This document shows positions 1 through 64,000 of a DNA stretch of 64,000 bases, one piece after another. The stretch is from assembly GCF_053078305.1 (NCBI RefSeq), contig NZ_CP166879.1. One strand, given 5' to 3'. Each line of letters begins with the position of its first letter. The stretch's first letter is position 1. Position numbers and translations under genes: made by a program. The notes under the pieces were generated by a model. It had not been told where the DNA came from and did no database searches. It worked only from the letters and a program-made list of their open reading frames with translations.

Positions 1-35
1 TAAGGTACTGTCTAAGAAAGAGAAAGGATATTACA

Positions 36-2171
36 TTGCTTAATCCGATCGTTCGTAAATTCCAGTACGGCCAACACACCGTGACTCTGGAAACCGGCAT
101 GATGGCTCGTCAGGCTACTGCCGCTGTTATGGTTAGCATGGATGACACCGCGGTATTTGTTACCGTTGTTGGCCAGAAAAAAGCCAAACCAGGTCAGGAC
201 TTCTTCCCACTGACCGTTAACTATCAGGAGCGTACCTACGCTGCTGGTCGTATCCCGGGTAGCTTCTTCCGTCGTGAAGGTCGTCCAAGCGAAGGCGAAA
301 CCCTGATCGCGCGTCTGATTGACCGCCCGATTCGCCCGCTGTTCCCGGAAGGCTTCGTCAACGAAGTTCAGGTTATCGCCACCGTGGTTTCTGTTAACCC
401 GCAGGTTAACCCGGATATCGTCGCGATGATTGGTGCTTCCGCGGCACTGTCTCTGTCTGGTATTCCGTTCAATGGTCCGATTGGTGCTGCCCGCGTAGGT
501 TACATCAATGACCAGTACGTACTGAACCCGACTCAGGACGAGCTGAAAGAGAGCAAACTGGATCTGGTTGTTGCCGGTACTGAAGCTGCCGTGCTGATGG
601 TTGAATCTGAAGCTGAACTGCTGAGCGAAGACCAAATGCTGGGCGCAGTGGTGTTCGGTCATGAACAACAGCAGGTTGTTATTCAGAACATCAATGAACT
701 GGTGAAAGAAGCCGGTAAACCGCGTTGGGATTGGCAGCCGGAGCCGGTAAACGAAGCGCTGAACGCGCGCGTTGCTGCACTGGCTGAAGCTCGTCTGAGT
801 GATGCTTACCGCATCACCGACAAACAAGAGCGTTATGCGCAGGTTGATGTCATCAAATCTGAAACCATCGCAACGCTGCTTGCTGAAGACGAAACCCTGG
901 ACGAAAACGAACTGGGTGAAATTCTGCACGCGATCGAGAAAAACGTTGTTCGTAGCCGCGTACTGGCAGGCGAACCGCGTATCGACGGTCGTGAAAAAGA
1001 TATGATCCGTGGTCTGGATGTGCGTACTGGCGTGCTGCCGCGTACTCACGGTTCTGCGCTGTTCACCCGTGGTGAAACGCAGGCGCTGGTTACCGCAACG
1101 CTGGGTACCGCTCGTGACGCACAGGTTCTTGATGAACTGATGGGCGAACGTACCGATACCTTCCTGTTCCACTACAACTTCCCTCCGTACTCCGTAGGCG
1201 AAACCGGCATGGTCGGTTCTCCGAAGCGTCGTGAAATTGGTCACGGTCGTCTGGCGAAGCGCGGCGTGCTGGCAGTAATGCCGGATATGGACAAATTCCC
1301 GTACACCGTACGTGTAGTGTCTGAAATCACCGAATCCAACGGTTCTTCTTCTATGGCTTCCGTGTGCGGTGCGTCTCTGGCACTGATGGACGCAGGTGTG
1401 CCAATCAAAGCTGCCGTTGCGGGTATCGCAATGGGTCTGGTGAAAGAAGGCGACAACTACGTTGTACTGTCTGACATTTTGGGCGACGAAGATCACCTGG
1501 GCGATATGGACTTCAAAGTTGCGGGTTCCCGCGACGGTATCTCTGCATTGCAGATGGATATCAAAATTGAAGGTATCACCAAAGAGATCATGCAGGTTGC
1601 GCTGAACCAGGCTAAAGGTGCGCGTCTGCATATCCTGGGCGTAATGGAACAGGCGATCAACGCGCCGCGTGGCGATATCTCTGAGTTCGCACCGCGTATC
1701 CATACCATCAAGATCAACCCGGACAAGATCAAAGATGTTATCGGTAAAGGCGGCTCTGTTATCCGTGCCCTGACCGAAGAAACCGGCACCACCATCGAAA
1801 TCGAAGATGACGGTACTGTGAAGATCGCAGCGACCGACGGCGAGAAAGCGAAACACGCTATTCGTCGTATCGAAGAGATCACTGCAGAAATCGAAGTGGG
1901 CCGCGTCTACACTGGTAAAGTGACCCGTATCGTTGACTTCGGCGCATTTGTTGCCATCGGCGGCGGTAAAGAAGGTCTGGTACACATCTCTCAAATCGCT
2001 GACAAACGCGTTGAGAAAGTGACCGATTACCTGCAGATGGGTCAGGAAGTACCGGTGAAAGTTCTGGAAGTTGATCGCCAGGGCCGTATCCGTCTGAGCA
2101 TTAAAGAAGCGACTGAGCAGTCTCAACCTGCTGCAGCACCGGAAGCTCCGGCTGCTGAACAGGGCGAGTAA
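36..2171 (+). CDS. pnp: polynucleotide phosphorylase (PNPase), 711 aa, TTG start
   Basis: Full-length ORF; translation shows RNase PH-like domains plus C-terminal KH/S1 region; TTG initiation codon at 36 as known for pnp. Confidence 0.96.
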
Positions 2172-2183
2172 GGTTGCCATTTG

Positions 2184-2208
2184 CCCTCCGCTGCGGCGGG
2201 GGGCTTTT
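2184..2208 (+). terminator. intrinsic terminator downstream of pnp
   Basis: GC-rich 8-bp stem (ccctccgc / gcgggggg) with 4-nt loop followed by CTTTT. Confidence 0.6.
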
Positions 2209-2279
2209 AACCGGGCAGGACGCCTTGTTAGCAACCGGGAACAGGACGTTCATTCAACCGTGGTCTTCGGGAGTGGGAA

Positions 2280-3164
2280 ATGAAGCCTTTTTTGCGCTGG
2301 TGTTTCGTTGCGACAGCACTTACGCTTGCAGGATGCAGTAATACTTCCTGGCGTAAAAGTGAAGTCCTCGCGGTACCATTGCAACCGACTTTACAGCAGG
2401 AAGTGATTCTGGCACGTATGGAACAAATCCTTGCCAGTCGGGCTTTAACCGATGACGAACGCGCACAGCTTTTATATGAGCGCGGAGTGTTGTATGATAG
2501 TCTCGGTCTGAGGGCATTAGCGCGTAACGATTTTTCGCAAGCGCTGGCAATCCGACCGGATATGCCTGAAGTATTCAATTACTTAGGCATATATTTAACG
2601 CAGGCAGGCAATTTTGATGCTGCCTATGAAGCGTTTGATTCTGTACTTGAGCTTGATCCAACTTACAACTACGCGCACTTGAATCGCGGGATCGCATTAT
2701 ATTACGGCGGTCGTGACAAGTTAGCGCAAGATGATCTGCTGGCGTTTTATCAAGACGATCCCAATGATCCTTTCCGTAGTCTGTGGCTTTATCTCGCCGA
2801 GCAGAAGCTCGATGAGAAGCAGGCTAAAGAAGTGTTGAAACAGCACTTCGAAAAATCGGATAAGGAACAGTGGGGATGGAACATTGTCGAGTTCTACCTG
2901 GGCAACATTAGCGAACAAACGTTAATGGAAAGGCTCAAGGCGGACGCAACGGATAACACCTCGCTCGCTGAGCATCTCAGTGAAACCAACTTCTATTTAG
3001 GTAAGTACTACCTAAGTCTGGGGGATTTGGACAGCGCCACGGCACTGTTCAAACTGGCGGTTGCCAACAACGTTCATAACTTTGTTGAGCACCGATACGC
3101 ATTGTTGGAATTATCGCTCCTGGGCCAGGACCAAGATGACCTGGCAGAATCGGACCAGCAATAG
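2280..3164 (+). CDS. nlpI: lipoprotein NlpI (TPR repeat), 294 aa
   Basis: ORF with lipobox LAGC near N-terminus and TPR-like repeats; synteny after pnp. Confidence 0.93.
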
Positions 3165-3343
3165 CTGACGTACACATCAGCCCGTAATCTTTTTTGATTG
3201 CCATCACCTTAACGGGTGAGGGCGTTGTTGTTCGTTAATACACCTACTTTGAGCCGGTTCACACTTTTCAATGAAAATTGCTGATCAATTTCATGATGAG
3301 TTATGTAGACTGGCCGCCATTAATTTTGAGGCACACGTACTAC

Positions 3344-5233
3344 ATGGCTGAATTCGAAACCACTTTTGCAGATCTGGGCCTGAAGGCTCCTATCCTTGAA
3401 GCCCTTAACGATCTGGGTTACGAAAAACCATCTCCAATTCAGGCAGAGTGTATTCCACATCTGCTGAATGGCCGCGACGTTCTGGGTATGGCCCAGACGG
3501 GGAGCGGAAAAACTGCAGCATTCTCTTTACCTCTGCTGCAGAATCTTGATCCTGAGCTGAAAGCACCACAGATTCTGGTGCTGGCACCGACCCGCGAACT
3601 GGCGGTACAGGTTGCTGAAGCAATGACGGATTTCTCTAAACACATGCGCGGCGTAAACGTGGTTGCTCTGTACGGCGGCCAGCGTTATGACGTGCAATTA
3701 CGCGCCCTGCGTCAGGGGCCGCAGATCGTTGTCGGTACTCCGGGCCGTCTGCTGGACCACCTGAAACGTGGCACTCTGGACCTCTCTAAACTGAGCGGTC
3801 TGGTTCTGGATGAAGCTGACGAAATGCTGCGCATGGGCTTCATCGAAGACGTTGAAACCATTATGGCGCAGATCCCGGAAGGTCATCAGACCGCTCTGTT
3901 CTCTGCAACCATGCCGGAAGCGATTCGTCGCATTACCCGCCGCTTTATGAAAGAGCCGCAGGAAGTGCGCATTCAGTCCAGCGTGACTACCCGTCCTGAC
4001 ATCAGCCAGAGCTACTGGACTGTCTGGGGTATGCGTAAAAACGAAGCACTGGTACGTTTCCTGGAAGCGGAAGATTTTGATGCGGCGATTATCTTCGTTC
4101 GTACCAAAAATGCGACTCTGGAAGTGGCTGAAGCTCTTGAGCGTAACGGCTACAACAGCGCCGCGCTGAACGGTGACATGAACCAGGCGCTGCGTGAGCA
4201 GACACTGGAACGCCTGAAAGATGGTCGTCTGGACATCCTGATTGCGACCGACGTTGCAGCCCGTGGCCTGGACGTTGAGCGTATCAGCCTGGTGGTTAAC
4301 TACGATATCCCGATGGATTCTGAGTCTTACGTTCACCGTATCGGTCGTACCGGTCGTGCGGGTCGTGCTGGCCGCGCGCTGTTGTTCGTTGAGAACCGCG
4401 AGCGTCGTCTGCTGCGCAACATTGAACGTACTATGAAGCTGACTATTCCGGAAGTAGAACTGCCGAACGCAGAACTGCTGGGCAAACGCCGTCTGGAAAA
4501 ATTCGCCGCTAAAGTACAGCAGCAGCTGGAAAGCAGCGATCTGGATCAATACCGCGCACTGCTGAGCAAAATTCAGCCGACTGCAGAAGGTGAAGAGCTG
4601 GATCTCGAAACTCTGGCCGCCGCACTGCTGAAAATGGCACAGGGTGAACGTACTCTGATTGTTCCGCCTGATGCGCCGATGCGTCCGAAACGTGAATTCC
4701 GTGACCGTGATGACCGTGGTCCGCGCGATCGTAACGACCGTGGCCCGCGTGGCGACCGTGAAGATCGTCCGCGTCGTGAACGTCGTGATGTTGGTGACAT
4801 GCAGCTGTACCGCATTGAAGTGGGCCGCGATGATGGTGTTGAAGTTCGTCATATCGTTGGTGCGATTGCTAACGAAGGCGACATCAGCAGCCGTTACATC
4901 GGTAACATTAAGCTGTTTGCTTCTCACTCCACCATCGAACTGCCGAAAGGTATGCCGGGTGAAGTGCTGCAACACTTTACACGTACTCGCATTCTGAACA
5001 AGCCGATGAATATGCAATTACTGGGCGATGCACAGCCGCATACTGGCGGAGAGCGTCGTGGCGGTGGTCGTGGTTTCAGTGGCGAGCGTCGTGAAGGTGG
5101 TCGTAACTTCAGCGGTGAACGCCGTGAAGGTGGTCGTGGTGATGGTCGTCGTTTTAGCGGCGAACGTCGTGAAGGCCGCGCTCCGCGTCGTGATGACTCT
5201 ACCGGTCGTCGTCGTTTTGGTGGTGATGCGTAA
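3344..5233 (+). CDS. deaD: DEAD-box RNA helicase DeaD/CsdA, 629 aa
   Basis: Motifs [20 protein letters not shown] present; start set at MAEFETTF (ATG 3344) rather than the upstream ORF-track start; Arg/Gly-rich C-terminal tail. Confidence 0.94.
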
Positions 5234-5258
5234 TCATCGCTGAACAGCGAACACAGTC

Positions 5259-5276
5259 TGTAAAATAATATATACA
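5259..5276 (+). promoter_or_regulatory. candidate TyrR box upstream of mtr
   Basis: tgtaaaataatatataca resembles TGTAAA-N6-TTTACA; mtr is a known TyrR/TrpR target. Confidence 0.4.
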
Positions 5277-5307
5277 GCCCCGATTTGAACCATCGGGGCT
5301 TTTTTTC
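5276..5307 (+). terminator. intrinsic terminator of deaD
   Basis: Perfect 9-bp stem agccccgat / atcggggct with 7-nt loop followed by T-run. Confidence 0.8.
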
Positions 5308-5315
5308 TGTCTTTT

Positions 5316-5333
5316 GTACTCGTGTACTGGTAC
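5316..5333 (+). promoter_or_regulatory. candidate TrpR operator in mtr promoter
   Basis: gtactcgtgtactggtac contains repeated GTAC half-sites as in trp-type operators, positioned about 55 bp upstream of the mtr start. Confidence 0.45.
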
Positions 5334-5386
5334 AGTGCAATACATAACAACGCAGTCGCACTATTTTTCACTGGAGAGAAGCCCTC

Positions 5387-6631
5387 ATGGCAACACTAAC
5401 CACCACCCAAACGTCACCGTCGCTGCTTGGCGGCGTGGTGATTATCGGCGGCACCATTATTGGCGCAGGGATGTTTTCTCTGCCAGTGGTCATGTCCGGG
5501 GCGTGGTTCTTCTGGTCAATGGCGGCGCTGATCTTCACCTGGTTCTGTATGCTGCATTCCGGCTTGATGATTCTGGAAGCTAACCTGAATTACAGAATCG
5601 GTTCGAGTTTTGACACCATCACCAAAGATTTGCTGGGCAAAGGCTGGAACGTGGTCAACGGCATTTCCATTGCATTTGTGCTCTATATCCTGACCTATGC
5701 CTATATTTCTGCCAGTGGTTCGATTCTGCATCACACCTTCGCAGAGATGTCACTAAACGTCCCGGCACGGGCGGCGGGTTTTGGTTTTGCATTGCTGGTA
5801 GCGTTTGTGGTGTGGTTGAGCACTAAAGCCGTCAGTCGCATGACAGCGATTGTGCTGGGGGCGAAAGTCATTACCTTCTTCCTCACCTTTGGTAGCCTGC
5901 TGGGGCATGTGCAGCCTGCGACATTGTTCAACGTCGCCGAAAGCAATGCGTCTTATGCACCGTATCTGTTGATGACCCTGCCGTTCTGTCTGGCATCGTT
6001 TGGTTATCACGGTAACGTGCCAAGCCTGATGAAGTATTACGGCAAAGATCCGAAAACCATCGTGAAATGCCTGGTGTACGGTACGCTGATGGCGCTGGCG
6101 CTGTATACCATCTGGTTGCTGGCGACGATGGGTAACATCCCGCGTCCGGAGTTTATCGGTATTGCAGAGAAGGGCGGTAATATTGATGTGCTGGTACAGG
6201 CGTTAAGCGGCGTACTGAACAGCCGTAGTCTGGATCTGCTGCTGGTCGTGTTCTCAAACTTTGCGGTAGCGAGTTCGTTCCTTGGCGTAACGCTGGGTTT
6301 GTTTGACTATCTGGCAGATCTGTTTGGTTTCGATGACTCAGCTGTGGGCCGCTTGAAAACAGCATTGCTGACCTTTGCCCCGCCTGTCGTGGGGGGCCTG
6401 CTGTTCCCGAACGGATTCCTGTACGCCATTGGTTATGCTGGTTTAGCGGCTACCATCTGGGCGGCAATTGTTCCGGCACTGCTGGCCCGCGCATCGCGTA
6501 AACGCTTTGGCAGCCCGAAATTCCGCGTCTGGGGTGGCAAGCCGATGATTGCGCTGATTCTGGTGTTTGGCGTCGGCAACGCACTGGTGCATATTTTATC
6601 GAGCTTTAATTTACTGCCGGTGTATCAGTAA
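5387..6631 (+). CDS. mtr: tryptophan-specific permease Mtr, 414 aa
   Basis: Polytopic membrane protein of the aromatic amino acid permease family; paralogous to tdcC/cyuP-type transporters in this window. Confidence 0.93.
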
Positions 6632-6636
6632 TCAGC

Positions 6637-6731
6637 GGTGCCTTATCCGACATTTCTGCTGCCTACACAATGCCTGATGCGCTTCGCTTATCAGGTCTAT
6701 GTAGGACAGCGTTGCCAGCTCGGATAAGGCT
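6637..6731. repeat. REP/BIME palindromic element cluster
   Basis: gccttatccgac / gcctgatgcgcttcgcttatcaggtctatgtagg / cggataaggc motifs typical of E. coli REP. Confidence 0.75.
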
Positions 6732-6748
6732 TCCCGCGTTAAGACACA

Positions 6749-7756
6749 CTATCCCAACAACTCTTCCTTAACATCCATCGCCAGCTCAAACGAATGCAGC
6801 CGCGCCTGGTGGTCGAAAATCTGCCCGTTGACCATAATCTCATCGGCGTCGGTTTCGCGCAGGATCGACTGCAAGCCATGACGCACTTTCGCTTTATCAC
6901 CTACCAACGACATACTCAGCGCCTGCTGCACGCCATACTGCTCAGACGGTGACCAGAACTGATCCATATTTTGAATCGGCGGCGGCAGTTGCCCGGTTTC
7001 GCCACGGCGCAGCTTCACAAAGGCTTGCTGCATTGAGGTAAACAGAAATTCAGCGTCGCGGTTGCTGTCGGCGGCGATAATATTGATGCACACCATCGCG
7101 TATGGTTTTTCCAGCCGTGCTGACGGTTTGAAGTTGCTGCGATAAAGATGCAGCGCCTGGAACAGCATATCCGGCGCGAAGTGTGAGGCAAACGCAAACG
7201 GCAGACCAAGCTGCGCCGCCAGTTGCGCGCTGTAAAGGCTGGAGCCTAACAACCACACGGGGATTTTCTCGCCATAGCCTGGTACCGGGCGCACATGCGG
7301 ATTGGGATCGCGGGCGTCAAACCAGTCCACCAGCTCCGCCACATCGCGGGGGAAATTATCAATATCGCCGCTCATATGACGACGTAGCGCCATCATTGTC
7401 CGTTGGTCACTACCCGGAGCACGACCCAGCCCCAAATCGATTCGCCCCGGATAGAGTGTATTGAGCGTGCCGAACTGTTCTGCAATGACCAACGGTGAGT
7501 GGTTAGGCAACATCACGCCGCCAGACCCCAGATGCAGCGTGGTGGTATTCGCCGCCAGATAGCCAATCAATACCGACGTGGCAGCACTGGCAATGCCAGT
7601 CATATTGTGGTGTTCTGCCAGCCAGTAGCGATGATAGCCGCGCTTTTCAGCCAGACGGGCGAGATCGAGAGAGTGGGAGAATGCTTCTCGCGCTGAAGAA
7701 CCTTCGGGAATGGGGGCCAGATCGAGTAGCGAAAACGCAATGGTTTTATCAGTCAT
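6749..7756 (-). CDS. yhbW: luciferase-like (LLM class) flavin-dependent monooxygenase, 335 aa
   Basis: Full-length ORF, recognised sequence and synteny. Confidence 0.88.
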
Positions 7757-7759
7757 AAC

Positions 7760-7830
7760 AGCTCACTTTGTTACCGATTAATCTTTAATACTGCATTAAA
7801 GAGTAGTTAAAGTTGTTAACAAAGTGAGCT
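7760..7830. promoter_or_regulatory. 14-bp perfect inverted repeat (agctcactttgtta ... taacaaagtgagct) with 43-bp AT-rich spacer
   Basis: Read directly from sequence between the yhbW start and the ubiV stop. Confidence 0.5.
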
Positions 7831-7836
7831 ATTTAC

Positions 7837-8715
7837 TTAGGCTTGCAGCTCCAGTCCTGCCAGCCGCCGCCAGTAGCCGTTACAGTCGCTGTTCGCCGTC
7901 AACGGCAGTGGTGCAGCGCCATTTTCATTAGCGCGGAAGGCGTCGAGCATCGCGAAAGTGTCAGTACCCTGCGGTGACAGGCGGACCACATCAACCAGGC
8001 CCTGCATGGATGCCAGCTCGTTACCGAGGTTGTAAACGTAGCCGCTCATGGTCTGAATGCCATTGAGTACAAACACTTGTTGGTTTTCCTGCGACAGCAC
8101 GTTGCGCCCGTTCGGATACTTAATGCAGCAGGTTTCACACTCATCTTTCGGGCGGTCTTCCGAACGCGCGGTAAAGCAGCGAGCGGAGTAGGCCAGCGGT
8201 AGATGACCGTAGCTCAGGACTTCCACTTCAAACTGGTTGCGAATGCCCAGCTCATCGCACTGATTAAGCAGATTCACCAGCCAGTCGCGGGAAAGCTCCA
8301 CCGGCATACACCAGCGCATCATGCCCTGTTTGAGCAATATTTTCAGCGTCACCGCGTTATAGCAGTTCAGCGCGTGTCCGGCGACGAACGGCAGTTTGCG
8401 TTCAGCGCACATATTCACCACGCCGAGATCGCTGGCTTCAATCAGAAACTCACCGTTCTCAACATAGCGTTTCAGTTCGCCCAGTTCAGATGATGCCTGC
8501 ACCAGCGCCAGCGTGGAGAGCACTATCTGCTTACCACTTCCGGCGAGCGATTTTGCCATCTCCAGCCAGTCGCCAACTTTGGTTGCCCGGCGCTTGCTGC
8601 ATACCGCTTCGCCAAGATAAATCACGTCGGCGCTGCTGGTGGCGGCCTGCTGATAAAAATCTTCCAGCGTCTCTTTTGGCCAGTACCACAGCACTGGCCC
8701 TAAGGAATATTTCAT
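7837..8715 (-). CDS. ubiV: U32-family protein UbiV (YhbV), O2-independent ubiquinone biosynthesis, 292 aa
   Basis: ORF recognised; start set at MKYSLGPVLWYW; overlaps ubiU stop region. Confidence 0.88.
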   Translation of the reverse strand: MKYSLGPVLWYWPKETLEDFYQQAATSSADVIYLGEAVCSKRRATKVGDWLEMAKSLAGSGKQIVLSTLALVQASSELGELKRYVENGEFLIEASDLGVVNMCAERKLPFVAGHALNCYNAVTLKILLKQGMMRWCMPVELSRDWLVNLLNQCDELGIRNQFEVEVLSYGHLPLAYSARCFTARSEDRPKDECETCCIKYPNGRNVLSQENQQVFVLNGIQTMSGYVYNLGNELASMQGLVDVVRLSPQGTDTFAMLDAFRANENGAAPLPLTANSDCNGYWRRLAGLELQA

Positions 8716-8723
8716 TGCTCTTC

Positions 8724-9719
8724 TCACTGCCATTTACGGTGATACGCGCCAAGGGTGGTTTGCGTGCCTTCGGACATCGACCCGAGCGTCTCCATCCACG
8801 CGCTTTGCGGTACGAAGTTTTGCGGATCGGCCTTACAACGGTCGATAGCCTGACGCCAGACTTTCGCCACCTGGCTGACATACGCCGGGCTACGCTGGCG
8901 GCCTTCAATTTTCACCGAAGCGATATTCGACGCCATTAACTCCGGTAGCAGTTCCAGGGTATTGAGACTGGTTGGTTCTTCCAGCGCGTGATAGCGCTCG
9001 CCGTCCACCAGATAACGCCCTTTACACAACGTCGGATAACCTGCGTTTTCGCCGTCCTGATAACGATCGATCAGCACTTCGTTCAGGCGGGATTCCAGCC
9101 CCTGCGGCGTTTGTTGCCAGCGCACGAAACGGGCCGGAGAACACGCGCCCACGGTGTTGGGCGACTCACCCGTCAGATACGACGACAGATAGCAACGACC
9201 TTCCGACATAATGCACAGGCTGCCGAAAGCAAACACTTCCAGCGGGACAGGTGTGACCCGTGCCAGCTGTTTCACCTGATGAATCGACAACACGCGCGGC
9301 AGCACCACGCGGGCAACGTCAAAATGGCGATGATAAAAGTTAATCGCCTCTTCATTGGTCGCCGAAGCCTGCACTGACACATGACGCTCAATATGCGGGT
9401 AACGCTCGGCGGCGTACTCCAGCATGGCGAGGTCGGCGAGGATCAGCGCGTCGGCACCCAGCTGCGCCGCCATATCCACGGCACGCTGCCAACGGGCGTA
9501 ACCGTCCGGATGCGCAAAAGTGTTAATCGCGATGTGAAGTTTGCGGCGATGTTGATGGACAAAACTCACCGCTTCCTGCAATTTTTTCTCGGTAAAGTTA
9601 AGGCCGGCGAAGTGACGGGCATTGGTATCATCTTTTAGCCCGATATAAACAGCATCTGCGCCGTTTTCGATGGCCGCCTTAAGCGCCGGGAGATTTCCGG
9701 CAGGGCAGAGCAGCTCCAT
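8724..9719 (-). CDS. ubiU: U32-family protein UbiU (YhbU), 331 aa
   Basis: ORF recognised; start set at MELLCPAGNL (ATG 9719). Confidence 0.88.
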   Translation of the reverse strand: MELLCPAGNLPALKAAIENGADAVYIGLKDDTNARHFAGLNFTEKKLQEAVSFVHQHRRKLHIAINTFAHPDGYARWQRAVDMAAQLGADALILADLAMLEYAAERYPHIERHVSVQASATNEEAINFYHRHFDVARVVLPRVLSIHQVKQLARVTPVPLEVFAFGSLCIMSEGRCYLSSYLTGESPNTVGACSPARFVRWQQTPQGLESRLNEVLIDRYQDGENAGYPTLCKGRYLVDGERYHALEEPTSLNTLELLPELMASNIASVKIEGRQRSPAYVSQVAKVWRQAIDRCKADPQNFVPQSAWMETLGSMSEGTQTTLGAYHRKWQ

Positions 9720-9927
9720 AATTTTTCCTGAAGGTTGCGCTATCAAAACGCAAAAATGTTAACGAACTGGGATTTTAGTTAACCTTGCTGCGACAATTTT
9801 TGATTTAAGGCAGTTAAAGTTGTATTGGTGGTAGCAGCAATTTCATATGGAATTGTTGATTTATACCGCTATGTTATTTTTCTGATATGGCAAAATAGGA
9901 TGATTGTTGAAACAGGGAGTAAAACTC

Positions 9928-10452
9928 GTGTTGGATAAACTGCGTTCCCGTATTGTGCATTTGGGGCCATCTCTGTTGAGTGTACCGGTAAAACTGACGC
10001 CATTTGCGCTAAAACGCCAGGTTCTTGAGCAGGTCTTAAGCTGGCAATTCCGTCAGGCGCTGGATGATGGCGAGCTGGAGTTTCTTGAAGGCCGCTGGTT
10101 AAGTATTCATGTGCGTGATATTGACCTGCAATGGTTTACCTCGGTGGTGAATGGCAAACTGGTGGTCAGCCAGAACGCGCAAGCTGATGTGAGTTTTAGT
10201 GCCGACGCCAGCGATCTGCTGATGATTGCGGCGCGTAAACAGGATCCGGATACGCTCTTCTTCCAGCGTCGGCTGGTGATTGAAGGCGATACGGAGCTGG
10301 GGCTGTATGTGAAAAACCTGATGGACGCCATTGAACTGGAGCAAATGCCGAAAGCCTTACGCATGATGCTGCTGCAACTGGCGGATTTTGTTGAGGCGGG
10401 AATGAAAACCGCGCCTGAAACCAAACAGACATCGGTAGGTGAACCATGCTAA
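9928..10452 (+). CDS. ubiT: SCP2-domain protein UbiT (YhbT), 174 aa, GTG start
   Basis: GTG at 9928 preceded by GGGAGT Shine-Dalgarno; divergent from ubiUV. Confidence 0.82.
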   Translation: MLDKLRSRIVHLGPSLLSVPVKLTPFALKRQVLEQVLSWQFRQALDDGELEFLEGRWLSIHVRDIDLQWFTSVVNGKLVVSQNAQADVSFSADASDLLMIAARKQDPDTLFFQRRLVIEGDTELGLYVKNLMDAIELEQMPKALRMMLLQLADFVEAGMKTAPETKQTSVGEPC

Positions 10453-10949
10453 TTCGAGTAGAAATTCCCATTGATGCGCCGGGTATTGATGCCCTGCTGC
10501 GTCGCTCATTCGAAAGTGATGCGGAAGCGAAGCTGGTTCACGATCTGCGTGAAGATGGCTTTCTGACGCTGGGGCTGGTGGCGACAGATGACGAAGGTCA
10601 GGTCATTGGCTATGTGGCATTTAGTCCGGTTGATGTGCAGGGCGAAGACCTGCAATGGGTCGGCATGGCACCGTTGGCGGTAGATGAAAAATACCGTGGA
10701 CAGGGGCTGGCACGCCAACTGGTCTATGAAGGACTCGATTCGCTTAATGAGTTCGGCTATGCCGCAGTGGTGACGCTGGGCGATCCGGCGCTGTACAGCC
10801 GTTTTGGCTTTGAACTGGCGGCACATCACGATCTGCGTTGCCGCTGGCCAGGCACTGAAAGCGCCTTCCAGGTACATCGTTTAGCGGATGACGCGTTGAA
10901 TGGCGTAACTGGTCTGGTTGAGTATCACGAGCATTTCAATCGCTTTTAA
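10446..10949 (+). CDS. yhbS: GNAT-family N-acetyltransferase, 167 aa
   Basis: ORF recognised; start overlaps ubiT stop. Confidence 0.88.
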
Positions 10950-11238
10950 TCTCCGGGGTTTGCAGACTGCTTAACAGCTCTGCAAACCCTGCGCCTTCCG
11001 CTACCAGACGCTCTTTTTGCCGTTTGGTCAGTTGTTTAACGCGATATTCCGCCCGTAACGCCAGCGAACGATCGCCCACTGGCGCAGAAAACGCCAGCGT
11101 CAGTTCTCCTTTCCCGCGCAGTGCTTTCGCCCCTTTGCCGCTTTGGTGCTGCTGATAGCGGCGTTCGACATCCGTGGTGATCCCGGTATAAAGCTTATTG
11201 TCGGCGGTACGGATCAAGTAAAGAAACCAGGGTGTCAT
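10936..11238 (-). CDS. yhbQ: GIY-YIG domain nuclease, 100 aa
   Basis: ORF recognised; convergent with yhbS and overlapping its 3' end. Confidence 0.88.
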
Positions 11239-11288
11239 CGTCTGCGTCGCATGTTAAGGTCAGGCCCACAGTATAAAAGAGAACAGCA

Positions 11289-11711
11289 ATGGAAACACTC
11301 ATCACCATCAGCCGTTGGTTGGCAAAACAACATGTTGTCACCTGGTGTGTGCAGCAGGAAGGGGAACTCTGGTGCGCTAATGCTTTTTATCTGTTTGATG
11401 CGCAGAAAGTCGCCTTCTACATTTTGACGGAAGAAAAAACGCGTCATGCGCAGATGAGTGGGCCGCAGGCTGCGGTTGCCGGAACGGTAAACGGTCAGCC
11501 GAAAACGGTAGCGTTAATTCGCGGCGTGCAGTTTAAAGGTGAGATCCGCAGGCTGGAAGGTGAGGAAAGCGACCTCGCGCGCAAGGCGTACAATCGTCGC
11601 TTTCCGGTTGCCAGAATGCTGTCGGCCCCGGTGTGGGAAATCCGGCTCGATGAAATCAAATTCACCGACAACACGCTGGGCTTTGGTAAAAAAATGATTT
11701 GGCTACGCGGC

Positions 11712-11732
<21 letters not shown>
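11289..11732 (+). CDS. yhbP: UPF0306 / pyridoxamine-phosphate-oxidase-like protein, 147 aa
   Basis: ORF recognised, synteny. Confidence 0.87.
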
Positions 11733-12332
<600 letters not shown>

Positions 12333-12347
12333 TAGACAATTCTGTAA

Positions 12348-12993
<646 letters not shown>

Positions 12994-13065
12994 TTATTCC
13001 CAAGAATTGATAGTGAGCGTAATATTCACGCGCTCAATTATCATAACTTATTCCTGGGGAATGCT

Positions 13066-14106
13066 ATGACTGGTCAGTCTTCATCTCAGGCGGCAACGCC
13101 CATTCAGTGGTGGAAACCCGCGCTTTTCTTTCTCGTTGTCATTGCCGGTCTCTGGTATGTGAAATGGCAACCTTACTACGGCAAAGCGTTTACTGCTGCC
13201 GAAACCCACAGTATCGGTAAATCTATCCTTGCGCAGGCGGATGCTAATCCGTGGCAAGCGGCGTTGGATTACGCGATGATCTATTTCCTCGCGGTATGGA
13301 AAGCGGCAGTGCTGGGGGTGATCCTCGGTTCGTTGATTCAGGTGCTGATCCCGCGTGACTGGTTGTTGCGTACGCTTGGGCAATCGCGCTTTCGCGGCAC
13401 GCTGCTGGGAACGCTGTTTTCGCTGCCGGGCATGATGTGTACCTGCTGTGCGGCTCCGGTCGCGGCGGGAATGCGTCGCCAACAGGTGTCGATGGGCGGT
13501 GCGCTGGCATTCTGGATGGGCAATCCGGTGTTAAACCCGGCGACGCTGGTGTTTATGGGGTTTGTCCTCGGCTGGGGTTTTGCGGCGATTCGTCTGGTGG
13601 CCGGGCTGGTGATGGTGTTGCTGATTGCGACGCTGGTGCAAAAATGGGTGCGTGAAACACCGCAAACGCAGGCACCGGTCGAAATTGACATACCGGAAGC
13701 ACAGGGCGGATTTTTTAGCCGCTGGGGCAGGGCGCTATGGACGCTTTTCTGGAGTACGATCCCGGTTTACATCCTTGCAGTACTGGTGTTGGGTGCCGCT
13801 CGCGTCTGGTTATTCCCCCATGCCGATGGTGCTGTCGATAACAGCCTGATGTGGGTGGTGGCGATGGCGGTAGCAGGATGCTTGTTTGTCATTCCCACGG
13901 CAGCAGAAATTCCGATTGTACAAACGATGATGCTGGCAGGTATGGGAACTGCTCCGGCGCTGGCATTGTTGATGACGCTCCCGGCGGTGAGTTTGCCGTC
14001 ACTGATTATGCTGCGCAAAGCGTTCCCGGCGAAAGCCTTATGGCTGACGGGGGCGATGGTGGCAGTGTCAGGCGTGATTGTCGGCGGGCTGGCGCTGTTA
14101 TTCTGA
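13066..14106 (+). CDS. yraQ: predicted permease YraQ, 346 aa
   Basis: Polytopic membrane protein, recognised by sequence and synteny. Confidence 0.88.
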   Translation: MTGQSSSQAATPIQWWKPALFFLVVIAGLWYVKWQPYYGKAFTAAETHSIGKSILAQADANPWQAALDYAMIYFLAVWKAAVLGVILGSLIQVLIPRDWLLRTLGQSRFRGTLLGTLFSLPGMMCTCCAAPVAAGMRRQQVSMGGALAFWMGNPVLNPATLVFMGFVLGWGFAAIRLVAGLVMVLLIATLVQKWVRETPQTQAPVEIDIPEAQGGFFSRWGRALWTLFWSTIPVYILAVLVLGAARVWLFPHADGAVDNSLMWVVAMAVAGCLFVIPTAAEIPIVQTMMLAGMGTAPALALLMTLPAVSLPSLIMLRKAFPAKALWLTGAMVAVSGVIVGGLALLF

Positions 14107-14121
14107 TTTGAGGGAAAACAT

Positions 14122-14205
14122 GTCGGATGCGGCGTAAACGCCTTATCCGACCTACGGTTTGCATCGTTGTAGGCCTGATAAGACGCGGCAAGCGTCGCAT
14201 CAGGC
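14122..14205. repeat. REP/BIME element pair
   Basis: ggatgcggcgtaaacgccttatccgacctac and gcctgataagacgcggcaagcgtcgcatcaggc palindromic units. Confidence 0.75.
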
Positions 14206-14219
14206 ATTACAAGGGGCTG

Positions 14220-14795
14220 CTATTTAATAAACGTAAACGCCGTAGTTACCCGCTTCACGCCGCTCACCCGGCTGGCAATATCTGCCGCCGCTTTCGCTTC
14301 ACGTTCAGTCACCAGCCCCATCAGGAACACTTCACCGTTTTCGGTGGTCACTTTCACGTTGGACGATTTCACCAGGTCGCTGGTTAAGAGCTGCGAACGC
14401 ACTTTGGTGGTGATCCACGTATCATTAGACGCTTCGCCCAGACCAATCGGCTGGCCCTGACGAATCTCGTTATACACTTCGTTGGCACCGTCTACGCCCA
14501 TAGCAATCTGTTTGGCGCGAGCCGAAAGTTCAGCGTTTGGTGACTGCCCAACCAGCAGCACTTTGCCCTGATAGGCCGTTACATTAATGCGCGCTTCTTT
14601 CTTAATCTGTTCGTCTTTCGACAATGCGCTGTTCACGCGCACTTCCAGGGTACCATCGTCCACCTGGGTGCCGACACTGCGTGGGTCAGTTGCGGCTTTG
14701 GTACCCACAGCAGCGGTACCCACTACGGCAGCGGCAACACAACCTTGCAACAGCAGCGCGGAAATAAGGACTGCGATTGGCGATAATGCCTTCAT
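14220..14795 (-). CDS. dolP: outer-membrane lipoprotein DolP (YraP), dual BON domain, 191 aa
   Basis: ORF with lipobox LLQGC, recognised. Confidence 0.9.
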   Translation of the reverse strand: MKALSPIAVLISALLLQGCVAAAVVGTAAVGTKAATDPRSVGTQVDDGTLEVRVNSALSKDEQIKKEARINVTAYQGKVLLVGQSPNAELSARAKQIAMGVDGANEVYNEIRQGQPIGLGEASNDTWITTKVRSQLLTSDLVKSSNVKVTTENGEVFLMGLVTEREAKAAADIASRVSGVKRVTTAFTFIK

Positions 14796-14804
14796 GTATT
14801 CTCC

Positions 14805-15395
14805 TTAATCATCCTGGTGAGGGAAAAGCGTGTTATCGATCAGATCGCACAGGCAATTTACCGTCAGCATATGCATTTCCTGAATGCGAGCACTGCGATG
14901 CGAAGGGATGCGGATCTCCACATCCTGTGGCCCTAACAAACCTGCAAGTTCACCGCCGTCATAGCCGGTCAATGCCACAATGGTCATATCACGCGTAACG
15001 GCAGCTTCTACCGCTTTTACAATATCGCGGCTGTTGCCACGGGTGGAAATGGCTAACAATACATCTCCCGCATGACCCAGCGCCCGCACCTGTTTTGCAT
15101 ACACTTCATCATGTAAGCGATCGTTGGCAATCGCCGTTAAGACAACATTATCAGTATTTAGTGCAATGGCAGGTAAGCTGGGCCGCTCCGTTTCGAAACG
15201 GTTGATCATGCTGGCAGCAAAATGCTGTGCATTGGCAGCGGAAGTTCCATTACCACAACAGAGGATTTTGTTGCCATTGAGCAGAGACTGAACCAGCGTC
15301 ATGGCCGCACGGGAGATGGCATCCGGAAGCGCCTCTGCCGCCGCAATTTGAGTTTGAATGCTTTCAGTGAAGCAAGCTTTAATTCTTTCTTGCAC
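14805..15395 (-). CDS. diaA: DnaA initiator-associating protein DiaA (SIS domain), 196 aa
   Basis: ORF recognised. Confidence 0.92.
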
Positions 15396-15414
15396 GCTAA
15401 TCCTTAAACCTTAA

Positions 15415-15810
15415 TTATGAGTGGTCATTAAAGGCATCCTTAATCCACTCAACCTCATTCCCGGTGAAGGCTACCACATCGAACCGGCAATCCACAGTAT
15501 CAAAACTCCCATTATGACGCGCGAGCCACAAGCGGGCAGTCTGTAATAATTTGTGTTGTTTGCTGCGGGTCACACTGGCTGCCGCGCCGCCATAAAGCGC
15601 AGAACGGCGGTAACGCACCTCGACAAAAACGGTGGTCCGGCCTTCACGCATTATCAGATCGATCTCGCCGCCACGCTCGTTCACGTTAGCGGCGACAAAT
15701 CGCAGTCCTTTGCCTTCCAGCCAGCGACGCGCTTGTACTTCCCACGCATCGCCGGTCTGTTTGGTGGTTAACTGGCGGGGACTACCTGACCTTGTTGGTA
15801 CTGTAGCCAT
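15415..15810 (-). CDS. yraN: UPF0102 protein YraN, 131 aa
   Basis: ORF recognised; 5' end overlaps lpoA 3' end by 43 nt. Confidence 0.85.
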
Positions 15811-17804
15811 GATAACTTCCTGTTAATCACGCAATCCGGGTTAGCCGTCAGGCTTCCGGTATTACCGTTGATTTCAAAACCCTGAACCTGGCGCATTTGT
15901 GAGAAATGATTTGCCAGCGACCAGGCATCGACGCCCATCGCATACATGCGAGCCAGTGAATAATCGTTATTCACCGCGCTGAGTGCCTGCTGCATTAACG
16001 GTAGATTACCGCCTGCCAGCATCGGGATTTCGCTGTACTGCAAGCCTTCCATCTCCAGTCGGAAATCCGGGCCAGCGGTCCCTTGCGCACTGCGGGAGCT
16101 GGCGTACAGCGTTGCACCGCTCTGGCTACCGTTACGCATGGCGATCATCGGTTTGATAAAAGCGATTTCACCCGGCGTTGCCACAATGTACACCGCATCG
16201 ACACGACCGCCATTATTGGTGAACTGGTCATCGGTTGGCGTGGTTTGCAGCGTTGGATTGTTGGTCGTCATGCCGGAGTCGGTTGTCGCTCTGGGAGTAA
16301 TCGGGGTACCCGTTAAAGCGATACCAGAACCGCCGTTAACACCCGCGCGTAATTCGCTGGTGGAACCAAATTTTTGTTGCAGAACGGTGCCGCCGCCCAG
16401 TTTCTGCCACTCTTGCGCAAACGCATTGGCTACGCGATCGCCCAATGAACTGCGTGGGATCAGCACCAGCGGCGCTTGTTTACCCTGGTCACGAATATGA
16501 CGCGCTGCATCGCGCGCTTCGTCTTCCGGTGAAAGCGCGAAGTAACAAATATTGACGCGATTTTCGATATTCTCCGGCTGGTTCAGTGCCAGTACGTTCA
16601 GCGGAGTGTTGCTCTTCAGCAACTCTTCAACGTTATTTTTCAGCAACGGACCGACCACAATACTCGCGCCATCCTGCTGAACCTGGCTTAAGATCTGGCT
16701 AAGTGGTTGTGATGAGGTATCGTAGATTTTCAGCTCTGCGGATGGATTTGCGGGTGCGCTTACCGCTGCGGTGCTTGTCGCCGGGGCGCTTACAGGCACC
16801 GGCTGGGCTGCAGGCTGTTCACCGGTCAGATCGCTAACCGAGGCTTGTGCCGGGCTGGCAACGCCATCCACGGTTTGCGGTTGAGGTTGTTCTGCTACGT
16901 CTGCGGCAGGTGCGGCAGCTACCTGAGCTGCCACTGGCTGAGTGCCGATATTTTTCGCCGCTTCAAAGCCTTGCTGAATAGTGCGACCAAATACCGCTGC
17001 CTGGCCATTCAGTGGCAACAGCAGGGCGATTTTGTTGGTCGAGGCTGGTTTAAACGCTTTTACGTTAACCAACTGCGTTGGCAGCATTTTCGCGCCCGGG
17101 TTGTTCGGATAACGTTTCTGCCAGTCGGCGATCCCGGCTTTCATCATGTCGGGATCGTTACGGTTATCAAACCAGACGCGCTGCAGATCCAGCCAGCCTT
17201 GCAGAATATTTTCGTCGGCGTTGATCACCAGCGTATTCGCCTGTTCCTGAGTCATGGAGGAGAGCGCCTGCCAGGTGGCATCAATATTCTGCTGTTTTTC
17301 TTTCGCGCCAAGCAGCGGTTCCTGAGCAATTAACGCGCGCAGTAAATCAATGGAAGGACGCCCCTGGCTGGCATCGATTTTTGCCTGCCAGTAACGGGCT
17401 TGCTGGTTTTGTTCTAAATCGGCGGGTGTAATTTTCGCCAGCAAGTTTTGCGCGCCAGCAAAATCTTTCTGCGCCAGTTTAATCTCTACCGCCAGCAGTG
17501 TTTTCTCGCGACGCTGAGAATCATTCAGTTCTTGCGGTAGTTGGTTAAACAACTCAACCGCCTGCCCGGTTTTACCTTCTTTCACCAGTGCACGAATGGC
17601 GAGTAATTGCCAGTTGATCCTGGTATCATCAGAGCTTTGCTGCATCTGCTGAAGATAAAAGGCAGAATCAGCCTGCGCCGTGCCCTGCATATAAGCAGTG
17701 GACTGATCGGGAGTATGGGTGCCACAACCGGCGAAAATCAGGGCTGCCAGAACAACAGGCAGACAACGCGCGGCTTTCAAACGAGAAAATGTTGAGGGTA
17801 CCAT
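15768..17804 (-). CDS. lpoA: PBP1A activator lipoprotein LpoA, 678 aa
   Basis: Start set at [15 protein letters not shown]; lipobox AGCG; Ala/Pro/Gln-rich linker region. Confidence 0.9.
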
Positions 17805-17868
17805 AATGTATCCAGTGATATTTTTTTTACGCAATGCTCAATATTAAATCGGCAATACGGACGACACA

Positions 17869-18729
17869 ATGAAACAACACCAATCGGCGGATAATTCTCA
17901 GGGCCAGCTTTACATTGTACCGACGCCAATCGGCAATCTGGCGGATATCACCCAGCGTGCGTTAGAGGTATTACAGGCCGTTGATCTGATTGCCGCCGAG
18001 GATACTCGTCACACCGGTTTATTGCTGCAACATTTTGGGATTAATGCCCGGTTGTTTGCGCTGCACGACCATAACGAACAACAAAAAGCCGAAACGCTGC
18101 TGGCGAAGCTGCAAGAGGGGCAAAACATTGCGCTGGTTTCCGATGCCGGAACGCCGCTAATTAACGATCCTGGCTACCATCTGGTGCGTACCTGCCGTGA
18201 AGCGGGGATTCGTGTGGTGCCGCTACCCGGACCGTGTGCTGCTATCACTGCGTTAAGCGCCGCGGGTTTACCCTCTGACCGTTTCTGTTACGAAGGCTTT
18301 TTACCTGCCAAATCAAAAGGCCGCCGTGATGCGCTAAAAGCCATTGAAGCGGAGCCGCGCACGCTGATTTTTTATGAATCTACCCACCGTCTGTTAGATA
18401 GCCTGGAAGATATCGTTGCGGTATTAGGCGAATCCCGCTACGTGGTTCTGGCGCGTGAGCTGACCAAAACCTGGGAAACCATTCACGGCGCGCCCGTTGG
18501 CGAGCTGCTGGCGTGGGTAAAGGAAGATGAAAACCGTCGCAAAGGCGAAATGGTGCTGATTGTCGAAGGTCATAAAGCACAGGAAGAAGACTTACCCGCC
18601 GATGCCCTGCGCACGCTGGCGCTGCTACAGGCAGAACTGCCGCTGAAAAAAGCGGCGGCGCTGGCCGCAGAAATTCACGGCGTGAAGAAAAATGCGCTGT
18701 ATAAGTATGCGCTGGAGCAGCAGGGGTAA
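17869..18729 (+). CDS. rsmI: 16S rRNA (cytidine1402-2'-O)-methyltransferase RsmI, 286 aa
   Basis: ORF recognised; divergent from lpoA. Confidence 0.92.
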
Positions 18730-18771
18730 CAGTGCCGAAGCGTTGCGGTAATCAAAACGCAACGTCTTCTT

Positions 18772-19863
18772 TTACCGCACGATGACGGTAATGGTGGCTG
18801 TGCCCTGAAATTTTCCTGTTTCCAGCTCTCCACCGACCAGATTAACTGGCCAGGCGCGCATATTGACGGTGCCATGCCCGGAAGGATCAACGGGAAGGAT
18901 ACCGTTCTGAAAAGGAATATTTGCAACTCCGCCGCCGAGATTTTCAATACGAATACCGACATCGGGCGCATTGTCTGAACTTCTTCGTCTGGCGACCAGG
19001 TTGTACTGGTCTACTACCCCAGTTGTACCGTCGATGCGCATTTGCAACGAGTTATTAATCTTTGAAGTATCACCACAGTCATAAGTGATATCAAAGTCTA
19101 CTGGAGTAAAACCGTCTGGCATGGCATTGCGGGTGGTAAACTTCTGACCATTGATGAATCCAAAATTAACCTTAATAACATCGCCCTGATTAATTTTGCA
19201 CGACTGTGGGGCGGTGAGATTTCCCTGTATCGATAACTTGACTAAATCATGGAAGTCACCTGTAGACGGGCTTCCCATTCCATCGACCCACGCGCCTTTA
19301 ATGACGGCAATATCCGTTTTCGGAATGGTCATCGAGCCGAGAAATGGCTTGGTGACATACAGGGTAAAGGTGGTATTTGCACCAATATTAACGGGTCCAT
19401 AACGAGACGTGTCACCCTGGCAAACACCCGTTTGGGTTGCAGCAGAATATACGGTGCTGCTTTTTATCTGTGTGAATCGGGTGTTAACAGAGACAACCTG
19501 GTCGGTTGTGAGTCCTGGAATGTCGTTTGCCTGTAATGTGGTTTTAATATCCAGGCTGTCATTGAGTTTGTAATATCCTGTCTGATGTCCAGTGGTGGTA
19601 AGTACGGGGCTGACCATATAGACAAGTTTAACTGCCTTACCCGCAGAGCAGGAACAGGCGTATTGCCAGTTAGTGCTACTTAGCGTTGCAGAGGTAAACT
19701 CCCGTCCTGTCACGTTATCTGTCTGGTTCACCGTAACATCATCAACCACACTGCTGTAATTTGTCGCACCGCTAGTGCTGTCGGCTCCACACCCTCCTGA
19801 GGAGGCATAAGCGCAGGATGTGGATATCAACAAAAGTCCTGTTATAAGAGGCGCTCTTTTCAT
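18772..19863 (-). CDS. yraK: fimbrial adhesin-like protein YraK, 363 aa
   Basis: Start set at MKRAPLITGLLLISTS signal peptide; last gene of yraHIJK operon. Confidence 0.82.
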   Translation of the reverse strand: MKRAPLITGLLLISTSCAYASSGGCGADSTSGATNYSSVVDDVTVNQTDNVTGREFTSATLSSTNWQYACSCSAGKAVKLVYMVSPVLTTTGHQTGYYKLNDSLDIKTTLQANDIPGLTTDQVVSVNTRFTQIKSSTVYSAATQTGVCQGDTSRYGPVNIGANTTFTLYVTKPFLGSMTIPKTDIAVIKGAWVDGMGSPSTGDFHDLVKLSIQGNLTAPQSCKINQGDVIKVNFGFINGQKFTTRNAMPDGFTPVDFDITYDCGDTSKINNSLQMRIDGTTGVVDQYNLVARRRSSDNAPDVGIRIENLGGGVANIPFQNGILPVDPSGHGTVNMRAWPVNLVGGELETGKFQGTATITVIVR

Positions 19864-19873
19864 TTTTTTATCC

Positions 19874-22390
19874 TTAATGGCACTGCGCTGTGCCTTGTAA
19901 TACAGAGGTTGTTGGTTCTGAATCCGGTGTACTAAAAGCAAACTGACATTGTTGATCTGCCTGATTTCCCCAGCGTACAGTCCAGCTTTGTGATTTACTC
20001 GATATCCCAGAGAGATATAGTATGCCGCCCTCATCGACGATACTTTGTTGCCCCGTATCATCGTTGCTGGCAAGAGCGCCAAAGGGCAACGGTTTACCGT
20101 TGCGATCGCTGACTGTAACAAGTACGCGATAACCGATATTGGCGTTGAAACGCGCCGCTACCATTGCACCTCTGCTGGGCACCACAAACTGTGTTGTTTG
20201 TTCAAGATCGACGTTATCGGGCAGCTGCGTAGTATCTACCGAGAGACGGTTTTCCTGATAAGTTGTGAGATAAGGAACCACTGCATAGCCAAAGGGATCG
20301 GTAGCAATCCCCGGATAGTTTTGTATCCTCACGCCAGATGCTCCGTTAGCATCGATAAGCGCAAAAGCGTTGCCCAGATATTGCGAGAGCGTCACGCCAT
20401 GAGGATGGATAACCACGCCGCCGGTAACGCCGTAATTGTATTGGCTGCTGTCATTACCGTAACTGTATCCGGCACTGAAGGTTCCATAAGGTGAACGGTA
20501 ACTGGCGTTCAGGCTACTGTTATGGTTGTTATCGTCATCCAGACTTTGTTCCAGGCTATAGCTCAGGCGACCATCATCCAGCAGTGAGCCATCAAGACGC
20601 ATTTCATGTTGGGTTGGGCGATCTTTCTGGCTGGTCATCTGATAGGAAACCCGGCTACGCGGTAACCAGCGTTCTAACGGAATACTGAGATTCAAAGAGA
20701 GTGCGCGGTCATTATTTTGATCAGTGTAGCGGCTGTATTGATAATTCAGGCTGTAACCAATTCCCCATTGCTGGCCGGAAACCCCAACAGAGATATTCCT
20801 GTTTTTCTCGTTATTGCCCCAATAGTCTTGCTGTGAACCGGAGGCATACAGACTTACCCCATCAAATATTGTCTGGCTGATGTTGAATTGAATTTCACTT
20901 TTTTGGCGACTGTTATAGTCCCAATTGCGGGTATTGGCTTCATCAAAACTAAAATAGCCATCGTTGGTATAGCGATAGTAGCTGACAGCGATATTGGTGT
21001 TGGTTTCCGGGATATCTTTGATGTACTGCGTACGCCATTGATAGCCATGAAAAGAGTGCTGGTTATCGAATTGGGTGTCAGCTCTGTTGATATCCATCGA
21101 CAACGCGCCCAGTGCGCCAAGTGTGCCGCCGATACCGATCCCCAGCGCATAATAATCTTCAGAACCGAGCAGGCCGCCATACAGCGTAAAAGTATTATTC
21201 AAACCATATATTGCCGTGGCTTCAGCAAATTCGGGTTCCTTGCTATCACTGTTTGCATCAGCGCGATAGCGTCCAGCGGTCGCGCTATACTTTAGATGCC
21301 CAGGTCGCTGCATCATGGGTAATGAAGAATAAGGCTGGATAAAGCGACGTTGTGTACCGTCACTTTCTTCAATCGTGACTTCTAAATCGCCGCTGTTGGA
21401 AGAGGGGTAGAGATCGTTAATTTCAAAGGCACCCGCTGGCACGTTGCTTTGATAGATCACATAACCATTTTGCCTGATAGTCACGATTGCACTACTGTTT
21501 GCGATACCGCGTACCGTTGGGGCAAATCCGCGCTGGCTGTTTGGCAACATATTATCGTCGGAAGCGAGTTGCACGCCAGTAAAGGTGTAGCTGGAAAAAA
21601 TACTGCCGCTGGTGGCGCTTTCTCCCAGAAGCAACTGAGACTTCAACGCCTTGATATCACGTTGTAAATAACTACTGATAGTGTTCCAGCTTGACGCCTG
21701 ATCGTTGCGTGTCCACGTAGAATAGTTACGTAATCGCCAGGGGCCAAAATTGGCACCATTTTGCATATTCAGGTACTGTCGTTGGCTACGATTGCCCTGG
21801 CGGTAACGGTTATCAGAACCTGTAAACGAGTAGTTGGTAAACAGCGTTGGTATACCATCGTCCCAACGAGAAGGGGAGACGTAACCTCTTGCATCACGGT
21901 ACAGTGCAATTTGGGGAATGCTCAAATTAAGTCGCTGATGATTGAAATCAAATTCAGCAGCTGTACCGGGAATGATTTGTTCAAGCGAGTTGATCACGCT
22001 ATCGTCATCTTTTTCAGCCAGCGCCGGGATTTCATCCACCTTAATACCCAGCTCACGTAGTTGTTCTACCGTAAACTGTGGCTGCAGAAGTTGCTCTGCA
22101 TTGGCGGTAAATGTAATTTTTTTCTGTGAAACCTTCTTTTTATTCAGCCAGATATCAACCTGATAAGTTCCTGGTAGTTGTGCGTATTTTTTTGAAAAAC
22201 GTGACAGATCGGTTGTTTGCATACCACTTTTTGTGGTTTCCAGCATAATGGGGTCGAAATAATACTCTTCGGCGTTAGCGGTAGTGCAAAGCATGCCGCT
22301 GCCAGTGAGCACCATCGGCAAACAGCGTTTGATAATGAGCGCTAACTGTTTCGGTGTGCGTTTATGTCCCTGGTGGTGTCGTTGTGGCAT
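19874..22390 (-). CDS. yraJ: fimbrial outer-membrane usher protein YraJ, 838 aa
   Basis: Large usher-family ORF, recognised. Confidence 0.9.
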   Translation of the reverse strand: MPQRHHQGHKRTPKQLALIIKRCLPMVLTGSGMLCTTANAEEYYFDPIMLETTKSGMQTTDLSRFSKKYAQLPGTYQVDIWLNKKKVSQKKITFTANAEQLLQPQFTVEQLRELGIKVDEIPALAEKDDDSVINSLEQIIPGTAAEFDFNHQRLNLSIPQIALYRDARGYVSPSRWDDGIPTLFTNYSFTGSDNRYRQGNRSQRQYLNMQNGANFGPWRLRNYSTWTRNDQASSWNTISSYLQRDIKALKSQLLLGESATSGSIFSSYTFTGVQLASDDNMLPNSQRGFAPTVRGIANSSAIVTIRQNGYVIYQSNVPAGAFEINDLYPSSNSGDLEVTIEESDGTQRRFIQPYSSLPMMQRPGHLKYSATAGRYRADANSDSKEPEFAEATAIYGLNNTFTLYGGLLGSEDYYALGIGIGGTLGALGALSMDINRADTQFDNQHSFHGYQWRTQYIKDIPETNTNIAVSYYRYTNDGYFSFDEANTRNWDYNSRQKSEIQFNISQTIFDGVSLYASGSQQDYWGNNEKNRNISVGVSGQQWGIGYSLNYQYSRYTDQNNDRALSLNLSIPLERWLPRSRVSYQMTSQKDRPTQHEMRLDGSLLDDGRLSYSLEQSLDDDNNHNSSLNASYRSPYGTFSAGYSYGNDSSQYNYGVTGGVVIHPHGVTLSQYLGNAFALIDANGASGVRIQNYPGIATDPFGYAVVPYLTTYQENRLSVDTTQLPDNVDLEQTTQFVVPSRGAMVAARFNANIGYRVLVTVSDRNGKPLPFGALASNDDTGQQSIVDEGGILYLSGISSKSQSWTVRWGNQADQQCQFAFSTPDSEPTTSVLQGTAQCH

Positions 22391-22419
22391 TCCCTGATGA
22401 CCTGTGTTTTTTATATTTG

Positions 22420-23115
22420 TTATTGCAGTGGACGAGTTTCTGTCCCGGAACTGCCGCCATAATCATTGATTGCAGCCCATTTCACGTTCTTTCCGCCAGA
22501 TGCAGGAAGTGGTAACTGTTTATGTTCTCCGGGCGCGATATATTCAATTTTGCTTGTGAGATCGGCTTTATCGACTGCCAGTCCGGCAAATACGACGTAA
22601 TATTCAGTTGGGTTATATATATTGAGTGAATGATCACTACGTTTAAATTCCAGTGATTTCCACGCATCGCTTACCCGTCCCTTCAGGTGTGCGGGGCGAT
22701 AAAACATTTTGATCCGTGTTTTAAATACCAGCGTCAACTCGTTAGCATTAACATCATCTGATTTTTTCTTTGCTGGAATGGCACGAACATTAATGTAGAA
22801 CAGCGACTCTTTATTTTCAGGCAGGTTATCAGCTGTTTTAATAATTCGCAGTGATGAATCATCGCCAGCTTCAAGACGAAATAGCGGTGGGGTTATAATA
22901 AATGGGGCACGGCTTGTACCATCTATATTATCTACCCATGATTGCAGTAAATAAGGTGTTTCTGCGCCTTTGTTTGCGACAGGTAACGCAGCCTCTTTGC
23001 GGCTGGCATCATAGATCACTCGCGTTCGCTGTAAAACGATACCCCCTGCAAGCGCCTGGCCGATACAGAAGCTACACAACAAGGTAAATATCACCGCGAA
23101 TGTTCGTTTTGACAT
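22420..23115 (-). CDS. yraI: periplasmic fimbrial chaperone YraI (PapD-like), 231 aa
   Basis: ORF recognised. Confidence 0.9.
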
Positions 23116-23194
23116 AGTTATTTTTCAACCTGATACAACGAGAAAGAGGAAGGAAAAGGGCGTTATCTGAAAGGTCAGATAACGCCGTAACGTA

Positions 23195-23779
23195 TTAACG
23201 GTAATCCAGCGTTACGTTAACGACAGCGTCTGCTTCCCCTGGGGTGATTTCGGATGCTTCAACGGTTGATACGTAGTAAGCGATGAGGTCAACATTGACA
23301 ATTCCAGCGGAGTCCGCAGGGATCTGATAAACCGTGTTATCATTGCCCATAGCATTTAGTGGCATAAGGTTTCCGCTTTCCGCATCGTCAATACGGATAC
23401 CCACACCTGTTGCAGCTGTGCCAGCAAAAGAGCCCACTTTTGCCAAGTTAGGGAAGTTAGGGACGGTACCATTATCCCGCGTTTCCAGCCATAAACGGAA
23501 AGACGCTTCAACGTTGCCGTTATCGTGCTCCCACCCAGTCACTGGGCAGTTAACTAAAGGAATAGTGAATGGAATTTTTGGGCTACGATCGCCAACAGAA
23601 CGAAACTGTTCGGCATTATAGTGACCAAGAGCAACTTCAATTTTCTTATCAGAGTCATTGATTTCACAAGCGGATTTTAAAATCTCGCCATCAAAAACTA
23701 TTTCACCATCGGTTGCAGCGGCATTACCTGCGAAAAGCGCAAGTAAGCCCGCAATAGCTGTTTTTGTAACTTTATTCAT
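23195..23779 (-). CDS. yraH: fimbrial major subunit-like protein YraH, 194 aa
   Basis: Signal peptide and fimbrial subunit-like sequence. Confidence 0.87.
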   Translation of the reverse strand: MNKVTKTAIAGLLALFAGNAAATDGEIVFDGEILKSACEINDSDKKIEVALGHYNAEQFRSVGDRSPKIPFTIPLVNCPVTGWEHDNGNVEASFRLWLETRDNGTVPNFPNLAKVGSFAGTAATGVGIRIDDAESGNLMPLNAMGNDNTVYQIPADSAGIVNVDLIAYYVSTVEASEITPGEADAVVNVTLDYR

Positions 23780-23829
23780 TTATAACCTTATCCTTGTAAC
23801 AAGTACATAATCATATTTAATGTGAATAT

Positions 23830-24140
23830 ATGTTCAACATCTTTAAAGATTATACAGGTGGAAATATTTCATTGAACATTAAATAGACTAAACTTTAAGA
23901 TTATATTTATATGCAAATATTTTATGTTTTTATTATATTGATATGAATTTTCTATGTGTTAAAAAGAGTATAAATGCCTGACTTTGCTGGGCCAAGGGGC
24001 GAGTCAGAATACGAGATGGTTTATTAATAGAACAAGTTATATGTATATCTAAAATTAAATTGTTGAACATAACTCCTTTTGCTATTGGCGTTATGTTCAA
24101 CCCAGTCAAATGTTATTTAATATAATGCGTGACTGTTGAA
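23830..24140. promoter_or_regulatory. array of ATGTTCAA/TTGAACAT motifs in AT-rich yraH upstream region
   Basis: Four full copies (about 23831, 23871, 24061, 24093) plus a partial copy (about 24133), in both orientations. Confidence 0.5.
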
Positions 24141-24179
24141 TAAGTTAATTTAAACATTTTGAGCAAATTTTTCATCTGA

Positions 24180-24935
24180 TTAGGTATTAATTAAACAAAT
24201 AAAGTTACTGTGCAGCCACAAAAACGAAGCCGGGATAGAGGTAGAGACTTTAGCCGTGAGAAAACGTTCTGTCGCATCCTGCTTTCCTTCGCCAGTCACC
24301 AGTAACAAAACCTCGCGGGCATTGAGAATATCCTTCAGGCCTAAGGTGATCCCACGAGTCACGGGGCGGCCCGCGGTTTTTAACATCTCATGTTGCTGTG
24401 TTCTGGCATCAAGTTGACTGATATGGCAGGCCGGTTGCAGGTTTTCTCCCGGTTCGTTCAGCCCAAGATGACCGTTTTTCCCCAATCCGAGAACGCATAA
24501 ATCCAGACCGCCTTTGCGCGCAATCAGGTTCGTTACCCGTTCGCACTCTGTCTCATTTATCTCTTCGGAGCGAAAGCTGATGAGCTGGTCTTCACGTAGC
24601 CCCAGCGGCTGCACGATATGCTGTTGCAGGAAAGTTTCGCAGGTGCCAGGCATCGTTAATGGCAGATCCACCCATTCGTCGAGCTTGACGATGGTCAGTT
24701 GGCTGACATCAACCTGCTGCTGGTGGATTTTTTCTACCAGATAATGATACGTCAGTAATGGCGTCGCTCCGGTCGGCAGGCAAATCACGGCATCCGGTTT
24801 ACTACGGATCACGGCCAATAAATATTCGCTGGCACGTTCACTTAACGCTGTATAGTTTTCAACTTGCTGAAGGGTTTGCACAGGATGAAATTCCTTAAGT
24901 AAAGAGGCACCGCCAGACGCAGTGCCTCGTTCCAT
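24180..24935 (-). CDS. agaI: galactosamine-6-phosphate deaminase/isomerase AgaI, 251 aa
   Basis: NagB-like sequence, recognised. Confidence 0.9.
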   Translation of the reverse strand: MERGTASGGASLLKEFHPVQTLQQVENYTALSERASEYLLAVIRSKPDAVICLPTGATPLLTYHYLVEKIHQQQVDVSQLTIVKLDEWVDLPLTMPGTCETFLQQHIVQPLGLREDQLISFRSEEINETECERVTNLIARKGGLDLCVLGLGKNGHLGLNEPGENLQPACHISQLDARTQQHEMLKTAGRPVTRGITLGLKDILNAREVLLLVTGEGKQDATERFLTAKVSTSIPASFLWLHSNFICLINT

Positions 24936-25727
24936 TTACAAAATGCCGAATGCGGAACAAACAATAGAGAGCACAAAAGTCACGCCGATTAACAGCACCG
25001 GATGCGCTTTTTTCACCCGCAGGAAGTAATACATCAGCAGGGTGTAGGCCATCGGTAAAATGTTCGGGAAGACTTTATCGAAGAAATCCTGTTGCAGCGC
25101 GACGCTGTGGGTACTGTCGATGGCAAACGATGTCACCACGTTAATATGCACATACGAAGCGATCAGCCCGCCGATTACCGTGATCCCGAGGATGGTTGCC
25201 GAGCGAGCAATCATCTGCGAGTTCTCTCGCACTTTATCGATCGCCTTCACGCCGACTGAATAACCGACGTGGGTCCAGCCGACGCGCAGGAAAAAGATAA
25301 GCAGGTAAACGGCGAAAAATAGAATCGGCCCCAGCAGGTTTCCCTGGCTGGCAAATGATGAGCAAATTCCCGCCATAATCGGCAACAAAGTAAACCAGAA
25401 AATCGCATCGCCAATCCCGGCGATTGGGCCAAACAGTGCCACTTTGAGGCCTTTAATGGTGTCGCGGTTTTCTCCTTTTTCTTCCATCGAAATTAATAAC
25501 CCCATCAGGAATCCGACCAGATTCGGGTGGGTATTAATAAATTCGAGGTTATCTTTCATCGCTGCGCTTAGGCCCGGTTTGTCATCCTTATAAATCTTTT
25601 TCAGGATCGGCAACATCGCCCAGGTAAAACCGCCCGCCTGCATCCTTTCGTAGTTAAAGCTCGCTTGCAGCAGCGACGAACGAAAGCCCAGACGGGTGAT
25701 ATCTTTTTTACTGATTTCAGATCCCAT
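24936..25727 (-). CDS. agaD: PTS galactosamine-specific EIID component AgaD, 263 aa
   Basis: Start set at MGSEISKKDITR; mannose-family IID. Confidence 0.88.
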   Translation of the reverse strand: MGSEISKKDITRLGFRSSLLQASFNYERMQAGGFTWAMLPILKKIYKDDKPGLSAAMKDNLEFINTHPNLVGFLMGLLISMEEKGENRDTIKGLKVALFGPIAGIGDAIFWFTLLPIMAGICSSFASQGNLLGPILFFAVYLLIFFLRVGWTHVGYSVGVKAIDKVRENSQMIARSATILGITVIGGLIASYVHINVVTSFAIDSTHSVALQQDFFDKVFPNILPMAYTLLMYYFLRVKKAHPVLLIGVTFVLSIVCSAFGIL

Positions 25728-26520
25728 TGCTGTAGTCCTCTTCTTCATTTTTACTGGCAACGGGCTGCGGTTGCGCTTGCTGCCGGGATTTCGCATTGAA
25801 AAACTCATACACCGCAAAGCCTGCGCCCAGTACGGCAACCGGCAACAGGTTGCTGACCTGGATGTAGCAAACAAACAGGAAGCCGGCGATCAGGTAAGGA
25901 ATATATTGTGCTTTGAACATCACGCGCAGCAGCAAGCCAAAACCAACGGCAGGCAGAATACCGCCAGCCACTTCAAAGCCGTGGGTCAGCCAGGCGGGCA
26001 TCGCTTTCACCAGCGCCTGCATCGCCCCTTGTGCCAGGTAAGTACAGAGGAAAGCAATCACCGCATACGCTGAAGCGACGATGAGCATCGTTGTCCAGTT
26101 AAGTCGGGAAAACGCTGCCGTATCCGCCTCTTTCGCGCATTTATCGGCTTTGGTCATAAATAATGAGAAAGCAGAATAGAAGAACAGAATGACGTACTGC
26201 ATTAACAAACTAAACGGCAGGCCAAGACCAATTGCCGTTTTGGCATCAACGCCCGTAGACCATGCAATGACGGTGGTCATCAGACCCGCCATAATCGGGT
26301 TGGGCGGCTGAACACCACCTGCAGGGGTTAATCCGGCGAAAGCCAACTCTGTCAGACCACCGGTAATTAAGCCAGTCTGAATATCACCGAGAATAGCGCC
26401 TGTTAGGGTACAAACGATTATCGGGCGGAATAAAAATAAGGCTTCCAGCCAAAAATCAATCCCCAGAACGAAAACTAACGCCGCCAGGGATAATCCCTGA
26501 AGTAGGGTTATTTCATGCAT
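25717..26520 (-). CDS. agaC: PTS galactosamine-specific EIIC component AgaC, 267 aa
   Basis: Mannose-family IIC, recognised. Confidence 0.9.
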   Translation of the reverse strand: MHEITLLQGLSLAALVFVLGIDFWLEALFLFRPIIVCTLTGAILGDIQTGLITGGLTELAFAGLTPAGGVQPPNPIMAGLMTTVIAWSTGVDAKTAIGLGLPFSLLMQYVILFFYSAFSLFMTKADKCAKEADTAAFSRLNWTTMLIVASAYAVIAFLCTYLAQGAMQALVKAMPAWLTHGFEVAGGILPAVGFGLLLRVMFKAQYIPYLIAGFLFVCYIQVSNLLPVAVLGAGFAVYEFFNAKSRQQAQPQPVASKNEEEDYSNGI

Positions 26521-26558
26521 TTTTATTACCTCAAACCAATATTAAGGCGATTTTAGAT

Positions 26559-27035
26559 TTAGTCAGGGATTTGTTCTTTTTGATCGCCAGGGACGTCCTG
26601 AATGAAAACATTCACGCCACGTTGTTTAATAAAACGTAAGTCCGCGAGATCCTGGTCATCGACATAAACTTTACTGCTGATTTGCTTTTTCCCTTCCGAG
26701 AAATGCATATTGCCGACGTTGACATCTTTCAGGTCAATGCCACCTTCTACCAATTTACGTACCGTTTGTGGCGTACGGCAAATCAGGAAGATCTTCTGAT
26801 GTGGTGCAGCTTTGCCGATGACGTTAATGGTTTTTTCGATAGTAAAGAAACGAATGCCAAAGCCGTAGGTTTCCGCGGTAATACCCATTAATTTCTGTTG
26901 AATATCATCGTTAGCGACAACATCATCCACGACTACCAGCAGATTTGCACCGATGGTGGATGTCCAGGTCACGCCAACCTGACCGTGAACCAGACGGTTA
27001 TCAATACGGGTTAAGAGAATATTTGGACTGCTCAT
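26559..27035 (-). CDS. agaB: PTS galactosamine-specific EIIB component AgaB, 158 aa
   Basis: Mannose-family IIB with RIDNRLVHGQV motif. Confidence 0.9.
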   Translation of the reverse strand: MSSPNILLTRIDNRLVHGQVGVTWTSTIGANLLVVVDDVVANDDIQQKLMGITAETYGFGIRFFTIEKTINVIGKAAPHQKIFLICRTPQTVRKLVEGGIDLKDVNVGNMHFSEGKKQISSKVYVDDQDLADLRFIKQRGVNVFIQDVPGDQKEQIPD

Positions 27036-27201
27036 TGTGTAATCCTCACCATAAAGTTGAATAATATAATTTTTTTAAATATATTATTGTTGCGATATTG
27101 TACTGATGTATTTATTAAGGTTTAGTCATCTCCTTTTCCATTAAGGCACTCCCCGATATTAATCGGGAAGTACATTGGGATAAATCATAAAAAACTAATG
27201 A

Positions 27202-28074
<873 letters not shown>

Positions 28075-29229
28075 TTATGCCTGCCACGGATGAATGATTA
28101 CGCCTTGCACCACGCGGTTAACGGTGCCACTGGCTGATGGGGTATCCGGCGTATTGCCCATGTGCAGCGACTGCATCAGTGCAAACGTCTGGGCGTACAT
28201 CAGGAAGCAAAATGCCTGCTCAACGTCGATAAAGTGACGTGACGGTGGCAGGATGATATGTGGACCGGCAGCGACGATGTCGCTGCTTTCCGCGGCGATG
28301 GCTATTACACGCATTGCCTGATTGTCACGGCGAAGTTCAGCCAGCAGATCAAGATCATACTGACGGGTGTAAGGGTGGCTGGAGACAAATACCACCACCA
28401 GCGTTTCGTCATCGACCAGCGATTTTGGTCCATGACGGAATCCGGTTGGAGAATCATAAAAGGCCGCCAGTTTACCCGCCGTCAGTTCCAGCACTTTCAG
28501 CGCCGACTCGCGTGCTGCGCCCTGTAAGCCACCGCTACCGAGATAAACGATCCGTTTCCACGGTGCGTAACCAAACACACCTTCGCTGAAATCGCCCAGT
28601 GAGGTCAGGATCGCCTGGCAACGATCCGCCACGTCGCGGAAGGTTTGGCTGTTGATCGTCTCAGGTGCGAAAACCGCGAGGCAGCTGGCCATCATGGTGG
28701 TAATGCTGCTGGTCATCGCAAAGCCGCGATCGTGCGTTTCTGCGGGCATCAGCAGGGCAAACGCGTTATCGCTGTTGATCGCGTTTTGGTAAAGAGCGCC
28801 CGCTTCGTTGCAGGTGATCGGCAGGTGATAGCATTCTGGTACAAATTGATTTGCCAGTTCCACGGCGGCGACGCTTTCCGGGCTGTTGCCGGATCGACCG
28901 AAGGAGATCAACAGCAGCGGATGGGCTGGGTTCAGGTAGTCCATCGGATTAGTGACCAGATCGGTGGTCGGTACGGCGCTGAAGTTTTTACCGGTATGGC
29001 TGGCGAGCCACGGCGCGATGATGTCACCGATAAATGCTGAGGTTCCGGCTCCGGTCAGGATGATCCGCAGATTCTCTTTGCGCAGTAACGGTTCAAGGAA
29101 GTTATTGAGCGCGGAACGTAGCGCGTCGATGTTGGTGAGTGAACGGATCCATGCGCGAGGCTGTTGGCGGATCTCTTCTTCAGTCCATGTACCGGTTGCG
29201 GCGGCAGCAGGGGTGTAATTTTCTGGCAT
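28075..29229 (-). CDS. agaS: putative galactosamine-6-phosphate deaminase/isomerase AgaS (SIS domains), 384 aa
   Basis: ORF recognised. Confidence 0.9.
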   Translation of the reverse strand: MPENYTPAAAATGTWTEEEIRQQPRAWIRSLTNIDALRSALNNFLEPLLRKENLRIILTGAGTSAFIGDIIAPWLASHTGKNFSAVPTTDLVTNPMDYLNPAHPLLLISFGRSGNSPESVAAVELANQFVPECYHLPITCNEAGALYQNAINSDNAFALLMPAETHDRGFAMTSSITTMMASCLAVFAPETINSQTFRDVADRCQAILTSLGDFSEGVFGYAPWKRIVYLGSGGLQGAARESALKVLELTAGKLAAFYDSPTGFRHGPKSLVDDETLVVVFVSSHPYTRQYDLDLLAELRRDNQAMRVIAIAAESSDIVAAGPHIILPPSRHFIDVEQAFCFLMYAQTFALMQSLHMGNTPDTPSASGTVNRVVQGVIIHPWQA

Positions 29230-29264
29230 AACTCAATCCTTAGTCTGATGAACTTGACGTCGGG

Positions 29265-29400
29265 CGTTGTCGCTTTCGCTTACCTTTCGTTTCATTTCAC
29301 TTGGTGATGTCTTTCGTTGATTAAAATCTATAGAAAAGAAATCGAAAGTTCAATGGAGAAAAAGGAAATAAAACGAAATCTGTGATCATTGAAAGAAAAG
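29265..29400. promoter_or_regulatory. agaS promoter region with clustered CTTTCG/CGAAAG motifs (candidate AgaR operators)
   Basis: cgctttcgcttacctttcgtttcatttcac, gtctttcgttga, atcgaaagtt, aaacgaaatc read from sequence; matches the CTTTC-rich AgaR site pattern. Confidence 0.6.
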
Positions 29401-29449
29401 ACAAGGGAAGATTAAAGAATTGCGTAATGACGTCGCTATGTTCACCGAT

Positions 29450-29505
29450 TGCCGGATGCGGCGTATCGTAGGTCGGATAAGACGCGTTAGCGTCGCATCC
29501 GACAC
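29450..29505. repeat. REP element between agaA and agaS
   Basis: gccggatgcggcgtatcgtaggtcggataagacgcgttagcgtcgcatccgaca. Confidence 0.7.
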
Positions 29506-29579
29506 CGCTGCACAGATCAAAAAGAAAGAAAAAGAAAGGCCTTACGGGGGAAGTGAAGGCCCAATAAAGGAGCAAACCA

Positions 29580-30713
29580 TCAAAACGAAGCTAATTGACC
29601 CTGAATCCAGATTTGTTGCACATGTAGCCCGCTATCCAGCGCAACGACGCTGGCGCGTTTGCCCGGTTTAAGCGATCCCAGAACACCATCAACACCCAGC
29701 ATTCGCGCCGGATGCAGCGACGCCATATGAATGGCTTCCGCAGGCGTTACGCCCGTCAACTCGACCATATTGCGCACTGCCGCATCAACAGACAGCGTAC
29801 TGCCCGCCAGCCCACCGGACGCGGTACGGACAACGCCACCGTGCATCTGCACTTCTTCACCACATAACGTATAGCGACCATCCGGCATCCCAGCTGCCTG
29901 CATCGCGTCGGTGATCAGTACGATTCTCTCTTTCGCACAGCAACAACACAGCGACATCGCCGCCGGATGCACATGATGACCATCGGCTATCAGTTCCAGC
30001 CAGGCGCGCTTGTCCGTTAATCCCGCGCCAACCATTCCCGGTTCGCGGTGATGTAAACCTGTCATCCCGTTATAGCAATGCACCAGGCCGTCGGCACCAG
30101 CATCAAACGCGGCGCGAGTTTGTTGCCAGGTCGCCGCGCTATGCCCCAGCATCACTCGTACATTTTGCTGTTTAAGATGGCGGATGGCCTGCAATGCCCC
30201 CTCTTTTTCCGGTGCCAGCGCTACCACGCGTAAGGTGTGCTGAGAAACGGCAATCAATTGATCCAGCTCGGCAATTTCAAGCTCGCGAAACAACTCCGGC
30301 GGATGCGCGCCTTTATTCTGCGGCGTGAAGTACGGTCCTTCGAGATAACTCCCCAGCACTTGCGCACCAGGTCCGCCGCGTTGGCAACGTTGAGCAATAC
30401 GTTTCAGCGCCGCATGAATGGTGTTAAGCGGCGCGGTTACGGTAGTCGGCAACCAACTGCCGACACCTTCGCGTGCCTTGTGCATTGCCAGCTTGTCGAG
30501 CACATCCGGCGCGTCATCCATTACATCAACGCCCGCACCACCGTGTACATGGGTGTCGATGTAAGCGGGGCAGAGCAGTTCCGCATCGCGTTCAGTCACG
30601 CCCACTGGAATCGGTTCGATTGCTGCGATGACACCGTCAGCAATACGCAACTGATGGTCATCGAGCCATCCCTCTTCAGTCAGCAGCCTTCTGGCGCGCA
30701 GAACGTGTGTCAT
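29580..30713 (-). CDS. agaA: N-acetylgalactosamine-6-phosphate deacetylase AgaA, 377 aa, intact
   Basis: Full-length NagA-like ORF; start set at MTHVLRARRLLTEEG. Confidence 0.87.
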   Translation of the reverse strand: MTHVLRARRLLTEEGWLDDHQLRIADGVIAAIEPIPVGVTERDAELLCPAYIDTHVHGGAGVDVMDDAPDVLDKLAMHKAREGVGSWLPTTVTAPLNTIHAALKRIAQRCQRGGPGAQVLGSYLEGPYFTPQNKGAHPPELFRELEIAELDQLIAVSQHTLRVVALAPEKEGALQAIRHLKQQNVRVMLGHSAATWQQTRAAFDAGADGLVHCYNGMTGLHHREPGMVGAGLTDKRAWLELIADGHHVHPAAMSLCCCCAKERIVLITDAMQAAGMPDGRYTLCGEEVQMHGGVVRTASGGLAGSTLSVDAAVRNMVELTGVTPAEAIHMASLHPARMLGVDGVLGSLKPGKRASVVALDSGLHVQQIWIQGQLASF

Positions 30714-31144
30714 ATCCCTTCCTCGACCGGACATTCTTCATGGCAGCGGCCTAACTCGTCCACCAGACTGGTCAGCCCACGATGTCCACACTCCAGCGCC
30801 TGTACACGGAATTCTTCACCGCTTAACCCTTCGCGCTCCAGCACCATCTCCAGTAGCAGTTGCAAATTGGTGCCGGTGATCACTTCACAGCCCGGTTTTT
30901 GCATCGCCAGCGTTGAAGCTACGCGAAACGGCGTGCCGCCCAGCAAATCCGTCAGAAAAACAATGCCGTCTTCACAATCCAGTTGGGCGATGGCCTCTTC
31001 AAGCTGCGATGTAAGCAGCGCGGTGCTTGAGGTTTCCGGAAAATCGATGGCGATAAACTGCGATTGCTCACCGAGAATTTGCTTCATTGCTTTTTCCATG
31101 CCGCTGGCAAACCCGCCATGCCCTGTCAAAATAATACTTAACAT
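30710..31144 (-). CDS. agaF: PTS EIIA component AgaF, 144 aa
   Basis: Mannose-family IIA, recognised. Confidence 0.87.
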   Translation of the reverse strand: MLSIILTGHGGFASGMEKAMKQILGEQSQFIAIDFPETSSTALLTSQLEEAIAQLDCEDGIVFLTDLLGGTPFRVASTLAMQKPGCEVITGTNLQLLLEMVLEREGLSGEEFRVQALECGHRGLTSLVDELGRCHEECPVEEGI

Positions 31145-31161
31145 CTAATACCTCATTGTAT

Positions 31162-32046
31162 TTAAAGGAAATGGCAGAATTTACCGACGATGCCGAGAAC
31201 CACGGTAACTGCAATCAGACGCAGCGGACTCCAGCCGCGGCGTACCAACCAAAACATGGTCAGGGTGTAGACCAACGGTAAGAAGGCAGGCATCAGTTTG
31301 TCGATAACATCAGCCTGTAACTTAACCACTGCGTCGCCCGCTGTGATTTCCAGCGTGGTGCTTAAACGAACATAGGTTGCCACCAGCGCACCGATTACCG
31401 TCATCCCAACGATAGACGCAGCATGGCCGACTTTTTTGGTATTCGCTTTAATGAGTGGAATCGCCGCCACGCCCATGCGGTAAGCATAATGCGCCAGACC
31501 AAAACGCAGCCCCAGGTGGACCACGTTGAACAGCACAATAAAGACGACTGCGCCAAGAATGGAGCCTTGCAATGCCAGACTGGCTCCAATCCCGCCACAA
31601 ATCGGCAGTAGCGTTAGCCAGAACATTGCATCGCCAATCCCGCCGAGCGGCGCACCGACGGCAATTTTGGTGCTCTGAATACTGTTAACGTCCTGCTTAG
31701 AACGCTCCATCGCAAGGATAATGCCGATAACAAATGTCACCAGAAACGGATGGGTATTGAAGAAACCCATATGCCCCTTCATGGCGCGCGCCAGGTCGCG
31801 TTTATTAGTGTGGATCTTTTTCAGAGCAGGCAGCAGACCGTACAACCAGCCGGAAGCCTGCATACGTTCGTAGTTAAAAGACGCTTGTAACAGCATGGAA
31901 CGCCAGGCGACGCGATTGATATCTTTTTTCGTCAGCTCCGCGCCAATGCTCTGATCTTCATACACATTTTCATTGACGCCAGTCAGCAATGTTTCTTCGT
32001 TTTCACTGACGTTCGGCAGGGTGGTTTGATTAGATGCCATCTTCAA
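31162..32046 (-). CDS. agaE: PTS N-acetylgalactosamine-specific EIID component AgaE (about 292-294 aa)
   Basis: Paralogous to agaD; exact start among the first three codons uncertain. Confidence 0.86.
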   Translation of the reverse strand: MKMASNQTTLPNVSENEETLLTGVNENVYEDQSIGAELTKKDINRVAWRSMLLQASFNYERMQASGWLYGLLPALKKIHTNKRDLARAMKGHMGFFNTHPFLVTFVIGIILAMERSKQDVNSIQSTKIAVGAPLGGIGDAMFWLTLLPICGGIGASLALQGSILGAVVFIVLFNVVHLGLRFGLAHYAYRMGVAAIPLIKANTKKVGHAASIVGMTVIGALVATYVRLSTTLEITAGDAVVKLQADVIDKLMPAFLPLVYTLTMFWLVRRGWSPLRLIAVTVVLGIVGKFCHFL

Positions 32047-32809
32047 ATTCCTCTTTCTGTGCCGCAGGTTGAGTCGGTTCAGGAGATTTACGCAGCAGAT
32101 CGATCAGCGCCATCGCCAGCGCGGCGGCAGCAATAGCCAGCACCGGTAACTTGAGCCAGGCTGCGGCAACAAAGCCCAGGATGAAGTAGGGGATGTAGAC
32201 GTTTTTCATCATGATTTTCAGCAGCACGGCAAAACCGATTGCTGGCATGATGCCGCCCGCGACGCCGAGGCCGTCGATTAATCGTTGCGGCAGGACATCA
32301 ATGATGGTTTTTGCATGTTCCGCGCCGAAGTAGATAGGCAGGAAAGCGCAGAGAAAATAGAAAGTGCCGAGTGCCAGCAGTGCCAGATAGTTTACGCGTT
32401 CAATGCCGCGAGTATCGGCGTTCTCCGCCATCCGGTCGCAGCGAGACATCACGCCAGACATCACCGAGAACAGGAAGGTAATCCCCATCTGTACTGCGAC
32501 AGCGAAAGGTACGGCGACACCGACTGCGACATCGGGTTTCACGCCAGTAGTAATGGCAAACGCCGTGCCGACGATAGTACCGATAATCACGTTAGGCGGC
32601 TGTGCGCCCGCCAGCGGGGCCAGCCCCATCCACACCAGTTCCAGCGTACCGCCGGTTAAAATACCGGTATGCAGATCGCCAAGTACCAGCCCGACTAACG
32701 GGCCGAGGACCACCGGGCGGTGCATATGGGTTAAGCCGTTAAACATATCCAGGCCAGCGATAAAGGCGATAATGCCCAACGCGAATGCCTGCAACAGACT
32801 GATTTCCAT
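32030..32809 (-). CDS. agaW: PTS N-acetylgalactosamine-specific EIIC component AgaW, 259 aa, intact
   Basis: Paralogous to agaC. Confidence 0.87.
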   Translation of the reverse strand: MEISLLQAFALGIIAFIAGLDMFNGLTHMHRPVVLGPLVGLVLGDLHTGILTGGTLELVWMGLAPLAGAQPPNVIIGTIVGTAFAITTGVKPDVAVGVAVPFAVAVQMGITFLFSVMSGVMSRCDRMAENADTRGIERVNYLALLALGTFYFLCAFLPIYFGAEHAKTIIDVLPQRLIDGLGVAGGIMPAIGFAVLLKIMMKNVYIPYFILGFVAAAWLKLPVLAIAAAALAMALIDLLRKSPEPTQPAAQKEEFEDGI

Positions 32810-32819
32810 GATGAATCCC

Positions 32820-33293
32820 TCAAAGTAATTTAAAGAGGTCCACAGCAGGCTCTGTCGGGACGCCCTGAACGAAGCATTCCACCCCAGCGGCTTTCAGGTC
32901 GTTAAATGCTGCGATATCGCCCGCATCCACAGAAACCGTTTTGGCGATTTGTTGCTTGCCATTGGCGTAGTGCATATTGCCAACGTTAATGCGATTCACC
33001 GGAACGCCACCTTTCACCAGCGTCAGGAAATCGGCGGGTGTTTTACAAACCAGCAGGATTTTCTGTCGATCGGCGGCGCGATGAATGTTGTCGATAACTT
33101 TTTGCAGCGTCCAGAAACGTACGGCGATCCCTTCTGCCAGTACCATTTCCATCAGGTTTTGTTGTACCGGATCTTCGGCAACCTCATCGTTGGCTACCAG
33201 CACCAGATTTGCCCCCGCAAATCCGACCCACTGAACGCCGACCTGACCGTGAATCAAGCGTTCATCAATCCGGCTTAAAACAATATTTGGCAT
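32820..33293 (-). CDS. agaV: PTS N-acetylgalactosamine-specific EIIB component AgaV, 157 aa
   Basis: Start set at MPNIVLSRIDERLIHGQ. Confidence 0.87.
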   Translation of the reverse strand: MPNIVLSRIDERLIHGQVGVQWVGFAGANLVLVANDEVAEDPVQQNLMEMVLAEGIAVRFWTLQKVIDNIHRAADRQKILLVCKTPADFLTLVKGGVPVNRINVGNMHYANGKQQIAKTVSVDAGDIAAFNDLKAAGVECFVQGVPTEPAVDLFKLL

Positions 33294-33315
33294 AGCGTGT
33301 TCCTCTTTGTTTTGC

Positions 33316-34596
33316 TTATTGGCCTTCACAGGCTGTGTGGTACTGCGCCAGGATGTCCTGAATATGGTTGATAATGAGTTCCCGTGGCGTTGGCTGCAGC
33401 TCGCCGGAGCGAACTTTCACGTACTGCAGCGGCAGATACTGGCTGATCAGCGGCAGCGGAATCGGTGAATCCGCCAGATTACGTACCAGATGAGCGAAAG
33501 CGTCATCAATCTGGCTGTCCGGCCAGTAATAGCGCACGCGATCCGAGTAGCTATAACCACGCGCCAGACGACGCGCGTTGCCGTCACCGTGGTAGTGGCT
33601 TTGCCAGTATTCCGGGCGGTCGAGCATCACGTTTTCCAGCACCTGACGCAGACCAGAACAGGCTTTTGCTGGCACCAGTTCTTCTTCAATCGCTGCCAGA
33701 GAGAACAGAGCTTCACGCAGGGCGAAGGTCAGCGCCGGGCCAACTTTCAGAATGGCAAAGTGGTCAATCACCAGCTGGCGCAGCGATTGCGGCGTTTGAT
33801 AATCGGTAGAGTGCGCTTCGAAAATCAGCGTTTCGTAGCTTTCGACCATCTGGCTTAAGGCGGTCGCTTTGGCGGGCTGATAATCAATAACGTTGGTGTG
33901 ATCGAATTCGACGCCGGGTTGAACCACCAGGGCAATGATGCGTGGCCAGATGGCATTCAAACCTTGCTTTTCAAAGGCGTGACGATGGGCTTCCAGCGTG
34001 GCGCGGGCGGCATCCGGCGTGGTGACCGCCAGCTCGCTTAAGGTTTCATGCGCGCCGCCAGGTACCGGCACTTCGGTACCAATGACATACTCCAGATCGG
34101 CTTCGCCAAAGTGTTCAAGACAGGTTTCTTCCGCCACTTTCGCCAGACGGGCGGCGCGTTCAGCCACGATGTCATCAGTTAAGGGAATCGGATCGTCCTG
34201 ACAGGACATGCTGCAATCAAGGTGGATTTTTTTGAATCCTGCCGCAACGTAGCTTTTAATCAAATCATCGGCATTGGCCATTGCCTGAGCGGCCGGCAGG
34301 TTTTGCCAGCGGTTCGGCCCCAGATGGTCACCACCCAGAATCAACGCATCCTGCGGGAAATTCAACGAGTCGGCGAGCTGACAAACAAAGCCGCGAAAAT
34401 CGGCGGGCGTCATTCCGGTATAACCGCCGAACTGGTCTACCTGATTGGAGGTTGCTTCAATCAGTAACGGCGTTTGGTTTGCACTGGCGTAGCGGATTGC
34501 AGCCTCCAGCACCAGCGGATGTGCGGAACAAACGGCATAAATTCCATTTGTTTTGCCCGCTTTGTGCTGTCTCACCATTTCTGTCAGATGTTTCAC
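33316..34596 (-). CDS. kbaZ: tagatose-bisphosphate aldolase non-catalytic subunit KbaZ (AgaZ), 426 aa
   Basis: ORF recognised. Confidence 0.9.
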
Positions 34597-34629
34597 TTTC
34601 CTCTCCAGTTCAGATTACTGCGATATTAA

Positions 34630-34840
34630 TCTTTCGTTTTGTTTCACTTGATACTGCGTCATGGTGAGATAAAAATAAAACGAAAGATAATGGTTTTCTG
34701 ATCTGATTCACAAAAGAAACATAATGAAAGTCACTGAAACGAGAGTAGCTTGCGTCAATGGGCAAGGTGGGCTTGCATTTGCTTAATAGAAAGGCGTTAA
34801 TAGGCAAAACGAAATGAAACGAAAGTTTTACGAAAGGACT
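34630..34840. promoter_or_regulatory. kbaZ/agaR divergent promoter region with multiple CTTTCG/CGAAAG motifs (candidate AgaR operators)
   Basis: ctttcgttttgtttcac, aaacgaaagataa, aatgaaagtcactgaaacgag, aaacgaaatgaaacgaaagttttacgaaagg. Confidence 0.6.
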
Positions 34841-34844
34841 TACT

Positions 34845-35654
34845 ATGAGTAATACCGACGCTTCAGGTGAGAAGCGAGTGACAGGCACCAGCGAGCGACG
34901 AGAACAGATCATTCAGCGTCTGCGACTGCAAGGGAGTGTGCAGGTTAACGATCTGTCGGCATTGTATGGCGTATCTACTGTGACGATCCGCAACGATCTG
35001 GCGTTTCTGGAAAAGCAGGGGATCGCTGTGCGTGCCTATGGTGGCGCGTTGATCTGCGATAGCACGACGCCGTCAGTCGAGCCATCAGTGGAAGATAAAA
35101 GCGCGCTGAACACCGCAATGAAACGCAGCGTTGCGAAAGCTGCCGTTGAGTTGATTCAGCCAGGTCATCGGGTGATCCTCGATTCCGGGACCACCACTTT
35201 TGAGATTGCTCGTCTGATGCGCAAGCACACTGACGTAATTGCGATGACCAACGGTATGAACGTGGCTAATGCGTTGCTGGAAGCGGAAGGCGTTGAGCTG
35301 CTGATGACCGGCGGGCATTTGCGCCGTCAGTCGCAATCTTTTTACGGCGATCAGGCTGAACAATCGCTGCAAAATTACCACTTCGATATGCTGTTTCTTG
35401 GTGTAGATGCGATCGATCTGGAGCGCGGCGTCAGCACACATAATGAAGATGAAGCCCGTTTAAACCGCCGGATGTGCGAAGTTGCGGAACGGATCATCGT
35501 GGTCACCGATTCCAGTAAGTTCAATCGTTCCAGTTTACATAAGATCATTGATACTCAACGTATCGACATGATCATTGTTGATGAAGGCATTCCTGCGGAT
35601 AGTCTGGAAGGACTGCGAAAGGCTGGGGTTGAAGTGATTCTGGTCGGGGAGTGA
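34845..35654 (+). CDS. agaR: DeoR-family repressor AgaR, 269 aa
   Basis: N-terminal HTH plus DeoR C-terminal domain, recognised. Confidence 0.92.
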
Positions 35655-35708
35655 GAAAGGGTGCCCGCTGGTCAACACGAATGCGTTCGGCGGGCATTGT
35701 GAATACCA

Positions 35709-36173
35709 TCAATGGTTTTCTTCTGTCTCTTGGGTGAGGGTTTCCCAGTCGGCAGGAGGATGTCCTCTTTTTAACATTTTGCTGAATACGGTATAGGCAT
35801 CTGTTTTTTTACCGTAGGTGCGAAGAGTGTTTTCATCGTTCATCCATCCCAGAATGATGACTTTCTCTTTTTCACTATAACGAAAGAAGAGACGATAACG
35901 ACCAGCCCCAAATTTTACCCATGACCAGTCTTTATTTTTCCCTGAGCCTAACGACTTGCCATGACGGAATGCCGGTGATGATGGATTGACCGTGATATGC
36001 TCCTCAATCACTTTGTGAACTGCTGCCAATAACTTTGTGGCGGCATTTCTCTAATAATTTTCAGGATCTTTTCCCTTTAATGCCTCGACTTCGGCAACTA
36101 AAGCATCGTAGGTTTCCTGAAAACAGGGATGAGCATATAGCGCCCAACCATTAACCCTTTGTGGAAAATCCAT
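35709..36173 (-). pseudogene. yhaV: yhaV toxin gene (154-codon frame) interrupted by in-frame TAG at codon 41
   Basis: ATG at 36173 overlaps the prlF stop by 1 nt; frame reads MDFPQRVNGWALYAHPCFQETYDALVAEVEALKGKDPENY then TAG (36051-36053), then continues in the same frame through the recognisable YhaV C-terminus. Confidence 0.75.
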
Positions 36174-36508
36174 TATTCGTCGTCGCCAATCTCATCATCA
36201 ATGTTGACGTCCATGCCAGCGACAAGTTTCTTTCCTTGTTGAATGTCGAATGGACGAGTTTTTTGCGGGTTGTTCTGGATATCTGCATCCAGAAAACGCA
36301 AAAATGCATTCATAGTATGATCCTCCTGTTCATCTCCCAGTCGGCACATAAATACTTGCCCACCAGGCAGAATTTCGTAATGAATGTTGTCCAGGCCTGG
36401 CTTCAGTTTTAAGGCCTCACGCACTGGCGCGGGGATAGTTGTTTGTCCGCGTATCGTGACCTTTGATTCAGTGGTCAGTACAGCGTGAGAGCGAGCATTA
36501 GCGGGCAT
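36173..36508 (-). CDS. prlF: antitoxin PrlF (SohA), 111 aa
   Basis: Start set at MPANARSHAVLTTESKV; AbrB/SpoVT-type N-terminus and acidic C-terminus. Confidence 0.88.
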   Translation of the reverse strand: MPANARSHAVLTTESKVTIRGQTTIPAPVREALKLKPGLDNIHYEILPGGQVFMCRLGDEQEDHTMNAFLRFLDADIQNNPQKTRPFDIQQGKKLVAGMDVNIDDEIGDDE

Positions 36509-36605
36509 TAGGCACTGTACTTTTACAGCCTGTTTTCTGCTCAAATTATAAGCTTCAGCAAAGTAATGCAAATGCATTATTAATGGACGTGGGGGTTTTA
36601 AACAA

Positions 36606-36634
36606 TAAAAACATGGCACTAAGGCCATGTTTTG
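36606..36634 (-). terminator. intrinsic terminator downstream of garD
   Basis: Perfect 8-bp stem aacatggc / gccatgtt with 6-nt loop flanked by A- and T-runs. Confidence 0.7.
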
Positions 36635-36655
36635 CGAGGGACGTTCCAAAAGAAA

Positions 36656-38227
36656 TCAGGTCACCGGTGCCGGGTTAAACACCGCCAGCTGGTTATGCAG
36701 TCCCCATTGATCCGAGAAGGTTTTCTTCTTCCCGCTGGCGACGTCGAGAATAAAGTGGAACAACTTCCAGCCCACCTCTTCAATGGTTTCTTCGCCGGTG
36801 GCGATAGTGCCCGCGTTAATGTCCATTAAATCAAACCAGCGGTTCGCCAGCTCGGTGCGGGTCGCCATTTTAATGACGGGTACCGCCATCAGGCCGTACG
36901 GCGTACCACGACCGGTCGTAAACACTTGCACGGTGATACCCGAAGCCACCTGTTGCGTGCCACAGACAAAATCGCTGGCTGGCGTCGCGGCGTAAATTAA
37001 TCCGCGTTTAGTCGGGCGTTGACCGGGCGACAGCACTTCAACAATTGCACTTTTACCCGATTTAGCAATGGAGCCGAGTGCCTTCTCTACCACGTTTGCC
37101 AGACCGCCTTTCTTGTTGCCCGGCGAAGGGTTGGCGCTGCGGTCGGTTTTTCCCATATTGAGATAGTTATCGTACCACTCCATCTCCTCCAGCAGCCGTT
37201 TGCCGACCTCTTCGTTCACTGCGCGTGGTGTCAGCAGATGGATCGCGTCACGCACTTCCGTGACTTCTGAGAACATCACCGTTGCGCCGCAGCGCACCAG
37301 TAGATCAGACGCATACCCAACCGCCGGGTTTGCCGTTACGCCAGAAAAGGCATCGCTGCCACCGCACTGCATGCCGACAACCAGTTCTGAAGCCGGACAG
37401 GTTTCTCGCTGACGTTGATTCAGTTTTTGTAGATGGCGTTCGGCGACCTGCAAAATATCCTCGACCATGGACTGAAAACCGACATGCTTTTCATCCTGCA
37501 AACTGACAATGCTGGCGCTTTCTACTGGAATAGCTTGCACATCATCCGTTCCAGTCAGCAGGCGCTCAGGCTGCAACTTTTCACAACCCAGGCCAATCAC
37601 CATTACTTCGCCGCCAAAGTTAGGGTTCAGCGAAATATTGTGAATGGTACGAATAGGTACAACTGCCGCCGGTGCGTTAATCGCCACGCCACAACCGTAC
37701 AAATGATTCAGCCCCACCACGCCATCGACGTTCGGGTATTTCGGTAGCAGATCGCGTTCAATGATTTTTACTACATAGTCCACCACGCCTGCCACACAGT
37801 GGACGCTGGTGGTGATGCCGAGCAGGTTTTTGGTGCCCACGCTGCCATCGGCATTGCGATAGCCCTCAAAGGTGTATCCTTCCAGCGGCGGTAAGGGTTC
37901 CGGGACTTTGGTTGCCAGTGGCAGCGTGTGTAACGGCGGCGCTTCCGGTAGTACAACCATTGACTCGTCGATCCAGCTTCCGCGTGGGATTGCGCGCACG
38001 GCGTAACCAATCACTTCGCCATAACGAATAATTTCACCATTAGCCGGAATGTCCAGCAATGCGACTTTATGCCCCTGGGGAATATGTTCAATTAATTCCA
38101 GCCCATCCGGAAAACGCGTTCCTGCTTTCAGGCCATTATCATTAACAATAATTGCCACATTATCTGTGTCGTGAACTTTTATATAAAACGCAGTTGGCGT
38201 TTCTTGTCTGATTTCGATGTTGGCCAT
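36656..38227 (-). CDS. garD: galactarate dehydratase GarD, 523 aa
   Basis: ORF recognised. Confidence 0.94.
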
Positions 38228-38601
38228 TGTGCAATATTCTCCAGCCAGGGGTTATTAAAATGAGGACCTGGTCTCATTTAAAAATAAATGACTTCATTGG
38301 GTGAAATAAGAATGTCAGGAGTTTAAACGCAGAAATGTGATCAATGTCAATCATTTCAGGGATTGCAATGCCGCCCGGCAAGGTAAAGCGCAAATCTGTG
38401 CTTTAGCGCGCAACCTTATGTGCATATGCTCAAAATAATATTTAAATAGTATTAATTAAATTAGCATTTGCACAATGATTATTATTCTCGCGCTGCTTAT
38501 ACTAATTCCCGAGTTCATTGTCGTTACGGCATAAATGAAACTCATAAATAACACCTTCCCCATAATAATAAAAATCAGCATAAGTACCCGAGGTAAATAA
38601 A

Positions 38602-39936
38602 ATGATTCTGGACACCGTTGACGAAAAAAAGAAAGGCGTGCATACCCGCTATTTAATATTACTGATTATTTTTATTGTTACCGCCGTTAACTACGCCGAT
38701 CGTGCAACGCTGTCTATTGCTGGTACCGAAGTGGCAAAAGAGTTGCAGTTAAGTGCGGTTTCGATGGGTTACATCTTTTCTGCTTTTGGCTGGGCCTACT
38801 TGCTGATGCAAATCCCCGGCGGCTGGCTGCTTGATAAGTTTGGCTCGAAAAAAGTTTACACCTACAGCCTCTTTTTCTGGTCGCTATTCACCTTCCTGCA
38901 AGGCTTTGTTGATATGTTCCCGCTGGCCTGGGCAGGGATCTCCATGTTCTTTATGCGCTTTATGCTCGGCTTCTCGGAAGCGCCATCATTCCCGGCGAAC
39001 GCCCGTATTGTCGCCGCCTGGTTCCCGACGAAAGAACGTGGTACTGCCTCCGCCATCTTTAACTCGGCGCAATATTTCTCGCTGGCGCTCTTTTCGCCTC
39101 TGCTTGGCTGGCTGACTTTCGCCTGGGGCTGGGAGCACGTCTTTACCGTTATGGGGGTGATTGGTTTTGTGCTGACGGCGCTGTGGATCAAATTGATTCA
39201 TAACCCGACAGATCACCCACGTATGTCTGCGGAAGAGCTGAAGTTTATCTCTGAAAATGGCGCGGTGGTCGATATGGACCACAAAAAGCCGGGCAGTGCG
39301 GCAGCAAGCGGACCCAAACTGCATTACATCAAGCAATTGCTCTCTAACCGCATGATGCTTGGCGTATTTTTCGGACAATATTTTATCAACACCATCACCT
39401 GGTTCTTCCTCACCTGGTTCCCGATTTATCTGGTGCAGGAAAAAGGTATGTCGATTCTGAAAGTGGGTCTGGTCGCCTCGATTCCAGCACTGTGTGGTTT
39501 TGCGGGCGGCGTGCTGGGAGGTGTCTTCTCGGATTATCTGATCAAACGCGGTTTATCCCTGACCCTGGCACGTAAGCTACCGATTGTGCTGGGAATGTTG
39601 CTGGCTTCCACCATCATCTTATGTAACTACACCAACAACACCACGCTGGTGGTCATGCTGATGGCGCTGGCTTTCTTTGGCAAAGGATTTGGTGCGCTGG
39701 GCTGGCCGGTGATTTCTGACACCGCGCCGAAAGAGATTGTTGGCCTCTGCGGCGGCGTCTTTAACGTCTTTGGCAATGTTGCCTCCATTGTCACTCCACT
39801 GGTGATTGGCTACCTGGTAAGTGAACTGCACTCCTTCAATGCAGCACTGGTTTTCGTGGGATGTTCAGCGCTGATGGCGATGGTCTGCTACCTCTTCGTA
39901 GTTGGCGACATTAAACGTATGGAATTGCAGAAATAA
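38602..39936 (+). CDS. garP: galactarate/glucarate/glycerate MFS transporter GarP, 444 aa
   Basis: ORF recognised. Confidence 0.92.
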   Translation: MILDTVDEKKKGVHTRYLILLIIFIVTAVNYADRATLSIAGTEVAKELQLSAVSMGYIFSAFGWAYLLMQIPGGWLLDKFGSKKVYTYSLFFWSLFTFLQGFVDMFPLAWAGISMFFMRFMLGFSEAPSFPANARIVAAWFPTKERGTASAIFNSAQYFSLALFSPLLGWLTFAWGWEHVFTVMGVIGFVLTALWIKLIHNPTDHPRMSAEELKFISENGAVVDMDHKKPGSAAASGPKLHYIKQLLSNRMMLGVFFGQYFINTITWFFLTWFPIYLVQEKGMSILKVGLVASIPALCGFAGGVLGGVFSDYLIKRGLSLTLARKLPIVLGMLLASTIILCNYTNNTTLVVMLMALAFFGKGFGALGWPVISDTAPKEIVGLCGGVFNVFGNVASIVTPLVIGYLVSELHSFNAALVFVGCSALMAMVCYLFVVGDIKRMELQK

Positions 39937-39951
39937 GCAAAGGTATAAGCG

Positions 39952-40722
39952 ATGAATAACGATGTTTTCCCGAATAAATTCAAAGCCGCACTGGCTGCGA
40001 AACAGGTACAAATTGGTTGCTGGTCAGCACTCTCTAACCCGATTAGCACTGAAGTTCTTGGTTTGGCTGGGTTTGACTGGCTGGTGCTGGATGGCGAACA
40101 TGCGCCAAACGATATCTCCACGTTTATTCCGCAGTTAATGGCCCTGAAAGGCAGCGCCAGCGCGCCAGTAGTACGAGTGCCGACCAACGAGCCGGTAATT
40201 ATTAAGCGTCTTCTGGATATCGGTTTCTATAACTTCCTGATTCCTTTTGTAGAAACAAAAGAGGAAGCAGAGCAGGCGGTGGCATCGACGCGTTATCCGC
40301 CAGAAGGCATTCGCGGCGTCTCCGTTTCTCACCGCGCCAATATGTTTGGCACCGTGGCGGATTATTTCGCTCAGTCGAACAAGAACATCACTATTCTGGT
40401 CCAGATAGAAAGTCAGCAGGGCGTAGATAACGTCGATGCTATTGCCGCTACCGAAGGCGTAGACGGCATCTTCGTCGGCCCCAGCGATCTGGCCGCGGCA
40501 TTAGGCCATCTCGGCAATGCCTCGCACCCGGATGTACAAAAAGCAATTCAGCACATTTTTAACCGTGCCAGCGCGCACGGCAAACCCAGCGGTATCCTCG
40601 CGCCGGTCGAAGCCGATGCGCGTCGTTATCTGGCATGGGGCGCGACGTTTGTGGCTGTCGGCAGCGATCTCGGCGTCTTCCGCTCTGCCACTCAGAAACT
40701 GGCTGATACCTTTAAAAAATAA
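39952..40722 (+). CDS. garL: 5-keto-4-deoxy-D-glucarate aldolase GarL, 256 aa
   Basis: ORF recognised. Confidence 0.94.
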
Positions 40723-40751
40723 CCACCACCGCAACAAGAGAGATGATTGAT

Positions 40752-41642
40752 ATGACTATGAAAGTTGGTTTTATTGGCCTGGGGATTATGGGTAAACCAA
40801 TGAGTAAAAACCTTCTGAAAGCAGGTTACTCGCTGGTGGTTGCTGACCGTAACCCAGAAGCTATTGCTGACGTGATTGCTGCAGGTGCAGAAACAGCGTC
40901 TACGGCTAAAGCGATCGCTGAACAGTGCGACGTCATCATAACCATGCTGCCAAACTCCCCTCATGTGAAAGAGGTGGCGCTGGGTGAGAATGGCATTATT
41001 GAAGGCGCGAAGCCAGGTACGGTATTGATCGATATGAGTTCTATCGCACCGCTGGCAAGCCGTGAAATCAGCGAAGCGCTGAAAGCGAAAGGCATTGATA
41101 TGCTGGATGCTCCGGTGAGCGGCGGTGAACCGAAAGCCATCGACGGTACGCTGTCAGTGATGGTGGGCGGCGACAAGGCTATTTTCGACAAATACTATGA
41201 TTTGATGAAAGCGATGGCGGGTTCCGTGGTGCATACCGGGGAAATCGGTGCAGGTAACGTCACTAAACTGGCAAATCAGGTCATTGTGGCGCTGAATATT
41301 GCCGCGATGTCAGAAGCGTTAACGCTGGCAACTAAAGCGGGCGTTAACCCGGACCTGGTTTATCAGGCAATTCGTGGTGGGCTGGCGGGCAGTACCGTGC
41401 TGGATGCCAAAGCGCCGATGGTGATGGACCGCAACTTCAAGCCGGGCTTCCGTATTGATCTGCATATTAAGGATCTGGCGAATGCGCTGGATACTTCTCA
41501 CGGCGTCGGCGCACAACTGCCGCTCACAGCTGCGGTTATGGAGATGATGCAGGCACTGCGTGCAGATGGTTTAGGAACGGCGGATCATAGCGCCCTGGCG
41601 TGCTACTACGAAAAACTGGCGAAAGTCGAAGTTACTCGTTAA
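40752..41642 (+). CDS. garR: tartronate semialdehyde reductase GarR (about 294-296 aa)
   Basis: Start chosen at ATG 40752 (MTMKVGFIGLG) by Shine-Dalgarno spacing; ATG 40758 is possible. Confidence 0.9.
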   Translation: MTMKVGFIGLGIMGKPMSKNLLKAGYSLVVADRNPEAIADVIAAGAETASTAKAIAEQCDVIITMLPNSPHVKEVALGENGIIEGAKPGTVLIDMSSIAPLASREISEALKAKGIDMLDAPVSGGEPKAIDGTLSVMVGGDKAIFDKYYDLMKAMAGSVVHTGEIGAGNVTKLANQVIVALNIAAMSEALTLATKAGVNPDLVYQAIRGGLAGSTVLDAKAPMVMDRNFKPGFRIDLHIKDLANALDTSHGVGAQLPLTAAVMEMMQALRADGLGTADHSALACYYEKLAKVEVTR

Positions 41643-41738
41643 TGACGTCGTGCCCGGATGGCGTATTGCAATCCGGGCCTGGAATCCAGGCCGAATAAGA
41701 GAAACGCCCTCCGGCGTCATGTGGTAACAGGCATAGGT

Positions 41739-42884
41739 ATGAAAATCGTAATCGCCCCAGACTCTTATAAAGAAAGTTTATCTGCCAGCGAGGTTGCGCA
41801 GGCGATAGAAAAAGGATTTCGGGAAATTTTTCCTGATGCACAGTACGTTTCTGTTCCTGTTGCCGACGGTGGCGAAGGAACGGTGGAAGCGATGATTGCA
41901 GCCACCCAGGGTTCCGAACGTCACGCCTGGGTTACAGGGCCGCTGGGCGAGAAAGTGAATGCCAGTTGGGGGATCTCCGGCGATGGCAAAACCGCGTTTA
42001 TTGAAATGGCGGCGGCCAGTGGGCTGGAGCTGGTACCTGCGGAAAAACGCGATCCACTCGTGACCACTTCACGCGGCACAGGCGAGTTAATCCTGCAGGC
42101 GCTGGAGAGCGGCGCGACAAACATTATTATCGGCATTGGCGGCAGCGCTACAAATGATGGCGGCGCAGGCATGGTACAGGCGCTGGGGGCGAAATTATGC
42201 GACGCCAACGGCAATGAAATTGGTTTTGGCGGCGGTAGTCTTAATACTCTGAATGATATTGATATTTCCGGCCTCGATCCGCGCTTAAAAGATTGCGTCA
42301 TTCGCGTCGCTTGTGATGTCACCAATCCGCTGGTGGGCGATAACGGCGCATCGCGCATCTTTGGCCCACAAAAGGGAGCCAGTGAAGCGATGATTGTTGA
42401 GCTGGACAATAACCTCTCTCACTATGCCGAGGTCATTAAAAAAGCGCTGCATGTTGATGTGAAAGATGTCCCCGGCGCAGGAGCTGCTGGCGGTATGGGA
42501 GCGGCGCTGATGGCGTTTCTTGGTGCGGAACTGAAAAGTGGTATTGAAATCGTCACTACGGCGCTGAATCTGGAGGAACATATTCACGATTGTACGCTGG
42601 TGATCACCGGTGAAGGGCGTATTGACAGCCAGAGTATTCACGGCAAGGTACCGATTGGCGTCGCAAACGTGGCGAAGAAGTACCATAAACCGGTGATTGG
42701 CATTGCGGGTAGCCTGACCGATGATGTTGGCGTTGTACATCAGCATGGTATTGATGCGGTCTTCAGCGTACTGACCAGCATTGGTACGTTGGACGAAGCA
42801 TTCCGCGGGGCTTATGACAATATCTGCCGTGCTTCACGTAATATCGCCGCGACACTGGCGATTGGAATGCGCAACGCGGGGTGA
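41739..42884 (+). CDS. garK: glycerate 2-kinase GarK, 381 aa
   Basis: Start set at MKIVIAPDSYKESLSA. Confidence 0.9.
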   Translation: MKIVIAPDSYKESLSASEVAQAIEKGFREIFPDAQYVSVPVADGGEGTVEAMIAATQGSERHAWVTGPLGEKVNASWGISGDGKTAFIEMAAASGLELVPAEKRDPLVTTSRGTGELILQALESGATNIIIGIGGSATNDGGAGMVQALGAKLCDANGNEIGFGGGSLNTLNDIDISGLDPRLKDCVIRVACDVTNPLVGDNGASRIFGPQKGASEAMIVELDNNLSHYAEVIKKALHVDVKDVPGAGAAGGMGAALMAFLGAELKSGIEIVTTALNLEEHIHDCTLVITGEGRIDSQSIHGKVPIGVANVAKKYHKPVIGIAGSLTDDVGVVHQHGIDAVFSVLTSIGTLDEAFRGAYDNICRASRNIAATLAIGMRNAG

Positions 42885-42909
42885 CAAGGGCGCGCAAACC
42901 CTCTATACT
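42882..42909 (+). promoter_or_regulatory. rnpB promoter (-35 tgacaa, -10 tatact)
   Basis: Hexamers with 16-bp spacing, -10 ending about 7 nt before the M1 RNA 5' end. Confidence 0.65.
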
Positions 42910-42916
42910 GCGCGCC

Positions 42917-43293
<377 letters not shown>

Positions 43294-43632
43294 GATTTAC
43301 GTAAAAACCCGCTTCGGCGGGTTTTTGCTTTTGGAGGGGCAGAAAGATGAATGACTGTCCACGACACTATACCCAAAAGAAAGCGGCTTATCGGTCAGTT
43401 TCACCTGATTTACGTAAAAACCCGCTTCGGCGGTTTTTTGCTTTTGGAGGGGCAGAAAGATGAATGACTGTCCACGACACTATACCCAAAAGAAAGCGGC
43501 TTATCGGTCAGTTTTACCTGATTTAACGAAAACCCGCCAGCGTAAACTGGCGGGTTTTTGCTTTTGGTGCACAGGGTAAGATGAATAAATATCTACGGTA
43601 TTAATAATAGACTTTGTAAGAAGTTATTAAGT

Positions 43633-44821
43633 CTATATTGCATTTAAAAGGTCGTAATTATACGTATAGTCCTCTCTGGTAAAATATTGGTTCTCTGAGT
43701 TATATGCTTCATATGTGTTATATTCCCCGACCTCAAAACCATTGTCCGGAGAATTTTCGTCTTTCTCGAGGGTGTTATCTGAAAGTAACTCTTCTGAGCT
43801 AGAGTCTTCTATGTTTAAATCCATAGTATAATTAATTTGGGGAATGACCAGATAAGCATTTTCTTTGATATTTTCATAATCTTCAATGATTATGTCGATA
43901 TAATCATGTATTTTTTTCTGATGAGAAATCTATCATCTCTGGTAATTTAATTCTGTTCAAGAAATTATTGATTTTCGATGAGCTTTTATATATTTCTTTT
44001 GTTAATTCATTTTCTAATTTATCTGTAAGAGTTGCTCTTGGTATAGATTTTATAATTGCAAATCTCATGATTTTTAATTGTTCTTCGGTAATATCTCCAA
44101 GCTCATTTAAACAACTTTCGACAAGCTTAATTTTTTCTTCAGAATACATATCGCTAATGCTTGTTAGAACAGGCGTTATTTTTAGTAAATAATCCCAGGA
44201 GATTGTGGTGTTTTGTTTTGAACTAACGAAATTTACCTGAAACATGTTGGCATTAGTAAAATCTGTGTCATCCAATTTAAAAGGATTTAAAATTGCATTG
44301 GCCATATGTTTATCTGTAAAATCATAAAGTTCTAAATCGACATTCCGTAAGTCCAGAGAGGATAGATCAACTATACCTCCAGTTCCACAACTAAAAACTA
44401 CGTTTAACCTCCTGATTTCATTGTAAATATCTTTCAATGGACAATTAACATTGATATTGCCTGTGGATATTTCCTGGTTTTTTAACGGTTCATTAATTGT
44501 AAGTTCGCAGGTATTGTCTGATCGTTGAATAATTCGGGCGTTATAACCAAAAAAATCCATACGAAGAGACGAATCATTATAAAGAATTACATTTTGTAAG
44601 TACGCTAATTCTTTTTGAAAATCACCAGTGATAACACATTTCCCACCTGGTTGTAACGCGTTAAGTAAAGTGACCATTTCAATAGAGGTCTGTTTTAGTT
44701 TTTCTATACCTGGTGCTAGTGCTTCGAGGTTATTAACTATGGGGCTTTCAGGAAGGTCATTCATTTTTCGACGGACTAAATCACTACTAATATCATTACC
44801 AATTGATGAAACAGGGAACAT
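43633..44821 (-). pseudogene. yhaC: yhaC with +1 frameshift in A7/T7 homopolymer
   Basis: Two adjacent ORFs (44821-43904 and 43824-43633) in different frames; locus is 1189 nt where an intact 395-aa gene needs 1188; shift maps to T7 run at 43911-43917. Confidence 0.7.
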
Positions 44822-44842
44822 TATTTTATCCTTTATAAATAA

Positions 44843-45403
44843 TCAATAAAAATCATTATTAAAATGATCGGGTGAAAAAAAGAGAATTTGCCAACAATCT
44901 GAAGTAATGCTGGTTTTATTAAAGTGCACAAGAGGTGTTAAGATGGCTTCTTTTCGGGTGAATTTTGCACAATACTTAGAAATCGTCTCCTTAATACATT
45001 CCAGCTCTTTTTTATTGACGGCTGAGCAAGTACATTGTTCGCCAAAAGGTGCAAAAGTGCCTACATCTAATGTTTGTATGATATAATCATCATGTTCTCC
45101 TGTAGAAATATCTATGATGAATGGACTCATATTTTCCGGTTGGATTCGGATCATGACAGAAGGAACATCGCCTTGATAGAAATTCAATGCAGTAATTGCA
45201 GATAATACTCTCCGCAGTTCATTACTTATACTGTATATTTTATTAACGTCATTGGTGGAGACAATTTCTGCAAACTTTCTTTTTACCGTCCAATAATCAA
45301 TATTTCTATTGTGATTGTTAACCACTGCGTGCATTGGTGGGATTGAAGGGTGAAAAATATGTGCAATTGGGAAGCCTTTCATTGATGCCTGCCTTGTCAT
45401 CAT
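44843..45403 (-). CDS. yhaB: uncharacterised protein YhaB (about 186 aa)
   Basis: ORF recognised; exact start among adjacent Met codons uncertain; AT-rich. Confidence 0.78.
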   Translation of the reverse strand: MMTRQASMKGFPIAHIFHPSIPPMHAVVNNHNRNIDYWTVKRKFAEIVSTNDVNKIYSISNELRRVLSAITALNFYQGDVPSVMIRIQPENMSPFIIDISTGEHDDYIIQTLDVGTFAPFGEQCTCSAVNKKELECIKETISKYCAKFTRKEAILTPLVHFNKTSITSDCWQILFFSPDHFNNDFY

Positions 45404-45637
45404 GACAAACAATAATAGATGCTTATTTTCCTCGCAGGGTTCTTTCGCACTATCAAAAAACGCTCATTTACCCGGCGTTACAGTAAACGAAGCAACATTC
45501 TGTGGCCTACGCCGATCAAAAGCTCTGTGAAAATTTCCCTTGTTGTCTTTGTCTGACCTTATCGCGGCGATCAGCAATTATTCGTTTTGTGATCCTCAAC
45601 ACAAAATGCTATTCGTCGCCTATGAAGGGAGAAGAAT

Positions 45638-45982
45638 TTATGGAAAACGATTGCATTCACAAAATGACGTCCTGTCAGAAGAGAAAAAGTTGATGTTAAT
45701 CAATTGTTCGAGATGATCAATACCTGTATTCGAAATTTTAAAATATTGATAAAATAAATGTTTGTTCTCCAACAAATAGCGTGAAAAAATGTGACGTGCC
45801 GCATTATTTATCGCTGAAAATGGTTTATTTATAATAAAATTTGAGAACTTGCTCATTAAATTTAACTCAAATTTTGCCTGGTAATTATCCGGTAATTGCT
45901 TGAAATATGGTCTCAGCCCCTTTTTTGTATTAACCACATAACGAATGATGTTATCGCCATAAAATATGGTTATCCCCGTCAT
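45638..45982 (-). CDS. tdcR: TdcR, putative tdc operon regulator (long form about 114 aa)
   Basis: ORF recognised; start uncertain (shorter forms annotated in some genomes). Confidence 0.65.
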   Translation of the reverse strand: MTGITIFYGDNIIRYVVNTKKGLRPYFKQLPDNYQAKFELNLMSKFSNFIINKPFSAINNAARHIFSRYLLENKHLFYQYFKISNTGIDHLEQLININFFSSDRTSFCECNRFP

Positions 45983-46092
45983 TTTTTTTGACAAAAATCA
46001 GGGTTTATGCTGATTTTTATACTTTAACTTATTGATATTTAAAGGTATTTAATTGACATGACGATACCTTGGAAAGTATTGAAAGTTAATTT

Positions 46093-46108
46093 GTGAGTGG
46101 TCGCACAT
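46093..46108 (+). promoter_or_regulatory. CRP binding site in tdc promoter
   Basis: tgtgagtggtcgcaca matches TGTGA-N6-TCACA; tdc operon is known to be catabolite-controlled. Confidence 0.6.
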
Positions 46109-46170
46109 ATCCTGTTCATTTCATTTTGATACACTTCATGCCGTCAATGAGGTAATTAACGTAGGTCGTT

Positions 46171-47109
46171 ATGAGCACTATTCTTCTTCCGAAAACGCAG
46201 CACCTGGTAGTCTTTCAGGAAGTCATTAGAAGTGGCTCTATCGGCTCGGCTGCAAAAGAATTAGGGTTAACTCAACCGGCCGTCAGTAAAATCATTAACG
46301 ATATTGAAGATTATTTTGGTGTGGAATTAGTGGTGCGGAAAAATACCGGAGTAACATTAACACCTGCCGGTCAATTGTTACTCTCTCGTTCCGAATCCAT
46401 TACCCGTGAAATGAAAAATATGGTTAATGAGATAAGCGGTATGTCTTCTGAGGCGGTGGTGGAAGTCTCATTTGGTTTTCCTTCATTGATTGGTTTTACT
46501 TTTATGTCAGGGATGATCAACAAGTTCAAAGAGGTGTTCCCGAAAGCGCAGGTTTCTATGTATGAAGCGCAACTGTCTTCGTTCTTACCGGCAATCCGCG
46601 ACGGTCGACTTGATTTTGCGATTGGTACGTTAAGCGCAGAAATGAAGCTTCAGGATTTACATGTTGAGCCGCTGTTCGAGTCCGAGTTTGTGCTGGTAGC
46701 CAGTAAGTCCCGAACATGCACCGGCACCACCACGCTGGAGTCGTTGAAGAACGAACAGTGGGTGTTGCCACAAACTAATATGGGGTACTACAGCGAACTG
46801 CTTACTACGTTACAAAGAAATGGCATCAGTATTGAAAACATCGTTAAAACCGACTCAGTCGTGACAATTTATAATCTTGTTCTCAATGCTGATTTCTTAA
46901 CTGTAATTCCTTGTGATATGACGTCTCCTTTTGGTTCTAATCAATTTATTACTATTCCGGTTGAAGAAACATTACCTGTGGCACAATATGCCGCGGTATG
47001 GTCGAAAAATTATCGTATTAAAAAAGCAGCATCGGTTTTGGTGGAATTAGCCAAAGAGTATTCATCTTATAATGGGTGTAGACGAAGGCAATTAATAGAA
47101 GTTGGTTAG
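46171..47109 (+). CDS. tdcA: LysR-family activator TdcA, 312 aa
   Basis: ORF recognised. Confidence 0.92.
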   Translation: MSTILLPKTQHLVVFQEVIRSGSIGSAAKELGLTQPAVSKIINDIEDYFGVELVVRKNTGVTLTPAGQLLLSRSESITREMKNMVNEISGMSSEAVVEVSFGFPSLIGFTFMSGMINKFKEVFPKAQVSMYEAQLSSFLPAIRDGRLDFAIGTLSAEMKLQDLHVEPLFESEFVLVASKSRTCTGTTTLESLKNEQWVLPQTNMGYYSELLTTLQRNGISIENIVKTDSVVTIYNLVLNADFLTVIPCDMTSPFGSNQFITIPVEETLPVAQYAAVWSKNYRIKKAASVLVELAKEYSSYNGCRRRQLIEVG

Positions 47110-47207
47110 TTATTTGTTTTTATTTAAACATAAATAATCCACCTGTCTGTCTTGCAGGTGTCGGTTACGGTTACCTACATATTTAATTCAGGCGAAGAGG
47201 TTTTATA

Positions 47208-48197
47208 ATGCATATTACATACGATCTGCCGGTTGCTATTGATGACATTATTGAAGCGAAACAACGACTGGCTGGGCGAATTTATAAAACAGGCATGCCT
47301 CGCTCCAACTATTTTAGTGAACGTTGCAAAGGTGAAATATTCCTGAAGTTTGAAAATATGCAGCGTACGGGTTCATTTAAAATTCGTGGCGCATTTAATA
47401 AATTAAGTTCACTGACTGATGCGGAAAAACGCAAAGGCGTGGTGGCCTGTTCTGCGGGCAACCATGCGCAAGGGGTTTCGCTCTCCTGCGCGATGCTGGG
47501 TATCGACGGTAAAGTGGTGATGCCAAAAGGCGCGCCGAAATCCAAAGTAGCGGCAACGTGCGACTACTCCGCAGAAGTCGTTCTGCATGGTGATAACTTC
47601 AACGACACTATCGCTAAAGTGAGCGAAATTGTCGAAATGGAAGGCCGTATTTTTATCCCACCTTACGATGATCCGAAAGTGATTGCTGGCCAGGGAACGA
47701 TTGGTCTGGAAATTATGGAAGATCTCTATGATGTCGATAACGTGATTGTGCCAATTGGTGGTGGCGGTTTAATTGCTGGTATTGCGGTGGCAATTAAATC
47801 TATTAACCCGACCATTCGTGTTATTGGCGTACAGTCTGAAAACGTTCACGGCATGGCGGCTTCTTTCCACTCCGGAGAAATAACCACGCACCGAACTACC
47901 GGCACCCTGGCGGATGGTTGTGATGTCTCCCGCCCGGGTAATTTAACTTACGAAATCGTTCGTGAATTAGTCGATGACATCGTGCTGGTCAGCGAAGACG
48001 AAATCAGAAACAGTATGATTGCCTTAATTCAGCGCAATAAAGTCGTCACCGAAGGCGCAGGCGCTCTGGCATGTGCTGCATTATTAAGCGGTAAATTAGA
48101 CCAATATATTCAAAACAGAAAAACCGTCAGTATTATTTCCGGCGGCAATATCGATCTTTCTCGCGTCTCTCAAATCACCGGTTTCGTTGACGCTTAA
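47208..48197 (+). CDS. tdcB: catabolic threonine dehydratase TdcB (PLP), 329 aa
   Basis: ORF recognised. Confidence 0.94.
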
Positions 48198-48215
48198 TTA
48201 ATTCGTTGAGGATAG

Positions 48216-49550
<1,335 letters not shown>

Positions 49551-49575
49551 TCCGTAACTCAGGATGAGAAAAGAG

Positions 49576-50784
49576 ATGAATGAATTTCCGGTTGTTTTGG
49601 TTATTAACTGTGGTTCGTCTTCGATTAAGTTTTCCGTACTCGATGCCAGCGACTGTGAAGTATTAATGTCAGGTATTGCCGACGGTATTAACTCGGAAAA
49701 TGCATTCTTATCCGTAAATGGGGGAGAGCCAGCACCGCTGGCTCACCACAGCTACGAAGGTGCATTGAAGGCAATTGCATTTGAACTGGAAAAACGGAAT
49801 TTAAATGACAGCGTGGCCTTAATTGGCCACCGCATCGCTCACGGCGGCAGTATTTTTACCGAGTCCGCCATTATTACCGATGAAGTCATTGATAATATCC
49901 GTCGCGTTTCTCCACTGGCACCCCTGCATAATTACGCCAATTTAAGTGGTATTGAATCGGCGCAGCAATTATTTCCGGGCGTAACTCAGGTGGCGGTATT
50001 TGATACCAGTTTCCACCAGACGATGGCTCCGGAAGCTTATTTATACGGCCTGCCGTGGAAATATTATGAAGAGTTAGGTGTACGCCGTTATGGTTTCCAC
50101 GGCACGTCGCACCGCTATGTTTCCCAGCGCGCACATTCTTTGCTGAATCTGGCGGAAGATGACTCCGGCCTGGTTGTGGCGCATCTTGGCAATGGCGCGT
50201 CAATCTGCGCAGTTCGCAACGGTCAGAGTGTTGACACCTCAATGGGAATGACGCCGCTGGAAGGCTTGATGATGGGTACCCGCAGTGGCGATGTCGACTT
50301 TGGTGCGATGTCCTGGGTCGCCAGCCAAACCAACCAGAGCCTGGGTGACCTGGAACGCGTAGTGAATAAAGAGTCGGGATTATTAGGTATTTCCGGTCTT
50401 TCTTCGGATTTACGTGTTCTGGAAAAAGCCTGGCATGAAGGTCACGAACGCGCGCAACTGGCAATTAAAACCTTTGTTCACCGAATTGCCCGTCATATTG
50501 CCGGACACGCAGCTTCATTACGTCGGCTGGATGGAATTATATTCACCGGCGGAATAGGAGAGAATTCAAGTTTAATTCGTCGTCTGGTCATGGAACATTT
50601 GGCTGTATTAGGCGTAGAGATTGATACAGAAATGAATAATCGATCTAACTCTTTTGGCGAGCGAATTGTTTCCAGTGAAAATGCGCGTGTCATTTGCGCC
50701 GTTATTCCGACTAACGAAGAAAAAATGATTGCTTTGGATGCCATTCATTTAGGCAAAGTTAACGCGCCCGCAGAATTTGCATAA
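49576..50784 (+). CDS. tdcD: propionate kinase TdcD, 402 aa
   Basis: Start set at [19 protein letters not shown]; acetate kinase family. Confidence 0.92.
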
Positions 50785-50817
50785 TTTAGTTGAAGTATTG
50801 TAGAGAGATTATTTTTC

Positions 50818-53112
50818 ATGAAGGTAGATATTGATACCAGCGATAAGCTGTACGCCGACGCATGGCTTGGCTTTAAAGGTACGGACTGGAAAAACGAAAT
50901 TAATGTCCGCGATTTTATTCAACATAACTATACACCGTATGAAGGCGATGAATCTTTCCTCGCTGAAGCGACGCCAGCCACCACGGAATTGTGGGAAAAG
51001 GTGATGGAAGGCATTCGTATTGAAAACGCAACCCACGCGCCGGTTGATTTCGATACCAATATTGCCACCACAATTACCGCTCATGATGCGGGATATATTA
51101 ACCAGCCGCTGGAAAAAATTGTTGGCCTGCAAACGGATGCGCCGTTGAAACGTGCGTTACACCCGTTCGGTGGCATTAATATGATTAAAAGTTCATTCCA
51201 CGCCTATGGTCGTGAAATGGACAGTGAATTTGAATATCTGTTTACCGATCTGCGTAAAACCCATAACCAGGGCGTATTTGATGTTTACTCACCGGATATG
51301 CTGCGCTGCCGTAAATCTGGCGTGCTGACCGGTTTACCAGATGGCTATGGCCGTGGGCGCATTATCGGTGACTATCGCCGCGTAGCGCTGTATGGCATCA
51401 GTTATCTGGTGCGTGAACGCGAACTGCAATTTGCCGATCTCCAGTCTCGTCTGGAAAAAGGCGAGGATCTGGAAGCCACCATCCGTCTGCGTGAGGAGCT
51501 GGCAGAGCATCGTCATGCGCTGTTGCAGATTCAGGAAATGGCGGCGAAATATGGCTTTGATATCTCTCGCCCGGCGCAGAATGCGCAGGAAGCGGTGCAG
51601 TGGCTCTACTTCGCTTATCTGGCGGCAGTGAAATCGCAAAATGGCGGCGCGATGTCGCTGGGCCGCACGGCATCGTTCCTCGATATCTACATTGAGCGCG
51701 ACTTTAAAGCTGGCGTACTCAATGAGCAGCAGGCACAGGAACTGATCGATCACTTCATCATGAAGATCCGTATGGTACGCTTCCTGCGTACACCGGAATT
51801 TGATTCGCTGTTCTCCGGCGACCCAATCTGGGCGACGGAAGTGATCGGCGGGATGGGGCTGGACGGTCGTACGCTGGTGACCAAAAACTCCTTCCGCTAT
51901 TTGCACACCCTGCACACTATGGGGCCGGCACCGGAACCTAACCTGACCATTCTTTGGTCGGAAGAATTACCGATTGCCTTCAAAAAATATGCCGCGCAGG
52001 TGTCGATCGTCACCTCTTCCTTGCAGTATGAAAATGACGATCTGATGCGTACTGACTTCAACAGCGACGATTACGCGATTGCCTGCTGCGTCAGCCCAAT
52101 GGTGATTGGTAAGCAAATGCAGTTCTTTGGTGCACGCGCTAACCTGGCGAAAACACTGCTGTACGCAATTAACGGCGGGGTGGACGAGAAGCTGAAGATT
52201 CAGGTCGGGCCGAAAACGGCACCGTTGATGGACGATGTGCTGGATTACGACAAAGTGATGGACAGCCTCGATCACTTCATGGACTGGCTGGCGGTGCAGT
52301 ACATCAGCGCGCTGAATATCATTCACTACATGCACGACAAGTACAGCTACGAAGCTTCGCTGATGGCGCTGCACGATCGTGATGTCTATCGCACCATGGC
52401 GTGCGGCATCGCGGGCCTGTCGGTGGCAACGGACTCCCTGTCTGCGATCAAATATGCCCGCGTGAAACCAATCCGTGACGAAAACGGCCTGGCGGTGGAC
52501 TTTGAAATCGACGGTGAATATCCGCAGTACGGCAACAACGACGAGCGCGTAGACAGCATTGCCTGCGGCCTGGTTGAACGTTTTATGAAGAAAATTAAAG
52601 CGCTGCCAACCTATCGCAACGCCGTCCCTACCCAGTCGATTCTGACTATCACTTCTAACGTGGTGTACGGCCAGAAAACCGGTAATACGCCGGACGGTCG
52701 TCGCGCCGGAACACCGTTCGCGCCGGGCGCTAACCCGATGCATGGTCGTGACCGCAAAGGTGCCGTGGCCTCATTGACGTCGGTGGCGAAACTGCCGTTC
52801 ACCTACGCTAAAGACGGGATCTCGTACACCTTCTCAATCGTCCCTGCGGCGCTGGGCAAAGAAGATCCAGTACGTAAAACCAACCTTGTCGGCCTGCTGG
52901 ATGGGTATTTCCACCACGAAGCGGATGTCGAAGGCGGTCAACACCTCAACGTCAACGTAATGAATCGGGAAATGCTGCTGGATGCCATCGAGCACCCGGA
53001 AAAATATCCTAACCTGACAATCCGTGTCTCTGGCTACGCCGTGCGCTTCAACGCACTGACCCGTGAACAGCAGCAGGATGTTATTTCACGTACCTTTACC
53101 CAGGCGCTCTGA
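50818..53112 (+). CDS. tdcE: 2-ketobutyrate formate-lyase / pyruvate formate-lyase TdcE, 764 aa
   Basis: Glycyl radical enzyme with C-terminal RVSGYAV motif. Confidence 0.94.
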
Positions 53113-53125
53113 CGCCGGAGGATGT

Positions 53126-53515
53126 ATGAAAAAGATTATCGAAACGCAACGTGCCCCAGGCGCAATCGGCCCTTATGTTCAAGGCGTTGATTTAGGCAGC
53201 ATGGTCTTCACCTCCGGTCAAATTCCGGTTTGCCCACAGACCGGTGAGATCCCGGCTGATGTGCAAGATCAGGCGCGTTTAAGCCTCGAAAACGTCAAAG
53301 CGATCGTGGTTGCTGCCGGGCTGAGCGTGGGCGATATCATCAAGATGACCGTGTTCATCACCGATCTGAATGATTTTGCCACCATCAACGAAGTCTATAA
53401 GCAGTTCTTCGATGAGCATCAGGCGACCTATCCGACCCGGAGCTGTGTACAGGTCGCGCGTTTGCCGAAAGATGTGAAGCTGGAAATTGAAGCTATCGCA
53501 GTACGTAGTGCGTAA
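53126..53515 (+). CDS. tdcF: RidA-family enamine/imine deaminase TdcF, 129 aa
   Basis: Start set at MKKIIETQRAPGAIGPY. Confidence 0.92.
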   Translation: MKKIIETQRAPGAIGPYVQGVDLGSMVFTSGQIPVCPQTGEIPADVQDQARLSLENVKAIVVAAGLSVGDIIKMTVFITDLNDFATINEVYKQFFDEHQATYPTRSCVQVARLPKDVKLEIEAIAVRSA

Positions 53516-53586
53516 AGCCTCGTGAGCGGGACGGTCGTAAGGTCGTTCCGCTCCACTTCACTGAACGGCAATCCGAGGGTGTGGAT

Positions 53587-54951
53587 ATGATTAGTGCATT
53601 CGATATTTTCAAAATTGGGATTGGTCCCTCCAGTTCGCATACCGTGGGGCCAATGAATGCCGGAAAAAGTTTTATTGATCGGCTGGAAAGTAGCGGCTTA
53701 TTAACCGCGACGAGCCATATTGTGGTCGATCTGTACGGGTCGTTGTCACTGACGGGCAAAGGCCATGCCACGGATGTCGCCATCATCATGGGACTGGCAG
53801 GAAACAGTCCGCAGGATGTTGTCATTGATGAGATCCCTGCATTTATAGAGTTAGTAACGCGCAGCGGGCGGCTGCCAGTGGCATCTGGTGCGCATATTGT
53901 TGATTTTCCTGTAGCAAAGAACATTATCTTCCATCCCGAAATGTTGCCTCGCCATGAGAACGGAATGCGGATCACTGCCTGGAAGGCACAGGAAGAGCTA
54001 TTAAGTAAAACCTATTACTCTGTCGGCGGCGGGTTTATTGTCGAAGAAGAACAGTTCGGCCTGTCGCACGATGTCGAAACGTCCGTACCTTACGATTTCC
54101 ACTCAGCAGGTGAACTGCTGAAAATGTGTGATTACAACGGCCTGTCTATTTCTGGCCTGATGATGCACAACGAGCTAGCGCTGCGCAGTAAAGCGGAAAT
54201 TGACGCCGGTTTTGCCCGTATCTGGCAAGTGATGCATGACGGTATTGAACGCGGGATGAACACTGAAGGCGTGCTGCCTGGTCCGCTCAATGTGCCGCGC
54301 CGTGCCGTAGCGCTGCGTCGTCAGCTGGTTTCCAGCGATAACATCTCTAACGATCCGATGAATGTCATCGACTGGATCAACATGTACGCGCTGGCGGTTA
54401 GTGAAGAAAACGCAGCTGGCGGGCGCGTGGTAACGGCACCGACTAACGGTGCGTGCGGCATTATTCCGGCAGTGCTGGCTTATTACGATAAGTTCCGTCG
54501 TCCGGTAAACGAGCGGTCAATTGCCCGCTATTTTCTTGCAGCCGGGGCTATTGGCGCGCTGTATAAAATGAACGCCTCCATCTCTGGCGCGGAGGTCGGC
54601 TGTCAGGGGGAGATTGGCGTGGCCTGTTCAATGGCGGCGGCAGGGTTAACTGAACTACTGGGCGGCAGTCCGGCGCAGGTATGCAATGCGGCGGAAATCG
54701 CGATGGAGCATAACCTTGGACTGACCTGCGATCCGGTTGCCGGACAGGTACAAATCCCGTGCATTGAACGTAATGCCATTAATGCCGTGAAAGCAGTAAA
54801 CGCCGCGCGGATGGCGATGCGCCGCACCTCGGCACCGCGTGTTTCACTCGATAAAGTGATCGAGACGATGTATGAAACCGGCAAAGATATGAACGATAAA
54901 TACCGCGAAACATCACGCGGAGGACTGGCCATTAAAGTGGTCTGCGGCTGA
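53587..54951 (+). CDS. tdcG: L-serine dehydratase 3 TdcG, 454 aa
   Basis: Start set at [19 protein letters not shown]. Confidence 0.92.
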
Positions 54952-54975
54952 CATTGCTGTCAGCTTTCATCCTTG

Positions 54976-55001
54976 GGTGCACAAATGTGCACCTTTTTTT
55001 T
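54976..55001 (+). terminator. intrinsic terminator after tdcG
   Basis: Stem ggtgcaca / tgtgcacc with short loop followed by T8. Confidence 0.75.
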
Positions 55002-55225
55002 GTGATCTGCCGCAAATAGAGAATGAATATTCTCTTGCGATTAATTTAGTAGAAAATTCTTATCCATCTCCGTTATTTCAAAGTCTTGATTGTGAAGATT
55101 TTCTCTGACCTCGCGCGTATCATTTCTTTATTCTAATAACTCGCCTGCAAAAACGTAGACCGCATATCGCCTTGATGCGGCTCGGAAAAAAATAATAAGC
55201 CCTACAAAATATTGAGCGAGAAATT

Positions 55226-56557
55226 ATGGAAATTGCATCGAATAAAGGCGTCATTGCAGACGCTTCGACCCCGGCGGGTCGTGCTGGAATGAGTGAGAGC
55301 GAGTGGCGAGAAGCGATCAAATTCGACAGTACTGACACCGGCTGGGTGATTATGAGTATCGGGATGGCGATTGGCGCGGGGATTGTTTTTCTCCCGGTGC
55401 AGGTCGGTTTGATGGGATTGTGGGTATTTTTGCTCTCATCGGTGATTGGTTACCCGGCAATGTATCTGTTTCAGCGGTTGTTTATTAATACGCTGGCAGA
55501 ATCACCAGAATGTAAAGATTACCCGAGTGTCATTAGCGGTTATTTAGGTAAAAACTGGGGCATCCTGTTAGGTGCGCTCTATTTCGTAATGCTGGTGATT
55601 TGGATGTTCGTCTATTCCACCGCCATCACCAACGATAGTGCTTCCTACCTGCATACCTTCGGCGTGACGGAAGGGTTGCTGTCAGACAGTCCCTTTTATG
55701 GTCTGGTACTGATTTGCATTCTGGTGGCGATCTCCTCACGCGGCGAGAAATTGTTATTCAAAATTTCGACCGGCATGGTGCTGACCAAGCTGCTGGTGGT
55801 CGCGGCGCTGGGCGTGTCGATGGTGGGAATGTGGCATCTGTATAACGTCGGTTCGCTACCGCCGCTGGGGCTGCTGGTGAAAAACGCCATTATTACGCTG
55901 CCGTTTACCCTGACGTCGATTCTGTTTATCCAGACGTTAAGCCCGATGGTGATCTCTTATCGCTCGCGGGAAAAATCAATTGAAGTGGCGCGGCATAAAG
56001 CATTGCGGGCAATGAATATCGCGTTTGGCATTTTGTTTGTCACCGTCTTTTTCTACGCCGTGTCGTTCACGCTGGCGATGGGACATGACGAAGCGGTAAA
56101 AGCCTACGAGCAGAATATTTCCGCGCTGGCGATTGCCGCACAGTTTATTAGCGGTGACGGCGCAGCGTGGGTGAAAGTGGTCAGCGTCATTCTCAATATC
56201 TTTGCTGTCATGACTGCATTCTTTGGCGTCTATTTAGGCTTTCGCGAAGCAACGCAAGGGATCGTAATGAACATCCTGCGTCGCAAGATGCCTGCCGAGA
56301 AGATTAACGAAAATCTTGTTCAGCGCGGCATCATGATTTTCGCCATTTTGCTGGCCTGGAGCGCCATCGTACTGAACGCACCGGTGTTGAGCTTCACCTC
56401 TATCTGTAGCCCGATTTTCGGCATGGTAGGGTGCCTGATCCCGGCGTGGCTGGTTTACAAAGTACCGGCATTGCACAAATACAAAGGGATGTCTCTGTAC
56501 CTGATTATCGTCACTGGTTTGTTGCTTTGTGTTTCTCCGTTCCTGGCATTTTCTTGA
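55226..56557 (+). CDS. cyuP: cysteine/serine transporter CyuP (YhaO), 443 aa
   Basis: ORF recognised. Confidence 0.9.
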   Translation: MEIASNKGVIADASTPAGRAGMSESEWREAIKFDSTDTGWVIMSIGMAIGAGIVFLPVQVGLMGLWVFLLSSVIGYPAMYLFQRLFINTLAESPECKDYPSVISGYLGKNWGILLGALYFVMLVIWMFVYSTAITNDSASYLHTFGVTEGLLSDSPFYGLVLICILVAISSRGEKLLFKISTGMVLTKLLVVAALGVSMVGMWHLYNVGSLPPLGLLVKNAIITLPFTLTSILFIQTLSPMVISYRSREKSIEVARHKALRAMNIAFGILFVTVFFYAVSFTLAMGHDEAVKAYEQNISALAIAAQFISGDGAAWVKVVSVILNIFAVMTAFFGVYLGFREATQGIVMNILRRKMPAEKINENLVQRGIMIFAILLAWSAIVLNAPVLSFTSICSPIFGMVGCLIPAWLVYKVPALHKYKGMSLYLIIVTGLLLCVSPFLAFS

Positions 56558-56584
56558 TTTACCTGAAATTTTAAGGTTTTTAAT

Positions 56585-57895
56585 ATGTTTGATTCGACTT
56601 TAAATCCGTTATGGCAGCGTTACATCCTCGCCGTTCAGGAGGAAGTAAAACCGGCGCTGGGATGTACTGAACCGATTTCACTGGCGCTGGCGGCGGCGGT
56701 TGCTGCGGCAGAACTGGAAGGTCCGGTTGAACGTGTAGAAGCCTGGGTTTCGCCAAATCTGATGAAGAACGGTCTGGGCGTCACCGTTCCCGGCACGGGA
56801 ATGGTGGGGCTGCCGATTGCGGCGGCGCTGGGGGCGTTAGGTGGAAATGCCAACGCCGGGCTGGAAGTGCTGAAAGACGCAACTGCGCAGGCAATTGCCG
56901 ATGCCAAAGCACTGCTGGCGGCGGGGAAAGTCTCCGTTAAGATCCAGGAACCTTGCAATGAAATCCTCTTCTCACGCGCCAAAGTCTGGAACGGTGAGAA
57001 GTGGGCGTGTGTCACCATCGTCGGCGGGCATACCAACATTGTGCATATTGAGACGCACGATGGTGTGGTGTTTACCCAGCAGGCGTGTGTGGTAGAGGGC
57101 GAGCAAGAGTCTCCGCTGACGGTGCTTTCCAGAACGACGCTGGCTGAGATCCTGAAGTTCGTCAATGAAGTCCCGTTTGCGGCGATCCGCTTTATTCTCG
57201 ATTCCGCGAAGCTAAATTGCGCGTTATCGCAGGAAGGTTTGAGCGGTAAGTGGGGGCTGCATATTGGCGCGACGCTGGAAAAACAGTGCGCGCGCGGTTT
57301 GCTGGCGAAAGATCTCTCTTCATCCATTGTGATTCGTACCAGCGCGGCATCCGATGCGCGTATGGGCGGCGCTACGCTTCCGGCTATGAGTAACTCCGGC
57401 TCGGGTAACCAGGGGATCACCGCAACAATGCCTGTGGTGGTGGTAGCAGAACACTTCGGAGCGGATGATGAACGGCTGGCGCGTGCGCTGATGCTTTCTC
57501 ATTTGAGCGCAATTTACATCCATAACCAGTTACCGCGTTTGTCTGCGCTGTGTGCCGCAACGACCGCAGCAATGGGGGCCGCCGCCGGGATGGCATGGCT
57601 GGTGGATGGGCGTTATGAAACCATCTCGATGGCGATCAGCAGTATGATCGGCGATGTCAGCGGCATGATTTGCGATGGTGCGTCGAACAGCTGCGCGATG
57701 AAGGTTTCGACCAGTGCTTCGGCTGCGTGGAAAGCGGTGTTAATGGCGCTGGATGATACCGCCGTGACCGGCAATGAAGGGATTGTGGCGCATGATGTTG
57801 AGCAGTCGATTGCCAACCTGTGTGCATTAGCAAGCCATTCGATGCAGCAAACGGATCGGCAGATTATCGAGATTATGGCGAGCAAGGCCAGATAA
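56585..57895 (+). CDS. cyuA: L-cysteine desulfidase CyuA (YhaM), 436 aa
   Basis: ORF recognised. Confidence 0.9.
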
Positions 57896-57914
57896 ACGCC
57901 AGGTTTTGGGTATC

Positions 57915-58022
57915 GTGCCGGATGCGATGCTGGCGCATCTTATCCGGCCTACGGGTTGTTTAATTCGTTAATGTTGTTGGATTTTGTAGGCCGGATAAGG
58001 CGTTTTCGCCGCATCCGGCAAC
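57915..58022. repeat. REP/BIME element cluster
   Basis: gccggatgcgatgctggcgcatcttatccggcctac and taggccggataaggcgttttcgccgcatccggca. Confidence 0.75.
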
Positions 58023-58028
58023 CTGTCT

Positions 58029-58193
58029 TTACGCGGTAGCTTCATCCTCGGCTAAACGCGTTTCAGCATCCGCGACGATGGCTTCCAGCTCGCTCAACAT
58101 CTCTTCATAGCCAAAATTTTTGGCGGTGCGAGCAGGTTCTTTCACCACCACGGGCTTCACTGGCTGGCGCTTTTTGGCCGATTTTTTACTCAT
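58029..58193 (-). CDS. yhaL: small protein YhaL, 54 aa
   Basis: Short ORF absent from the 60-aa-minimum track; translation MSKKSAKKRQPVKPVVVKEPARTAKNFGYEEMLSELEAIVADAETRLAEDEATA; start among three in-frame ATGs uncertain. Confidence 0.6.
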   Translation of the reverse strand: MSKKSAKKRQPVKPVVVKEPARTAKNFGYEEMLSELEAIVADAETRLAEDEATA

Positions 58194-58215
58194 CATCATC
58201 TCCCTGTAAAAACAA

Positions 58216-58917
58216 CTAGACAGGCAAATCTATCAGCAAAGCGCGCAGTGGGGAATCGGCAACCAGCGTAATGTTAGCCTCGTCACGAATAAACGCCCCA
58301 TCACCGCAGGTCAGCGCCGCTTTCTCTTCATGATGCGTAATCGCATGAAATTTCCCGTGAATCGATTGCAAATACGCGCGTGGTCCATGCAACTGGAAAT
58401 TCGCACTTTCGCCTTTGTCGAGCACGATATGGTGCAGCCATACTTGCTGGCGTAATTGCAGGCTTCCCATCGCACCCTCTGGCGAGGCGATTAATTGCTG
58501 CTTGCCCATATTAAGCGCCAGCTTTTGAATCAGCGGATTCTCTCGCTGCGGGCAGGCGTCCAGCCAAAGCTGCATTCGTGTTAACGGTTTGTCTTTGCTG
58601 AGATTGTGTTCGCTATAGCTGACACCCGGCTGGGTAGAGAGCAGCAACGCCTCTCCGGCGCTGGCCTGAACATGATTGCCTTCGCTGTCGCGATACTCTG
58701 CTTCTCCATCCAGAATCACATTTAAAATATCGACTTTGGGATAGGTTCGCGGCTGAAAGGCGGCACCTGGGGCCAGCACTTCCTGGTTAAGCACACGCAG
58801 GGAGGCATAGCCTAACAATTTCGGGTCGAAGTAGTGTCCAAAGGAAAAAGTATACCGGGCCTGCAACCATCCGTAGTCTGCTTGTCCACACTGCCTGGCA
58901 GTTCGGGTAGTAATCAT
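58216..58917 (-). CDS. yhaK: pirin-like bicupin protein YhaK, 233 aa
   Basis: ORF recognised. Confidence 0.9.
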   Translation of the reverse strand: MITTRTARQCGQADYGWLQARYTFSFGHYFDPKLLGYASLRVLNQEVLAPGAAFQPRTYPKVDILNVILDGEAEYRDSEGNHVQASAGEALLLSTQPGVSYSEHNLSKDKPLTRMQLWLDACPQRENPLIQKLALNMGKQQLIASPEGAMGSLQLRQQVWLHHIVLDKGESANFQLHGPRAYLQSIHGKFHAITHHEEKAALTCGDGAFIRDEANITLVADSPLRALLIDLPV

Positions 58918-59021
58918 AATTCTTGACCTCTCTTTACTTCCTTTTATGGTAAGGGGCTGGACGCTACATTGTTAGCCAGATATTCTGCCCGGTATGTTCA
59001 AATTTCCTGAATGAGAACGAA

Positions 59022-59918
59022 ATGGCCAAAGAAAGGGCATTAACGCTGGAAGCACTACGGGTTATGGATGCGATCGATCGCCGGGGCAGTTTTGCGGCGG
59101 CAGCGGATGAGCTGGGACGCGTGCCTTCCGCACTTAGCTACACCATGCAAAAACTGGAAGAAGAGCTGGATGTGGTGCTGTTTGACCGCTCGGGCCATCG
59201 CACCAAATTCACCAATGTCGGGAGGATGTTGTTGGAGCGAGGGCGCGTTTTGCTGGAAGCCGCAGATAAACTGACTACTGATGCGGAAGCTCTCGCGCGC
59301 GGTTGGGAAACGCATCTCACCATTGTGACCGAAGCGCTGGTACCGACACCTGCCTTTTTCCCGTTAATCGACAAACTGGCGGCAAAAGCCAATACCCAAC
59401 TGGCAATCATCACAGAAGTGCTGGCGGGGGCGTGGGAACGGCTGGAGCAGGGGCGGGCGGATATTGTTATCGCGCCGGATATGCATTTTCGTTCCTCGTC
59501 GGAGATCAACTCGCGCAAGCTCTATACGTTAATGAACGTCTACGTTGCCGCGCCTGATCACCCGATTCATCAGGAGCCGGAACCGTTATCTGAAGTGACG
59601 CGTGTGAAATATCGTGGAATTGCGGTGGCGGATACCGCTCGTGAGCGCCCGGTGTTGACTGTACAGCTGCTGGACAAACAGCCGCGCTTAACGGTGAGCA
59701 CGATTGAAGATAAACGTCAGGCATTACTGGCGGGGCTTGGCGTGGCGACGATGCCGTATCCGATGGTCGAAAAAGATATTGCGGAAGGGCGGTTGCGTGT
59801 CGTCAGCCCGGAATCGACCAGCGAGATCGATATTATTATGGCCTGGCGTCGTGACAGTATGGGGGAAGCGAAATCCTGGTGTCTGCGGGAAATTCCCAAA
59901 CTTTTTAACGGAAAATAA
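59022..59918 (+). CDS. yhaJ: LysR-family transcriptional regulator YhaJ, 298 aa
   Basis: ORF recognised; divergent from yhaK. Confidence 0.9.
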   Translation: MAKERALTLEALRVMDAIDRRGSFAAAADELGRVPSALSYTMQKLEEELDVVLFDRSGHRTKFTNVGRMLLERGRVLLEAADKLTTDAEALARGWETHLTIVTEALVPTPAFFPLIDKLAAKANTQLAIITEVLAGAWERLEQGRADIVIAPDMHFRSSSEINSRKLYTLMNVYVAAPDHPIHQEPEPLSEVTRVKYRGIAVADTARERPVLTVQLLDKQPRLTVSTIEDKRQALLAGLGVATMPYPMVEKDIAEGRLRVVSPESTSEIDIIMAWRRDSMGEAKSWCLREIPKLFNGK

Positions 59919-59935
59919 TATTTATTATTGTTAAT

Positions 59936-59958
59936 AAAAAGGGGCGAAATATCGCCCC
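59936..59958 (-). terminator. intrinsic terminator downstream of yhaI
   Basis: Stem ggggcga / tcgcccc with 4-nt loop; U-run on the minus-strand transcript. Confidence 0.65.
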
Positions 59959-59968
59959 AATTCTAAGA

Positions 59969-60325
59969 TTAATTTGAACCAAACTTCGGATCGTTTCCGT
60001 AACGATTGCTGCCAGAAGTACCTTCTGTGCAGAAAAAAACCAGAAGCACGAGCCAGCCAATAAACGGAACAAAAAAGAGCAAGGCCCAGGCACCTGAACG
60101 GTCGGTATCGTGTAAGCGACGGATAGCAAGCGCAAGGACGGGAAGGAAGGTTGCCAGCAAATAAAGCATAGACAGATATGGAAGCTCCAGACCTAAAATC
60201 AATTGAATGACATTGATAATAGCGCCGACGATGGCGTTAATCAGAGTAAACATCCAGTACTCTTTACGACGTGCGCGACCAGAGAAACCAACATAATTTT
60301 TTAATACGGATAAATACCACTGCAT
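59969..60325 (-). CDS. yhaI: DUF805 inner membrane protein YhaI, 118 aa
   Basis: ORF recognised; paralogous to yhaH. Confidence 0.87.
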   Translation of the reverse strand: MQWYLSVLKNYVGFSGRARRKEYWMFTLINAIVGAIINVIQLILGLELPYLSMLYLLATFLPVLALAIRRLHDTDRSGAWALLFFVPFIGWLVLLVFFCTEGTSGSNRYGNDPKFGSN

Positions 60326-60525
60326 AAAAACATCCCTTTAATTAAAAGTGACGAAAGTCTATTCCGGGTATTGTGTAAATGCTATTCGTATCTTTCTTTT
60401 TCGGATGTTATAAAGGTTTTGATATTTAAGATAAATACATGGTTATTTTTTATAGGTAATTTATATAACGACATTGAAATATTTTAAATAAACATTAGTA
60501 AATTATTCATTCATCAACATGATGA

Positions 60526-60553
60526 TAAAAGCCGGATGAGTCAGACATCCGGC
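60526..60553 (-). terminator. intrinsic terminator downstream of yhaH
   Basis: Perfect 8-bp stem gccggatg / catccggc with 7-nt loop, followed by a U-run on the minus strand. Confidence 0.7.
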
Positions 60554-60566
60554 GAGCAGATTTGTT

Positions 60567-60932
60567 TTAAGGTTCCAGTTTTGGATCAGGTCCAAAGCGG
60601 TTTTCGCCTGGCGTACCCGCCTGGCAGTTAAAGACGATGATAATAAGCCAGCCGATAAACGGGATTAAGAATAGCAGTGCCCACCACGCCGAGCGGTCGG
60701 TGTCGTGCAGGCGGCGGAACTGAACTGCCCACCACGGTAAAAACACCAGAATACCGTAGATTGTCGTCAGGATGCCTTCGCCACCAGCGCGTTGCCAGCC
60801 TAACATTTTATCCAGCAGCCCCAGCACGAACGTAAAGATGATGTTGACCAGAATAAACATCCAGTACTCTTTGCGCCGCGCACGACCCCGGAAACCGACA
60901 TAATTTTTTAGTACTTTCAGATACCAGTCCAT
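60567..60932 (-). CDS. yhaH: DUF805 inner membrane protein YhaH, 121 aa
   Basis: Start set at MDWYLKVLKNYVGF. Confidence 0.87.
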   Translation of the reverse strand: MDWYLKVLKNYVGFRGRARRKEYWMFILVNIIFTFVLGLLDKMLGWQRAGGEGILTTIYGILVFLPWWAVQFRRLHDTDRSAWWALLFLIPFIGWLIIIVFNCQAGTPGENRFGPDPKLEP

Positions 60933-61061
60933 TTTTGCCTCAATTTTGCTCAATCACTTGTTTTTAAAGCAGCAAATTAAGAATAGACGTGAATGAAATG
61001 GCAGTAAATATTATCGCGATGAATTAATAAGGAGCTGTGAAGGATAAGGGCAAGCGCAAAA

Positions 61062-61162
61062 TCGCCAGATGCGCTACGCTTATCTGGCCTGCGCGGCCTT
61101 TGCAACATATTGAATATAAAAGTTTTGTAGGTTTGATAAGGCGTTCATGCCGCATCCGACAT
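61062..61162. repeat. REP-like palindromic element cluster
   Basis: cgccagatgcgctacgcttatctggcctgcgcggcc and gataaggcgttcatgccgcatccgacatg. Confidence 0.65.
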
Positions 61163-61214
61163 GAACAACATGCACTTAGCTAATTATCAGAGGCACCTCG
61201 TAAGGTGCCTTTTT

Positions 61215-62201
61215 TTAACCGAAGCGAACATCTCGTCCATGCGGTTCATCGAGATCCTGCCACGGACCAATTGAAATAATCCCCGTAGGGTTGATGGTCT
61301 TATGACTGCGGAAGTAATGATTACGGATATGATCGAAATTGACTGTTTCGGCAATTCCCGGCATCTGGTAGATATCACGCAGGAAGCCATACAGATTAAG
61401 GTAATCGCTGATGCGGTGCTTATCACACTTGAAGTGGGTCACATACACTGGATCAAAACGGACCAGCGTGGTCCACAGGCGAATATCGGCTTCGGTTAGC
61501 TGGTTGCCGGTCAGGTAACGATGCTGACCTAAAATCTGTTCCAGTCGCGCCAGCGATTCAAACACTTTCTCCACCGCTTCATCGTAGGCTTGCTGGCTGG
61601 TGGCAAAACCAGCTTTATACACGCCGTTGTTAACGGTGTCATAAATCCAGCCGTTAAGTTCGTCAATTTTCGTTTGCAGGGCTGGTGGGTAGTAATCACC
61701 AGCTTTCGCGCCCAGCGCATCAAACGCGGTATTAAACATGCGGATGATTTCTGCTGATTCGTTGCTGACGATGGTGTGGTTCTTTTTGTCCCACAGCACG
61801 GGAACAGTAACTCGTCCGCTGTAGTGTGGATCGGCGTGGAGATAAAGCTGATACAAAAATTCATGTTGATAGAGCGTGTCTCCGGTTGCTCCCGGAAAAC
61901 TGTCATCAAAGGTCCAGCCGTTTTCCAGCATCAGCGGGTTCACTACGGAAACGGAAATAAACGGTTCCAGTCCTTTGAGTTTGCGCATGATCAGCGTGCG
62001 GTGCGCCCACGGGCAGGCGAGTGAAACATAGAGATGATAACGATCTTTCTCTGCAATAAAACCGCCTGTGCCAGTGGGGCCAGGAGCGCCATCGGCAGTG
62101 AGCCAGTTTCGAAATGCGGAAGCTGAACGTTGAAATTTACCGCCGGTAGATTTGGTATCGTACCAGGTGTCATGCCAGACGCCGTCAATCAGTTGACCCA
62201 T
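61215..62201 (-). CDS. yqjG: glutathionyl-hydroquinone reductase YqjG (Xi-class GST), 328 aa
   Basis: Start set at MGQLIDGVWHDTWYD with GGAGGAGAG Shine-Dalgarno. Confidence 0.9.
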   Translation of the reverse strand: MGQLIDGVWHDTWYDTKSTGGKFQRSASAFRNWLTADGAPGPTGTGGFIAEKDRYHLYVSLACPWAHRTLIMRKLKGLEPFISVSVVNPLMLENGWTFDDSFPGATGDTLYQHEFLYQLYLHADPHYSGRVTVPVLWDKKNHTIVSNESAEIIRMFNTAFDALGAKAGDYYPPALQTKIDELNGWIYDTVNNGVYKAGFATSQQAYDEAVEKVFESLARLEQILGQHRYLTGNQLTEADIRLWTTLVRFDPVYVTHFKCDKHRISDYLNLYGFLRDIYQMPGIAETVNFDHIRNHYFRSHKTINPTGIISIGPWQDLDEPHGRDVRFG

Positions 62202-62220
62202 TTTTCTCTCCTCCAATAGC

Positions 62221-62249
62221 AAAAACGAGGAGCTTCCTCCTCGTTTTTT
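62221..62249 (-). terminator. intrinsic terminator downstream of yqjF
   Basis: Stem cgaggag / ctcctcg with 4-nt loop, flanked by A-run and T-run. Confidence 0.7.
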
Positions 62250-62270
62250 ATCGTTAAGTATAGCGCGTGC

Positions 62271-62663
62271 TTACCACTTTTTATTCAGCAGGCGGTCGAT
62301 GCTATACGCGCCCGGACCGGTAATTGCCAGCAGCAGGAATCCGCCAGAAATTGTCAGGTTTTTCATGAACATCAGCGAGTTGACGCCTTCAGCAAAGTTG
62401 CTGTGAAATAAAAATGCCGTCAGCAGCGTAAAGCCCGCAGTAAACAGGGCAGTGGTGCGAGTCAGGAAACCGAACAGGACTGCCAGACCACCACCAAACT
62501 CAAGCAGAATCACCAGCGGCAGCATAAAACCCGGGACGCCCATCGCTTCCATATATTGTTGGGTACCCGCGTAACCAGTAATTTTTCCCCAGCCTGCGGT
62601 AATAAACAGAATCGGCATTAAAATGCGCGCTACCAGTACACCAACATCTTCTAATTTTTTCAT
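62271..62663 (-). CDS. yqjF: DoxX-family inner membrane protein YqjF, 130 aa
   Basis: Start set at MKKLEDVGVLVARIL. Confidence 0.85.
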   Translation of the reverse strand: MKKLEDVGVLVARILMPILFITAGWGKITGYAGTQQYMEAMGVPGFMLPLVILLEFGGGLAVLFGFLTRTTALFTAGFTLLTAFLFHSNFAEGVNSLMFMKNLTISGGFLLLAITGPGAYSIDRLLNKKW

Positions 62664-62848
62664 CATACTCTCCACTGCGCCACTCAGGCTGCTGATTGTT
62701 TTTTTGTGCAAGGGCGCGGTATTAGCGTCGTTGCTGTCGATGGAGAGAATCATAAACGTGGTGAATGATGATTGTTAGCAAGGAAAACTGTCAAAAATCT
62801 TCAAAAAATTTGATGGGTGAGGCCGGAATGGCTCCGGCCAGAGGGAAG

Positions 62849-63148
62849 TTAACCGCGAAGCTGTTGCTGCTTGAGGGTCGTTTTAACCAGACGCCAGGCG
62901 CTCCATACGCCAAAACCGCGTCTGGCCCAGCGGACCAGCATATTAGGATGGCGAATCGTCCAGATCGCCATCACGCTACTGCCAACCAGCGCCCAGGAGC
63001 GCAGACTTAGCAGCATATTCCAGCGACGATCGTAAGCGCCTGTTGCATCCAGCCATTCACGACGACTGGCAGAAAGATCCAGCCGTTGTTGCTGGATCTG
63101 GCTAAGCAGTTGCGCCTTACGTCGTTCACGTTCGACTTTACTGCTCAC
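62849..63148 (-). CDS. yqjK: uncharacterised protein YqjK, 99 aa, GTG start
   Basis: Start set at GTG encoding MSSKVERERRKAQ; overlaps yqjE 3' end. Confidence 0.72.
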   Translation of the reverse strand: MSSKVERERRKAQLLSQIQQQRLDLSASRREWLDATGAYDRRWNMLLSLRSWALVGSSVMAIWTIRHPNMLVRWARRGFGVWSAWRLVKTTLKQQQLRG

Positions 63149-63542
63149 GGGACTCCTCCTCGAGCAGCTGCCGATCGTTTGCCAGCTCATGGCGTGTATG
63201 GCGCAGCAAGGTGGATTTACGCGATTTACGTAACGTCCAGATACCGCCAATCAGTGCCAGTAGCAGCAACACCACGGTGGTGGCAATCATCGCATTCAGG
63301 CGATATTGCGGATCAACCGCCCAAATAATTAGCACCATCAGGCTCATAAGACCAAATGCAGCGAAAAGCATCGTCAGGCCCAGCATCAGTAAAAGTTGAA
63401 AGAGATTAGCTTTTTCCTCTTCCAGCTCAACCACCGCCAGCCGCAGACGTGTTTCCACCATTTCAACCATGATGGAAACAATTCGCTGCCCGATGCCCAG
63501 AACGCTTTTACCGGGCCCTTGCGCGTGATGAGTATCCGCCAT
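63138..63542 (-). CDS. yqjE: DUF1469 inner membrane protein YqjE, 134 aa
   Basis: Start set at MADTHHAQGPGKSVL. Confidence 0.85.
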   Translation of the reverse strand: MADTHHAQGPGKSVLGIGQRIVSIMVEMVETRLRLAVVELEEEKANLFQLLLMLGLTMLFAAFGLMSLMVLIIWAVDPQYRLNAMIATTVVLLLLALIGGIWTLRKSRKSTLLRHTRHELANDRQLLEEESREQ

Positions 63543-63544
63543 AA

Positions 63545-63850
63545 TTAACGACGCGACAGCAGAACGCCGAGCACTACACCGATTGCAGCGCCAATGCCCA
63601 CGCCCGTCCATGGATTTTCACGCACATACTCATCGGCACGCGCCGCCGCGACACGGGTTTGTTTGGCGATGGCATCACCGGTTTCACCCAGGCGATAACG
63701 GCTCTGTTTCAGTGCCTGCTCCGCTTTGCTACGAATCTTACTCAACTCTTCTTTCGACTTCTCGCCAGATGAGCTAAGCACCTCTTCCAGCGTATCGGAA
63801 AGGGATTTCAACTCAGCACGCAGATGTTCCGTAGTGTGTTCTTTCGACAT
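63545..63850 (-). CDS. yqjD: ribosome-associated membrane protein YqjD (ElaB/YgaM family), 101 aa
   Basis: ORF recognised. Confidence 0.88.
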   Translation of the reverse strand: MSKEHTTEHLRAELKSLSDTLEEVLSSSGEKSKEELSKIRSKAEQALKQSRYRLGETGDAIAKQTRVAAARADEYVRENPWTGVGIGAAIGVVLGVLLSRR

Positions 63851-63887
63851 AGTTTTCTCCAGGTGAGTAAGTAGTGACTATTGTGAG

Positions 63888-64000
63888 TTAGTAGTCGCGC
63901 GCTTCCAGCTTTTTCAGCTCTTCCTGCGCTTCTGCCAGTTTCCGTTCGCGTTTGGCAATCTTATCGGCATCGCCTTTTTGCTTCGCCTCGGCTAAATCTT
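63888..64000 (-). CDS. yqjC: YqjC (DUF1090), C-terminal fragment; gene continues beyond window
   Basis: Minus-strand frame ends ...AEAQEELKKLEARDY then TAA at 63888-63890; truncated by window edge. Confidence 0.6.
   Translation of the reverse strand, partial: DLAEAKQKGDADKIAKRERKLAEAQEELKKLEARDY

Follow-up and report, generated by a model that had tools for sequence, protein, structure and literature searches.

The yhaC gene of the window, by which we mean the whole 64,000-nt stretch of DNA analysed here, belongs to the YhaC family but is disrupted, and by annotation criteria it is a pseudogene allele. A short run of A residues late in the gene is one nucleotide longer than in the intact gene, and the extra base is very probably a real +1 insertion (A6 to A7), of the replication-slippage kind, that has been inherited vertically.

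Structure of the disrupted yhaC locus

The yhaC locus occupies positions 43633..44821 on the minus strand, and it was identified as a frameshifted allele, and as a pseudogene by RefSeq criteria, from the annotation of its relatives and from the intact gene of K-12 MG1655 (b3121), which is 1188 nt long, has A6 at the tract and encodes 395 aa. An earlier note on this DNA, made from the letters alone, had described the locus as one nucleotide too long and as split into two open reading frames in different frames, of 305 and 63 codons. Indeed, the locus measures 1189 nt and both reading frames are present, the longer at 43904..44821 (305 aa) and the shorter at 43633..43824 (63 aa), both on the minus strand. 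The surplus base lies in a homopolymer of seven A (T7 on the plus strand) at 43911..43917, minus strand, where the note had placed it; the run can be read directly from the window sequence. It corresponds to gene nt 905-911, in the minus-strand context ...GATTTCTCATCAGAAAAAAATACATGA..., and both alignments and our census of tract lengths identify A6 as the ancestral state.

The 5' reading frame (43904..44821, minus strand) comprises 305 codons and a premature TGA at 43904-43906, and it specifies YhaC residues 1-303 followed by Asn-Thr. At the junction of the frames the sequence reads ...GATTTCTCATCAG-AAAAAAA-TACATGA..., with the TGA two codons past A7. In the +1 frame no stop interrupts the sequence between gene nt 893 and the normal stop, and the two frames overlap by only 26 nt. 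What remains of the gene beyond the tract in the +1 frame (43633..43910, minus strand) consists of 92 codons, uninterrupted by any secondary stop, and the normal stop. These codons specify the C-terminal helix and an acidic tail rich in Tyr, Asp and Glu (IHDYIDII...DLLNAI). The 63-aa ORF starts at an internal Met and is a sub-part of this remainder.

The most probable course of events is a replication slippage from A6 to A7 in an ancestor common to the window and to the lineage of genome XH990, described below. Translation from the normal start then runs through residues 1-303 and Asn-Thr into the premature TGA, the last 92 residues (23% of YhaC), with the predicted helix and the acidic tail, are lost, and the gene at best gives a C-terminally truncated product of 305 aa. 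Judging from the frames, function is probably lost or reduced, with the N-terminal 303 residues left intact. The A7 allele may have persisted because yhaC is dispensable, presumably under relaxed selection.

The surroundings of the gene are those of its relatives: yhaC occupies the canonical slot in the order tdcR-yhaB-yhaC-rnpB. The upstream gene of the same AT-rich two-gene islet, yhaB (44843..45382, minus strand), has an intact ORF that ends 21 nt before yhaC, and a yhaB coding sequence of 540 nt is found at the equivalent relative position in annotated relatives. The convergent downstream neighbour is rnpB, the RNase P RNA gene (42917..43293, plus strand; Rfam RF00010, 318.6 bits). A 113-bp tandem repeat of 2.4 copies, to which no strand is assigned, lies between rnpB and yhaC at 43271..43537. 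The window has one more copy of this downstream repeat than XH990, and the copy number is the sole structural difference between the window and the XH990 haplotype.

Restoration of the frame by a single deletion

Deleting one A from the run fuses the two frames, as had been proposed, and an uninterrupted product of 395 aa with ...DFSSEKIHDYIDIIIEDYENIKENAYLVIPQINYTMDLNIED... is obtained. This repaired protein is identical to K-12 YhaC at 364 of 395 positions, and it agrees at every position (100% identity) with an intact "YhaC family protein" encoded on 257 public contigs in a collection of 15 billion proteins. It matches the NCBIfam equivalog NF007262 with 885.3 bits (cutoff 765) over positions 1-395 of 395, which is a full-length match above the cutoff. 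Since the two frames together make up a known protein from end to end, the split of yhaC is not a chance arrangement. The window has no single intact frame for full YhaC, as a stop follows codon 305, and a frame that is interrupted in comparison with near homologues of full length and can be restored by a one-nucleotide fix is what PGAP designates a frameshifted pseudogene.

The same allele in other E. coli genomes

We searched the yhaC locus by megablast against 5426 complete E. coli genomes, and found no copy among them that was 100% identical to that of the window. The 14 closest loci are 99.8-99.9% identical, and all are 1189 nt long with A7; the next closest are 1188 nt. In all A7 genomes that were aligned the extra base falls in the same A run. 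An 87-nt probe for A7, centred on the tract, matched 22 complete genomes perfectly and 4 more with one SNP, out of 1620 sharing the flanks. The 14 genomes of the lineage come from varied hosts and countries, and A7 is present in every one of them. The exact A7 47-mer was not found in the GTDB species representatives.

The A7 frameshift in yhaC is already known in the sense that it is annotated as a pseudogene in related public genomes. All 12 A7 loci that we inspected are flagged by RefSeq as "YhaC family protein, frameshifted", among them those of XH990, TUM18780, Santai (O157:H16), C7/O111:H2 and DEC5A (O55:H7). These have the same gene, the same insertion and the same 305-codon frame as the window. 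The earlier note had held that its reading would fail if A7 alleles elsewhere encoded an intact protein in another arrangement of frames; this is not what the 12 loci look like. The 305-aa truncated product is likewise on record in the collection of 15 billion proteins, with 309 contigs for the XH990 group, 63 for the C7/O111:H2 group and two, under two separate protein accessions, for the O55:H7 DEC5A type. The yhaC of the XH990 type differs from that of the window by one SNP, with Val150 there and Ile150 in the window, and the exact 305-aa product of the window, with Ile150 for Val150, is absent from the same collection. Over 25 kb no complete genome is more than 99.5% identical to the window, which therefore represents a separate strain with the same type of allele.

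For annotation, the consequence is that the label of a yhaC pseudogene (frameshifted allele) should take the place of two hypothetical ORFs, and that the assembly should be left unedited at A7. As a lineage marker, too, the A7 allele may be of use.

Length of the A tract across E. coli

The tract at gene nt 905 was surveyed with probes of 85-88 nt, which we scored from the band of perfect matches and from the subject lengths. Low-complexity filtering by DUST would be expected to mask A7 and leave A6 unmasked. Tract-centred probes of about 47 nt were dropped, as this masking was expected to block seeding on A7, and so were composite multi-probe queries, the pieces of which were merged into one "place" and gave uninterpretable counts.

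Three flank haplotypes cover essentially all of the 4314 complete genomes with a full-length yhaC. A7 was found in 26 of 1620 genomes with flanks of the window type, in 4 of 1344 with K-12-type flanks (one of the four being CV601, which looks error-prone) and in 1 of about 1345 with the third flank type. The comparison across E. coli that the earlier note had recommended thus gives A7 in 31 of about 4310 genomes (0.7%) and A6 in more than 99%. Within the window-type flanks (n = 1620), A5 occurs in 2 genomes, A6 in about 1592 and A7 in 26, while A8 was found in none (0/1620). The A7 state is carried on about ten allele backgrounds, as judged by eye. Since these backgrounds differ by 20-80 SNPs, A7 appears to have arisen repeatedly or, less parsimoniously, short gene-conversion tracts may have carried the insertion between alleles. 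To judge from this distribution, the nt 905 run behaves as an ordinary slippage-prone short tract and not as a contingency locus.

Other lesions in yhaC and the question of selection

Frameshifts are evidently not peculiar to nt 905, as two further A6 runs of the gene also give A7. At the run at gene nt 339, A7 was found in 4 of 2064 genomes of one flank type; all four come from pigs, and we judged them to be one clade. At the run at gene nt 686, A7 was found in 2 of about 2230 genomes, again of one flank type. A much commoner lesion is the BL21/HS-type +1 frameshift, A5 to A6 at gene nt 1094, which is present in about 407 genomes and the 367-aa product of which (e.g. ECBD_0619) is encoded on at least 1000 contigs. 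It arose independently of the lesion in the window, which it resembles in adding one base to a short A run within the 3' quarter of yhaC, in its inheritance throughout a clade and in being flagged as a pseudogene, but it lies at a different site in a different, divergent allele and is commoner (about 407 against 31 genomes). Both common frameshifts, at nt 905 and nt 1094, lie in the last quarter of the gene.

More drastic lesions were also found. A nonsense mutation, E135*, is present in ES5 and TKEC21-59 on two allele backgrounds, and the yhaC of TKEC21-59 has three lesions at once, E135* and both frameshifts. In WEM25 an IS1 truncation occurs together with A7. Only partial coverage of yhaC, which we scored as deletion, was obtained in 1087 complete genomes (~20%), and in an ST131 example yhaB-yhaC is reduced to a remnant of ~105 nt. 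These many independent lesions across the species suggest that yhaC is dispensable in many lineages, and alleles made by slippage, nonsense mutation, IS insertion and deletion would persist because of this dispensability. Taken together, the lesions of yhaC, with +1 insertions in four A runs (three of them A6 and one A5), the nonsense mutation, IS1 and deletion, are a convenient natural example of ongoing gene loss. Beyond annotation they carry little weight, and the recurrent multi-site decay of an orphan gene is a minor curiosity.

By eye we count about 10 independent events at nt 905 and about 1-2 each at nt 339 and nt 686, the two control tracts being scored on one flank type each. This contrast is only suggestive, and would hint that truncation of the 3' end is better tolerated, or even favoured. 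One could accordingly read the A7 allele, like that of the BL21 type, as encoding a working, shorter YhaC without the acidic tail, with recurrent truncation being tolerated or positively selected. We regard this as improbable. The frameshifts at nt 905 and nt 1094 do spare the first 303-365 residues, and fewer events are seen in the A6 tracts of equal length at nt 339 and nt 686, where the products would be much shorter; a longer run, T7 at nt 267 of the window-type allele, is invariant in the genomes inspected, and a study of 92 E. coli genomes from wastewater reported yhaC as one of the 14 genes with the most significant positive selection (PMC9110714). However, early or null lesions persist as well (E135*, the +1 insertion at nt 339, IS1, the deletion in ~20% of genomes and the triple lesion of TKEC21-59), in intact alleles purifying selection acts on the C-terminal segment, too (dN/dS 0.2-0.7), and the event counts are small and not corrected for phylogeny.

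A stronger version would make the A6 run at nt 905 a low-frequency selectable switch, through which the acidic tail of an orphan protein that diversifies rapidly under positive selection would be lost time and again in different lineages, perhaps in a reversible manner. If this were true, the excess of A7 at nt 905 over the earlier tracts of equal length would reflect selection and not neutral decay; we consider it very doubtful.

Probable inheritance of A7 in the window

Genuine insertion and inheritance by descent remain the reading that we prefer. XH990 was the one genome of the A7 lineage that we compared with the window base by base. Over 42449-44933 the differences between the two amount to one SNP private to XH990 (44374) and to a single copy more or less of the 113-bp repeat, and the window and XH990 share six states against D8, the closest A6 genome. 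In the repeat, the window has the three-copy arrangement, as do the A6 genomes D8 and ES5, and XH990 has two copies. Across 25 kb, private indels of the window are absent from all coding regions; the single one present is a deletion of 1 nt in the spacer between prlF and garD, within a divergent patch. Because of this lack of private coding indels, the assembly does not appear to be prone to homopolymer errors. On the evidence of the shared haplotype, the window and the XH990 lineage most likely have their A7 from a common ancestor.

The earlier note had left the choice between an error and a genuine slipped-strand variant, and the latter is favoured by the 14 A7 genomes, the XH990 haplotype, the 309 contigs with the truncated product of that lineage and the absence of private coding indels. 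A sequencing or assembly error in the homopolymer, with a source strain that is truly A6 and has an intact yhaC, seems very unlikely to us, even though the intact allele that encodes the repaired protein is common whereas the exact truncated product of the window is unrecorded, and even though the window agrees with the A6 genomes D8 and ES5 in repeat copy number. Given this repeat arrangement, a small probability also attaches to an A7 that arose privately on an intact allele. Some singleton A7 records do show signs of error: in CV601 the yhaC gene lacks single nucleotides at three more sites, and PCN061, another singleton, also has a frameshifted yhaB. The haplotype of the window, however, agrees with the A7 lineage and not with the nearest A6 genome; in that lineage A7 is fixed in 14/14 complete genomes, and private coding indels are lacking over 25 kb of the window.

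Comparison with recoded and phase-variable genes

The 0-frame codon that follows the potential shift site in the A7 allele is AAU, which is not expected to be slow or shift-promoting. That the A7 run itself restores full-length YhaC, by +1 ribosomal slippage on A-AAA-AAA-U or by transcriptional slippage, or that it toggles yhaC on and off, is extremely improbable: a +1 shift of the P-site tRNA-Lys in the run would, from the sequence, yield exactly the wild-type ...SSEKIHDY, the frames overlap over so short a distance, and A5, A6 and A7 are all present in the population, but the two-frame arrangement is not conserved, with more than 99% of genomes being in frame with A6, the lack of A8 and the presence of A7 throughout its lineage point to a length that is stable and not toggling, the 7-nt run is shorter than the slippage threshold of roughly 9 nt (PMC1088944), and the single-A deletion that is needed here is the disfavoured direction (PMC5574713). 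In many bacteria, selection against slippage-prone runs becomes visible once a run reaches about 9 nt (PMC1088944), and in E. coli transcripts slippage at A/T runs leads to insertions that become exponentially more frequent as the run lengthens, with deletions being rarely associated with runs (PMC5574713).

Two classes of known systems invite comparison with a genuine A7 allele. The contingency loci of Neisseria, Haemophilus and Campylobacter resemble yhaC in having a coding homopolymer whose length switches the frame, in a fast-evolving, non-essential gene. The yhaC tract differs from theirs in being only 6-7 nt long, near-monomorphic, fixed in the A7 lineage and without A8, and it would appear to be the site of an ordinary mutation rather than a switch reversible at high frequency; where a phase-variable gene shows several tract lengths among close relatives, we see near-monomorphic A6 and fixation of A7 in one lineage. 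Genes expressed through slippage or programmed frameshifting, such as those of IS transposases, the dnaX of T. thermophilus with its A9 and prfB, share with yhaC the overlapping frames joined at an A run. In yhaC, by comparison, the frameshift is a rare derived state in a run shorter than ~9 nt, and a deletion would be needed to restore the frame; neither the conserved arrangement nor the A/T run of ~9 that marks such genes is found at nt 905.

Composition, distribution and constraint of YhaC

The earlier note had called yhaC AT-rich and probably horizontally acquired. Its GC content is 31-33%, with 31-38% for the yhaB-yhaC islet, against 52-56% in the gar/rnpB flank; on the tdc side GC rises only gradually. 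YhaC was found solely in E. coli/Shigella, both in a word-indexed search of 5.8 billion proteins and in an exhaustive HMMER search of 1.84 billion representatives, and this set includes a divergent 389-aa variant with 65% identity. The restriction fits an AT-rich, putatively horizontally acquired gene. Apart from E. coli YhaC and its fragments, the HMMER search of the 1.84 billion representatives gave no homologue, save weak repeat-like matches to residues 150-198.

Membership in the pentapeptide-repeat families was considered and rejected. In searches against the Pfam families PF00805 and PF13599, residues 152-201 of YhaC gave only two scores below the gathering threshold, 13.6 bits (cutoff 38) and 11.4 bits (cutoff 20.2), and the best sequence match in the PDB is a pentapeptide protein with E=0.18, so that there is a resemblance and not an assignment. 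A search with PADLOC gave no match to YhaC, PHROGs gave only matches at E of 0.04 or worse, and yhaB has no family match in Pfam, NCBIfam or PADLOC. A reading of the yhaB-yhaC islet as a defence system or a toxin was dropped, being unsupported by the Pfam, PADLOC, PHROGs, PDB and HMMER searches. An AlphaFold2 model of YhaC, built on an alignment of 13 sequences that are all at least 65% identical, had a mean pLDDT of 36.6 and a pTM of 0.28, and was too poor for a fold search.

A handful of papers mention yhaC, and none of these treats its frameshift; the main text of PMC11128740 does not mention the gene, and PMC6597613 proved to be a false match to the symbol "YHAc/s". yhaB-yhaC has been described as a young operon (phylostratum 9) to which no function is assigned (PMC12218254). 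A tabulation of islands associated with H-NS includes a promoter island of 706 bp inside yhaC, for which the H-NS columns carry marks (PMC3661553).

Lastly, we compared intact alleles of yhaC with one another. Between most of the allele pairs compared dN/dS is ~0.25, and dS reaches 0.15-0.18. Given a dN/dS of this size between alleles, intact yhaC is a real coding gene: purifying selection acts on its protein, albeit in a relaxed form, and its alleles have diverged to an unusual depth.

Further inactivating changes in yhaC

In the strains BL21, HS and CE0032f, we found a second +1 frameshift in yhaC, at gene nt ~1094 (window equivalent ~43728), where a run of five A residues is extended to six. 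This frameshift, which is absent from the window yhaC, sits in the divergent 3' segment of the gene and results in a product of 367 aa. Approximately 407 of the 5426 complete E. coli genomes carry it, BL21 and HS among them, and the 367-aa product was found on at least 1000 contigs of the 15-billion-protein collection.

A nonsense change at codon 135 (GAA to TAA, E135*; window position 44419) was observed in both ES5 and TKEC21-59. The backgrounds differ by approximately 74 SNPs, ES5 having a window-type allele and TKEC21-59 a BL21-type allele, and the occurrence of E135* on two allele types would be explained either by parallel mutation or by a short recombination patch. In TKEC21-59, three lesions are found together, namely E135*, the A7 run at nt 905 and the A6 run at nt 1094.

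The window-type allele also contains a T7 run at gene nt 267–273 (window 44549–44555), equal in length to the mutated A7 run, whereas the K-12-type sequence at these positions is T6 and then A. Among the genomes inspected, no frameshift was seen at this T7 run.

Deletion and deep divergence of yhaC

In ST131 and many other genomes, yhaB-yhaC has shrunk to a remnant of approximately 105 nt flanked by tdcR and rnpB; for the ST131 strain 2017_APHA, the remnant region lies at 2898–3105 of the extracted locus. Overall, yhaC coverage was only partial in 1087 complete genomes. In 2017_APHA, the one ST131 genome looked at, tdcR contains an internal stop as well.

We also found a highly divergent E. 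coli YhaC variant of 389 aa, with 65% amino-acid identity, on 422 contigs. A yhaC-related sequence in strain N96, annotated as 'hypothetical protein', has a nucleotide identity of only 78.7% and may occupy the yhaC locus. Both extend the allelic divergence of the orphan gene yhaC, which is unusually deep.

Repeats and possible recombination around the locus

Descriptions of repeats 3' of rnpB date from the 1980s. In the window, a 113-bp tandem repeat (43271–43537; 2.4 copies, 96% matches) occupies the rnpB-yhaC spacer and runs into the 3' end of rnpB (42917–43293), and every unit contains a GC-rich hairpin and, after it, a T run. The spacer measures 106 nt in DEC5A, 226 nt in XH990, 339 nt in the window, D8 and ES5, 394 nt in HS, 507 nt in C7 and BL21, and 613 nt in K-12. 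These stepwise lengths suggest changes in repeat copy number between strains.

Over 25 kb, the top identity of the window to any complete genome is only 99.5%. Compared with both ES5 and XH990 (whose A7 haplotype is near-identical to the window's around yhaC), dense patches of window-private SNPs are located at 35000–37000 and 45694–46926, and, judged from their pattern, look like a recombination mosaic. There are 42 window-private differences across yhaV/prlF-garD, compared with 8 across tdcR-tdcA, and a private 1-nt deletion is found at 36559, in the prlF-garD spacer.

Follow-up and report, generated by a model that had tools for sequence, protein, structure and literature searches.

The window analysed here is a stretch of 64,000 nucleotides of E. 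coli DNA (contig NZ_CP166879.1, assembly GCF_053078305.1), to which the E. coli strain ES5 is 100% identical over 60900-61320, and its orientation is the reverse of that of MG1655. The part considered holds yqjG, which encodes a glutathionyl-hydroquinone reductase and lies on the minus strand at 61215-62201, as given by the list of open reading frames and by the RefSeq annotation of matching E. coli records, with its TAA stop codon at 61215-61217 (read from 61217 to 61215). On the minus strand, yqjG is followed by yhaH (60567-60932), which encodes a DUF805 protein; the neighbouring genes are yhaI (59969-60325) and yqjF (from 62271). All four are on the minus strand and co-directional, and the statement in the preliminary description that no plus-strand gene lies upstream of the hairpin discussed below agrees with this, yhaH and yhaI both being minus-strand genes. 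In MG1655, yqjG spans 3251024-3252010 and yhaH 3252304-3252669, both on the plus strand. A canonical terminator hairpin, found by our terminator scan, follows yhaH at 60531-60553 on the minus strand, and the TRS/Term-seq tables of PMC10687069 place here (MG1655 3252711/2) the first 3' end of the sense strand that has been mapped experimentally beyond yqjG.

At the end of yqjG lies a GC-rich hairpin that can form in the RNA of either strand. Its plus-strand sequence at 61191-61210 is AGGCACC-TCGTAA-GGTGCCT, and T continues from there to 61216; a hairpin and a run of seven T overlapping the yqjG stop had been described earlier, and both are confirmed at 61191-61216, with a stem that extends to 8 bp. 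The arms (61191-61198 and 61203-61210) form eight perfect pairs, five of them G-C, around a 4-nt loop (61199-61202), and an alternative fold has a 7-bp stem with a 6-nt loop. The T7 run occupies 61210-61216 on the plus strand and overlaps the stop codon by two bases; its first T (61210) is paired at the base of the stem, and the other six, 61211-61216, are unpaired. In the yqjG mRNA, this run becomes an A7 ahead of the hairpin, the base of which stands 4 nt downstream of the stop, so that the earlier reading of an A-run and then a hairpin right after the stop is borne out: the order is stop, A-run, hairpin and then CUGAUAAUUAG, with the U-tract absent. The MG1655 counterpart lies at about 3252015-3252034, and the sequence is identical in K-12. 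The plus-strand RNA folds at -15.1 kcal/mol (z -3.9, with none of 200 shuffles equally good), and the minus-strand, yqjG-sense RNA at -14.1 kcal/mol (z -3.1).

On the yqjG mRNA, the hairpin is followed by a U-poor spacer, CUCUGAUAAUUAGCUAAGUGCAUG (61167-61190, minus strand), and then by a REP-like element at 61130-61166 on the same strand, which gives a partial match to naRNA4, the REP-derived RNA of Rfam. This element has a small hairpin of its own, an inverted repeat with arms at 61143-61152 and 61157-61166. What we take to be a second REP-like element, GCCAGATGCGCTACGCTTATCTGGCCTGC, lies in the opposite orientation at 61064-61095 on the plus strand, as judged by eye against the REP consensus. 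Together, the two appear to form a BIME-like insert that is absent outside Escherichia, where the hairpin directly adjoins the upstream region of yhaH. Since the hairpin is present in species without REPs, it is older than the REP insertion. A promoter-like element, TTTACT-N17-TATTCT, is found at 60980-61008 on the minus strand and is plausibly the yhaH promoter; elements of the form TT[TG]AC[CTA]-N16-18-TA[TC][TC]CT follow the hairpin in 35 of the 80 species considered below. In species without the REP insert, the element (TTTACC-N17-TATTCT) lies about 50 nt past the yqjG stop, and in E. coli it lies 209 nt past the stop because the REP pair was inserted between it and the hairpin. The spacer takes part in a possible long-range pairing with the 3' coding end of yqjG. 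In the sense RNA, the stem-loop could sit at the top of a long-range stem of about 30 bp, specific to Escherichia, in which the last part of the yqjG coding region would pair with the edge of the REP.

How unusual such a hairpin and T-run are was assessed with a strict motif scan, which required a perfect stem of at least 6 bp with at least four GC pairs, a loop of 3-8 nt and a T-run of at least six. Four such motifs are found in the 64-kb window, as compared with about 0.03 per dinucleotide shuffle, and the combination of hairpin and T-run thus exceeds compositional chance. Two of the four sit after long plus-strand open reading frames, the normal arrangement, and the other two are the yqjG 3' hairpin and a hairpin between yqjF and yqjG (about 62225-62249), which can also be read on the plus strand. 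When the hairpins were scored in the manner of d'Aubenton-Carafa, with modern energy parameters, so that all values should be considered indicative only, the plus-strand reading of the yqjG hairpin obtained +20 to +27 (hairpin -12.6 kcal/mol, six unpaired U), while the yqjG-sense reading, with the tail CUGAUAAU that holds three U in eight positions, obtained -28 to -41. The real terminators in the neighbourhood score +35 (yhaI), +18 (yqjF) and +6 (yhaH) on the same indicative scale. Our automated terminator scan passed over the yqjG 3' hairpin; this is probably explained by its longest-stem rule, as a stem of ten pairs, AGAGGCACCU/AGGUGCCUUU, absorbs three of the T and leaves only four T in eight.

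To characterize the element outside E. coli, we collected the yqjG locus from representatives of 80 species of Enterobacteriaceae, among them species of Escherichia, Citrobacter, Salmonella, Klebsiella, Kluyvera, Enterobacter, Kosakonia, Raoultella and other genera. A hairpin was counted when it had at least six contiguous pairs, at least four of them GC, and started within 20 nt of the yqjG stop. By this definition, 69 of the 80 loci have one, as compared with a mean of 5.5 of 80 for dinucleotide shuffles, 1 of 80 for 45-mers taken at +60 to +105 and 0 of 80 inside the gene. The gap between stop and stem is 3-8 nt in most species. The stems themselves differ widely (GGCACC/GGTGCC, GGCGTCC/GGACGCC, GGGCATC/GATGCCC and GGGCGCG/CGCGCCC, for example), with the 71 loci that have a stem of this kind holding 59 different hairpin sequences, and with four to six pair types at the inner stem positions; selection is on the structure rather than on the sequence. 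RNAalifold, applied to a MAFFT alignment of 60 species, returned no consensus structure, as varying loop lengths shift the 3' arms out of register. Folding of each sequence separately, with controls, was used in its place and gave a median minimum free energy of -15.9 kcal/mol, with z below -2 at 64 of the 80 loci.

The flanking tracts bear on the question of which strand the hairpin serves. On the sense strand, the tail holds at least five T in eight positions in 30 of 68 species hairpins, and a canonical TTTTTT follows the hairpin on the yqjG strand in Enterobacter, Pluralibacter, Yokenella and Lelliottia (in the first three as GGGCATC...GATGCCC TTTTTT). An A-rich upstream side, with at least five A in 8 nt, was found in only 2 of the 68. 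By this distribution, the stem-loop belongs to the yqjG strand, and the comparative evidence from the 80 species leads us to regard it as an ancestral terminator or 3' stem-loop at the boundary of yqjG and yhaH. The element is an ordinary conserved 3' stem-loop of yqjG, previously unannotated and of a well-known kind. A chance inverted repeat beside a chance T-run, functional on neither strand, is hardly credible: the element is indeed short and the T-run is one mutation away from a non-run state, but the persistence of a hairpin in 69 of 80 species while its sequence changes, where shuffles give about 5.5 of 80, together with a z of -3.9 in E. coli, rules out a chance origin for the hairpin, leaving chance for the T-run alone, which is contained in the explanation that we favor below.

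The T-run has a different history. In an alignment of the locus (A1), E. coli strains carry T7 or, rarely, T6, and four other Escherichia lineages carry TTTGTCT, TTTGTTT, TTTTACT and TGTGGTT (the last in E. albertii). The T7 run is specific to E. coli proper, and it would be reached by one substitution from the TTTGTTT of a sister lineage, in the A-rich context that follows TAA. As the sister lineages of Escherichia that bear the REPs are without T7, the T-run did not arrive with the REP insertion. On the yqjG strand, the branch of Escherichia, Salmonella and Citrobacter has only a partial U-tract (UAUUAAUU), which seems to have decayed further in E. coli, to the tail given above. The REP insertion was considered as the cause of the U-tract loss and rejected, as the tail CTGATAATTAG can be aligned by eye to TATTAATTAAT of Salmonella, in a part that lies upstream of where the REP joins, and as the sister lineages with the REPs have no T7 run. 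Of 5421 complete E. coli genomes, 4332 match the 65-nt segment containing the hairpin at 100% identity, the hairpin has a single place per genome in nearly all genomes (median 1, maximum 2), and all of the sampled variants keep at least T6. In strain KOr024, IS26 has removed the hairpin. In the O157 lineage, one nucleotide of an arm is deleted, which weakens the hairpin of the sense RNA by 5.2 kcal/mol (from -14.1 to -8.9) and that of the plus-strand RNA, where pairing is retained through G.U, by 2.2 kcal/mol (from -15.1 to -12.9).

Further to these analyses, we searched for a plus-strand transcript that the hairpin and T-run might terminate. A scan for sigma-70-like promoters on the plus strand upstream of the hairpin gave none that satisfied its criteria, and in a relaxed scan over 900 nt upstream the best candidate had 8 of 12 matches. 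The RefSeq annotation of MG1655 has no RNA gene between yqjG and yhaH, and Rfam searches over 60300-61500 and 61100-61260 returned only sub-threshold matches. One of these, to the sRNA isrD (RF01388) at 61171-61215, reaches 24.2 bits against a gathering threshold of 37, is carried mainly by the hairpin and the U-run, and was rejected; the partial match to naRNA4, which covers only 61130-61166, was rejected as family membership as well. A plus-strand open reading frame (61037-61183), with its end 8 nt ahead of the hairpin, is uninterrupted in several strains. It was not retained as a gene, since it is translated REP sequence with an N-terminus that varies among strains and with a stop in GPEC60.

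Mapped 3' ends, which the preliminary description had proposed as the check, were taken from published E. coli K-12 data. The complete tables of Adams et al. 2021 (PMC7815308), with curated Term-seq 3' ends of MG1655 in LB at OD 0.4, LB at OD 2.0 and M63, contain no coordinate starting with 32520 and no yqjG or yhaH label; in two of the condition lists, the entry at 3250409 (+, yqjK) is followed by 3255325 and 3270216, respectively, and no 3' end is called anywhere from yqjF to yhaJ. In the TRS study (PMC10687069), the order is yqjK (+, 3250409), yhaH (+, 3252711/2) and yhaJ (-, 3253270), and the hairpin has no entry for either strand in its tables. Thus, neither strand has a 3' end at this position in the two K-12 maps, the outcome by which the preliminary description had said that its reading would be refuted. 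Among the entries listed in the TERMITe and SMRT-Cappable-seq supplements, none is for yqjG or yhaH, and a literature search found no paper that names yqjG together with yhaH. When referring to these results, it should be considered that the two strands are not equally well served by them. That Adams et al. call no 3' end from yqjF to yhaJ suggests that this cluster is poorly expressed in those media, and the null result is therefore weak for the yqjG sense strand; it is, nonetheless, strong evidence against an abundant plus-strand sRNA.

We consider it most probable, at roughly 0.6, that the element is a conserved 3' stem-loop of yqjG that in E. coli chiefly protects the 3' end and terminates weakly, and that the plus-strand T-run is a lineage-specific by-product. 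The stem-loop would mark the boundary between the transcription units of yqjG and yhaH. Several genera have a U-tract directly behind it on the strand of yqjG, which makes it a canonical intrinsic terminator there, and on the E. coli yqjG mRNA it is predicted to be a weak or leaky one, which is the most likely state given that the U-tract is partial in the branch and decayed further in E. coli. Its main role would be to block 3'-to-5' exonucleases, by which the 3' end of the yqjG mRNA would be both set and protected, with the adjacent REP pair as a second barrier of this kind; transcription itself would end further downstream, possibly at the yhaH terminator or, by the action of Rho, within the REP region, which is not translated. 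The T7 run would most likely be a by-product with no dedicated transcript, although it would halt stray antisense transcription entering yqjG. The hairpin and its tracts are themselves established, as are their position, structural conservation and distribution over lineages; that the stem-loop acts as a stabiliser or weak terminator, and that the T-run is a by-product, is inferred.

This reading has precedents. According to Dar and Sorek 2018 (PMC6061677), the steady-state 3' ends of E. coli mRNAs terminated by Rho lie directly past stable stem-loops that have no U-tract, and these stem-loops shield the mRNAs from PNPase and RNase II. In the work of Li et al. 2015 (PMC4824070), repression by the ribosome was nearly complete for a terminator a few bp past a stop codon, and with a stem 4 nt past the yqjG stop, this predicts a leaky element on the sense side. 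A local precedent is offered by yhaJ, the mRNA of which, in our reading of the TRS tables, ends just past a hairpin with an A-run before it and no U-tract after it (59941-59958, shared with the convergent yhaI), which scores -33 on the indicative scale used above. Two observations that count against our reading should also be considered. The Dar and Sorek class was described without upstream A-tracts and the yqjG hairpin has an A7, while the strong plus-strand score of +20 to +27 and the retention of the geometry in almost all sampled E. coli variants count against the by-product view. Against the stabiliser role, moreover, the two K-12 datasets, which are of low power here, hold no yqjG-sense 3' end at the hairpin. 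Of the options listed in the preliminary description, a 3' stabiliser nonetheless fits best, with a stem-loop after the stop in 69 of 80 species. The terminator for an unannotated plus-strand transcript from the REP region, also listed there, finds no counterpart in a promoter beyond 8 of 12 matches, a conserved open reading frame, an annotated RNA or a 3' end in the two K-12 datasets. The remaining option, that of just a bidirectional terminator, does not agree with a T-tract on one side only and with a yqjG-sense side that scores as a non-terminator. Beyond what had been described, the plus-strand T-run is an E. coli-specific novelty, one substitution in the making, on an old sense-strand element.

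The alternative that survives best, although we hold it to be unlikely, is that the E. coli element is a functional antisense insulator, an efficient terminator opposite yqjG that prevents antisense RNA or polymerase collisions while the sense mRNA is still capped by the hairpin. The antisense source would be pervasive transcription, or divergent transcription from the yhaH promoter or the REP region. The plus-strand terminator is predicted to be strong, with an indicative score equal to those of the real neighbours, and strict motifs of this kind are about 100-fold rarer in shuffles; the promoter scan, in turn, offers at most 8 of 12 matches within 900 nt upstream, and no plus-strand 3' end is found in LB at OD 0.4, LB at OD 2.0 or M63 (PMC7815308) or in the TRS tables (PMC10687069). 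The identity of the 65 nt in 4332 of 5421 E. coli genomes, with at least T6 in the sampled variants, speaks for this role. Set against this is the absence of the T-run from every non-coli Escherichia and nearly all other genera, by which any insulator role must be young, and the single substitution that the run needs, directly after TAA in an A-rich context. The hairpin between yqjF and yqjG is likewise readable on the plus strand, and A-rich tracts upstream of terminators are regarded as a mark of bidirectional terminators (PMC12207403), both of which favor insulation. The O157 deletion, which keeps the plus-strand pairing through G.U better than the sense pairing, favors it as well. Such sparing of the plus-strand hairpin is what selection on the plus strand would predict, and it is a single event.

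A distinctly less probable account starts from the same comparisons and supposes that an ancestral sense terminator of yqjG switched polarity in E. coli proper, having lost its sense U-tract and gained one on the opposite strand by point mutation. Under a switch of this kind, yqjG transcription would read through towards yhaH, with the hairpin capping a processed yqjG mRNA, and antisense transcription from the yhaH promoter or the REP region would be efficiently blocked.

The position of the stem might instead be read in terms of translation, with ribosomes stalled at the stop as the means by which the hairpin tunes the termination of yqjG translation or the decay of the mRNA; in one variant, read-through into yhaH might be coupled to yqjG translation. 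With a gap of 4 nt between stop codon and stem, a terminating ribosome must melt the stem, and ribosome stalling at the stop has reportedly been seen with REPs very close to stop codons. The stop-to-stem gap of 3-8 nt is kept in most species, and a ribosome at the stop represses a terminator a few bp downstream (PMC4824070). However, short distances between stop and terminator are common and require no special function, and we consider this account very doubtful.

Still more improbable is a plus-strand sRNA, or the mRNA of a small protein, in the REP region, for which the hairpin and U7 would be the terminator and an Hfq-binding 3' module. Hfq-dependent sRNAs typically end in a hairpin with at least six to seven U, and the plus-strand reading resembles such an end. 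The weak likeness to isrD at 61171-61215 would also speak for an sRNA, but its 24.2 bits lie below the threshold of 37 and the alignment consists mainly of the hairpin and the U-run. The open reading frame at 61037-61183, open in several strains and stopping 8 nt short of the hairpin, would speak for a small protein, but it is a translation of the REPs with a strain-variable N-terminus and is interrupted in GPEC60. No promoter was found, the RefSeq record of MG1655 shows no ncRNA in the interval from yqjG to yhaH, and the two 3'-end datasets, in which the ends of abundant sRNAs are normally easiest to detect, have none here.

For yqjG, the outcome is the gain of a conserved 3' stem-loop and a placed boundary between the yqjG and yhaH transcription units, with little import beyond annotation. 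The more general point is that an orphan terminator geometry on a non-coding strand can come from one substitution beside an existing hairpin and, as one substitution suffices, terminator motifs on non-coding strands should not be counted as evidence of hidden transcripts. If the T-run does act, it would be a small and datable example of antisense-insulating or bidirectional terminators evolving from unidirectional ones.

When compared with known systems, the plus-strand reading has the stem-loop of an intrinsic terminator (eight pairs, a 4-nt loop, -15.1 kcal/mol) and its U-tract (six unpaired T at 61211-61216, indicative score +20 to +27); an upstream co-oriented transcription unit was not found, whether as a gene, a promoter, an RNA or, in the limited conditions covered, a 3' end. 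On the yqjG strand, the GC-rich stem-loop stands just downstream of a gene, as in intrinsic terminators, but the tail has only three U in eight, whereas 30 of 68 other species have the tract, with a full U-tract in the counterparts from Enterobacter, Pluralibacter and Yokenella. In bidirectional terminators, according to the account of Ju, Li and Liu 2019 given in PMC10687069 and to the passages on A-tracts in PMC12207403, an A-tract, a hairpin and a T-tract are combined in such a way that one hairpin can serve both strands, as is illustrated locally by two hairpins, one between yhaI and yhaJ (59941-59958) and one between yqjF and yqjG (about 62225-62249). The yqjG hairpin differs from these in having a T-tract on one side only and in lying between co-directional rather than convergent genes, with no antisense 3' end in the two K-12 datasets. 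With isrD (RF01388), the hairpin region shares a likeness that stays below the gathering threshold (24.2 against 37 bits). The yqjG hairpin adjoins the REP pair within the same 3' UTR, and both could block exonucleases in the manner of REP/BIME 3' stabilisers, although it is not itself a REP, being single-copy in nearly all genomes and older than the REPs, with the REP-derived Rfam match stopping at 61166. The stem-loops of Dar and Sorek (PMC6061677) were described without an upstream A-tract, unlike the yqjG hairpin with its A7, and with an excess of C over G downstream, for which the C/G ratio after yqjG is 1.0-1.3 in the first 100 nt and 2.1-2.6 at 120-230 nt. With this class, the yqjG hairpin shares its stability, its terminator-like size and energy, its place after the end of a gene and its U-poor tail.

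When the yqjG transcript is considered as a whole, the hairpin past its stop codon (61191-61210) may be part of a larger structure. In the minus-strand RNA (yqjG sense), the final ~34 nt of the coding sequence are predicted to be pairable with ~42 nt lying 3' of the hairpin, a partner that comprises the spacer and the edge of the REP-like pair (61149-61252 for the whole pairing). If the end of yqjG does pair downstream in this manner, the hairpin would cap an imperfect stem of ~30 bp that is rich in G.U pairs. The computed duplex energy was -27.9 kcal/mol, as compared to -17.2 +/- 3.1 with shuffled partners, 4/500 of which equalled it, while the same region taken as plus-strand RNA yielded just -14.7. 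The long-range pairing was also found in K-12 and O157 (z -3.6), as well as in E. albertii (z -2.4). For the remaining Escherichia clades, the same duplex comparison gave a weak pairing or none, and species that lack the REP showed none.

A 48-codon plus-strand ORF (61037-61183), seen in the ORF list and the strain comparison, consists wholly of REP sequence. Several strains keep this ORF open, with 65 codons open in K-12, and in strain GPEC60 it is interrupted. A REP-encoded ORF of this type could be mistaken for a small-protein gene.

Sequence inspection and hairpin scans revealed a second hairpin, CGAGGAGgaagCTCCTCG, in the yqjF/yqjG intergenic region (62225-62249). Bordered by A6 and T5/T6, it is terminator-like on both strands, although yqjF and yqjG are both on the minus strand. 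It contains GGAGG, and yqjG starts ~25 nt downstream. A further hairpin, identified by scanning and scoring, is common to the convergent yhaI and yhaJ (59941-59958) and has a T-tract on the yhaI side only; the yhaJ 3' end in the published MG1655 RNA 3'-end lists (position 3253270; PMC10687069) lies immediately past this hairpin, on its U-poor side. The sequence and ORF list also show that yhaI and yhaH, which are tandem DUF805 paralogues, are separated by a long (~240 nt), very AT-rich spacer (60326-60566).

Cross-species comparison showed strong conservation of the yhaH upstream region (60955-61008, minus strand) from E. coli through Klebsiella and Raoultella, with its counterpart in the yqjG loci fetched from other genomes (L011-L086) found ~50-110 nt past the yqjG stop. 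The conserved region contains TTTACC-N17-TATTCT and, after it, a near-palindrome that reads ATCGCTTTAAAAACAAGTGAT in many species. Speculatively, this region could combine a promoter with an operator, at which YhaJ, the LysR regulator encoded next to it, might act.

Finally, in E. coli KOr024 (NZ_CP147099.1), the locus sequence places an IS26 end next to CCTTTTTTTAACC (2437-2510 of the fetched locus). This junction removes the plus-strand 5' arm of the yqjG 3' hairpin, its loop and most of its 3' arm, and the deletion also takes everything from the REPs toward a truncated ptsP. KOr024 is a natural knock-out of both the hairpin and yhaH.
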